A stretch of DNA of 64,000 nucleotides, from NCBI GenBank assembly GCA_038496445.1, contig JALMLS010000093.1, forward strand, positions 744,001 to 808,000. The letters run 5' to 3'. Below are positions 1-64,000 of the stretch, piece after piece (the first letter of the stretch is position 1; each line of letters starts with the position of its first letter). The position numbers and the translations under genes are program-made. The notes under the pieces were generated by a model, which ran no database searches, was not told the origin of the DNA, and saw only the letters and a list, made by a program, of their open reading frames with translations. This stretch comes from Trichosphaerium sp. ATCC 40318. Its lineage: Eukaryota > Protista > Tubulinea.

Positions 1-3000
1 CCCAATCATATGGAAGCTATCAGCAACCCAACTATGGTGGAAATCAGGCAGTCGTACCACAGGTAGGCAACAAAATATAGCTTTCCGTAAAACGTTAATT
101 TGTCCACAAAAGCCGAAACTTTACAAATTCGCGTTCTCATAAGAGCATATTTCTAATGCGTAATGAATATCTCATGATTTTTTTGTAGCCAAACTTCGGT
201 GCAAAACCTCTGCCGCCTCAACAGACGCCGCAGTATGGTAATCCTAGCCCAGTGCCAAATTATGGATCCAGCAACGGACAACTGCAAAGACAACCTAGCT
301 ATGGTTCTAATAACGGACAGCCACCACAAAACTATAATTATCAACCTCCTATTGCTGGTGGCCCAAAACAACCTCTGTATAGATCAAACAGTGGTGGACC
401 ACCTAACCAACCATACCCACAACCAGGGCCACCAAAACAACAATACTCACAACAGCCTGTTGTACCGCACCCACAACCTCTGTATAGGTCAGGCAGTGGC
501 GGACCACCTAATCAACCTTACCCACAACCAGGACCTCACAAACAACCATACCAACAACAACCCGGCGCTGGTCAACAGCAATACATGCCAAAACAACCGC
601 ACCCACAGTCTTTGTATAGGTCAAATAGTGGTGGTCCACCCAAACAACCTTATCCACAGCCAGGATCGCATAAACAAGCATACCCACAGCCAGTGTACAG
701 AGCAAATAGTGGCGGTCCACCTAACCAACCTTACCCACAACCTGGACCTCACAAGCAACCGTACCCACAACCTGGGGCACCAAAACAAATGTACAGAGCT
801 TTAAGTGGAGTTCAACCTTACAGGCAACCGGGGCCTCCAAAAAATAATGCGTATGCCAACCAGCCTCAAGGTCAACCATATGGACGTCCACAGCAAGTGT
901 ACGGGCAACCAAAGCAAGCAATGTTTAGACATGGATCTGGAGGTCAACCTCAACCAGTAATGGCGCCTAAAGGTAACTACCAGCCTGCTCCTAGAGGTAA
1001 TTCTGAAAGCGTTTTTTAATCCCTAAACTCACTCACTCAACAGATTCAGTACTTCGCAGTAGCTCTATGGGGTACCCAAAAGGACCAACACTAGCTAAAC
1101 GACCTCCATTGCGTACCAGTCAATCTGCATTGCAGCTTCCAAAAGGTGGATATGGAAAAATGTCTCCAGCTGCGCTTAACCTAGCACAAGGAGTATGTTG
1201 CATATTATTATTTTCTGCGCAATGTGAAAATTTGCTAATTTTTATGTAAGGGCTACCAACAAAATAGACTACCAAAGCTTGGTGTAATGTACTCGTAATC
1301 AGTTTAACTTAGCATATTAATATTCGTTTAGCCCCAAGCGTGCCTCACCAAGGAATACACCTCCATCATCTGGCCGCAAATCTAGCAATGCGTCATCACC
1401 TGCAAACGTTCGTTAACATTTCTATTTGGTACAGTTTTGTTTACCATACTGACTTGGCTTACCTAGTCATATCGATCATCTGGAAATGGTGTTGTTGTAA
1501 ACAAATCCAATAGCGGCTTACACAACTTCCCTTCATCAACTTTCAAGCCACCATTTGCTCAAAGACTAATTCTACGAAAGAATCGTATAACGAGCATTCC
1601 TTCAAAAATAAACCTCCTTGAGAGAACACTTGAAGAGCTTGACTTAGCTAATAATCTTATTAAAGAGCTTCATCCCAATATAGGTACGTTATACGTGAGA
1701 AAAGAACCATAAAAAAAAAACCTGCACGTGACTTTAAACTTACCTCTTTTTCTTTTCAGGTGTATTATCTAATCTACGTATTCTGTGTCTTGGAAATAAC
1801 AGGTTAAAGGAGCTTCCTTTTGCTATATTCCTTCTCACAAACCTTATCAAAATTGACGCACAACGTAATGAAATTTTGAACATTCCAAAGGATATTGCAA
1901 AGTTGGAACAATTGAGACACCTGAATATGTCTAACAATAAGCTCTTTAAACTCCCTGATTGCGTATGCGATCTAAAGGATATGGAGGAGTTGTTCCTCAG
2001 TCACAACCGTATCAAGAGTCTTCCAGAGAATATAAAAACGCTACCGAATCTAAAGACATTGGATATCGCAAATAACATTATGGGTGCATTCCCTAATGTG
2101 CCAACTATCAAAGATTTATCAATAGGGTTCAACAAAAAGCTTGGAGCCATACCACCAAGCATTGAATCGTTTTCTTTCCTCAAAGTTTTGGACTTCTCTG
2201 GAGTAAACTTGAAGTACGTTCCAAAAAGAAAGGTGATCACTTTTTCTTCACGTGCTAATTTTTTCAAAAGGGAAGTTCCTGCTTTATTGTACAAACTACC
2301 AAAGCTTGTTAAAATTGATTTAAGTCATAATGAACTTACTGGGTTGAGTGCACCTCCAGGAAAAGTCAAATGGAAGGTGTTAAACCTTAGCCACAATGAG
2401 TATGAGTTTACTTAAATACTTTCAACTGACATTTTTTCTTTACAGATTCACAGAGGTCCCTGCAACTTTGTTCAAATTTCTCTCATTGCGAGATCTCAAT
2501 TTGAGCAATAATAAAATTGTCAGCGTGCCAGCAGGTATTAGCGCTTTGCAGCAGTTGAAAGATTTGGATCTGGCTAGCAACAAAATACAGTCCCTTCCAT
2601 ATCAAATTGGTATGTATCTGATCGATTGCCACATAACCTTCATCGTGCTTATTCTTCTTTAGGTGAGATGAGCTCTTTAGATGTAGATATATCCAATAAT
2701 GAATTAAATACAATACCACGTGAAGTTGTAGTAAAAGGAAGTAAGGCTGTAATGAACTTTCTCAGACAACTCAAAGAGAAGGAACCTTGGATGAGAATGA
2801 AGCTTATGTTTGTTGGTCAAGAGTATGTCGGTAAGACATCTCTACAAATCAGTCTATCTTCAAACTACAGTAAAGAGGTACATGTGAGTAACAGCAAACA
2901 ATGAGTCTTACAGGATCTTTAGAAGCACCACATAAGAGAGAGAATTAAAAAAGGCGCAAACTCTGCGAGGAATAAACTTAAAAAGGAGAAAAAGAGCGCT

Positions 3001-6000
3001 TACACACCTACAGAGGATACAATTGCCACGGATGGTATAGATATCAAAGAGGTATTCTTTACGCACTTTGTGCTACATAAATTAACAGGGGTTTTTTGTT
3101 TAGTGGATACCAGCAACTGACTCTGAGTCTCCTCTTCGTTTCTCCACATGGGATTTTGCAGGTCAAGAGGTACCTCTTTTTTGAAGTTTTACTAAAATTT
3201 CTTCTCCTTGCTTCTTGATAATAACTTCTATTTTCGCTTAGGTTTACTACCCAACACATAATTTCTTCCTCACGAATCGTTGTATATACCTTATTGTCTT
3301 TAATCTTGTTGATGAAGAAAATTCTCGGTACAGCACTCTATAGTTAAAAATAGTTGTCCTAATAATGCGTGTAGTGTTGACTATTGGCTTAATACTGTAA
3401 ATGTGCGAACTGATAATTCTCCAGTGTACCTAGTAGGAACACATCGTGATGATAAACGCGTTGATAAAAAGTATTTGGAAGCATTGTGGAAGAAAATGAG
3501 AAAACAGTATCAAATCAAGTTTCCTTTTATTAAAGATTATGTTGCAGTAAGCTGCAAGTCAGGAAAAGGCAAGTATAATAGCTATTAGATCCATAGAATA
3601 TAGTTCTATATAGCTCAAAGCTTGCACAGCTTCATGTTTTCGTGTTGTATTAATTTTTTAAAAGGTATTGAAACTCTTCAACAAAAGCTTGTAAAGACAG
3701 CTCTTGAAGATTCTTCTATGAAAGCTATGGTTCCAAAGAGTTATATTATGCTTGAAAAACGTATATTAACTAACAAACGGACGAACCGAGTACTGAACAT
3801 TCCCGAGTTTAAGTACGTCTTCATTGTTTTCTTCTTCCCCTTTGTAACCTTCGTTTTAGCAAAATTGTTCTTGAGTGTGGTACTGCCAGTGAGGATGTTT
3901 CATCAGCTGTAGAATTCATGAACAACGTACGCTCTTAAACCGTAAAAACAACAAAGATATAATTGTTCTATCCGTATAGGTTGGTATCATTACACATTTC
4001 TCAGATAATAAAGGAGGTCTTCAAGACCTTGTTATTCTTGATCCTCAATGGATGGCTGATCTAATGTCATCTATTATTACTTTAAAACATAATTATGCAT
4101 CAAAAGGTACGTCACTAGGCTGAAGAGACCTACAGTTCTAGATTTTTGTACATTCTTGCCTTCTGTTAGATAACTCATTTTCAGGTATCTTATTGGATAG
4201 TAATCTTCCTCAAATATGGAAGAATTATCCTCCTGAAAAGTATGATGGACTTTTGAGCGTCCTTGAGAAATTTGAGATATCCTTCAGGATAAAAGTAAGT
4301 TTCTTTTAAATAGCTTTCACGTGCGTGTGCTCACACTATTTTTTTAAAGGCAAACAGTCAAGGTGTTGGTCGTAGTATTATACCTAGTCTACTACCAGAT
4401 GAGCTGGGTCAAGATGTAATGAGAAAAGAATGGACTAACCTAACAGATCCAAATGTTTGGGTACGTCTTTTTCTTTTACAACAAAGTACTGACGAGCCTC
4501 AAGGAGCCTATGCAACAAGGACGTATCTATCAGCTTCGTTTTGCACCACACGGTCTCTTTAGTCGCTTGATTGTACGAACGTATCACTTACCAAGCCTTG
4601 ATCCAATCACATATTGGTACGCTCGCGAACTGTTTTTTTTTTGCTATTTGTTCTTATGTATTTTAAAAGGAAATCCGGTATGATTGTAGAACGTAAGCAT
4701 CAACGTGCTTTGCTTGAATTCAATACTTCAAAATTCTTCTTGAAGATTCAAGTAAGGACCAAGAAAGGTGCTGATGGGAAGAGTAGACTGTTGCGCCATT
4801 TGGTAGAAAACGTTGAGACGTTACTCAAAGGTACATGAAATAGATATTAATCAACTTGAAAGTTTGTAAAAAACAAGTATTTGAAACTAATGTTTGTGTT
4901 TTGTAGGATGGTACAAGGCATCTGTTAAAGTTGTTGTACCATACTGGAGAACCTTGAATGAAGATAGAACGACAGTTGTATGGCCTTATGAGGATGTACT
5001 CAATGCTGTTAAGGAAGGCAGAGAAACAATTTCAGCAACACCAAATGTACGTTAGAATTGCATTAAATGTTTTGATTTTTTGCCTTAGTCTGGTGCACCT
5101 GTAACAGTAAAGATTGAAGAAGTTGCGCCAGATATATCATTTGCAGATGTTAAAGAAATCACACTTGACTATAAAGAGATTGTACTCGGTGATAAGGTTG
5201 CAGAAGGTGGCTACGCTGCTCTTCATAAGGTATTTTATTCAGTTTGTTAGTACAGAAATTAACAACTCTTCAGGGAACTTACAAGGGCGAAGAGGTTGCT
5301 GTTAAACTACTTCATGCTATAGGAAGCGATGTAGAAGTATTTCAAGAGCTTCAACATGAGACTTGGGTCATGAGGTAAAACGAGAAACAAGAATACGTTA
5401 TTTTTCTAATCCTTATTGTAGTAAGTTGAAACATGATAATATTGTTGGTCTTCGTGGTATTTGTATTAAACCTTTGTGTATGGTTATGGACTTTTTCCAT
5501 CTTGGTTCTTTAGATAGTCATGTAGGAGAAGATAAAGAAGACCTTGGGTATGTTCATTCGTTGTAAGTATTCAAGAACTAAAATTGTTCTTTAGATGGCC
5601 TTATCGTCTTCGACTTGCTAAAGATATTGCTCATGGTATGGCATACTTACATTCTGAAGATTTACTTCATCGTGATTTAAGATCACCTAATGTACTGGTA
5701 AGTTGTTTTATTCAGTATCCATAAGACTGTGGGGAGGCTAAGTAAACCAACAACATAATTATTTACCTCTTTTTTTGTAGTTGGTTTCCAAAGATGTAGA
5801 TAATAGGATAGTTGCTAAAGTGGCTGATTTTGGTACAGCGGTAGCTGTTGCATCGGCAATGGCCGGTGGTGACTTTAACGAGAGGTATGATCGCTCTTTT
5901 GTCAAAACAAATACACTTTTCGTTGTGAATCATTTAATGCATTATGTACTGATTGTTGCCTTCTACAGATGGACAGCACCAGAAATACTAAGAGAAGATA

Positions 6001-6387
6001 AATATGATCATAAAGTAGACGTTTATAGTTACGCAATAGTGTTATATGTACGTGATTTACAACTCTTTGACAAAAAAAAGTAAACAGCTGTTTTTGACTT
6101 TGATTAAAAATCAACTGAGTCAACTGCAATCAAAATCAGCTTTTGACTTATGTTCTTTCTAGGAGATTTTACAAAAAGGAGCACCTTTCTATGAGTATGA
6201 AAAAGAATTTGAAGGTAAATCAAGGATTGAGTTTGAAGAACGTATTATTGGTGGTATGCGTCCTGGTATACCTTCAGATACACCTAAGGATTATCATGAC
6301 TTGTTGGAAATATGTTGGCAGGATGATAAAACCTCTAGACCTGGATTTATTAAAATAATTGAAATACTTGATAATTTTAAACAATGA
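1..6387 (+). CDS. Roco-family protein kinase (P/Q-rich N-terminus, LRR, ROC GTPase, COR, TKL kinase); multi-exon, 5' end outside the window
   Basis: LRR exons at ~1500-2720. ROC motifs MKLMFVGQEYVGKTSL, TDGIDI, WDFAGQE.YYPTH.FFL, LVGTHRD, VSCKSG. COR motif VILDPQWMADLMSSII. Kinase motifs VAVK, LHRDLRSPNVL, VADFG, RWTAPE, KVDVYSYA. Stop TGA at 6385-6387. Confidence 0.93.
370..950 (+). repeat. Coding repeats (LYRSNSGGPPNQPYPQPGPHKQ)n in the Roco N-terminus
   Basis: Four well-conserved and two degenerate copies in ORF 252..1019, also visible at DNA level. Confidence 0.85.
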
Positions 6388-6839
6388 TTGACAACCCCAA
6401 TATATTTTTGTGGAGCCATGTACTTGGAATAATAATAAAAATAAAGTGTATAAAGTACAAAAGTTGAAAAAAACTGCAGTATAGTTGTATCTTAAGCTTC
6501 GTTGGTATCTTATGTAAACTTACAGACAAGTCGTTAGACAAAGGTGAGCACTAATTTGACCTAATGAAGTGCATGTTATTATTAGGTACTAAGATTTGGT
6601 AGTGTAATGTACCGCCTGGCTTACGGCTGTCAACTGTAATCAGCCTAAAAAACCTAATCTCCTCACTCTTTAAATATGTTTTACCAATACCAAGAAACGT
6701 CATGCATGTAAAATGTTTTCATTTAAAACAATTACACAAGGAATAGATACAAATTTTATATAGTTGACATTCTTTATTAATCTTTAGTGCATACCGTTGA
6801 TAAACATTAATATGGTATTACTAGCATTGCTCTACCAAG

Positions 6840-8420
6840 TTAGTATTTGGACCAGCAGTTTTTTTGAATAATACTAACGCTTGTAGCTTTGTCTTGCGTA
6901 CATAAACTTACATAAAATTTGTACGAATTGCATCCAGTATCAACTAAATCAAATCCAATAGTCTCTTTCTGGTTTATCAAAAATGATGCACTTTTTTTGT
7001 CCATGTCTAATGTAATGCCACCAACATCTAAAAAGTATCAAAAACTTATGGTATTTTTGAAGGGTAACATAAAGAAACTGATTTGTACCATGTGTTAGTT
7101 TTTCATATTCCATGTCACTTGATTGATAGTAAATTCTTTTATACCATCCATCATATTCAACTGAACACACTCCTAATGCATTTGCTGCAGTCTCATTATT
7201 AGGACATACTCCAAAGGAGATCCATTTCTGTCCTCCTTCTACTCTATTGCTAAAATAAGACAAAATAACAAAACTTGTATGTACTTGAATTCTACATGAT
7301 GAATACCAAAAGAATAGGCACCATTTAGATATATTGTACAATCCCCAGTGCCTAATATTTTAGTAATTTGTTAGAACAATTATTTTAGTATGAACCTACC
7401 TCCAACATTTTGCTTGAACATAACTGTTTGATTGACCTCTGAACAAATTAATTGGGAGTCCATGTTATCTCTTGTAAATTGCCAAGGAACTCGTTCAGAT
7501 AATGTTTTGACAGCTCGTTCCAACGTTTTAACAGATCCTTTCAACATTTTATTTGATTGTTCCAACGTTTTATTTGATTGTTCCAACGTTTTAACAGATC
7601 CTTTCAACGTTTTATTTGATTGTTCCAACGTTTTAACAGATCCTTCCAACGTTTTATTTTTAGCCCAAAGTTTTTCTACCTTCAAATGGCGTCAATAACC
7701 AAGTGTTACCTCAAATACTTATTTAACATACAAGATCTGCCAAATCACGTATAGAAGGCTCCGATTCACGTGTTAAAATAAATGAGAATGACTTTGCCCC
7801 CAACACATCTTCTTCATTTATGGCGAGCGATAACTTATTGTCCCTGAATGAAAGCAACATAGAAAACCCAGATTGCTTAGTTGACATTAAAAACAAAATT
7901 TTTTCTCTTTAAAAAGCGGACCCACGTTTTTTCCGAATTTTTCGAAAGAAAAAATTCGAAAAAATAGAATTCGATACAAAAACCGAATGCCTATACCCAC
8001 CAATGGATCACTATATGTGAACGAAGGTCGGGTTCTAGTTCCGAGCACAGCGAGGACCCGACCGTATGTGAACCAGGCGCTTTCTAGTTAAGTGGACTGC
8101 CCTAGCTATGCATCTTTCTACACTTTCGAATTTTTGTTTTCGGAAAATTCGGAAAAAACTTTATCCCCTTAAAAAGTTGTATAACTTACCTCTGATTCGG
8201 CCAGTTTAACCATTTTGAACACTTGCTGGAGCGAACGACACCTTCCTTCGGTCATTTCGACCCCTTCTGAGTCATTTGAAATATTTAAAGAAAATCTGCG
8301 TAGGAGTCCTTTAGCTGTGATGCTCAGACACTCCGATAGCTCTAATGAAAACTCTAGGTCGTTTCTATTGAATGAAAACGTTTGCGTATCTGCCTCTACG
8401 CTATTGTTATCTGCTGCCAT
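6840..8420 (-). CDS. Globular head + heptad coiled coil + SPRY/B30.2-like domain protein (multi-exon)
   Basis: Exon 8420-8190 splices across intron 8189-7876 to QSGFSMLL..., then the (KTLEQSN/KTLKGSV)n coil, then GIHHVEF, WISFGVC and DVGGITLDMDKKSASFLIN (SPRY-type strand pattern). Stop TAA at 6842-6840. Confidence 0.72.
7501..7660. repeat. 21-bp coding tandem repeat with two alternating variants, encoding heptads
   Basis: Units ttccaacgttttatttgattg and ttccaacgttttaacagatcc, about 7-8 copies. Confidence 0.9.
7917..8168. mobile_element. Non-autonomous TIR element (MITE-like), 252 bp, 8-bp TSD TTAAAAAG, inside an intron
   Basis: Imperfect inverted repeats: gttttttccgaatttttcgaaagaaaaaattcgaaa versus the reverse complement of tttcgaatttttgttttcggaaaattcggaaaaaac. 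TTAAAAAG at 7909-7916 and 8169-8176, placed symmetrically about the repeats. Confidence 0.75.
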
Positions 8421-8674
8421 TTATAACGCTGTATGATGTAATAAATATGAAATTGTTTGACACGTGACTACTTTTTTTTAACAGGAACTGACTTCCTGTC
8501 CTGTAGGAAATGTGTAACACAAAAACAGTGTTGACAACCTCACTTGTAGATAATAACGTATCTAATGTACCTCAGAGTTATGAGATTTGTAGCCGTTTAA
8601 GACATGCTAAGCGGTGACTATCTCAAAGCCATTTCCTTGTTGGTCCGTTTATCAAAAAAGCAAAGCTATTGGCA

Positions 8675-9418
8675 ATGATCAACATACAAGCGGACATATT
8701 CACTGGCAAAAACAGAAAGCGTAATAGATTGACTGATCGCACACATGCGATAAGGAAACCTCATGAATGGGAACAAATGTGGGCAGATGAAGAGCTTGCA
8801 AAGGAGTACAAACAGCAAAACAAAAAAGTGAAGCGAGAAAGGAAGAATGACGTTGATTTCCTTCTTGATCTACACAAGAAGCTTGAGTCAGAACGTGCAG
8901 AGATAGCTAACGTGTTTACTGAACATTTAACCGAAAACACTATTGCGTACTTACTTTCTCTTGAAACAACCTTCAAAGACCTTCTAAACAAACAAGACGG
9001 CGAATTTGAGGTTTTTAAGCCTCGAGAGATCATCCACTGTCAAGCCGTTTATCTCGCAGCGTCACTCTACAAGTTGAAGTATACAACGAGTAAAAACCGA
9101 GCTCTATACTCAAGACGTATGAAAAACAACGACACAGTCACTGTCTTCAAAACAGCAACATCAAGAACTCCAAATGTGAGTCTACGTCAACTGACTCAGT
9201 GCTTTTCTCCCAGAAGACAGAGAGTTAAACAAAAAATACTATTCACTGGAACAGATTTTAAGTGTGTTTCTCCTTGTATTCCAAGTGAGATTCTGTTGAA
9301 GATTTTCGTGCATCTGGATCTTATGTATCATGTTCTAGAAGCTTCTATGGTGTGTAAAAGATGGTATTTAGCATCAACAGATAAGTATATGCTTCTTAGA
9401 ATAGCTGGGTTATGTTGA
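8675..9418 (+). CDS. Protein with C-terminal F-box; no intron within this ORF
   Basis: IPSEILLKIFVHLD...EASMVCKRWYLASTD is a canonical F-box at the end of the ORF. Start uncertain. Confidence 0.75.
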   Translation: MINIQADIFTGKNRKRNRLTDRTHAIRKPHEWEQMWADEELAKEYKQQNKKVKRERKNDVDFLLDLHKKLESERAEIANVFTEHLTENTIAYLLSLETTFKDLLNKQDGEFEVFKPREIIHCQAVYLAASLYKLKYTTSKNRALYSRRMKNNDTVTVFKTATSRTPNVSLRQLTQCFSPRRQRVKQKILFTGTDFKCVSPCIPSEILLKIFVHLDLMYHVLEASMVCKRWYLASTDKYMLLRIAGLC

Positions 9419-9528
9419 CAACGACGAAAAAAAACAACAAAAAAAAATGTACCATAGAAATAGTAAAAGAAAAACTTGCACGCTCTTTGACTGTTTGTGT
9501 AGATAATATAAATCTTTAACGTTCTTTT

Positions 9529-11058
9529 TTATTGGTCCTTTTGAGCAAAGTAAAGTAATCCACTCTTAAATTGTTCATCTAAGCGGAATCATAAGTACAA
9601 TGGGAAGACCACAAATACAAACAAAGAAAAAAAAAATCAAGATTCATTTCAACCGTCAAAATTAAACGTACAAGCTGCAATTGTTATAGCACATCCAGGA
9701 GCAATCCATAACATCCTAGCACCAAGACCTCGCGTGAATGCCCTACAATCACGTGTTAACAATCGAGTATAGGCAAGCATGCTCTCGCAAAGAAATCTGC
9801 ACTTACCTGTAACCTTCTTTGTATACTATATCATTCCAAGCAGCAGTAAAACCGGCATATCTTGTAGCTGACGCCTAAAAAAAAAAGGAAGTACATGTGA
9901 GAAAGACAATTACTCATGTAAAAAAGAAAATAAAAATGATGGAAATCAGCAAACTTACTTTGCTTTGAACTTGAATACGTGTCTTTATAACGTCTAAAGG
10001 ACAAGTAACACCAGCTGCAATAGCACCAGAAACTCCACCACAAACTAATAAATCAAAATTTAGTGAATCACGTGATGTTCCCGTGCTTACATAATTGTAA
10101 CGATAAATGCATTTTGTCAGGTTCAACACCTAAAATCAACAATTAGAAGAACTCGACCCTTTGATCACGTGATAAACAATTAGTATCGTAAATATTATTT
10201 ATTGTACCTTGCCATGCTGAAAAATATTTTTTGCCTAACTCATAACATACAAAGTATATACCAACAAAAGGACCGTACGTCAATACACCAGGAACAAAAC
10301 CCTACAATATCTGTTGAGAGCACGTTTTTTTTTGTTATTTTCACCCAAAAAGAAAAAGAAGTCACGTGATATGTACCCGAAAGAATCCTCTGAATCCCTC
10401 CTCTTTGTAAATGGACCTCATACCATCTATTGTGTTTTTATACTGTCCTGTTTGTAGTCTTTGTTTGACAACGTCCTTTCAATTGATGGTAAACAAACGG
10501 AACAACTTGCAATCAAAAAAAAACTCTTCGAGAAAACTTTTTTAATACTCACCATCGGTGTCCATACTAAAGCACCCATAAATTCGGCTATAAGGCCGGC
10601 TTGAAAATGAACCAATGGTCCTTTCTCCTCAATAGGCACGTTTGGCTGAATATACTTTTTTCCAGCTTCATAGCCAACAAAATACAACGCGTGCGCTGGA
10701 GTAGTGAAAGCAGCAACTGGTGAAGTGTCAAAATGGTGTTTTTGCGCGTCTAAAATGTACCTATGCCAAACCCGCGATAAAACGCTCTGTATCCGTCACT
10801 TTTTGCGATTTTATAGAAAGCATCGACTGTATTCTTGTATACGATGTTGTTTGATCGCTTTTACGTGTTAATGTCACAAAGTGAATAATAAAGTACCTGT
10901 ATCTGCAAATTTGCGCGTATAGTATCAACTGGGTGAACAGCGCCATCAGCAACTAACCCTGAACTCAACATGTAAGTAGACATAGAGACCAGCGTAAAAC
11001 GTGTACCAGCCAAAGCGCCACCAATGAAATGCACTGCAGGTGCATCTTTCTCTGTCAT
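9529..11058 (-). CDS. Mitochondrial carrier (SLC25) family protein
   Basis: Three PxDxxK/R signatures (HPVDTIRANLQ, TPMDVVKQRLQ, CPLDVIKTRIQ), plus YFVGYE and WIAPGCAITIAAYE. Confidence 0.92.
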
Positions 11059-11353
11059 TTGCCAACGTCAAAGGCTTTCTAATAACGTATTATGATATTT
11101 ACGGACAAAGACGGTATTGTCTATTCTCGTTCACATTTTACAGCTCTACAATTATAGAGCATACATTTATTACTACGCTAAAGTGTTTAGGTAGTACTTG
11201 GTAAGAGAAATTCCGCTGCTTTTCGGTTTTTCTACTTCCCCGTCGTTGCAAACTACGTGCTATATTCACGTGTTGCTTGTGAACTATTAATATAGTTTCT
11301 ATTACCTACAAGCACAAGAGCAGCCTTTAGAGCGCAAAAAGCTTATTTTTCAA

Positions 11354-12960
11354 ATGGAAGGACCCGATTACGATGCAGCGGCCTATAGCAATAGAAAGAA
11401 GCGTAAAAGGTACAAAAGCGTTCTTTGCAAAAGCGAATACCTAAAACGTGATAGACAAGAGCCTTCACGCCAGCCCGAAGAGGCTGCAAGTGAAGCACGC
11501 AGGAAGTCACATAAGATAGCTGAAAAGCGAAGAAGGGACAAAATAAACGAAAAAATCAAACAACTAGATGCTCTATTACCACACCAAGCTAACGGGGCGA
11601 AAACCAGCAGTAGTAGAAATAAGGCGCAAATTCTTGACAAAGCCATCAACTACATAAAACGCCTAGAAAAGATGTACGCTGGTCTTTACCATCAAAATAT
11701 GAGCCTTTTGGAAGAGGCTTCCAGAACTAGAGGCGAAATTGTGAGGCTTCAAGCTGTGCAAATGCAACTTGCAAACAATGCGCAACTAGCAGGTTCACCT
11801 GCACAAATGAGGCCAAACGAACAACGTGCACAAGGAAATGAACAAGTTGCACCAACACAAGCAATAGAGGTTAAAAACCCTTCTAAACCCACCGAAGACG
11901 GTAATGGAATGACCACACCAGCGAGTAAGTAAAAACGTGTTCTAATAATTTATTATTCTTTCCTCGTCTCTTTTTGCTCTACAAACGTTAAATCTACTTC
12001 TGAAACTAATTAACGGAAAAGGTAACAACCCAGAATCACAAAATGCCCTTAGTGGCTACTTGCTGAATAAAGCAGCAAATACGGGCGTAGGACAACCTAT
12101 GATGAACCCAAACGGCTTCTACAACATGCAGGGCATGTCACCACAACAAGCAGCTCTCCTGGCGAACCATGCTGCGATGCAACAAGCAGCTAGTGAGGTT
12201 GCTACAGCTAATGTGATCGCTTCTATGCAAGGCGGTATGCCACCTCAAAGTACGCCAAAGATAGATAAAAGGAATTTTTCATTTTAGGCTTTTTCCGTTA
12301 GCTACGCTTGGGCTTTTGCGTTACTAACTGCGTTGTGTAGTGATGTACAGTTACGCAATGGGCGCTATTCCTCAAAATATGCCTCAAAATATGCAGCCAA
12401 CAATGGCTCAAAACGTTCCACATGTCGCGTACGCGCCGCCAAACGGTGGTTTACCCACAGCTATGCTACGAGGGAGTACGTACAAATTTTATTCATAAAT
12501 TTCGCTCATTTTTTACTTTTAGTCGCTCCTGCACAAGCACAAACAGCCTCAGTGGCACCGCCGCCAGTCAGAAAACAAGCTAATGGCGTTAATCCTAATA
12601 ACCCTAACAATATGACATCACAACAGCTGGTAGTACCTCAGGTTGTTCAAGCCGCTCAAGCTGTTCAAGCTGTTCAAGCCATCCAAGCAGTACAAGCAAT
12701 ACAAGCAACGCCAGTGCAACCATCACAACAAACACAGACTGAGCAACCAACACAAGCAGTTCAAGCTTTGGTACGTTTAAAGCCTTCTGCGCTACACGTG
12801 TTGCAGATCTAGCCATATTTGTGCTAATTAAATTGCTGTAGGTTGCTACACCAACTCAAAATATATCGCCAATCCCTTCAGGTACACTTACTTGTTTTTG
12901 TATGATGGTTTTGACGTTTCTCCAGACAGTAAAATGAGGTCTACAGAATCTTTACAGTGA
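11354..12960 (+). CDS. bHLH(-ZIP) transcription factor of the CACGTG-binding class (Cbf1/USF/Max-like), Q/A-rich C-terminus
   Basis: RRKSHKIAEKRRRDKINEKIKQLDALLP...NKAQILDKAINYIKRLE with the H-E-R basic-region residues. Confidence 0.88.
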
Positions 12961-13505
12961 TCAAGAAGCAACGGTAAAAACCGTGTTGAACTGGCGAAAA
13001 AATGTCAACCAAGCATTGTACGGTGTATAACCGTTGTGATTTGTATATTTAACGACCAAAAAATTGGGCGCGGCGGTGTTACAGACGTTAAACCACTCTG
13101 CACCTTGTATTTTTCTTGTGTAGCAGTTTTGCAGATAAATTGGAACAGTCTACGCAATGTGACTGGTTTAAAGTTGTATTCGCTTACCAACATGTTTAAA
13201 AGCACCGCGTGACTATGTACTGCGATTTTCAGTTCGCAAAAGTTCGGTATGTTTTGTTAGCGGTCGTAATTATGCCCAACGAACTAGTTCAGTTGTGTCA
13301 GTAAGTGTGGTTTTAATAAAAGCCGTCTTTAGAATAATAATTGACTACAGAAAATAAGTTAGTTTCGAAAATTGTTCAACCTTTTACGAGGAAGATCGTC
13401 ACGTGCTATAAACACGATTGATATACGCGTAGGTGTTAAGAGGTGTAATGTCGAAGCGTGCTTCGCTTGATGGTGACTTATTGTGATCAGTTTCACCTTC
13501 CGTTT

Positions 13506-14638
13506 ATGACAACAAGAGCGCGTCTACAGAATAAAGTCCTTGTATTGACAGGTGGTGCTTCTGGTATTGGTAGAGAAGTAGCCATTGCTAGTGCCAAAGA
13601 AGGGGCTAAGGTCGTTGTTGGCGACATAGACGCCACTGGAGGTTTAGAAACTGTTAAAAAAATAACGGATAATGGTAAGCTATTCTATTAGTGCTGGTGC
13701 TTACTATTACAAGGTGGTGAAGCGTATTTCTGTAAAGTGAATGTTGCGAATGACGCAGAAGTGAAAGGGATGGTTGAAGGGGCCGTAAAGCGGTATGGTC
13801 GCATTGACCTCGCGTTTAACAACGCAGGTGTTGGTGGAGGAATGTACAAGTCAGCTGATTACCCAAATGAGCTGTACGACAAAGTGGTACGTTCGTAATG
13901 CGTATTACCACTTTAAACACTCTTTTCTGTGGGAAACAATGTTGTACCAAAAATTTTCGTTAATTATTTTCTGAGCGCTGTTGTACACCCCTCACGCTAA
14001 GTTAGATGGCAGTTAACGTTCGTAGCGTATTTTTATGCATGAAATATGAGTTAGGCCAAATGAAGAAACAAGGAGGTTCAGGGTATTCTATTGTCAATAC
14101 AGCATCTCTAGCTGGTATCGTAGGGTTTCGGTACGTGTCATAAAAATTACTAGTTAGTCGTAGTAGGTTGTGGCGTCTGAAAAACTTCATCTTTTTCCAC
14201 TGCACTTTTTTGTTTATATTGCTCACTTTCAATAGCCTCAATGCGGCATACGGTGCTTCAAAACACGCAGTTGTTGGTATAACTAAAGGTGCTGCATTGG
14301 AATACTCACGTTCAGGGATAAGGTAAATGGAGATAACGTTGTACTTCGCACTTACTTTGTTTAAGAGTAAATTGTGTCTGCCCTGGATTTATACGCACTC
14401 CCATGGCAGGTTCTTTAGGAGGAGATACTCCACTAGCTGATCACGTGCGTATTCATAACGAACCAAAGTCGTTTAGTAACAGCCTTGTTAGGAAAGGAAA
14501 TTGGCGAGCCGTGTGCCTATGCACAGGATGGGTGAAGTACAAGATGTTGCAAAAGCTGTATTGTTTTTACTTAGTGATGATGCGTCATTCACAACTGGTG
14601 CATCTGTTCCTGTATCTGGAGGACTTGCATGTTTGTAA
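13506..14638 (+). CDS. Classical short-chain dehydrogenase/reductase
   Basis: TGGASGIG, VVVGDID, FNNAGV, IVNTAS, YGASKHA, IRVNCVCPGFIRTPM, ASFTTG. Confidence 0.93.
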
Positions 14639-14798
14639 GGTTTTTACATTTTTAATAAAAAGCATTTGCTTTTGCGTGTCTGGTTGATGTATGACACTAT
14701 TATTTTTATTTGTCGATAGTTTTGTAGCTGTTGCAAAATTGTTGACACGTGATGAGTTAAGGCAGGTTACCAAAATTTATTTCATTTCAGAAAAAACG

Positions 14799-15968
14799 AT
14801 GAAACGAAAACGCTCAGACGGTCCAAAGAAACAATTTAATAACTCCAAAAAAGACGGAGGGCAGTTTAAACGCCGCAGAAAAAACAAAGAACCTCAAAAA
14901 AAGAAAGGAAAGGCTGCAGCGCCTACTAGCGCTGGTAGAAAACGAATTAGAGCGGATAAAAATGTATAACTACGCTTTTTGGTTATAATTGCTCATTTCG
15001 CGTAGAAAGAGGCTAAATCGAAACTATGGGGTCTAAAAGCAGTATCAAGAGCAAAAAAAAGTATTTGGGATCAAATTTCGTTTTTTGACAGAGAACAGAC
15101 GTCTACATACTTTTGGACATCTATGATGAAAGATGGAGCAAATACTTTGGACGTAGAGGACCTAAAAGATAAAATTACGCGTAAGCTGACAAAAAAAATG
15201 CGAAATTCAAGAAATTCGAAAACCCGAACTTTATTTAGCGTCTAAGCGGCCCTAATATAAAAAATATGTATAGTTACTCATGTAAATATATAGGAAAGCA
15301 TATGATACCATTAGGAGATCGTATAAAAGGACAAAAAGATGTAAAATTACAATTACTATCAAAGTGCTTATTCACACAATTCCCACACATTGTCAAAAAA
15401 CCAAAGTTTACGAAAAAGCCAACAATAGTTATTGTAACACGATCAGGTGAACGAGTACCAAAATTAGCAGCGTAAGTATTTTATTAGTACAAGGGAACAG
15501 AAACAAAACAACCGTTCTTTTTTGTGGTAAATTTTTGTTATCTTTCACTTGTCTGTCGGTTACCGGCACGTGATGATAGTTTATTTTTCTATTTTAAAGA
15601 TAATGAATAACCTATTAATTTTCTTCTTCTATAGAGCTCTTTGTGGCGATAAGGAAAAGAAGGTTAATGTATGCAAAGCGTTTGGTCCAAAAGCAAAATT
15701 TGAGAAACAAAAAAAATTCTTTAGAAAGTTTCCTTGTAGAATTATTGTTGGTACACCACATCGACTATTAGAGTTACTTGAAGAAGGTACTCTAGACCTT
15801 AAAATATGTCAAGGGTTAGTTGTCGATATGATGTTGAATCCTATTGATTGTATGACTGTATTGGATGATGCTAGGACAAAACCTCTATTTTGGTCAATGT
15901 ATGAAAAGTTTTTTCATAAACATGTAATTGGTGAGCAAGTGAAGTTACTCTTATGGGGTGGTAAATAA
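14799..15968 (+). CDS. CMS1: Cms1/CMSS1-like 90S pre-ribosome factor
   Basis: Lys-rich N-terminus, PTIVIVTRSGER, VCKAFG..KFEKQ, IIVGTPHRLLELL, LVVDM: the truncated helicase-like pattern of Cms1. Confidence 0.72.
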
Positions 15969-16873
15969 TAAAAAATTACACCCAGCAATGTCTACATAGG
16001 TAATCGAGCCTAACATGAGTTCTCCAAACTTTGCTGCATCGGACAGTACTCGCTGCTTGTTGACTACATTGATCAAACAGTGTAATTTTAGTTTGTCGGG
16101 ATTGTGTACTTGTTCTATTTTGTTGTCGGTATAGTGTTTGTTCTATTTTGTAACCAAACGTTTTATATTAATAACATATATTTAAACACATGTGTATATG
16201 ATTTTAAAGGATTTCAGATGACTGCAATAATCTGGTGAAGCCACAAAAAAAGGCACAAACTTCTGCTAAAATCACGTTCAGTCTTTTTTAAGCAATGGCT
16301 GAAAATTATTCTTAACAATCATGTGCAGGCACAATGATAATAGCATTCGTAGAGACACTTTAAAAAGATAGACTGAGCTATACTTGGCAATACAGTTGCT
16401 ATTGGAGATACATAGGTTTCCGGAAACTTCTGGAAATTGGGAATTACGGGAGTACAAAATAATTTTAGTGACCAGTGGAGCACTAAAATGGACTAGTAAA
16501 CAATCACGTGCACTTTAGGCTTTCAGTCGTGCGACAAGGTGTAAGAAACAACTCACCTCCTTACCACTCAAGGTATTAGCTTGTTAAAAATCAAGGAAAA
16601 TAAGACAAAGCCATTGTAAATTAATAAAGTAAATGTCTTATTTTTTTTTTGGAAGTTTCTGGAAATATTCTCACAGAATTTGTAGAACTAGCAGAATTTA
16701 CGGAAGCCTCCATGCATCTCCATTGTTTACCTGCCAAACGTTCCCAGTAATATGCTCAACACGCTGTTTTTATTTGTGACGCTGTATAGTGTGTTTTCCT
16801 GTAATTTTAACTACCTGGAAAGAAGTTAAGTGGTTTGTGTTAATCACTGCTTTCCTTTTTACATTCGTTGCAA

Positions 16874-18308
16874 ATGAGTCTCGAAGCCTTTGAAACTAGT
16901 GTCTTGCTCGAAGAACTACGGCGAAGGGGTGCTATTACGCAGTTTGAGGAAGAAGAGTTCCAAACTCGCTTGATCAGCACTAAAACGCGCTCAGGCGTTG
17001 AGTTTAGTTCTAAAGAACCAAAAAAAAGTATCAACGGAACGAATACAATAATAGATGGCGAAGACACTAAAAGACCTGTTGAAACGAAGTCAATAGCTCT
17101 AAAACGCCAACATTTTATTCTTTTGGGTACGTTCAAGTATGGATCCCAAGAAACAATGAAAGACTTGATCAGTATGCACAAAGGGTATGTCTTTAACTAC
17201 TAACCACTTTCTTTGTTACACCGTTCTTGGAATAACAGCATAACTTTGTTGTAGTCACGTCATGAAAAAAAAGTGGCCTCTTCCAAAGACAGTTGATGCT
17301 GTTATCATTGGTTCGAATCCATCTTCTGATCACGTGGATCATTTGAAAGAGGTAACTTAAGAACACAAAACACCTTTACTTTTTCACGTGATTTCATATT
17401 CAAACGTTACTGCCGCAGAGAAAGGATATCAGACAGTTTACAGAAAACGAATTCTTTGAGTACTTAAAAAATGAACTGAATAGACCTCGACGAGGTGGAG
17501 CGCCAAAGAGACCAATGTCTGCATACATGCTCTTCGTAAAAGATAACCGTGATCGTGTAAGAAAAGAAAACCCAAACTTACCTATTGTTGAACTTACAAG
17601 ACATCTGGCGGTGGAGTGGAGAGCTCTTGATGACAGTACGACATTCTACTTAATACGTTACTTATATTGCTCACGTGCTATCTAGGTACTAAAGCTGTGT
17701 ACACAGGAAGAGCTCAAAAAGCAAAAGTAGAATATGAAGAGGATTTAAAAGAATACAACGAAGCTAAAGCACTTGAAGAAAAAGAGGCTGAACAAGAGAA
17801 AGAAGAAGAAGACGTTGTAGAACAAGATGACTTTTGCACTTTCAGTTCTATTGTCAGCCCTGAAAAACCTTCATCTAATATCACTCCTGTTGATTCACAA
17901 TGTCCAATTAATCCTGCCGTAAGTTATCTCCAAATACAATTTGCCCTATCATCCATATCAACTTATTCTTTAGGTTGTTCATCAACAATACACGTGTGTA
18001 CTAAACCAAACAAATATTGCAATGAACAACAACAAATTCTTCGTTTTGCAAGTGGTTAAGAGTGATGAACAATATTACTTCTTTTCACGTTGGGGTAGAG
18101 GTACAACTTTTCTTGGATTGCGTTCATATATCTTATTGCTGTAGTTGGTGAACATGGTCACTACAAATGTATGGAATGCAAATCTTCTACTGAAGCCGTT
18201 TCTGAATTTGAGAAGAAGTTTCAAATGAAGACTAAAATTGCTTGGAAAGATAGGAATACCTCACCACCTGTACAGGGTAGATACACTTATATTTCAATGG
18301 ATTATTAG
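16874..18308 (+). CDS. BRCT - HMG-box - WGR domain protein
   Basis: BRCT-like FILLGTF...DLISMHKG...VIIG...FTENEF. HMG PKRPMSAYMLFVKDNRDRVRKENPN...EW. WGR LNQTNIAMNNNKFFVLQV...FSRWGRVG...FEKKFQMKT..W.DR...GRY. Stop at 18306-18308. Confidence 0.85.
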
Positions 18309-18400
18309 CTTGGGTGGCAGTAACGCTTGAGATATTCTAACACGTGCAAAGACACGAATACAAAAAAGTTATTATTAAAATAGTTTTATTCCTTTTTCAC

Positions 18401-18709
18401 TCAGTGTGCTTTGTCTAGTGCCAATACAAGCTTAATAATCTTTTTCTGGATATCACCATCTACACCCCATTTGTACCCGCCACTTTCAGTGTACCAAGGT
18501 ACTCTTGGGGAATCATTCAAGTCAAATACTCGGATAATCACTTCGCCGTCTTTTGTAACGTCGTGCATTGTATCTGGTGGCGCAACCTTTTTCATCATTA
18601 CACGCTTTGGTTTCATCTTTTTAGACAGTTTTAAGAGTGCTTTGAGGTCTTCAGAGTCTGAAGGTATTGGTCTCGGATTATTTTCATGTTTACATATAGC
18701 GTATGACAT
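18401..18709 (-). CDS. Small hypothetical protein (102 aa, single exon)
   Basis: ATG-initiated ORF with protein-like composition in an AT-rich background; no motif recognised. Confidence 0.5.
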   Translation of the reverse strand: MSYAICKHENNPRPIPSDSEDLKALLKLSKKMKPKRVMMKKVAPPDTMHDVTKDGEVIIRVFDLNDSPRVPWYTESGGYKWGVDGDIQKKIIKLVLALDKAH

Positions 18710-19161
18710 TATCTAAGCGTTTTAAGCGTTATTATTGCTATTTGTCTAATTCTATTTAAAACAACGTCTAAGTGGCGTACGTGCTGTAGTGTCGCGTTTG
18801 TAATAGTTTGATAGCAGTAAATGCGAGTTCTAAGTCATAGTCTTAATTAAGTTTAGAATCGAATCTTTTTTTATTTTGATTTTCTGTAGGCGCAGCAACC
18901 TTCTTTTGGGCATCCAGTGTAAAGCGACCATTAGGGAGTCTAACTGGATCATTTTTGTACACGTACAACGGTACTTTCTTTTTATGTCAATCGTTCCAAT
19001 CACGTGTTTTTTTTTTGTACAAAAAACAACGTGTTGATTGCTATTGTGACCTTTTCGTGAAACATTATTTTTTCTGGGCACAATTACAAAAAAAAAAATC
19101 AAATTTACTTGTTTAGACCTGGAGAAAACGAGGTACAACAATAAGTTACATTACAATAGTC

Positions 19162-21804
19162 ATGTGGTATCAGATACAGTTGCTACTGTGTTGCTGTGTA
19201 GGTAAGGCAAAGCAACTTTAGGCGATTATGGAACCAACTAACACTTTGCAGTAGTCTCACTTCAATTTGATACACCAGTATTTAATCGTTATCACGACTC
19301 TCACAGGTTGTTTACCAATGCCAGTGCTCTTACAGAATCACACATAGCTGTTGGGACGATTGAAGGCGAAACAATGTATGCCTACGCAACAGGAGGTGAT
19401 CTAAATATGATTTATAAAAAATAATTGTTTTTGTAGTGTTTTTCGCTTCTCCCCTTTTCCTTTCGCGTGGTGTCTACATCGCGGTTGCCACTCCAGCAGG
19501 TACAAATTTAATCTTACATCCAAGGTAAACAAAGACTAGAATTTCTTACAAGCACTGTCACGTGCTTTTGTGAACGTTTTACGTTTTTTTATGTTTGTCG
19601 TTCTTTACCAGCTATGTTTACGTTGGCAATGCGTATTTTTTTAACCGTATCAGTCGTATGTAGCCAATTGATAAAATGATAAAATTGTTAACCGTTTATT
19701 GCCAGTTATAGCAATACCAGAAAAGTGAAGTTTACTTTTTTTGTAGAGTTTTTAAAGAGTAATGTTACACTACTGTATATTGAAGATGCTTCAACCCCTT
19801 ACATACCACCATTCAAAGATTTCCTCACTGTATTCTATACCATCGGCAATTCACTGGAACTTGAATCTAGGGTATACACGATGAAGAATGGGAGTGTAAG
19901 TTAAGACTGAATACTTTTTATAATCGTATATTTACTCTAAAACCAGTTTGTCATTAGTTGTAACTAACATATTTCTGTTGTCATTAGTTTGAAGATCCAA
20001 TAGTTACATCATCATTTCATAGACAGCCTATAAGTATGAAGGGATTTCGGGGAATAGGTAACTTGAATAAAACAAACTTTCTTTGAGATCTGACATTTTT
20101 TTAGGTACCACTATTGAGCTGTGGGAATATGCAAAACCTGACGCCGCGCAAGATCAGCCCTCTAAATACTTTTATTCATTCATGGCTGGTGATACGTTGC
20201 CAATGCTTAATACAAGTAATAGATAAAAAATACCTTTTTGACTTGTTCATTTATTTGCTTACATAGTTATTCGGCCAACACATCACTTTACAATTAAACC
20301 AAATGTACCTCAATTCGAACGCCTTGGATCAAACTGTTTCTTGGCAGCAACGTTTAGAGATGTCAATGACAATATAACCTTCACTCTCGGTGATCCTGCA
20401 CCAGTAAGACACTTCATTCTGCTGATTACTTTTTGTTTTTTATTGTTTCTTTTAGATCACAGCACTTGATACAAGGACTATTGCCGTTGGTTCAGTAACT
20501 ATGAAGTTTATTGTTACGGCAATTAACACAGAAAGAAAAAAGTTACTTCTTGGCGTTGTAGATACTACTGAAACAATAACATTGTATCAGTTCGACTACA
20601 CAGATGTTTGCTCAACAATGGATATAAACAACTTGATTCAGTTTTCTGAACAGCCTTTACAACTCACAACAAGTGGTATCGTCCAGGTACTTGAAATACT
20701 ATCTGCTGGATCCGCTCATGAGAATGTTACATTCACAATAATAACGAATGATGGGAATGAAACAGTATTTAGAGGATATGTAAGTTACTTTTTCTTTTTG
20801 CGATTGTAAAAATACTATTCCGAAAAAACGTGCACCGAACAAGTACGTTTTAACTCAACATTTGTAGGGAGATGGTGCTATTGTTGGTCCGGAGGAAACG
20901 TATCTGCAAAATGAAGTACCACTATCACTTGAAGGAGTTTGGGATGAGCAAAATAAACGCACTATTGTGTGCTATCGTCATATTTATACACTATTAACCA
21001 GAGTTTTAGGTAGTGACTCAATCACTCTCCAAATCACTGATAATGTTCCTCGATCCCATTCCATTTCCACCACCCACAATAGCTCCCTCAACATCGCCTC
21101 CATCCACCAGCCCTTCGAATGTACCGTCTATCGCTCCAACAGAATCAAATCCTCCAGAAGTACCAACACAAACTATCAGTAATTGAAGATTTGTTTTATG
21201 AATAATATTCTAACGCTGTTTAATAGTATGTGATGGTGATAAGCCTCCGGGTGCTGAGTGTGATCAAAGCCAAGGTGTTTGGATTGTAAGTGATGATGTT
21301 GTGATTCAGCCATCAACGAATATTGTGATTGATACTTCAGTTGTGTTTCAAGGTACATTGAATTACTGCCTTGATTTTGTCTTTATCTGAAGTTTTCTAG
21401 GAAACGTAGACTTAGCACAAAACTCAACCATAAGCATTTCGTCAATGACAACACTGACATTTCAAAAGTGTCCAACGTTCAATGACACTCTCAATATCAT
21501 TCTGACAGAAGTATCTGAGTCTGTTCATACATTACTCACAATTCCTCCAAATTGTGATGTATCGATCATTGACGCAACAACAGTGACAAGTGATGTTGAA
21601 GATGAATGTAGTCAGTTCACTGTCATCGAAACACAAACAGAACTTTCTGTATTATGGTCAGTCAATGATGAATGTAATGATAGCGGTATAAGCATCGGTG
21701 CTATTGTGGGTGTTGCTATCGCAGTTGTTTTGGTTGTAGTGATTATAACTGCAAGTTTGATCTACTATTTTACTTTTCATGGGAAGAGAACCTTTGTCAT
21801 TTAA
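19162..21804 (+). CDS. Type-I membrane protein, array member A (non-LamG head + shared Cys/TM cassette)
   Basis: Signal peptide MWYQIQLLLCCCV, multi-exon beta-rich ectodomain, Pro/Ser stalk, CDGDKPPGAEC...TFQKCPTFN...TM...FTFHGKRTFVI. Confidence 0.8.
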
Positions 21805-22003
21805 TTATCCAAAACGAAACAATAAAATCATATAGTTTTGTTACAAAAGAGAAGAACTTGAGTTCAGTTTTCTTCGGTAGCATTGAGTCTTGTCTACTTT
21901 TTACTGCTTTTTGGATTGGTTTGGACTTGTAAGGTTGTGAGTATGGCATCCTGTGGAGCATAAAACTTGGCTTGAAATGAAGTCAGTAAATTGTACTGAT
22001 GTA

Positions 22004-22093
22004 CATTTTCGTAGCAAACGAAAGTTCAACTATTGGTAATAGTTGTAGCATTTTCGTAGTAAAGGAAAGTTCAACTGTTGGCAATAGTTGTTG
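22004..22093. repeat. Two-copy 45-bp tandem duplication
   Basis: cattttcgtag(c/t)aaa(c/g)gaaagttcaact(a/g)ttgg(t/c)aatagttgt, starting at 22004 and 22049. Confidence 0.85.
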
Positions 22094-22159
22094 TGAATCT
22101 TTTTAGACTTGTTGCCATGAATTTACAATCCTACAACGTTTACAGCTACTCTCGACAGC

Positions 22160-22470
22160 GCAACTATGTCAAAGGAAAAAAACACGGAGAGTATAAATTA
22201 TGGATTTAGAGATTCTGATGTACTTCATGCATGGTAACAAATGCGGAGAGTGCAACGGATTTCAGAAGAATGGGCGCAGTAATAGCTCATCTCAAATACC
22301 AAAATGGTAAAGTACATGGAGAGTGTTAGCTGTGGTACAACAGCGGCCCGTTGGAAAAATGCTTAAATGTTGTCAAAGGCAAACTACATGGAGAGCAGAA
22401 GGGGTGGTACAAAAAAGCACGCTAGAATTTCATACAAACTGGTGTCATGGTAAATGCCAACGGCAACAGT
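22160..22470 (+). pseudogene. Decayed MORN-variant (YwqK-like) repeat gene
   Basis: Fragments NYVKGKKHGEYKLW and YQNGKVHGEC*LWYNSGPLEKCLNVVKGKLHGEQKGWY with stops and frameshifts. Confidence 0.75.
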
Positions 22471-22953
22471 TAAATTGACATCATATTTTCTGATACAAAC
22501 ACCCAAAATGTAGAAGTAACTAGTTGGGCTAGTAAAGAAGTTACTTGTGCTTATAAAGGGTTGTAGAACTACCTATAACAACACATCTACCACTGCTATT
22601 CTGAGAAGTTACTACACCACTATATTTTGGATATTACTTCGAATTAATAGATAAGTAACCTATGTAAACAACAATCTCTCCAATGTCAGAAGTGTCATTC
22701 CTATTTTTTTCGTTAAAAAAACTACCCAACTAGAGTGACTATGAAAAGAGAATTGCACCTGATCTTTTGTGATGCAGTACACACTCTAGCTATATAAAGT
22801 GAAATTAAGAGACAACTTAGTGTGTTGGCTTTAAGGCATGTCAAACCGACAAAGAACATTAAGAAACAAGCGCGACCATCACGTAAGGTACTCTGGGGTC
22901 TGTGATGATACTGCGTAAAATAAATACGTTATCTAATACGTATATACGACCTT

Positions 22954-24597
22954 ATGGTACCTCTTTACGCATTTATAAACCATCTAAGACGATTAGCGAC
23001 TTGTTTTGCGTTGTCAACAAAAAGTTTAGCTGTATGGCGTATACTCCTTGGTATAGTACTCGTATATGATTTAGTAGACCGATCAAAGCACTTTACGCTA
23101 TTTTATACAAAGTTTGGAGCATTACCAGCAACCGACTTGTTAAGCTCAGACTTTGACTTATTCAGCGGAAACTATTTTAGCGTTTACATGATTAACGAGT
23201 ACCATATATTCCGAATCTTTCTCTTTCTTGTATCTATAGTAGCAGCAATATCTTTATCAATTGGCTACTGTACACGTGTAGCTATAATCACGTGTTGGGT
23301 GCTCAATGTAAGTCTTCAAGAAGTTCAACCGCTGACCTATATGGGAGGTGATTGCTATCTAAGGGTTATGATGTTTTGGTCAATGTTCCTCCCTTTGAAC
23401 ACTTTTTGGTCGATTGACGCCTTTCAAAAATCACGTGCGAATAAAAATTCGTCGTTGAGCGAACAAGTAGATTCAAGTAAGGACCCAAGATTGACTCTAA
23501 GCGTTGCATCAGCGGCGTTATTGATACAACTTTCACTCGTTTATATTACAGCTTGGAGGAATAAAACAGGACCAGGTTGGATTAAAGAGTACTCTGCAAC
23601 AAGCCAGACTCTCGCTGTAGAGACATATGGAACACCACTTGGACGTATCCTTTTACGCATGCTACCTTTCTGGTTCTTTCAGACGCTCACTTGGATTGCA
23701 TTGAAACTTGAAATCATAGCACCTACACTTCTTTATTTCCCATATAAAAACATGCGAACACTTGGATGCTTTTTAATATTTTGCTTACATGCTGGGTTCC
23801 TTCCAATGCTAAGATTAGATATGTTCATATTCGTGGGATGTGTAGCACCTGTATCTGTACTAGGAGATCATATCTGGGAGTGGGTGAAGCTTCCTTCTTC
23901 GTATGCTAAAAAATTGAAAGAGTTTGCAAAATACCTTGCTAGGGTATTACCTAATAAGGCCTCACCTGTCTTGAAATCAAGCGATCGTACACATGGATCA
24001 GAAGATAGCAATGCCATCGGACTATCTACTACAACGAACATTGTTCTTCTTGTTTTGATTATCAGCGTTATTTTTTGGAACCAAGGTATTGTTGATCGCA
24101 GATACAGCCCTCCTACACCTTTTCGTCAACTAGTCTTAATAGCAAGGCTTGAGCAGCAATGGCGTATGTTTTCTCCAGATTCTCCTACATCATTCAAGTG
24201 GTACTGGGTGGAAGGGACAACTGCATCAAACCAAAAAGTAGAAATCTGGAGAGCAATAGCTTTTAATGACTTTAGTGATGACAGAATTCTTAATTTAGGA
24301 GATGGCTCTGTAGTTAAAGATCACACTGTAGAAGAGATAAGTAAATACAGACCAGATGTATACACTGTTACTCGATATCATCGATGGGTAAAGTTCTTAG
24401 AGGGCGGATACGGCAGATTTGACAAAACAAGGCACAGAACAAATGAATATGCAGTTAAGAGATACAATGCCTTAAGACCAAAAGATGATTCTATTGTTTC
24501 TATTAGTTCTTGGTCTGTAACAGAATATGTTCGTAAAGATGGATCACCTGCACAAATAGGAAAACCAGTATTTCTTGATACAATATCATTGCGTTAA
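22954..24597 (+). CDS. HTTM-domain (vitamin K carboxylase/SdpB-like) polytopic membrane protein, intronless
   Basis: SLAVWRILLG..LVYDL..R, GGDCYLRVMMFWSMFLP..FWSID, VY..A..NKTGPGW, TPLG, LH.GF...LRL..F and RLEQQWRMFSP fit the prokaryotic HTTM family pattern. Confidence 0.82.
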   Translation: MVPLYAFINHLRRLATCFALSTKSLAVWRILLGIVLVYDLVDRSKHFTLFYTKFGALPATDLLSSDFDLFSGNYFSVYMINEYHIFRIFLFLVSIVAAISLSIGYCTRVAIITCWVLNVSLQEVQPLTYMGGDCYLRVMMFWSMFLPLNTFWSIDAFQKSRANKNSSLSEQVDSSKDPRLTLSVASAALLIQLSLVYITAWRNKTGPGWIKEYSATSQTLAVETYGTPLGRILLRMLPFWFFQTLTWIALKLEIIAPTLLYFPYKNMRTLGCFLIFCLHAGFLPMLRLDMFIFVGCVAPVSVLGDHIWEWVKLPSSYAKKLKEFAKYLARVLPNKASPVLKSSDRTHGSEDSNAIGLSTTTNIVLLVLIISVIFWNQGIVDRRYSPPTPFRQLVLIARLEQQWRMFSPDSPTSFKWYWVEGTTASNQKVEIWRAIAFNDFSDDRILNLGDGSVVKDHTVEEISKYRPDVYTVTRYHRWVKFLEGGYGRFDKTRHRTNEYAVKRYNALRPKDDSIVSISSWSVTEYVRKDGSPAQIGKPVFLDTISLR

Positions 24598-24654
24598 CGT
24601 TATAAAAAACCCTTTGTACAGATTACTTGCATTGTTTTCTACAGTTAAAAAGTT

Positions 24655-24754
24655 CTGCGCAAAGTGTTAGTTGGTTCCATAATCGCCTAAAGTTGCTTTG
24701 CCTTACCTACACAGCAACACAGCAACACAGAAGCAACTGTATTTGATGACACAT
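24655..24754 (-). pseudogene. Inverted copy of exon 1 and intron 1 of member A
   Basis: Reverse complement matches 19162-19250; the intron stretch gtaaggcaaagcaactttaggcgattatggaaccaactaacactttgc is identical. Confidence 0.88.
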
Positions 24755-24882
24755 GGGGTTATCGATATAAGTTTTATTTTGTTACTATCGCAATATAAAA
24801 ACTGATTTTTTTTGTGACTTGAGGAAAACTTGTAGTTGACCCTTTTAGAATACCAGTATTTAAATGATTCTTACACATACAA

Positions 24883-25323
24883 TTACATACTAAATGGTAT
24901 CTTCCTCACAGTCAAATCTAATGTGAAGGCACAAGCGCAAAACTTCAAAGTTTTTGGACAAGCAGCGTTTAACGAAGCTATAAATCTTGTCGCAGTGACA
25001 ACCACTACAACTAAAATGCACCCTGTAGCAATACCAGCAATCACACTATTACTCAGACCGCTATCATTGCATCCGTCATTGACTGCCCATACTGCAGAAA
25101 GTTCTGTTTGTTTGTTGATGACGGAGAACTGATTGCATTCATCTTCTACATCACTTGTCACTGTTGGTGCGTCAATGATCGATTCATCACAATTTGGAGG
25201 TATTGTAGGACTGTATGAAGCGTTTCAGATACCTCTGTGATGACAATACTCGGGTCTGGAGGTACGCACTGTACTGGTAACAACAACAAAGACAGTAAGT
25301 ACTATTGATATCACGTGCGTCAT
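24883..25323 (-). pseudogene. Internally deleted, inverted LamG-family member
   Basis: Signal peptide and QCVPPDPS join directly to IVITEVSETLHTV...TSDVEDECNQF...TM; two frameshifts. Confidence 0.88.
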
Positions 25324-25577
25324 CTCTCGCTATCACCGATATTTTTACGACTTTCGGGTGCTAGATAGCTTTAGCTTGCTCTATCGCGAAACAAATTAGT
25401 TTGAAGAATTCACAAAAACAACTTGAAAAGAGCGTCAAGTTGACTTTACTTTTTTTGACTTTTATAGTCGCTGGATAGCGTCTCATACTTTGGGTTGTAC
25501 GGAATATTTCGCTTTCTTATCTGAAACAAGCAATGTACTTGCTGAATGAAAACAACAAAATGAGAACTTCCAACATT

Positions 25578-26291
25578 TTATTTGTACTCACACCTACTTT
25601 TTGCTTTTCCGTGTTCATCCCATGTGATACATGTGCCAAATAATTTACCGTCCTTGTACGAACATAGTTTTACTAGAGTTCCGTTCTCATGCCATTGTTT
25701 AAACTCGCCATTTTTGATATCATCAGAATACATACAAGATGAATAAGGTTTACCGTTTCTGTGAAAGAACTCTTGTTTCCCATTTTTTTTACCTAAATTG
25801 TAGTAGCACTTTGATTGAAGTTTACCATTCTTCCTCCACATCTCACATACCCCGTTCTTTTTACCATCAACATATACACAAGAAGACCTTACTTGCCCGT
25901 TATCATGCCATTCCTTACATAGACCTTCTGCATTGCCTTGTTCGTTGTAATAGCAGTGTTCTTTTATTTGTCCATTTTTGAGGAACAACTTATGTCCACC
26001 TAACCCACTACGCTGCCATTTGATGCCTCCGTCTTTATACCAACTGGTCCAAAGACCGGAAGGGTTTAAATTGTCATCAAAACGTGTACAAAGTGCAGCC
26101 TCTTTAGATAGTAGTGGCCATGCTATAGAAGAGTGTTTTGTAAAGTTTGAAATGTATTGTTGTATTTCTGGAGGGAGCTGGGTTAAAAAACTGTCTGTTG
26201 TCTCTTCTTCACATTCGTATGGACTGTTTGATACCAGATCGACGCTAATTAGTCGTTTAGTACCGTTATCAGCATTTATTGTTTGAAACAT
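25578..26291 (-). CDS. F-box + MORN-variant (YwqK-like) repeat protein, intronless
   Basis: FLTQLPPEIQQYISNF (F-box start), then about six W/F-xxNG-x6-Y-xx-GKxxG repeats. Confidence 0.85.
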   Translation of the reverse strand: MFQTINADNGTKRLISVDLVSNSPYECEEETTDSFLTQLPPEIQQYISNFTKHSSIAWPLLSKEAALCTRFDDNLNPSGLWTSWYKDGGIKWQRSGLGGHKLFLKNGQIKEHCYYNEQGNAEGLCKEWHDNGQVRSSCVYVDGKKNGVCEMWRKNGKLQSKCYYNLGKKNGKQEFFHRNGKPYSSCMYSDDIKNGEFKQWHENGTLVKLCSYKDGKLFGTCITWDEHGKAKSRCEYK

Positions 26292-26855
26292 ATTTTTGAA
26301 ACCCTTTTTCGTAATGATTCACCGTTTAGTGTTTATTTGGCGTACCTTTCGAGCGTTTTTGACGTAGTTTTCTGGTTTATGTCTTCTGTACCATTGTACT
26401 GCACAGTAATCGTTGAGGATCGTTCCATATTCGCGTAGGAGTTGTATTATTGCAACAAACACAAATATAGCCAAATCGGTGAATTTTAAGTCGATATTTA
26501 AGCTAAGTATGACATCTCGTTGTAGGCAAAGAAAATGTAATCGCAATGTATTTGTTTACGAACTAAATGTAAAAACCCGAAAGTTAAGCAAGCACGTGAT
26601 AACGCGATTTTTTTTTTTTTGTTCGAGGTTTCTTTTGGCGTTTCGATAGTATATATTGTAACCTACTTTAAGAGCTTATAGTCCTAGTAGTAAAATCAAA
26701 TTCTGTAACCATTGACACAGGTGGGGTAAATAGTTGTCCCGCTAGCGCTCTTAATTCGTCAAAAGTTGCCAGAAACGTGTTGTATGCGCGGACTAAGGAT
26801 GAGTGAACACCATGCTTGTGTTAAGTGTCTAGCCAAAAAAAGTCAAACAAACCAC

Positions 26856-28687
26856 ATGAGACGCTCCACGTTAGCAGTGTTGATTGCTGTTTTTACAGTT
26901 GTAGCTAACACACAGTGCATATCTCCAGAACCAGGCATTTCGAGCTGGTGGATGTTTGATACTATTATTACAAATACTACATTCGACGCTGTAGATTCAC
27001 GTGTTGGTGCCATATCTGGCGTTTATTCAACTGACTTTTCTCAAGTCGCAGTACGTTACCAGTCGAAATAGTAAGTATCTAAAGTACATAGGGACAAGTT
27101 GGCAATGGTTTAAGACTAAATGGTAGCTCGGTAGTCACAATTGAGAACGATGGTATTTTTTCTCCAGAGCAAGGTATTTATATTCAGTTTGTGCATGTGT
27201 TTTCGATTTAATGACAACAACCCTAACCGCCCAAAGGAAGCTTTACTGTAGAATTGTGGTTTAACCCGGTATCTCTTGGTAGAAAGCAATATCTCATTCA
27301 TCACCAGTCCGGTGATTCTGTCTATGGTTTGTTCATTAACAGCCGAAATGAGCTGGGATATGAGCTTGGGTTCGGTGAGTTGTTGCGTACTGAACGTTAA
27401 CCTTATATTTTACGTAGCATCTGGAGCGTATGGGAGCTCAGCTAGAGGAGATGTTACCACTACTAATTCTTGGTATCATGCTGCAATTGTATGGAAACAG
27501 TAAGAACGATATTTCTTTTCCGCCTTCTTTCAAGACTTACTCTTCAAAAGGAACACACGACATTTTGGGGCTTACTTGAGTACTATTACGCTTACTGTTA
27601 TGAATCTAACATAATTAGATGGTAATACCTCCACACCACTAACACTAAGTTCGTCACCCATATCAACAGGCAATGCGCTCTTTTTTATTGGGTCAGATAG
27701 TGACATGAACAACCTTTTCAATGGGATTTTGGATGAGGTAAGAAAACCACGTGATCCTCATATCTGTTCTAACACTTCGGCAAGGTGTCGTACTACAAAG
27801 GTGTCGCCCTTACAGAAGAACAAATACGAGACATATATGAAGCGGGTACATACTTAACAGTAGAATCTTCAATTAAAACTGTTGTAGGTACACAAGGTAA
27901 ATGCCTTCCAAGTGCACCTGATACGTCTCAACCCACAGCAATGCCTTACGCTGTGCCAACTCCACCGCTTTCACCGAGTCCAACACCACAAGTAACCTCA
28001 AAGGATCCTGCAGTTCCATCACTAGCACCAACTGACGCCGTTGTTTCTCCAGCGAATAGTACATGTACGTACAATTGTCAAGGTTTTGTTCTAAGCACAA
28101 GCACTAGCGTGCAATGGAATGATTCCTCCAGGCGGTGTGTGTAATGAAACAAGTGGGATATGGTTCGTTAAAAAAGACGTGGTGATTCAGTCAACAATGA
28201 ACATTCATGTAGAGACTTCAATTATATTTCAAGGTTTATCAAATTGCTCTTTATGTTTTATACTAATAGTACTTGTACAGGAAATGTTAACATAACGGCG
28301 AACTCAACAATACGAGTTTCTTCAATGGCAACACTCACATTTCAAAAGTGTCCAACTTTCAATGACACTCTCATTATTATTCTTACAGATGTCGCTGAGT
28401 CACTTCATACAATCATGAGGATTCCTCGTAATTGTGAGTCTTCGATTATTCAACAATCGGAAGTAATAAATGGCGTGCAAGATGGATGTAACAAGTTCTA
28501 TCGAAGAGAAACACAAACTAAACTATCTGTATTATGGTCAATTGATAGTGGATGCAGCGATAGCAGTATTAGTGATGGTGTCATTGCCATCATTGCTGTT
28601 CTTACAATCATATTTATTATCGCTCTACTCCTCACTTTTATTTGTGTAGTGTTGCTGACATTCCGAAGCAAGAGTGCAACTGTTTAG
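26856..28687 (+). CDS. LamG type-I membrane protein, member B
   Basis: Signal peptide, SSWWMFD, GQVGNGL, SFTVELW, WYHAAIVW, FIGS...FNGILDEVSYY..ALTEEQI..IYEAG..GKC, P/T stalk, shared cassette, TM. Confidence 0.85.
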
Positions 28688-29054
28688 TTTTTTACCTGAA
28701 ATAAAATATCCATTAACAGTACATTGCTTTTGTTCGTCTTGGTAATAATCTTGAGGGGCTTTGTGCTTCGAAGTGTACCTTACAAATGTAGAGATTAATT
28801 CTTAGTAACATAGATTCATAAGGCATACAAAGAGCTCATCAGTATTTGTTTATTCAATGGCAACCGCGTATTTCAAAAGTATCCTGTTTTAGTTGCGATG
28901 GTGCAAGGATGTAATAGCTTCTCGTGAAGAAAGACTTGTCTTTATAGTACTCAGTTATTTGTGTAGTGCTGACAGACGTTTGGGCCCGCTCGTGACAGAT
29001 GCATAAAACTAAACAAAGTACTACAAAAGTTACTAAGATGTATTTACTTTTAGC

Positions 29055-29433
29055 TTATGTGCATTTAGCGTAGTAGCCTGCGCTCTTTTTTAACTCGTGA
29101 TCGTATAGACGCATGTGCAGTTGTCTATTTCCTACGGATACACGCTCAGATATCAACGATATAGGTTGTTTACCGCGGCGTCTTATAACGAAGTGGTGTA
29201 CCATGAGTTTATCACCTCGTGGAACAGATTGTCTACTGTATGCCATTTTGTACGAATACAGATATCTCCCGGTGTGGTGTGAGTATACTTTTACACTAAT
29301 CCTTTTGCTTCTAGAGCCTACTGTGTACACATAGTCCCGCCCAGAAGGATCTTGGAACGCAATCGAACATGTGTATCCCAAAGTACAGGTCAGTGCGAAA
29401 GCACAGAAGAACAAATAAAGCAGATGTTGCCAT
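29055..29433 (-). other. Possible secreted protein or pseudogene
   Basis: Signal-like HLLYLFFCAFALTCTLG plus ~100 aa open frame; the nearest ATG (29433) is one base out of frame. Confidence 0.3.
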
Positions 29434-30220
29434 TGGTGTGTTGACGAAAAACAAGTGTTCTAATTCGCCTTGAAGGGTTCCTAAAAAGGAAAACCCTAAC
29501 TTATAATACCAGCAAAGTTGTTGCAAACAATGTACTAGCCAATAATGTGACAGCTTGGAAGAATGTCAAAATAGTCAAAAAAAGAAGTTAAACATCTGTT
29601 TTGGGTTTCCTAACTTCCTACAAGTAAAATTTGGTTTGCGACTATTTGACAAGAGCAAAAAATTTTGAGTTTTCTACCTGCCTACAATCTCTTAAACCCT
29701 TTTGCGCCAAGAAATGGTACGTAATTGGCAGTTTAACAGGATTTAGGGGACCAAATCGTCTTTAAGAAAACTCATAATTTTATGTTTGTCCAAAACTTTT
29801 CTTTTTAGCCAGTATTTGCTTTGTAGTTATCTGTGGGCGTAAGGTATTCGTGACAACAGTTCTTAGCTTAAATAAAAATGTCCCAAATAAAAGTCGACAT
29901 CCTTACTCATAACTTACACCATTCCATGATTCTTATGTTGCTCTACTGAGCCAGCACCGCTTTTGAGACAGTTTCGACAATTTACGCGCTTTCGAGAATC
30001 TTTAAGACGTTTTACTCACCAGAACCATCTTACACTTCAATCGCTACTTTTAACATGTAGCTATGATGCAATACTTATAGGTTGCCAAACGTATTTGCGA
30101 TTTCGTTTGTGCTGTACCGAGAAAAAGGTACTGACAGCCAAAGGGGTGTTTTCGGAAAATCAAAAATTCTGAAATTTCTCAAAAGCGACCAAAGTTAAGG
30201 CAAACAAACGCTGTAAAATC

Positions 30221-32234
30221 ATGTCCCACGTGATAATAATATTACTCACACTAGTTGTTGTTACCAACGCACAGTGCGTACCTAAAGATTCAAGTCTTAC
30301 AAGTTGGTGGCGATTTGAAGCGATTACTGAAAGCAAAGCTTTCGACCTTTTCAATTCACGTGTTGGTACCTTTGGTGGTAAAGCCTCCCAAACCACAGTA
30401 AGTTACCATTTAAAGTAGGACGTAATTAATAGTCGCAATAAGGGGCGTGTTGGCGATGCGGTACAGTTCCAAAGTGAAGCTACCTTTGTAGTTGAGAACG
30501 AGGGAATATTCGAACCTGATCAAGGTACTCAACAATGACGCTGAATTTGAAGTTTAAATTCTAAATCGCGATGATTTCTATTGTTAGGAATGTCAGTAAA
30601 TCCCTTTGTAAAAATTACTAATGGTTCTCCTTAAAGGAAGCTTTACAGTTGAGATGTGGATAAACATAAAGTCATTGGGCAGTAGACAATATTTAGTTCA
30701 TCATGAAAATTCCAACTCTGGGTTCAGGTTTTGGATAGGTGAAAATGATGTTTTGTCGACTTATGCTAAATGGGGTACGTAAAGGAACACTTTCATTGCC
30801 TGTCCTAATACTACTAGTTGGAGGTAGCACACAATCAAGTGGTATTCTTGATATTGACACTCTGGACGTTTGGCACCATGTTGGTATTGCATTCAACAAG
30901 TAAAGATTTTTTTCGACAAATATGTTTTTTTTTTTTACTCTATTTTTAGGAGTGCTGAGCAACTTATTGTTTACTTTGGTGCGTTTAGTTGAATAGGCTA
31001 TGTAGTATTTAACCCATAATGTAGACGGCGTCATGTATCCTGTAAATATGGTTTCTGGCGCTAGCATTGTCACAGATAGCAGCACACAGTTCTTTATTGG
31101 TTCAAATAATGAAGGTGATTATTACTTTAATGGCATTATGGACGAGGTATTGTTGCGATGATTTATCATTTAATAAAGGTATCATATAGGTATCATTCTA
31201 CCAAGGTGTTGCTCTGAATCTGACACAGATACAACAGATTTACAATGCGGGTAATAAACTGTTTGTACTTGACTTGCGAAAACATGAGTTAACTGTGTTT
31301 GTTAAGGATTATCTGGATTTGGAAAATGTTTTTTAATGGCAGTTCCCACAATAGCTCCTGTTGTACTAACTGAAGCACCAACTGAAGCACCAATAATGCC
31401 TACTGAACAACCAACAATACCTACCGAGCCAATGGCACCAACTCAAGTTCCTATCACAACTGAACCAACGGCTCCAGCTGAAGCACCAATAGTGCCTACT
31501 GAAGTACCAACGGGCGCACCAACGCCCACTGAGGTACCAGCGATATTGGATGTACCGACATCGATGAGTAAGTTAGAACACCTTTTTTTTTTTTTTGAAT
31601 GCTTTGGCTGAGAATGGTTTTGTAATTCTAATGATGGTAATAGCATGCAGTGGTGATAAGCCTCCAGGTGCTGAGTGTGATCAAAGTCAAGGTGTTTGGG
31701 TTGTAACTGATGATGTTGTGATTCAACCATCAACGAATATTCTGATTGAGACTTCAGTTGTGTTTCAAGGTACATTGAATTACTCGCTTTGGTTTTACCT
31801 GTAGCTTTGAGATTAGTAATAACTTTGTAGGAAACGTAAACTTGAAGGAAAACTCAACAATACGAGTTTCTTCAATGGCAACACTCACATTTCAAAAGTG
31901 TCCAACTTTCAATGACACTCTCACTATCGTTCTGACAGAAGTCAGCGAATCTGTTCATACAGTTCTTACAATACCTCCAAATTGTGAAGAGTCGATCATT
32001 GACGCAATAACAGTGACAAGTGATGTTGAAGATGAATGTAGCGACTTTTCTGCAGTAGAAACGCAAACAAGACTTTCTGTGTTGTGGACAGTCAATGACA
32101 GATGTAATGACAGTGGCCTGAGCAATGGTGCCATTACTGGTATTGCTGTCGCGGTTGTTTTGGTTGTTGTGGTTATAGCTGCAAGTTTGATTTACTATTT
32201 TACTTTTCACGGCAAGAGAACTTTTGTCATTTGA
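30221..32234 (+). CDS. LamG type-I membrane protein, member C
   Basis: Same exon layout as B; long (PTE)n stalk; tail FTFHGKRTFVI. Confidence 0.85.
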
Positions 32235-32587
32235 TACTATCACGTTCAATACATTATCTAAATAAATAATCCTCTACGTTCATCATTTGAACGTGCCGCT
32301 GAAGGGTGGTAGAATGTAAGAGACAATTTCCGAGAATACTAGCCTAAAGTTTTGCTTCTAGAACTTCATGCATTCGTCGAAGATTTAATCAAAAACTTTC
32401 AGTTTTATTCACACATTTTGAGACGGCAGTGGATCTTATTCTAAAATAGTTATTTTGTGAATTATTAACTGTGGCTTATTCTTTAATTTGTTATTAGACT
32501 TCATTAACTCAATATCGATCTTGTTTACGCGTGATCACGTGATTTTTATCGCTCGACTGGGAAAGTCAACAAATAGTATTATAAATC

Positions 32588-34488
32588 ATGTCCCATGCGA
32601 TAATTATCATACTTGCGGTCTTTTTCGTTGTTACCAACGCACAGTGCGTACCTCCAGACCCAAGTCTTTCAAGTTGGTGGAGATGTGAAGCTGTTACAGC
32701 AAATACCACCTTTGACACTTATGATTCGCGTGTTGGTACCATTAACGGTACTGGCTATTCACAAGTTACAGTACGTTACCACTTTTATGAGATTAGAAGT
32801 TATTGCTATGTACTAGGGTCGCGTCGGCGATGGGTTACGGATGGGAGGCAATGCTCATGTTGTGGTTGAGAACGAGGGAATATTTACATCGCTTCAAGGT
32901 ATTTTTAATGAAGTTCGTGTTCTAGTAGTCCCAAGATCTACCAATCTAAACTAAAACTTGCTTACTTTACCTGGAAGAGAGCTTCACTGTTGAGTTGTGG
33001 ATAAACATGGACACGACACTCATAAGCCAATATCTTATTCATCACGAGTCCGATAAAGCAGGGTTTAGTTTATGGATGGGCGACAATAAATATCTTCAAT
33101 GTTATGTTCGATATGGTACGCATATGAAACACTTAATGACTATTTACTCTATTCTTAAGTTGGAGGTCCTGCACAGTATAGCGGTGTGGTTGAATTAAAT
33201 GCTAATACTTGGCACCATGTCGCTATTTCATTCAACAGGTACGTTTTGTTAGTTGGTAGTTTGTAGGCGAAAAAAGTAGGAACGACTTTGATTGTTTGTG
33301 AATTTCAATGTCTTTGTTAGGACTGGTGATGTGCAATTTGTTGTGTATGCTGGTATGTTCATTTTACTGTACTGTTTTACAAACTGCTCAAATTAGATGG
33401 CGTTGCGTTTCCTCGAAATATAGCTGGTACCAGCGTCATTACGGAAAACAGCACACAGTTCTTTATTGGTTCAAATAATGAAGGTGGAGAACGCTTCAAT
33501 GGCATTATGGATGGTATTGTTGCGATGATTTATCATTTAATAAAGGTATCATATAGGTATCGTTCTACCAAGGTGTTGCTCTGAATCAGACGCAGATACA
33601 ACAGATTTACAATGCAGGTAGAACTGTACTTTTTTTTTTCAAATACAATCATGAGTTAACTGTGTTTGTTAAGGATTATCTGGATTAGGGAAATGTGTTC
33701 CTATGTCTCCAACTGCAGTTCCCACAAAAGCTCCTGTTGTACCAACTGAAGCACCAATAATGCCTACTGAACAACCAACGATGCCAACCGAGGAGCCAAT
33801 GACGCCAACTCCAGTTCCTGTTGCAACTGAGGCTCCAGAAGTACCAACGCAAACTATGAGTAATTGAAGCATATATTATAATAGTAATATTTTACTAATG
33901 ATGTGTTGATAGTATGTAATGGCGATAAGCCTCCAGGTGCTGAGTGTGATCAAAGTCAAGGTGTTTGGGTTGTAGCTGATGATGTCGTGATACAACCATC
34001 AACGAATATTCTGATTGAGACTTCAGTTGTATTTCAAGGTACATTGAATTACTCGCTTTGGGTAACTGAAGCTTTACGACTTTGTAGGAAACGTGAACTT
34101 GAAGGAAAACTCAACAATACGAGTTTCTTCAATGGCAACACTCACATTTCAAAAGTGTCCAACTTTCAATGACAGTCTCAATATTGTCATTACAGAAGTA
34201 TCTGAAACGCTTCATACAGTCCTTACAATTCCTCCAAATTGTGATGTATCGGTCATTGACGAAACAACAGTGACAAGTGATGTTGAAGATGAATGTAGTC
34301 AGTTCTCTGTCATCGAAACACAAACAAAACTTTCTGTATTGTGGGCGACTGACAGATGTAATGACAGTGGTCTGAGCAATGGTGTCATTGCTGGTATTGC
34401 TGTAGCGGTTGTTTTGGTTGTTGTGGTTATAGCTGCAAGTTTGATTTACTATTTTACTTTTCACGGCAAGAGAACTTTTGTCATTTGA
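32588..34488 (+). CDS. LamG type-I membrane protein, member D (possible splice-site lesion near 33513)
   Basis: Paralog of C, but the GAG codon before one donor has lost 2 nt. Confidence 0.75.
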
Positions 34489-34829
34489 TGCTGTCATAAA
34501 CAAACCATCTTCAATGTATTGTCATAATTAAAGTACCAATAAGTTATAGAAATCACACCCTAGCGCAAGATTATTCCAGACTCAAAAGAGTCTTTCATTG
34601 GTAGATTCCACATACTTTCGAAATTTTCTTGCAGAAAATTTATGACTTAGAAATGTTCAATTTGTTAGCTGAATAAATATTGGCCAAGGTTTGAAAAAAA
34701 CGCGTGATTAATCAAAATGTCTTAGTCGTAAAAGTGGTAAATTTAGTGGTAAAATCACATCAACTCCGCATCCAAAACCGAGAGTTACAGTTGAGTGTAG
34801 GTGAATACCAAAGATTAGCTGGGTAAAAT

Positions 34830-36591
34830 ATGACATCCCACGTGATAACTACAATACTTACAGTGTTTGTTGTTGTTGTAAACACTCAGTGCGTACCTCG
34901 AGACGCTAGTATTGCAAGTTGGTGGACGTTTGAATCGATTTCGGTAAACAACGTGTCTGATACTTTTGATTCGCGTGTTGGTACCATTTCTGGCTCTGGC
35001 TACTCGAAAGTCACGGCGCGTTTTCTATATTAATGAACAGTGGTTATTAATGGGAAAATAGGGTCGCGTTGGCGATGGTCTACAGGTGGGTGGTGCCGCT
35101 TATCTATTGATCGAAAATAACGATATATTTTCGCCTAATCAAGGTATTTTTCACTTCATTTTCATAGCTACCCACGTGTCTAATCTTTCTGCTAGGAAGC
35201 TTTAGTGTTGATATGTGGATAAACAAAGCGTCACTGGGTAGAATGTTCCTGGTTCATCATGAGTCTAGTGCAGGGTTCAGCATATTACTCGGTGAAGCTA
35301 TTGGAGACACTGTGCTAAATTATTTCGTTAAATTTTGTGCGCACAAAGATTCCGTTACTGTATCTTTAATTTTTTGTTACAGCTAATCGTCTTTCCATAC
35401 AAGGCGGGGCTGGTGAATTTAATCTAAATACTTGGCATCACATTGTGTTTACGTTCCACAGGTACTGTAGCTAGTTGGGTAAATTTTTTTAACGAAAAAA
35501 ATAGGAATGATACTGCTGACTTTGGAGAGATTGTTATATACATAGGTTAGTTTTTTTCTTATCTATTCGAATTTGAAGTAATATTCAAAATATAGATGGT
35601 GTTGAAAATACTCGGGATGGCAGAGTTAGCAAAAGCATTGATACAGATAGTTCTACTCCATTCTATATTGGTTCTAATAAATACGGTGGAGAACGCTTCA
35701 ATGGCACTATAGATGAGGTATGCTAAGTTTTATATCAATTCCAATCACCTTCTAAATCAATAGGTGACGTTCTATAAAGGCGTAGCTTTGAACCAGACAT
35801 ACGTTCAACAGATTTACAACGCAGGTAAGAAACTAATATTGTACATTAGCTAAACGTTTGATTAAAGGATTGTCTGGATTCGGAAAATGTTTGCCCACAA
35901 TTGCGCCTGTGACGCCATTTGTAGTGCCATCGCAAACGCAAAGTAAGAGAAGATGTTTTAGTCTTTTATCCTCTAATGATTGCCTTTGAATAGCATGTAT
36001 TGGCGATCCCCCTCCAGGTGCTGAGTGTGATATAATTGAAGGCAAGTGGGTTGTGATTGATGATGTTGTGATACAACCAACAACGAATATTCTGATTGAG
36101 ACTTCAGTTTTGTTTAAAGGTATCCAATGCTTTATTAAATTGAAACTAAATAATCTGGAGGTAATGTGAACGTGATGCAGAACTCAACAATATCTTTTTC
36201 CGCGAATACTACACTCACATTTCAAAAGTGTCCAACTTTCAATGACACTCTCAATATCATTCTGACAGAAGTATCTGAGTCTGTTCATACACTACTCACA
36301 ATTCCTCCAAATTGTGATGTATCGATCATTGACGCAACAACAGTGACAAGTGATGTAGAAGATGAATGTAATCAGTTCTCTGTCATCAAACAACAAACAG
36401 ACCTTTCTGTAGTATGGTCAGTCAATGATGGATGTGATGATAGCGGTCTGAGTAATGGTGTCATTGTTGCTATTGCTGTAGTGGTTTTTTTGGTTGTTGT
36501 GGTTATCGTTACAAGTTTGATTTACTTTTTTACTTTTCATGGGAAGAGATCCTTTTGCTCAAACAAAATCACAATAGCAACGTCGAAATAA
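34830..36591 (+). CDS. LamG type-I membrane protein, member E
   Basis: Same layout, short stalk, altered tail KRSFCSNKITIATSK. Confidence 0.83.
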
Positions 36592-38668
36592 ACTCACAAT
36601 ATTTCTTTTGTCTTAACCAATTTATTTATCTTCGCTACGAATACATGCTACAATATAAAGAAATAAACACGTAACTATAAACAACTTGTAGGTTTGTTGT
36701 TTGTACAGCCTAGAACGTACTGTAGGTACAAGAAGAATGAAGTGGAACGCGCCACACTTCAAGTCGAACCACACAAGCAAAGTATAATACAGCGACAAAG
36801 CAACGCTTATCGTATAGCGGCTATGTTTACATTTTCTGTTTACTATGGGAAATCATGTGATTTCTTAGAGTGGTTTTTTTTAGAGTTGACCACTTCTGTT
36901 TGTTTATCACTCATCTTTTGTTTTCTTAAAATCTCAAGAAGTTTTGAAGCTACATTACCACAATATACATAATCGGTATACCTTCGATACATTGTATCCA
37001 CACGCCAATCTACAAAAAAGGGAATAAGAATAAACAGTTATTGGCATAACTTATGTGACGTTAAGCGCTGCTTTGTATCCACCTTGGTTTTAAGAACTAT
37101 GAATTGTTTATGTTTTAATTTAGTGATAACATGTTCTAGACAACTTTTAAGTTCCACACATCTGACTAAACACGAAAACCAAAGTCACAAACAGCAAAAA
37201 GTTGCAAAGATTAGCAAACTTGAATGAATGTAAGATAAAAGGCATTTTTTCTAACCGCCAAAAATGCTCTCATCATACTTTATCACATGTAAAGAAACGG
37301 TTTGTACCATATATAGTTCTGATATACGTGGCATTGGAATTGTGAATCTAAAGTGAGCAGTACGCTATTAAAACGTGTGAAACGCACATTCAGGTGTAAC
37401 GCTCCAGACTAGTGAAAACAACTTAATAAAGAACTTTTTAATCTAATCTCGGTTACGTATCTCTTAAACCTTACATCAGGTCCTGACTTTTGGTCAGTGT
37501 TAAATCCAAAATATGTTAAAAACAAAATAAAGCCCCAATAGCAGCCAAAATAGTTGCTTGTGCACTTACAGTACAGTACAGATATTTATTCATAAAAGTC
37601 TATTTTTTCAGTTAACAGACAACGTTTCTCTGTCTCCATCGTTTTCTGATGTGCCATTTTTTCACACTGGTTATATACCTTGATATCACACCAGCAAAGT
37701 ACAATAAACACGGATCTAGCTTCCCATTAAGTTGTGACCCCATGGCAGTGGTGGACCGTCTTTTCTTGGTTTTTTGGTATTTGAAACCTTTCAAAGATGT
37801 GATGCTACTAAACTTGCGTTTTGCTCCCCTCTGAGTGTTAGACAATTGTTTGTATTCAGAACAATTCAAACCAATGAGTACTGCAATGACACATGCACAG
37901 GCGCCAACTGTTCTAGCTCCAGCATGTGCAGTAATGAACAACATCTACAATGTCATTTGTTGGCAAGTGAAGAAACACTGTCCTTTGAGTACTTTCGCTT
38001 CATCACCTTAAAATTGATGGCTCCTTCTTCATTATGGACATGGTAGGCTTTGGCAAGATCTATAGCCATACTCCCCACGGCAAGTTGACATATATCTATT
38101 TGAGAGAAAGTAACTTTAAACTATCTCACACTTGTACTATTTCAATCAAACTGAATTATTCTGCAATATTTTACTTTTTAGAAATGTTAGTCAATAAATA
38201 TACAGTTTTTACATATTGTATGATTTTTTGAATGACGAATACACCACAAATTGAAATAACTCTACTGTCCTTTTTTGTCCTATACTGATTAATTGCCTTT
38301 GTTTTAACCTGTTTTTTTCTCCCTTTCAGGGTTTTACAGGCACTACATTGTATTGTAGTTGCACTAGGGACTGTAAACGACTCTAAAGTAGTAGGTGATG
38401 CCATTCACGTGGTTTTGTTGTAAAAACATGATAAATAAATTCGTTGAAATTGTACACTTACTTAATGCAGCAAACTGCATAAAAACCACCTAAACATATT
38501 TTACAAGCGTAGAATACTATGCTACGGGTATTATTAGCTTGTGTTTTTTTTTTTACAATGCCACGTATTTCAGAACTATAAATGGTACAAACCCTCTTTA
38601 CATGTGAAATCACATCAACTTAAGTCCGCATCCAAAACCGAGAGATACAGTTTAGTGTAGGTGAACAT

Positions 38669-40420
38669 ATGATATCCCACGTGATAACTACAATACTTAC
38701 AGTGTTTGTTGTTGTTGTAAACACTCAGTGCGTACCTCGAGACGCTAGTATTGCAAGTTGGTGGAAGTTTGAATCGATTTCGGTAAACAACGTGTCTGAT
38801 ACTTTTGATTCGCGTGTTGGTACCATTTCTGGCTCTGGCTACTCGAAAGTCACGGCGCGTTTTCTATATTAATGAACAGCGGTTATTAATGGGAAAATAG
38901 GGTCGCGTTGGCGATGGTCTACAGATGGGTGGTGCCGCTTATCTATTGATTGAAAATAACGATATATTTTCGCCTAATCAAGGTATTTTTCACTTCATTT
39001 TCATAGCTACCCACGTGTCTAATCTTTCTGCTAGGAAGCTTTAGTGTTGATATGTGGATAAACAAAGCGTCACTCGGTAGAATGTTCCTGATTCATCATG
39101 AGTCTAGTGTAGGGTTCAGCATATCACTCGGTGAAGCTATTGGCACTGTGCTAAATTATTTCGTTAGATTTTGTGCGAACAAAGATTCCGTTACTGTATC
39201 TTTAATTTTTTGTTACAGCTAATCGTCTTTCCGTACAAGCCGGCACTGGTAAATTTAATCTAACTACTTGGCATCACATTGTGTTTACGTTCCACAGGTA
39301 CTGTAGCTAGTTGGGTAATTTTTTTTACAGAAAAAAAATAGGAATGATACTGCTGACTTTGGAGAGATTGTTATATACATAGGTTAGTTTTTTTCTTATC
39401 TATTCGAATTTGAACTAATATTCAAAATATAGATGGTGTTGAAACTTCTCGGGATGGCGGAGTTGGCAGAAGCATTGATACAGATAGTTCTACTCCATTC
39501 TATATTGGCTCAAATAATAATGGTGGAGAACGCTTCAATGGCATTATAGATGAGGTATTCTAAGTTTTATATCAATTCCAATCACCTTCTAAATCAATAG
39601 GTGACGTTCTATAAAGGCGTAGCTTTGAACCAGACATACGTTCAACAGATTTACAACGCAGGTAAGAAACTAATATTGTAAATTAGCTAAATGTTTGATT
39701 AAAGGATTATCTGGGTTTGGAAAATGTTTGCCTTTACTCGTGGGCACTACTGTTCCCACACTTGCGCCTGTGACGCCATTTGCAGTGCCATCGCAAACTC
39801 AAAGTAAGAAAAGATGTCTTTAATCTTGTATCCTCTAATGATTGCCTTTGAATAGCATGTATTGGCGCTCCAGGCGCTGAGTGTGATATAATTGAAGGCA
39901 AGTGGGTTGTGATTGATGATGTCGTGATTCAACCAACAACGAATATTCTGATTGAGACTTCAGTTTTGTTTAAAGGTATCCAATGCTTTATTAAATTGAA
40001 ACTAAATAATCTGGAGGTAATGTGAACGTGATGCAGAACTCAACAATATCTTTTTCCGCGAATACTACACTTACATTTCAAAAGTGTCCAACTTTCAATG
40101 ACACTCTCAATATTATTCTGACAGAAGTATCTGAGTCTGTTCATACACTACTCACAATTCCTCCAAATTGTGATGTATCGATCATTGACGCAACAACAGT
40201 GACAAGTGATGTTGAAGATGAATGTAGTCAGTTCTCTGTCATCAAAAAACAAACAGAACTTTCTGTAGTATGGGCAGTCAATGGTGGATGTAATGGCAGT
40301 GGTTTGAGCAACGGTGCTATTGCTGCTATTGCTGTCGTTGGCGTTTTAGTTGTGGTGGGTGCCACTGCAACTTTGATATTCCTACTTACATTCTACAACA
40401 AGAGATCATTTGTCATTTAG
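38669..40420 (+). CDS. LamG type-I membrane protein, member F (recent duplicate of E)
   Basis: Near-identical to E from the promoter (~38607 vs ~34752) through the introns; different TM segment; tail YNKRSFVI. Confidence 0.85.
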
Positions 40421-40744
40421 CTCATAATAAACTAGCAGCTTAACATTCTTTCGGCATTTTGCAGTATATTCACAGTGTTCGTTGTACATACGTGTATGTT
40501 CTGTATCGGACTCTAGAAATCCCGCCTAACAAAGTACTAAGCTTGGTAACTTACAGCAGATAAAGACAATGAATTTAGACGTTCTTGCACTTTGCACAAG
40601 AGTTATTGTCATTGTGTCGTTTTGACTTGCGTGCAATCACGTGATAATTATATAGCATTACTTTCAAGCTTATGGAAATCAAGTTAAGACCGAGAATGAA
40701 ATCACCTTAGCCCAGAGATTTGCAACTTTTATTTCGATAAGTAT

Positions 40745-43700
40745 TTATATTTCTACATTGGACACCTGCTCTGAAATTTCTTTAACATCCGCTTCTTCTT
40801 TAGAAGGAGTATCTTCAGGTGTAATCTGCTCTTCTTTGACAGGTTCGTCAGTTGTAAGTCCTGTGGCAGTTATATTTAGACGATAAATTGCAAGTGATTG
40901 CAGTGTACCTTTTTTCTCTGAAAGATATTTAATGCATCCTTTGAAAATCTCGTTTCGGAATTTTTTAGGTTTAAATGCTAGTATTGCTTCATAAACATCC
41001 TTTATACTAACTTCGTTTGTAGCACAGAATAAACCAAAGTCTTCGAGTGCCTAATGCGTATAAAGAAGAGAACACAAAAGCTGGTAAAATAGAGGAATCA
41101 AACAAGTACCTTTGCAAATGGTGGCTTGTTAAAAGTATGATAAAGTAGTGGTATTCCTAGCTCTGAAGCTGCCATGCACTGTTGTATTGCTTTGAGCTCC
41201 AAGTGACCGCCTACCCAACGATTTAGTAAACATATAAAATCGTTGATAATAAAGTACCAAAAGCACCACAGCCCTATAAGAAAAACGTAAGCAACGTGAA
41301 CACCAAAAACAAAACCCAAAAAGCCTTACCCAGTTTCCTGTTGAAGCAAGCAAATCACCACCTGTGTGATATTCTTCTGGTCTACATAAACCAACATACG
41401 CTTTGTTAATATCTCTATCTATATTCCTATTAAAAAAACTCATGTGAGTATACAGTTATAACCATTCTATCACATACTGCTTTTCAAATTGTCTATTTCC
41501 AAAGTTTACAACAGCGTCAATGCCTGAAGGTTCATTAACACGACACAGGTTTCTCTCATATTTCTTAGTACGTACAGAAAAGATGGTTATCTATACATCC
41601 AAGCGTGGCATTCATTGGAGTCTTATCTTCAAACGGACCTACACATCAAAAAAGGTTAGTTGCTAGCAATAACCTTGAACACTGATACAAGTTTTCAGTT
41701 GACATACCTGCGTATTTAAAGTCTCTTGCGTATCCACTGTACTGAGAAAATCTTTCAGTACCACTTATTACTATAGCTTCGTTTACGTTCATTTTTGGAC
41801 AAAGGAACATCGACTTGAGTGGAAAAAAAATTAACAATGCTTCAACACATCATATCTGAACAATACGTACAACATAGCATTCAGGCTTTATCGCAAATAA
41901 AATCTCTTCTTGGACACAACCACCTGACACAAAGGTAAGCATAAAATTAAGCAATAGAGGATCAGAAATATAAGAAAAAGAGTGGTGGTAAATATTACCG
42001 TGCAAAGCACCACCGCCAATGAATTGATTTGCAAAATCTGCATGGAACTTTGCTGGTGAATCTTCAATCTTCATCTTATCATCAACCTTTATTTGTAGTA
42101 ATGGCTTGGTACTTGTAGACCAATCAACAAAGGTATCAACTACCTATAGTACGACGGTAAGCAGAAAATTATAAGAAAAAAACAACAACTCACTTTTCGA
42201 TGTATCACTACGTTGCCAGTAGGCATTTGTTTTTGACTATACTTACCATGTTAAATCTTCTATTAATAGGTATTTAATAAATACGTACACACGCCTAAAG
42301 TATTGCATAATGCAGAGAATGACAGACTAAGTAAATTTGTTAAGATAGAGTTTTAGCTGAAAAAAAGAGAATAAAAAGCTCACTTCTGCAGTGTTTGAAT
42401 AAAGTGATTCCTGACCAGCAGCAGAGGCGTAATCTGTCATAAATAGCAGACTAAAATCACAATCATTGAATCCCAAACCACTACAACGTAGTTAACAAAG
42501 ACGAAAAAATTAACAAATAAAAAAACTGAATAACGAAAAGATTTGTACTCTACGCTATGAAGTACACAACATAACACTTACCCATGTATTATATTTGGAT
42601 GCTCAAATGTACAAAAGAAAAAGTGAGATAACAAACAAGCAACCTAACAAAAGATAAGTAAAAAAGAATACTAGTAATGGAAGTTGTAAAAAAACAGTTT
42701 TGTAAATGTAATCACATCGAAAACGTACTTGTTCTCTTGTAAGTACAAGCTTAGTATCTTTACCAGCTGGTAAAATATCAAGTTTATCGGGGAAGAGCTC
42801 TTCTATCTTCAACGCCAACTTTTGAATGAACGGCAATAGAACATTAAAGAACTCATCTAAACAAGAAAAATATCAGAAAACCTTTCTTGAAGGAACATCA
42901 TACCTTTGGATTCCTTTCTCGATGCAGCTTCGCAAAACTCATCTGAGTAGTAAGCCCTTGATAAAATAAATTAGAAATGGATAAAAATACAAAACGAGAA
43001 GAAGACTGTTATGTGTACTTGAAAAAGTTTGCATTGTTGCTTGCTCCGCTATCAGACAATTTATTGAATAGATCATCAAGCTGTTCAAGTGACTTAACAT
43101 CACTTGATAATAACTTTTTATGTTTCGCCCACTTATCAGTGGCCATATGTGGTAAATAAGCATGAGTGAAAGCAATGCCATCTTCGAAGAAAGTTAAGTA
43201 AACGAAGACGAAGTCAAATTATTGTTCTTTTTTTTTTGAAGAATTTATGGCACTCTTGTCGACAAATACATGCGATTCAGTAAATGTCGTTGTGTAACGT
43301 ACCTGTTAGAGACATGACAGCTTTATTAATGTCCTCTCTAACGGTTTTTAAGTGTGTAACTACCTCTGGAGTAACATCTATTTTAAAGTGGATGCCAATG
43401 CGTTTAAACCCTTATTTTAACGTGTTAGACGCATAGTTGCTTAAATAAGACGCTTACCTATCTTTAACAGAATAGAATAACGATCAGGGAACTTCTTGAA
43501 AGTCTTTTTGAATGAACTAGCGCTTGTGTGTATCTTTTGGTGCCGTTCGTTGTCTGGATGCTCAATAATGTTATGTACAGTTCTACGCAACCAACCAATA
43601 GCCGTAAGCACCTAATAAGCGTTAAAATAGCGTAAACATACGTTTATACGCGCGTCAGATAAACTGATATCTTCAGTTGGCTTTATTTTAGCCAGTAATT

Positions 43701-43822
43701 CCGCTACTGACTCCTACAGAACTAATTAGGTGTTGATTGTCATAATTTAAACTTACTGTTGGAACAACACAGTCAAGTTGCTCTTCTTCGTTTTCTTCGC
43801 CGGTGGTGCTTGTGTTACCCAT
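40745..43822 (-). CDS. PARG: Poly(ADP-ribose) glycohydrolase with an N-terminal PUB-like domain
   Basis: [29 protein letters not shown] (GGG-x6-8-QEE signature), ERFSQYSGYARDFKY, RDINKAYVG, TGNWGCGAFGGHLELK. Confidence 0.9.
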
Positions 43823-43908
43823 CTTTACCCCTTTTTGTATGTTCTAAGTGACGTAACGTTAAGTTGTTGAGTGTTTTTGCCGAATTTCATAAACAATTGC
43901 GTTGAAGA

Positions 43909-46900
43909 ATGGAGAAATCTGAAGATGATGACGACGAAGACAATGTCGTACAAACTGAATCAATTTTTAGCACAAGTACAGCGGAGGTTAAAACGAAAGT
44001 GAAGAAAGATAAACCCACGCTTGGTGGTGGCTCAGCTATTGTATCTGCGAAAATTAAGAATGTAAACGACAATAATGTAACGGCAGTCGCTCAATCCCGT
44101 CCCTCTACAGATAGTGCTATCCCCAGATACACGTAAGACGCAAAAATGTGACTTGTTCATTAATTTGTAATTAAGAAGCGGACTGAGTCCAACAAGCGGT
44201 GTTACGCAATTAACAGAAGCACAACTAGCGCTTGAGAGTGTCATGGGGTACGTGCGTCACAATACTAATTAACCGTAATTAAAAATCAATCCCATATCCT
44301 AATAAACGCCTAGTCTTCATGCTCAATGCACTCATAAAATAAAAGAGCTTAAGTATGCAACAATGACAGTTTCTCATTCCAAATACGATACTACCCAAGA
44401 TAAATACCCAGAGTTCGTACAGGTACGCGAAACATATCACAGAAAGAAACTATACGCCAATTTTTAAACTAGAAAGGCAGAAAATAACTAATTCCCAAAC
44501 AAAAAAACAACTTGCCTAAAACTAACCCTCTCAACTTAAGAAAAGTCTTGCTCTACAACGTACACTCCAATTATTTCTTGCTAAAGAAATAGGTGTTCTT
44601 AAAAAAGGGTGAGTAGCACGTGATTTAGCACGTGTATAATTAAAATATGTTATCTTATTATTTCACACAGAAAACACGTGGATATTGTTTCTGGGCAAAG
44701 ATATGTTGAGGACAAGATGTTTCAATTCTTCTCAAGGAAGCCCATTGCTTTACTGAATTCTCAAATAAGTTTTCTTGAAGGTATACTTGCAAGACAAAAG
44801 AAAGGTCCGTAAATCATTCCTACACTAAGTAAGGTGTTCATACAACTGATGTCTTTTAGATGATAAATTTGCAGCAGAAAGGCTAAGACAACTGTCAAAG
44901 CAAGGAAAGAGTATTCACAATCTAAAGCATAAACTGTACTGACATATTCTTTCTCACCTTGTTCTTATATTCCATAAAGGTTTAAGGCATTTACAAAGCA
45001 ATCTACGCCTTCAGTACTAGATAAACTTTTGGCTGATCCCGTTACACCTCCAAGCAAACGTATAGAGAAGTTTATGCGTTCTTTCTCAGCGTTGAAGGCA
45101 GCTAAAGCTAGTGGACATGTCGTAATAGATGAAGGTATTATAGACATACATGCGTTGAACTAATCACTTCGTTAGTACCTAAGTTTGGTGCATTTGTAGA
45201 GCGTCTGTCTCGGAGGATAGTTGCTTATTATACAATGTCAAATTTTGAATTAATTGATGTCATTCTCGCTGTGGAGAAGCGTATTTTCCCAAAGCTTTAT
45301 CAGAAACTGATGTCGTATGCTGATCAATCAGAAGCTGATAAATCATTTTTGGATAAATGCCGTAAGTCGTATTAGGATTATAACAATCACCATTAATCCT
45401 ATTATAGGAACCTTTGAGACTGCCACTCAAAAACATATGTTAATACCTGAGTCTATGCGAAGCTCTGAGATTCTACCATATATAGGTGCTATAGCACAAC
45501 TACGCACAATATTTTTCTGCAACACACCATCAAGGAAACTGTACGCACAATCAATGAAAACACTCTATCTAAATTACAATAGCTTATGTTTGCGGTCATG
45601 CATTTCGAGCCTCAAAAAAACAGCTAAAGCTGAATCTAAACTTAAAAAGATACCAAATAAAGCCATAGAAGCTATTTTACGCTTTGTTATAGTTCGTGCT
45701 AAAGTTAGAGGACTCCAAACTTCATTGTATTTTATAGGTAAAAACTCTTTTTTTTCCATGCATCTTTTCATTTATTGTTTTTCCTCAGAAAAAACAGCAG
45801 CGGACTCGATGCAACATTCTCAGCTTTGGAAGCACTTTAAGATGTTCAAAAAAGTAATTGATGACCTCATATGTACGTATGACTTTAAAAAAACGAGTAA
45901 TGAGCGAATCAATCTAAACTTTCTTGTTGTAGCACTAAAAATAGAAGATTTGGATATCACTGAAGATGTTGTCGGTAATCAATTTGTTGTATTTGAACGT
46001 GGTATGTTATCAATTATACTATACGTGTTGTAATAATAACTCGCTTCAGCAAAGTATGCTGATTGGGCCGCACGTGATGTTCATCTTGACTTGGTTAAAA
46101 AGAAAGCAATTATTTCTGGATATGAGCTTTTTGTTGTCTCACAATGGTACTACCGGCCTCTTTATCAATATCTTGTAGGACTTCTCTCTGAATACTTTAA
46201 TAGGATGGGCAACCCTTCTAGATTCTTCTGTACCATTGCTGTACCAACTGGTAACCCTGATGATAAGGTAAGTTCATTATTGAGAAAGGCTTTTGTTATA
46301 ACAATTTCATCTCAGGTTTGTGTCGCTGTTGTTCGTTGCAACAAAAATCTCAGTTTCTCTCAACAAACTTTTATGGAAAACTTGTTTTTCAAACCTACAA
46401 CAGCAGGATTTTCGGCACAGCAAGTACGAATACCACTTAAGTTTGTGAGACTTTGAAATAATTGTATTTCTAAGACACCTCATGGCTCTGTGATTGTTAC
46501 AGATGTATCAAAGTTACCTCGTCTTGATTTCATCCAAATTACGGACGGAGATTATGATAACCATGTGGAGAGGTTAAGGCTTCAGTTATCACTAAAGCGT
46601 ATGTCTTGTTACAAAGGAAAAATAGGAATCGATACAAACTTGTGCGTACTGAAAAAGAAACTGTTTTTTTTTTTGGCTTTTGTTTGTGCTTCTCTCATTT
46701 GATTACTAGGGAAAAGAATGCAGATGTTGATAGGTTTTATAAGAGCTTTAAGTTGAAGAGAAGTGTGAAACTTGCAGTAGCAGTGAAGAATCTTGTAAAA
46801 GAGATACAGATCTTACTACGTCACTTGTATAAAATATCAGTATTTAGTGCGACAAACGGTTTTTATAATGATGTCACTTGGGGTGCTGTTAAGGTGCTCT

Positions 46901-48301
46901 TATCAATCCTTTGTTGTATTGTTATTTTTAACCCATTATATATCTAGCGATTCCAAGAGGAGTACATAAAATTAAATCCAAGCGTAAGCACCTGCGTTTG
47001 TTTTTACTTTTTTTTTGTACATTTTCTTATTATTTTCTTAGGTAGATATTAAAACAAATGGAAAGCTTGAGCGTAACACTTTGAATGCTTTACGTCAAAC
47101 GTTCTTTGCACATGTTTTTAAGCTTCAATCTTTAAAGTTTCACGTTGACAAAGACCCATTAAGATATCCAGTAAGGCACTCTTTTTATGTTCTTTGTCAA
47201 ACTTAACAATCACTTTAAGTTGGATTTTGCTCGAATTGTCAACAAGTTTCAACTCTCTTGTGGTATTATGCCCAATGGTATGCTTGGTCCTAGTACAGTA
47301 AAGAAGCTGGATTTATTCTATGCTATGGAGTGTAGCGACATACCTATTCCTAAACAGAAGCGGTTTGAGTTAGTTGATGTTGAAAGATTTCAACTTGAAA
47401 GACGTTTGTCTTTGGAAAGAAATAAACAACGTCAATACTCGCTTGAGCTTGCAAAGCATGCTGAAGAGAAAGATAAACTAAAAGCACAGGTAAAAAAACT
47501 AAATACACAAATGTTAATCTGGTAGCCTCAGCACCGGATGTTCAAACATTTGGGTCTTTAACGCACAAGTTTGAATTCTTTTCTTTTTCAAAACTCATGC
47601 TCAGAGCTTTCTGCCTTTCTTGTAATATAATATTAATAAGTGTATTTAGATTGAACGTGAAGCAAAGTCTAGGAAAGGTATAGAAAAAAAGTTAAAAGAC
47701 AAAGAAACTGAGTTAAAAACACTTAAAACACTTGTACCAAAAGACCCTAAAACTGGCACTAAAAAAAAATCCAATGTCAAAAGAGAAGAACAAAATAGCA
47801 CAGGGTCACCATCAGATAGTGGCAGCCTACAAGAACAGCGTAGATTAAAGAAAACAAAAGAAAGAACGGTACATAAACTCCAAAACGAGAAAAAAAGAGG
47901 AAATCTAGCCGTACGATGCATATGCTTTTTCTCGCCATACCTCCAAACAAATTGAGTCCTCAGTCGCTGGAAAATGGATATAACTACCAGGAATGAAACA
48001 GGGAAGATTATGTGGAGTGGTGGTGATGAGAAAAAGCACTTGCATCACACGGCCAGATTTCCAAACTTCCGTTTGTTCGCTTTACGTTTTAAAGCTGACT
48101 CATATTTTAAGATAACAGCACCTAAACGTGCTCTTTCTGGTGTTACTGCAAGAACAAGTTTATCTTCTGATGATAATGCTGTAAGTCCTGACAAACCCTC
48201 TTTTGTTGTTTTTTTTTCCATACATACAGTTATAGGTTAATATTATTACATAGGTATTAGAAGACATGTATAAAGTGAATGCTGCCAGTGACAGTGATTA
48301 A
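43909..48301 (+). CDS. VPS9-like + STB6-like + peptidoglycan-binding-like repeats + coiled-coil protein
   Basis: AIAQLRTI..CNTPSRKL.CL...ILRFVIVRA....L.TSLYFI (VPS9). GYELFVVSQW, TIAVPTGNPDDKV, DGDYDNH...LKRMSC (STB6 N-terminal type). GFYNDVTWGAVKRFQ and FQLSCGIMPNGMLGPSTVKKL (PG_binding_1 type). Confidence 0.7.
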
Positions 48302-48902
48302 AAGAAGAAGTTAATAATATAATTTTAAAATGGTTTGTAATACCTGCTCCACTAAACAAGAGTAATTAAATGTAATATAAGTGTGAATAACTTCTTACTT
48401 CGTATCACCTTTATGACGTCAAACGTCTATAAATTTTATTACTCTTTGCAGGTAAATAACAAGTCTTTACTACCATCAGAAATCAATCTGTCTAGTTTTA
48501 TGTGCCCATGTGGAGAGTACTTGAATGTTTTAAGAATCCTCCTGCAAAGACAACTGTTTTTGAGTGAAAAGTAACTTTCTTTAATTCGAACTAAGCCCAT
48601 CGTATGATCCCACACGTACTATCCCTTATTCAATAGGTCTACGTATAATTCGTTGAAACAAGTGGTTGTCATGGTTGGAGCTATTTTCTTTTTTCTTTTA
48701 TTAAACAGTGTGTAAAAATACAAGTTTTTGATTTGATTTGATAGAGCTTTGCAATCTACACAAACCAATTCATCTAGACGTACACATTTGATTTTTTTAT
48801 GTGTTACGCGAGTAGTGGATGAGGGGTTTTTTGTTCCAGTACAAGGTGTTTAAACACCTTTCTTTCACTTTTTCTGGTTGTGAAACGTGCAAAAAAAAAA
48901 CT

Positions 48903-51900
48903 TCACAATCCAGAACCAATGTTGTCAAGGTCAGATAATGCTTCATTAACTTCTTGTCTTGTTGTTGTGCTTCTTGGATCCATTTGCTTAGAGCGTAACT
49001 TCTTATCTTGTCTACGTTTCTCACGTCGTTCAAGACGTCGTTTTTCAGCTTAAAACAAGAATGTTAAATCTCCGCTTTAGGATTTTTATTTTGTGTTTCA
49101 TCTATAAAACTACGTACCTTCAGCATTAGGTGCCCGGACTTTTGTCCCTGCTGTTGAAGCTTTACGTTGTCTCGGTTTTTTCTTCCTTTTTGTAGTAGGA
49201 GATGTAGCTAAAGAAAGAAAAGTAAGTACAAAGGTTACCTTGATGTTCAAACTGGTTTTCAAAGAAGAAATTTTTAGCATGCTCTTACGCGAGTCTGAGG
49301 TTTTCTTTCTTGCAGACTTCTTGCGCCGTCTTTTACTTGGAGATAAGGCACTATCATTAACTGATGTAGGATCATTCGAAGCTGCGCTATAAGTATTACT
49401 GATAGTGTAATCCAAGTCTAAATCAATGCCCAATCCAGCCATAGACTTATTGCTCTCTTGGTGCCGTTTGTATGTTTGAAGTAATCTTGGAGAAGTAATT
49501 TGAGTCTCTTGATGATGTTGTACAGACTCTTCTCCTTCTCTTATGAGATCATCAATAGTTTGTTGTATTGAAGCGCAATCTAAACACCAAAAGTCAAAAA
49601 AAATACTTGCGAAAGAAAAAAAAAGAAACCAAGATGATTTCTTACCTTCACCAGCTCTTGTGATTGGATTGTTTGGTCCTAGGCCCTGTGTTAGATGTAT
49701 TTAAAGGTACATATATTTTATCGTACTATGCGAAGTTCTTGGGACTGATCTAGGGGAAGTGTACGTTGAAGAAAGAGCATTAGCTGGTGGATTAGTATTG
49801 TAACCGACTCCACCAATCAATGGATTTCTTTGTCGTAAAGTTGGAGACGACCGTGGGCTTACTCCAATAGGATTTAAAAAAGCATCAGTTTCTTCATGCT
49901 CCTTTTGTAATTCAGCAACAAAAGCATCAACTTCGTCAACAGGCATTGTTTCTAAACATTAAGAAAAAAATAAGAAAAAAGAAAAAAGATGTACAAAACA
50001 AAATAAAGCTTACCAAGGGTTGTATTATTCTGTACTCTAGGAGAAGTGCTTTGATGTGTGTTGAATTGATTTGATCTACTAGATATCGCTCTCGTATGAC
50101 CAGCTTTAGTACGTGCATTCTTATTGTCAAAGCGGTTTCCAAAAACTAAAAAAAAGTTAGTACTTGCTAAAGACTTCTATGCTTGCCTTCACGCATAATT
50201 GCGTCAGTTTTACTCTTAGCTGATCCGCTTGTATTAGTACCTCTTGGTGTAACAGCTGGTGAACATTCGATACTTGGGGAAGGAGGAACTGCATCCTCAA
50301 CATCAAAACCAAATTCTTTTTCGATATCATCTAATGACATTTTTGGTTCAAGGTTACCTTGCAGTTCAGGTGTCACTTGTATTGATGGTTGTGGTTGTGG
50401 TTGCGGCAGTGGCTCTTCTATAGGTATATCAAAGTCAGTCACAGCTTCCATAGATGATATTATATCATCAAAAGCATCTGAGATTGCAGGCGCATCGAAT
50501 GCTTCCTCAACTGCTGGTTGTACAATCTCTCGTTCAATAATGACTGGAAGTACTTCTGGTTCTACGATCTCTTCCACTACCTCTTTTGGTACTGTTCGTA
50601 GCGTAGGCCATGGTTCAGCTAGGCTATTATCGTTGTCTTTAGGAGAGACAGGCGGTGTTGCACGTAATTTAGGCCAAGGTTCAGCCTCTGACTGCTTCAC
50701 AATCGGAGTAGCATTGACAACTGGTTTTTTAATGATCGGAACTTTGATGTCTTCTTCAACCACTATGTTTACTTCTGTTTCTATGGTTGCTGGTGGCGCG
50801 TTTGATTCTGTTTGATCCTTTACAGGACGTAATTTTGGCCAACTTGGTTGGCCCTCATCAATAGAAGAATCTTCAAGATCTGCTCTTGGTTTTTTCTTCT
50901 TTTTCTTTTTTTTCTTTATAATAACTACTGTTATTTTTGCTTTGAATGGTAACTCTGCTATATCGTCTACGACGACATCTTCTCCAAAATCTTCATCAGG
51001 ATATGTTATATGTATAATACTACTTGGTTTGGCACGTGCTTTGAGTCTTATACAGTCACGAAGCTAAAAGGAAATGAGCTTTTCAAAAAAGTTTTTTCTT
51101 ACCTCGGCTATTGTATCAAACTTGCCAACAATCTTATGCTTTACTTCACCAATACATGCTAATAGAACATGATCACGTAGTGCTTTCTTAGCCTATTAAA
51201 TAGTTAGTGTAACGATTATTGATACAAAAAACGGTAAAAGAGAACGTACCGGAGCTGCTTTAACAATAGGTTTACCTTGTATTTTTGGCAAAGCAACAGC
51301 AGGCTCTGTAGCCTTTACCTTTAAGCCAAAGCTTGATGGTGGATCTATAGAAACGCTAGCAATGCTAGGTGATGCTTCAGGGTATGATTGAACTTTGAGG
51401 GATGCTGATACATCCTCAACTGGTGTGACAAATTCTGGCGGCTGTTGTGTGGCTTGAATGGGTTCATGTAGTTCTTGAGGGGTTTTTACATCCACTGATA
51501 CGTCTACACTAGTCGTTTCTCCTTTCACAAATTCTGCAAAAGCATCATCGAGATCTAAACCACCAGGTGAAGTTTTAGGACTAAGTTGGGGAGAGATATC
51601 AGGGTTTGTAGATTTATCGTCTTCTCGTATTTTAGGGCTGAGTTCAGACGTTGGTACTTGACGTAGAGTAGGCCATTGTTCTCCAGATCCACCAATCTTA
51701 CCGGTAGCTGTAGCTGACGTTTCAACAAGTACTCCCTTTTTGGTTTCTTCTTTCTCAGGTTCTTCTTCTTTTTGTTGTCCGAATTTATCACCTTCCATAT
51801 CAAGCTCTCTTAGAAACGAGTCACCCCATGTATCAGTTCTCATTCTTAGATTATCATTTGAATCACTAGTAGATCCGGATGCATTGTTTGAGCTCAAACT

Positions 51901-54900
51901 AGGTCCAGTCGATTGTCCGGCTTTTTTAGGATTCAGTGATTCATCCATATCAAGCTCTCTAAGCATTGAGTCACCCCAAGTGTCAGCACGAGTACGGTTA
52001 GGTGAATCTGGTGGTTTTAGAGACCCCTTGGACACCTTGGGTTTCTTCTTTTTCTGCTTCTTTTTTGACTTCTTCTTCTTTTTATCAGGTTTAGGTTTTT
52101 GTTGTTTCTCTTCATCACTTAACGTAACAGGTTCAATAACAAATTGATCAAACTCATCAATCACAGGGTCTTCGTCTATATCCGGTGTAGCATTTACAAG
52201 ATCATCAATAAGACCATTGATAACATCTTGAGAAAGAGTAGTTAGACATAGTTGTATTGAGCATTGTTGTTGAAAAAAAGAATGGAAAAAAAAAGGATGA
52301 AAATAATTTTGTTCGTACCAAGATCTTGATGTTGTTTCGCTGTTATTTCTTGTTCTTTCCATCCTAAGAATAAATCATCTAGAGAAGCAATTTCATCATG
52401 AAGTCCATGATCTACAGACACCTCTCTAGGAGGCTTCGCATAACCAATAGAAACTCTTTCAACATCTTGAGGAATAACACGGGTAGTAGGAGAAGGTGAG
52501 ATACTTTGTGGTGAAGGTGCATTTCCACCAGCTAAAAATGATATTCCACTAGACATGATGGATAAAATCTCTGCGGACTCAGAGTCTGAAGGTGCTGATC
52601 CTGGCCAAACCTCCTCTGATGATGTTATTCTTGTTGACCGTGAACTTGAGTCTGTCAAGACGCTATTTACACTATTCTGCTTCATCATGACATGGCCTCT
52701 AAGTTCAGGTACTCCTCGCACTGCAGGCCTCAGAGAAGAAGGGGAAGCACGAAGCAATGGAGAGTTTCTTGGAGATACCCGTGGTCGTGGCGGCACAGGT
52801 GGTTTCTTTATCTTTGGAGGAACAGGTGGTGGAGCTGGTTTGTCAGGTTGTGTTTCAACTACCTCTTCTTGCTGATTATCAATAAACATGTCTATCGCAG
52901 CTGTGAGAAAATCAGTATCTGACTCCTTTGGCTCTTCTTCTTTAACTTCAACTTCCACGTGTTTTAGTTCTACACCAAAGTCTTCTTCAGAATCGCTTCC
53001 ATTTACAAGCTTTTTAAGACGTTCATCACGTGCTTTGATCTCTTCTTCAGGTACTTGTGAAAGGTTTGGGAAAAAGTGTAAAAGTTCTTTTACTAAGCCA
53101 TCTCTAAAAGGCATTTGCTTAATCTCACTGACAGTCAGTTGAACCTCTTCTCGTTCTTTAGGTTTTTTAAGTTTAGGCATATGTTGTCTAAGCTCAAATA
53201 GTATCTCATCATGCTCTGCAAGAAGCTAGAGAAAGAACTTAGCCACTTTTCAAAAAAAAAACTAGGAAACAAAAATCCGTACCCGCTTGGCTTGTCTTTC
53301 AGGTGCTTTCTTTAGACCAACCTTACGATTCTTGAGTTCATAAACAAGAGCATCCCTATAGGTATGTAAGTACCAAAAACCATTCCAAATTAGATAGGTA
53401 CGAACCTGATATTCACATTAGGTTTAGCAAGCTCAGCACCCTTTTTGAGTTTTGGTGGATAGAATTTAAGTTCTTTGAAAAACTCTGGTGTTGTGGTTAG
53501 AGAATGATGCGTATTTTTTTAATATATGCAGTACCTGAAGGCAATTTAATACGTTCAGAAATTTCTTTTTGTTCTTGCAGTTCAGCTTCCATTTTCTCTA
53601 AATAAAAAGTCAAAAAATGTTCTTTTATGTAGCTGAACTTTTTACCTAAAGTGAGTCCAATGGCCTTCTGTGTTTCTGCAGGTTTTTCAATACCCAACAA
53701 CGCATCAAGGTCATCTGTAGATAAATTATTTTAACTTAAAAGTACAAGGAGGGTGAGTGATGAGTACATACCTAGAGTCGCTACCTCTGGAACTGTTTCA
53801 TCCAAAGTTCCAATAAGGAAGTTATTTATCTCGCCTGCCAAAGAGTCCTTCTGTGTCTCAGCGAGAAAATCGCTAATCTGGTATTCTAACGAATTATAAA
53901 GTAAGTATGTCACGTGTGAATGAAATGTAAAAGGAAGTAAATAAAAACCAATCGTACTTAGGTATTCTTCTTCTAAACGTTTTCTTTCTTCCTCAATTTG
54001 TCTTTCTCGTTCCTCTGCTTGAAGACGTCTTTTCTCTTCTTCTGCTTTACGTGCTGCAGCTCTCTCAAGCTCTTCTTGTTCGTGTAATTTTCGAGTCTCC
54101 TCAAGCTTCTTCTTACGCTCTTCTTCAATTCTAACCAAGCGAAGCTTCAGAGAAGTCAGAATAAAACGTTAATCACAAAAAAAAATATACCAATTCATCC
54201 TCCTCTTCGTCATCACTGATAACAATATCTTTGATTTCTGGCTTATCTGTGTTATCCTTTTCAGCTTTCAACTTACGTCTCATCTGTAGTTTTAAGGTTT
54301 CAGCCTTTTTATACATTTGTTGTATCATCTTGTACAAAGGTAAAGCAGCTGTTTGAGGTAAACCCAATGCAACAAAATCAGATGGTTTAAAAGCGCATAA
54401 GGCTTTACCATCTGTAAACTCGAATAGATCAGCAAATGGCGCCCAAGGTGTTTTCTTTATCCACTCAATTACATATGATACACGCCAAGTACTTGGGTCA
54501 GATATCTTGTTCCTGTTGGCAATCTAGAAAAAAAGAAGAAAACAATGAGTAAAAACCTCCAAACATTGTTTCCGCTTTTTTCCGATAAAAAAAGACGTAC
54601 TGGTGGTGCCGGTTTTGCAGGCCTTGTAGGTTTCTTTTTTATAGTTACTGGTGGTTTTTGAGCTGCAGGAGATGCAGTATTAACAATTGCTTTAACAATC
54701 TTTATGACTTGTTTTTGTTGTTCTTGAGCTATATTAACAAGAGTCCTTCTTTCTGGTACTTCTTGTGCGACACGTGCCAAGTTTGCTGTAGAATGAGCCA
54801 ATGATTTTGCTGATACAAGTAAATCTGTTTTAATATCATGTGCTAGAGTAAGAGTCTGAGATAATACTTTCGCATGATTTATAAGACTGGAAGCTTGTTC

Positions 54901-56624
54901 TGTAACTATTTTTGCTTGATTAATGATAAGCTGCTTGTCTAAACATTAACTTAGTTAAAAATGATCGAATACATCTATTTCTCTTGTTTAAACCTACTTG
55001 TTGGTTCACGCAATATAACAAACAAAGCTTCAGCTACTATTTGTGCAGCTAGCTCAACATCAAGGTCATCTAAGAACAGATTAATTTCGTTGATTTTGTT
55101 TTGTGCTTCTTTATGTGCATACCTCTTCGATTAGATGGATGTAACCTTCCAAGACTTACATCAGGCTTATAGCAGTTCCAAGTTGGTTTTTGTGATATTT
55201 TTTTCCTGTGCTTCCCTGGTGCAACAACCGAAAGTGCTGGAGAACGGTTGGCTGAAGGTAATCGCACAGTCGAAGGTGCAGCAGATTGAGACTTGCTTAA
55301 GAATTGCATTGATGGAGGAACATTGCTTACTACCTTCATAGTAGAAGGAGCGACAGAAGATCCAGCAGAATGCGCTTTGCTTAATGAAAAAGAGGAAGGT
55401 GCTCCTTCCGTTGTTTTTGGTGACTTGGAGACGCCAATTATCGGTGAAGATGGTCCCTTTGCTGTTGGAGAAAACCTAATAGAAGCGGAAGGTGATTTTG
55501 CTCGTGATGTTGAATCCGTTGACATGTCGTTTGGTTTATCAACAGTACCAAGGTTTAGAGATAGAGATGACTCGATTGTGATAGTTTTTGGTAACGGCCT
55601 TGAATCTCTACCAGGTTGTGGAGGTAATGGTCGTGAGTTATCCACAACTGAAGCCATGGTACGTGATTGTGCGCTAGTATTCATAGTACGACTACTCTTT
55701 ACACTACGAAGAGACATCGAACTCTCTTTAGAACGAGGAGTCTCAAAAAAGAATAAGTACAACAAAAAAAAAAAGGAACATCAATTGCATAACACTCTTA
55801 AAATATTAACATCAATCAAGCTTGGTTGTAGAAATGCGCGATAAATAGTACGTACCCTTCGGGAAGGATAAGGTTTTCTTGATTGTCTATTACTTTTTCT
55901 CTGACGTGTACTTTGTCGTTTCATTCGTTTAAAGTTTTTTACATCTGATTTTGGAAAGAAATAAAACTTTGCTACCTTCTTTGTTTTTGCAAAATACTTA
56001 TTATAAATATCATAAGGACAATCACCATCGACTAATTCAGCGACTGATATACTAATTAGCCCTCAAAAGTTCCTTGAAAAAAAGAAAATTACCTTTCTTT
56101 CTAAGTGTAGAGTTTTGCTCAATATAAAGACCATATACATCAAACAATGTAGTGCTTATAGCCAATTGCTCCAATAACAGTAATTTAGTATCCTTGACGG
56201 AGTGTTTGGCTGAGATTTCTACAATGGTCCCAGAGTTTAAAGCGAGAAAATCAACACGCAACATAAGCTTTAAAAAAACGATTAATTAATTTCCTAAAAG
56301 GGCCAATCGAGGCCTGAAATAAATATACGCGTCCTGCAAACGTACCGTAGCGGCGTTAGGAGTATCTTGAACTGTACTTCGTCTTAAAGTGTGAAGTGGT
56401 ACATTTTGAGGTGTTGTGGCTGGTTCTGCTTTTGTATCTAAACGTAGGATGAGAAAAATACTGAGGCGTAGGTTGTTTGCGTTTTTGTTAACGCTTGAGT
56501 TTGTACCTTTCAGAAAGTCTTCAAAATGAGTAGATACATCTTCTACCACGGTTCGAGATCGCGAAAGACGCCTATCATCGGGTTCTGGCGGTTTTATCGA
56601 TTCGGTTTTTTGGCTTGCCTCCAT
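48903..56624 (-). CDS. Large multi-exon, mostly disordered protein with Ub-like/RA N-terminal region, helical bundle, SAM-like domain, coiled coil and tandem WH2-like motifs
   Basis: Chain of minus-strand ORFs joined by GT-AG introns. SAM-like EWIRKTPWAPFADLFEFTDGKALCAFKPSDFVALGLP. WH2-like RDALVYELKNRKVGLKKA. Could be two genes. Confidence 0.65.
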
Positions 56625-57369
56625 TCTTTTTGGTACGCGTTAGTACAATTGTACGCGTGGCAAAACAGCGTACTGTCGAAGATTTTTTGCAAATTGTTGA
56701 AACTCTATTTCTGTGTCATTGTCCCACATGCCACCTGGCAAGCTGTTTCTGGATGGTACTTCCATTGTCTGTACTAGTTTCCAAAGTTAATTTCCACACA
56801 TACGCGTTTAAATGCATTAAAAACGCTTGCCACGCCAATATACATTAAATACATCAAGAAAGCAGAGCCGTACAAATAAAAATACAAAAAAAACGTACCA
56901 ACCCGGTAGCAAGTGGGTTAAACACTAGTAAACAATTGTTCTTATACTGATTTATGAGCACGGAAGCGAAGAGTTGCGAATCAGTCACTTAAGCCAAAAT
57001 AAGACGTTGGTTTTCTACAAACAAAATGTCAAGTTGATCTTAGAAATAAAAAGTCTAAAATCTTCATTTGTAGGGAACCATATTGATGTAGGGTGGTTAT
57101 CATATGAGAAACCTCAAATCTATAGAAGTACAGCAACAATTCGCAGTTTTGAAGGCGTCACCACAAAGTGTGGTAAGGCAGAAACAATATGGCCTGATAA
57201 ACAGTGACAGCGATAAATTTAAACAAGACAAGAGGTGTAAAATCCAAATCTTGACTAATTTGCCTAGAATGGCGCTTGTCGCACCTTGTTGTCAATTAAC
57301 ACTTGCACAGTGAACAAAGTTCGATCCTAGGCACGAAAGTTGAGTTTATTTCCATTACTGGTGGCCACT

Positions 57370-58561
57370 TCACGACTCCAATGACAATCTATGCACCCGC
57401 TTTCCAACTTTACAATATACAGCGCTTACTGATACGCTGATAGGTTTACCATTTATTTGTGAGGTGCTTTTCGTTAACAAAGGTCTAACATTTCCTACAG
57501 AAACAAAAACAAACTATCAGAAAAACCTGTCACGTGACTTTAATGATTTTAATTACATAAAAAAATCCCTTACCTAAACACCAACCAAGAGAAATATGTG
57601 GCTTCGGATTCTAGAATATAAAGTCAGCGCTAAGAGTGTTCAAAAAAAAAATTAACAACTTTACTTTGTAGTACTCTTGGAAACCGTATGTACTTAGCAC
57701 AGAGTCTATGTGTGCTATTATTTGAGTAATCTAATTAATACTGTTAATGATTCCTACACTATACAAGCGTCTCTTACCTCCTCTTTACCTTTCAGTACAT
57801 TTGCACTGATGAAGGAACGTGTTTCTTCATCATTCACATAAAATTCAAGTGTATCAAATGACAGATGAAATGTAGGCATAAAAATACTTCCAACTACATT
57901 TCGAAGCTTATCTAGAAAAGGATCTATTTGATGATGCCGAAGAGCAAATGGCCGTGCTAAACTGATGTGATACTCTTCGCAATCTAAACCCAAAATCAAC
58001 ACAAAGGAAATTGAACTTTCAGTTGCGAAAAGAAATAGCTTTTGTTGTCTTACTATCGTATTTGAAGCCAATCTCTTTGTCTTTCTTTTCCAGATCGCTC
58101 GTTAATATCAAAGCTTGAGGCTTTAGAACCTTTTCAACAATCGTTGCTTCATGTTTTACTGTGGCATATGTCAAAAAGACGCGTCAACTGTTTTAAGTGA
58201 AAGAGTTTTTGCAAAGTGCTATTACGGTCAACACATACCAGCAATGTAGATGTGAGTTGGGTAGTTCCCTGTAACATGTTTAAACGTCCGCTTTCTTCCG
58301 TCATGAGCCTCTATTGATTCCTGCTTTTCTTCTACAGATAAATAAGTTACAATGCAAGCACTCTTTTAGTCAACCAACGAAGAAGTGTGACAGCTGTGGC
58401 AGAATTCGTCTTTTTTTTAAAGGAGGCTTAATTTCGGTTACATTAACTTCTGTGTCATCAAGTATTCGCTTTTTAGTCTTTGAAGTACATACAGGCGTCT
58501 TAGCACTTGGAACTTTTTCGCTTATCTCAGATTCTGCGTACGCTGCACGAATAAGGTCCAT
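57370..58561 (-). CDS. USB1: U6 snRNA phosphodiesterase Usb1 (2H family)
   Basis: HDGRKRTFKHVTGNYPTHIYI, YHISLAR, YVNDEETRSFIS, YYKNPKPHISLGWCLG (two HxS motifs). Confidence 0.9.
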
Positions 58562-58698
58562 TAATGTACAGCATAGCTAAATCACGTTTGAGAGCAGTAA
58601 CAAATGACTTTAAGACATTTAATATGTTTGACTGTCATAAGCATAAGTAAACAGCCCTGAACACCACCGCAAACTGTTGCATTGCCATCTAAGCAAAA

Positions 58699-61235
58699 AT
58701 GAGCGAAGAAGAGACGCCTACGGCACACGATCCTCGCGATGATATGACAGGGCTAACAAAGGACCCAGCAAAAATGACTGATGAGGAGCTAGTACGGTGT
58801 TAATCGTAGTTTAAAGCTAAAATAGTCTAGTACGAGTTCCTTCCAGAGCTCAAGTACTTAGATTGGTATGAGAATGTATACCGTGCGTAGTACAACAATA
58901 TTAGATAATTATAAACTCACAGTGTATGCTAGCCGAGTTTGACTTTTACGAGATGATGACAGCTATGCTACGACGCAACGGTTACCCTGAGTCACAAATC
59001 GAAGGGCTGGTTGATGGAGAAAGAATGCGCAGATACAGATCCTACGAAGAAAATATGGATACAGCCCGCGACGAAGGCTCTCCGAGCATATTCTTACAGA
59101 AAAGAGGTCCAGGAAGAGAAAGAGAAAGACAGAAGCAATTAGCCAGAAAAGCTGTTGAAGTAACAGGAGACATCATCTTTCCGAATCACAGTGGACTGCA
59201 AGAATTAACGAAAAAGATAGAGAGGGCTGGTATTCCTGGTTTGGTGAGTTTATTATTAAGACATTTTAGCAGTTCTTTCTTTTTACATTTTATTCATGAC
59301 AGTGATGATTGTGTCACTTTTTTTGCTAGCTGTCAAAAAAAAATTTCAAAAACTTCTCGTACCTCCCCTAACTCTTCAAAAATAGAATAAAAACGGATTC
59401 GATATTTCGGTAATACCAGCGATAGATATGAATGCCCCTTTTGCTAATGACTATGGATCTTTTCCTGTGCCTAAAGTACCAAAGGCGGCAATCGCTGTAT
59501 TTGATTGGTTGGGTGACTCTCCAGAACAGATAGCAAGATATAAAGAGTTATTGAATATTACAGATGATAACGAAGATATGGTATCAGTAATAGAGCGTAA
59601 TAAGGATCTTTTTAGAGAACTTGAAGAAGAAAAAGTGTTAGCCGCTGTAGGACGTACGTTATTCGTGAAACTGGATATTTCAAAAAATAATCATGACTTT
59701 TTTTTTCTTTTTTGAACAAAAACTGGTTTACAACTACCCTATTGATGTCAAATAATATTTTTACATATTTAATAACATCAAATTGTTCCATTAAAGAGTC
59801 AACAGTACACGTTTCATTATTTGTGTTTTAGGCACAGAGTCTAAACCAAAACAAATTTTCCGTCTTTTATTAATTTTTATTATTCCCCATTACAAAGTAC
59901 TTGTGCATTGACTTTTGCTACAGTTCTTAGTCAAACAAAGGACTCAATAGAAGAAATAGAACCTGATAATGATGTCGAGGAATACTATGTACTCAAGCCT
60001 GAGGGAGTCGTTCTTACTACACCCGACCATGAAGAGGCTCTTCGAGCCCAACAATTCTTAGAGGTTCAAGAACCCACTTATTTGCAACGTTTTGGTGTGC
60101 AAGGTGCGGTGGACCAGGGACAGTTTTACTTCTTGGCTGCTGCAGAGACAGTGGCTAATACTTTTCTTGCTGTTGTTCCAAAAGCACAAGAACGATTTGA
60201 AGAAGCAAAAAACGATGCAATTGAAAGAGTAATGGAATCTTATCACAAGGTCATTAATTTCAGTGTTGCAAACTATGCGTATGAAAAATATATACGAACA
60301 CAGGAACGTGCTATTAAATATGTTGAAGATACAAAACAAAGGATGTTAAGTGAGACAGCTTATTTATCAGAAAAAGTGAAAAATAAAGTTATTCCCGTTA
60401 CAAAATCAACGAAAACCAGGGTGAATGATAATGGAAATACAAATGAAGGCAATATGAAGAATGAAAGGGTATCAAAGAAGGAAAAAATCCAAACAAGATT
60501 AGCAGAAGCTCCACAAGTGACTCGTACGTATTTTTTTTAATGCTTCTTTTTTCTTACTTACGGTTTTTTTTCTTTTTTAGCTGTTGACCTTAATGCTGCC
60601 TTCTTTTCAATTGCTGAGCCTATAGATATATCAAGCGTCCCTATTAAACCAGTTAAACAGGAGATCGTCCCTATTAAACTAGCTAAACAGGAGATTAAAC
60701 CAATACCTACCAAGGAACCTGTTGTCGCTCCTATTGCGACTGCAAAAGTATCTGCATTCTCAAGTGAGAACTTTGGATACATGAAAGATTCCTTTTTGTT
60801 TATGGCTCCTTTTTTGGTATGATGTTATTGATTTGTACTCGCTTGTTGTTTACAAGTATTAATAGGGAGGATACATTGCTGGTACTGCAATAACATCTCG
60901 ATTTATCACACCTACAACGTTTAAAGAAGGAACAACGGCTGCACAGATGCTTGTTTCGGTACTGTTGTTTTTTTGTTAGAAACCCGTCTCACATGCTGTA
61001 GAAAGCAAGGTATCAATTTAGAGGTGGTCTTGTTAGTGCTTTGTTGATGCCTACTGCATTATATGCTGCTGGATACTATGATCGTTGGAGACTAAGCGAG
61101 AGAATTTCAAATTTTAGTTTCTCCGAATCATACAAAGAACGTACGTAATTTTTCTTAGCTGTCTTGGTGTATGATATTCCTTCGCTCATCTCTATAATAG
61201 TACGAAGGAAAAGAGAGAAAAAGCCTCTGTTGTAA
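58699..61235 (+). CDS. Hypothetical acidic protein with C-terminal hydrophobic segments (multi-exon)
   Basis: Splice-compatible exons from MSEEETPTAH to ...RKREKKPLL*; no family recognised. Confidence 0.6.
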
Positions 61236-61559
61236 AAAAAATAAGAATAAAATAAAAAAATGTATATACGCCATCATAACGTTACCTACACAAAAAGACA
61301 AATGCTATCTTTAAAAAGAAGGTGGAATTTCAACTAACTAAACCGAAACAATACCTTATTACGCTTTAGCTCAGAAATTTCGTCTACTTTTAGGTTTTTT
61401 TTGTTACAAACACCAAACAAGCTGATGTGGCAGAAGTCTTGTATTTTTAATCGCTTGTAGCAATAAATAACCCGGGCTGTATCTCTTTGATTTGATTGTA
61501 CAATATACACTATGTACAATAGCCAGGAGATTTTAGATAATCCCACAGATACAACTACA

Positions 61560-64000
61560 ATGGTACGGAGTAAATTTAAAGCTTAGGTAGAAGAAGTTCG
61601 GAATCAGCTTTGTTTATTTAATTTACGCCTAATTATCCTTCAAAAACATACTGGCGTTATCACAAAGTGATTTAGAAATTTTTTTACAAGAGATAATTCA
61701 AAAAATCAATTTCTGACGAATCTGTAGGAAGAACCAGCAGATGTAGAGCAGGAAAATCCAGTAGTTGACAGTTTCCTTCTTTCTGCATTAGCTTCACAAA
61801 GAGAACGTATGCTAATATTAAAACTCGACAGGGAGCTTGAACACTTCGTACAGAACACTGCGTACGTGCAGAAGTATTATTTTGCAACAAACAATTTTCA
61901 AAACCGAAAACGTTGCACTGAACCTTGTATTGATCCTAAATTGATTATTTATAGCGTCTCGCGTCTGCAATTTCCACCCATGTCATCTTACAATCGTATG
62001 ATCATACACAAAATGGCCCAGCACTTCAAACTCGAACACAACGTCGTTGACATTGCTAGTCCCTCATTCCCAGCGCCAAATACCCAACAAAAACGTGCCG
62101 TTGTACTTTTCAAAACTTCAGAATCCCGCACGTAAGCCATCATAATTTTCTGTTTGTTTTAAGCTTCTAGTACGTAATTACTAACATTATTTCAGCCCTG
62201 TGCTCAGATTTGCTGACCTCTACCGCGAAGAGACCAAAAAAGAGGATACAGGCGTTGTAAAGTTGCTCAAACGTAACCAAATAGTTAAAAAACCTGATTC
62301 ACGTCACCCACCAACACGAATCAAACCCAAACGCGGACCAAGTAACGGCAGCCATCCACCTACAATTTTATCTAGAGAGCCTGAAAGTGCCGTTAAACGC
62401 GATAAAACTCTAGAAGAACGCGAGGAGGAGTATGCCAAAGCGCGTGCGCGTATATTCGAAGAGTTTGAAAGTCAAAAAGCGACACTACCCACCACAGCAA
62501 GTCCTGTTCAAACGAATGCTGTCAACACAGACCCAACACCTCAAGTAGCTGATGTGCCTTCGCCTACAAAAGTTGTAGAGCTTTCAGCATCACCAACTTC
62601 TTCACCAACCACACCAAGGTCCCGTGAGAGCACACCACCTGCTCATAAACAACACAAACACAAGCAACCGAATACAAACGGTTATGCTTCAAGAAGAGCA
62701 AGTCAGACGCGAAAACAGCCTCCAAGATCCCGATCGCAACCACAACTCAATAATGATATACCTACCGCTAACGACGGATATGATACAGTGTATAACAGTG
62801 CACCTCAACCCTACGCTCAGCGTACTTCGGGTAAGTACTAATGAAGTTTTTTTTTGGAGGTTTTTGGGGTTTTTCTCACTCTTTTGCTTAGCTGCTCAGT
62901 ACTCTGGCGCAAACGCGTATGGTAGCGCAGATCAAGCTACTGCTAAGGTCATGGATCGCACATGGACTCATGGCGCCCAGGGTTCTGCACAACAGTTTAA
63001 TGTGCGAACTACCGCTTCTCCACATGAACACAATGTAAATTATGGAGAGAACTTTCAGGCTCAGTATGCCAGAAGAAAACCAGTATCATATGGCATGCAA
63101 TACAAGGTATGTGATATGTGATAGACAATCGATAGCCATTTTCTTCAGAATACAGCCAACACAGCGGCTTTTTTTTTCTTTTGATGGTTATTTCTCCAAC
63201 CAGCAAGCTGGTTAAGAAACTACATAGTGTGTAGGTGATGTAAATTTGATATGAAAAGTTTTTGTAGATTCGTTTTGATGTTTTGTTGGGGGTTTTTTTT
63301 TGATCGTTTTTTACTCATCTATCTTTGTAGAATGGTAATGCACCAACTGCTTACCAAGGCCATGTAAATCACGGACAAAATCAATGGCATTATGGTAATA
63401 ATATGTATAATCAAGAGGCAGCAGCAATACATTACCAGAATCAAGCTCAAATGACACCAGAAGAACAAAATCAGGCTTGGACGCAACATTATATGGAAAG
63501 AGGGTATCATCCTGGATTTTGTTGGGATGGATCTTCAAGCCAGTATCCAGTTCAAGGAAACATGCCGTACGTCTTTTTTTTAACCGTGCTACTTTTTTGG
63601 TTGAAGTTCATTGTCTTATTGGGTGTTTTTGTAGTAGCGGAATGTATGCTAATAATGAAGCTGTTTACTATTCTCAGATGGCTCAGCGTCAAGCAATGCA
63701 ATCAAACGCAAATAGAGCTTATGCCACACAAACGCCTTTATCGCAAGGTATGGGTGGTCATTCACAGCGTGATCAAATGGCTTGGCAAGATCAGGCTCAA
63801 AGTACGCACAAAAAAAGAGAGAACCTGATTTGTTTGAGAGCTTGGCTTGGTTACTTATCCTTACCCGTAGATGCCTACCAAGCTCAAGTATGGGCTGCTC
63901 AAAACCAAGGGTATAATGCATATAACGTTGGCATGCGTCAACAGACCATGCCTTATCACGCCGGATTTAATCAAGCTGCCATGTTTCATAGACGATCTGA
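61560..64000 (+). CDS. R3H + SUZ RNA-binding protein (R3HDM/ARPP21/encore-like), runs off the window
   Basis: ERMLILKLDRELEHFV, FPPMSSYNRMIIHKMAQHFKLEH (R3H), KTLEEREEEYAKARARIF (SUZ). Start position inferred. Confidence 0.88.

Follow-up and report, generated by a model that had tools for sequence, protein, structure and literature searches.

The genes A to F of Trichosphaerium sp. ATCC 40318 probably encode members of a diversified set of lectin- or adhesin-like surface proteins, a lineage-specific birth-and-death family carried on a generic membrane-proximal pedestal. They lie in a window of 64,000 nucleotides (the whole stretch of DNA that was analysed) on the contig labelled C5, and the genome searched for relatives comprises 70.3 Mb in 642 contigs, with ~37% GC and short GT-AG introns. 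A protein clustered with one labelled MMETSP0405 (taxon 498012, Trichosphaerium sp. ATCC 40318) agrees with this genome at 91-100% over its best exons. Gene models were assembled from exon coordinates, and sequence searches were run with single exons or with database proteins (P ids).

Comparison of the window with itself shows that the last two exons are common to all six plus-strand genes at 71-88% DNA identity, as expected from the shared anchor cassette recognised in the first-pass annotation of this DNA (Table 1). B, C, E, and F have open frames of ten exons each in the coordinate-built models, and the intron phases (0,1,1,2,1,0,1,1,1) are the same across B-F; the donor of gene E intron 1 is inferred to be GC. 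An N-terminal hydrophobic segment and a single C-terminal transmembrane (TM) helix are present in each of A, B, C, E, and F, and each protein contains 8-11 Cys. Between head and cassette stands a stalk with a Pro/Thr content of 39-47%, whose length in the array is 18 (E), 26, 54, 55, or 80 aa (C), so that the wide range first reported for it holds. The tail motif KR[T/S]FVI, thought to be shared by most members, is found in A, C, F, and the untranslated frame of D, whereas B is divergent and E ends otherwise. Since these tails measure only ~6-20 aa and a cytoplasmic signalling domain is absent, the term "receptor" is not warranted in its signalling sense.

Table 1. Positions of the array genes and associated features, numbered along the whole window.
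Feature	Positions	Strand	Basis or remark
Gene A: product of 640 aa from 13 exons; head not LamG, D-like stalk end, cassette, TM, tail	19162..21804	+	coordinate-built model
Relic: broken E/F-type LamG head, exons 5-6	22563..22733	-	79-80% to E/F
HTTM-domain gene, intronless, inside the insert, outside the LamG family	22954..24597	+	
Relic: inverted copy of C39 family locus	24659..25645	-	88-96% to C39a
Gene B: product of 471 aa from ten exons, with signal peptide and LamG head; stalk of 54 aa; cassette and TM before a divergent tail	26856..28687	+	
Gene C: product of 493 aa from ten exons; stalk of 80 aa	30221..32234	+	
Gene D: transcribed, spliced, frameshifted	32588..34488	+	RNA contigs
Cassette exons 9-10 (example in gene D): predicted ~135-aa three-disulfide beta-helix, hairpin cap, TM helix, short tail	33913..34488	+	
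Spliced antisense transcript over gene E 5' end and head	34730..35480	-	three GT-AG introns; no ORF > ~60 aa
Gene E: ten exons, 447 aa, 18-aa stalk, altered C-terminus	34830..36591	+	
Gene F: ten exons, 443 aa, 3' end C39a-like	38669..40420	+	

The description of the locus as a tandem array of receptors stands for the number of genes and needs correction in two respects: A and B are separated by a rearranged insert of ~5 kb (21.8-26.8 kb) that holds the HTTM gene, MORN genes, and the inverted copy of the C39 locus, and gene D yields a product without the anchor. Both relics noted earlier (25317-24989 and 22563-22733, minus strand) are confirmed. The first belongs to the C39-locus copy, in which an internal deletion fuses exon 1 to the cassette exon (25317-24989); a 5' end resembling that of A comes next, at 24755-24659. 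E and F are recent duplicates with 91% DNA identity, and a syntenic copy of C-D is located on contig C181 (87%), where the head is 80% identical.

In B-F, domain searches identify the head as a ConA-like LamG_3 domain, which an N-to-C disulfide probably closes. Head exons taken singly match Laminin_G_3 (PF13385) at E-values of 1.6e-4 to 0.02, each under the cut-off alone; the gene E head together with neighbouring exons reaches 34 bits against a cut-off of 27.6, and P0013, a full-length family member, scores 75.8 bits. The fold of P0013 predicted from its single sequence has a pLDDT of only 40, and a PDB sequence match is absent. The LamG heads first described for the array are present in B-F, which share the same ten exons and the Laminin_G_3 matches; the head of A is non-LamG. 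The strong divergence reported among the heads of B, C, D, and E/F is borne out, as their identity is 36-58%, compared with 50-88% for the cassettes. In Dictyostelium, the Tgr proteins are Ig-like IPT/TIG repeat proteins; no Pfam match to such repeats was obtained with the exons or the full-length relatives.

The head of gene A is unrelated to LamG, its paralog on C45 lacks the cassette, and a domain search of its exons gave no family match; a propeller-like fold is conjectural. The junction between this head and the rest of the gene falls at ~21152, inside the Pro/Thr stalk exon, and the same junction is present in an RNA-like contig. In gene D, exon 6 is short by 2 nt (frameshift at ~33513). 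A mismatch-free RNA-like contig splices the gene at 33514-33556, so that translation ends at codon 256 and the product lacks the anchor; an MMETSP protein crosses the same junction in the shifted frame. A frame-keeping donor at 33519 was rejected because the RNA contigs use 33514, and the intact frame that it would give was used only for alignment and dN/dS.

The cassette had been described as a Cys-rich juxtamembrane domain. It contains only 6 Cys in ~135 aa, and the predicted model is that of a three-disulfide short beta-helix similar to the autochaperone end of autotransporters rather than a Cys-rich knot. The fold, predicted from an alignment of 66 rows (pLDDT 92.5), consists of short parallel strands, a hairpin, and the TM helix. 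Structurally, it is matched best by autotransporter passengers at their membrane-proximal ends, namely IgA1 protease 860-989 (3h09; Z 9.8, rmsd 2.7, 108 residues aligned), the IcsA autochaperone (3ml3; Z 9.7), and the pertactin C-terminus (2iou; Z 8.9), along with a metagenomic beta-helix domain (Z 9.2). Ten Atlas neighbours of the model were obtained, the majority of them in autotransporter or PATR clusters. Foldseek returned no match to the cassette at E<0.001 and sequence identity to the structural matches is 6-9%, so that the data support a common fold without showing descent from a common ancestor; Z values of 9-10 may reflect the common beta-helix fold only. A PDB sequence search with the cassette gave TM-only matches, and no Pfam or NCBIfam model covers it. 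Matches to Pfam VSP (PF03302), confined to the TM segment and below the cut-off, and to Amnionless were rejected as TM-driven or below the cut-off. The predicted cassette is read here as a rigid pedestal. It resembles autotransporters in its membrane-proximal short beta-helix with a capping hairpin (Z 8.9-9.8 for the predicted model) and differs in its three disulfides, its globular LamG head, and the single TM helix that follows it in place of a C-terminal beta-barrel translocator. The pedestal may be derived from bacterial autotransporter rods, and a role as a folding nucleus, by analogy with autochaperones, is speculation.

Used as a single query, the last exon of the cassette finds 25 places in the genome. 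The LamG family amounts to ~22 dispersed genes genome-wide, several of them segmental or inverted duplicates at 87-91%, together with pseudogenes. Outside the window there are 13 intact ten-exon LamG models, and the intron phases of the ten exons are conserved in 18 members. C71a is frameshifted, an intact model is lacking for C3_554, and the LamG members C50 and C17 are distantly related. A broader profile of the cassette matches at least 80 places at E<1e-10 and at least 148 at E<=1e-3; these counts are lower bounds to which the TM helix contributes score and in which haplotigs are possible. The cassette is linked to LamG and other heads across the genome: among the places is a second LamG subfamily arranged in arrays, C64 and C329 have heads of the A type, and on C29 and C275 the head is probably a beta-helix. 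When the profile was compared with 1.84 billion representative proteins, 47 were found, of which the best are from Trichosphaerium. The others match weakly (E 1e-8 to 1e-3). Among them are proteins on eukaryotic contigs of other samples, whose heads are FG-GAP, NHL, or unannotated, and one is a receptor kinase; in P0012, from another protist, the cassette is followed by kinase domains. A word search with P0013, of limited sensitivity and restricted to a length window, gave no LamG-plus-cassette protein outside Trichosphaerium. A literature search that missed many journals turned up neither the family nor the pedestal domain, and the words "laminin", "lectin", and "adhesion" are absent from the Trichosphaerium genome paper (PMC10521059).

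The variable head on a shared anchor extends genome-wide, and both the swapping of heads and the exchange of cassettes are in evidence. For 93% of 153 pairs, identity is lower between the heads than between the cassettes (means 41% vs 53%), but head and cassette have the same median dN/dS (0.39 vs 0.41), and the difference lies in dS (1.40 vs 0.80). This order is reversed in the youngest pairs, where pS is 0.14 in the cassette and 0.06-0.09 in the head. The dS contrast and its reversal are as predicted by the exchange of cassette tracts among paralogs. The head tree and the cassette tree reject each other (AU p ~0.002, 5000 replicates), and tracts of 22-30 codons with zero synonymous change occur between copies. 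B and C share an identical tract of 73 nt, comprising 24 identical codons, whereas elsewhere half of the codons for the same amino acid differ (p ~2e-7, uncorrected for ~175 windows); since this tract is identical in many pairs, DNA-level constraint could contribute. C5_500 and its neighbour have 44% identity in the head and 91% in the cassette. Taken together, these alignments show cassette tracts exchanged by gene conversion and heads sometimes swapped at the stalk, as in gene A and C5_500. The first-pass view of a constant anchor is correct insofar as the module is shared genome-wide. However, the cassette of E and F (86% identity) is more diverged than their head (91%), so that the anchor is not simply constant, and the pattern of exchange implies that much of its apparent constancy is homogenisation and not the work of selection alone.

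Selection differs within the head. In four independent close pairs, pN/pS is 1.39 in exons 3-5, 0.47 in the other head exons, and 0.43 in the cassette; the contrast between the head centre and the rest, for regions picked post hoc, has p=0.0016, or 0.02 with junction codons trimmed, and the excess of the centre over 1 is not significant in these pairs (p=0.27). Exons 3-4 also outpace their flanking introns in divergence (pooled p=0.011), for instance in C71b, where 27% of exon and 7% of intron positions differ (p=2e-6), given paralog splice sites that are RNA-unverified. Codon-model site tests on 15 whole heads, which are inflated by recombination, favour M2a over M1a (p=0.010) and M8 over M8a (p=0.030). 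The cassette gives no signal of positive selection in the M2a and M8 site tests, and M2a on exons 3-4 alone is null, with 60% of sites at omega 1 and no class >1. High-scoring sites 125, 127, and 131 of gene C alternate with buried hydrophobic residues 126, 128, 130, and 132, and high-scoring head sites occupy two adjacent segments, 137-144 and 175-182 in gene C numbering; alternation and clustering of this kind are expected of one exposed face.

Judged by these substitution patterns, uniform purifying selection on the heads is excluded, and the head centre is under no net purifying constraint; nor was the family found to be orthologous to a known non-variable one. Weak diversifying selection on residues of one face in the head centre is likely but unproven. 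The members could instead be coat proteins under relaxed constraint, forming a glycocalyx or test scaffold, in which neutral drift and conversion produce no differences in specificity. The null test on the centre would fit such a coat, as would the many N-glycan sequons, the O-glycan stalks, and the frequent pseudogenes. It accords poorly with the class >1 favoured by the whole-head tests, the excess divergence of C71b exons 3-4 over its introns, and the alternation of variable sites along one strand face, and it is regarded as rather unlikely next to a diversified set of adhesin-like proteins.

Expression data consist of shallow assembled contigs from bulk runs of one strain. Spliced contigs of gene D occur in two small public RNA runs, as do pieces of A and other paralogs. 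In one run, a spliced antisense transcript with three canonical minus-strand introns and no long ORF crosses gene E. The family might resemble a system of antigenic variation, in which one or a few members are expressed at a time and the rest are silenced by antisense RNA, in the manner of Giardia VSPs, to evade giant viruses, bacteria, or predators. Besides the antisense transcript, this would be in line with the conserved C-terminal TM and short tail, as in VSPs, and with the lack of sense contigs on the C and E heads in the two small runs, from which absence is not inferable. However, A, D, C71/C11-type, and C17 members are transcribed side by side in bulk, contig depth is low, and D, the gene with the best coverage, is broken; switching of this kind is therefore considered improbable. 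The likeness to Giardia VSPs lies in the variable ectodomain, the conserved TM, and the very short tail, whereas the Trichosphaerium proteins are without CXXC repeats and the CRGKA tail.

The closest anatomy to the Trichosphaerium LamG family is that of Acanthamoeba AcMBP-1, a type I surface protein of adhesion in which a beta-sandwich lectin head at the N-terminus is followed by a stalk held together by disulfides and a single TM helix (PMC11934332). The two differ in the head (DUF4114 in AcMBP-1, LamG_3 here), in the stalk (Cys-rich repeats in AcMBP-1, Pro/Thr plus the predicted beta-helix here), and in the tail, which is ~70 aa in AcMBP-1, for which no large variable family was reported (PMC11934332). 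Entamoeba Gal/GalNAc lectins are also reported as amoebozoan surface lectin families with gene conversion (PMC3125142). No domain shared with them was found, and the lectins are those of a parasite under host immunity in contrast to a free-living marine amoeba.

Dictyostelium tgr genes are likewise clustered surface genes subject to duplication, inversion, recombination, and birth and death (PMC12745789). The local duplication, inversion, recombination, and gene loss seen here resemble the tgrBC hotspot (PMC12745789), and self or kin recognition like that of tgrB1/tgrC1 could serve fusion or plasmodium formation in this multinucleate amoeba, with the syntenic copy on C181 as a possible deep allele. 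The tgr genes, however, include a proven allorecognition pair with allelic polymorphism, whereas the Trichosphaerium family is known from one strain and consists of the dispersed copies described above rather than one polymorphic locus. The Ig-like IPT domains and the signalling tail are missing, and the window contains no head-to-head ligand/receptor pair. Kin recognition is accordingly given the lowest standing of the alternatives, slightly below expression switching. Other protist surface families are known to combine a variable head and a shared anchor with conversion and birth and death, but by their defining features the Trichosphaerium proteins fall outside the Tgr, VSP, and autotransporter groups.

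By sequence and prediction, the family is one of type I proteins composed of a signal peptide, a LamG_3 head, a Pro/Thr spacer of 14-80 aa encoded by its own exon, a predicted beta-helix pedestal, one TM, and a tail of 6-12 aa. Its members have spread by segmental and inverted duplication, some being lost (D, C71a, and the relics), and are reshuffled by conversion of cassette tracts and occasional head swaps at the stalk. Under the preferred reading of a diversified adhesin-like set, the heads would be displayed at the cell surface and bind glycans or proteins, as suggested by known ConA-like/LamG families; the targets, on food, substrate, or microbes, would differ somewhat from member to member, and stalk length may set the height of the head. 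Such proteins would act as adhesins or uptake lectins and not as signalling receptors, with the pedestal serving as a generic display base for many other heads.

A broader proposal, which is bold and should be held as doubtful, is that the unnamed autochaperone-like pedestal is a general display base in amoeboid protists. At least 80 Trichosphaerium genes would then carry LamG, propeller-like, or beta-helix heads on it, and a recognition repertoire for prey, viruses, or kin, somatic or germline, would arise from recombination in the stalk, from conversion, and from diversifying selection acting on a single binding face, possibly under antisense control.

Recognition of food, symbionts, and giant viruses by free-living amoebae is poorly known beyond Dictyostelium and Acanthamoeba. 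The family offers concrete, clonable candidate binding heads with mapped variable positions, and it defines a membrane-proximal domain, so far without a Pfam or NCBIfam model, that has at least 80 occurrences in this genome and is also present in other protists.

Beyond the window, family members sharing the cassette, or pedestal (a predicted short beta-helix ahead of the TM helix), occur in further arrangements in this genome. At L033 (G000:C5:495000-504900), three members form an inverted triplet. Its middle gene combines an old head with a cassette that shares 86-91% identity with those of the adjoining members. A second subfamily (P0017 type) that combines LamG with the pedestal is arranged in separate tandem arrays on contigs C191, C336, C298, C518, C385, and C497. 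Loci L039 and L040 (contigs C29 and C275) are a paralog pair with a Pro/Thr repeat stalk, a diverged pedestal, and a head that is probably a parallel beta-helix.

In the contig C71 member C71b (L028 4750-5070), exons 3-4 differ by ~27% from those of L029 and L030, with numerous multi-base codon changes, whereas the flanking introns differ by only ~7%. This pattern points either to strong selection or to exon-level conversion, which may have been cDNA-templated. Four transcriptome-derived MMETSP proteins (P0005, P0006, P0052, and P0054) are mosaics in which segments from genes F, D, A, and the C71 type are joined at identical tracts that these genes have in common; they are probably assembly chimeras.

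Judging from the sequence, intron 1 of genes E and F would require either a GC donor or, six bases further upstream, a weak GT; intron 9 would require a GAG acceptor. A spliced antisense transcript of low depth with no long ORF runs across gene E at its 5′ end and head; the pieces of this transcript match E exactly and are mismatched to F. Upstream of F, an inverted repeat adjoins the edge of the E/F duplication.

Between genes A and B, the HTTM-domain gene (547 aa) lacks introns although the genome is intron-rich. Its only relatives are four distant proteins (27-29% identity), and lateral transfer is possible.

Features in and around the gene array (window positions)
Feature	Position	Strand	Remark
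MORN-like relic	~22120-22470	+	broken; flanks rearranged insert
HTTM-domain gene	22954-24597
MORN_2 repeat gene	25578-26291	-	intact, intronless; flanks rearranged insert
Antisense transcript	34730-35480	-
Antisense introns	34849-34896, 35192-35234, 35315-35400	-	all GT-AG
E, intron 1 donor / intron 9 acceptor	35016 / 36160	+
F, intron 1 donor / intron 9 acceptor	38855 / 40016	+
Inverted repeat	37283-37339 and 38553-38607		57 bp, 89%

In another eukaryote, protein P0012 (L074 8001-11177) places the pedestal ahead of a TM helix and two kinase domains, which indicates that the pedestal also serves receptor kinases.
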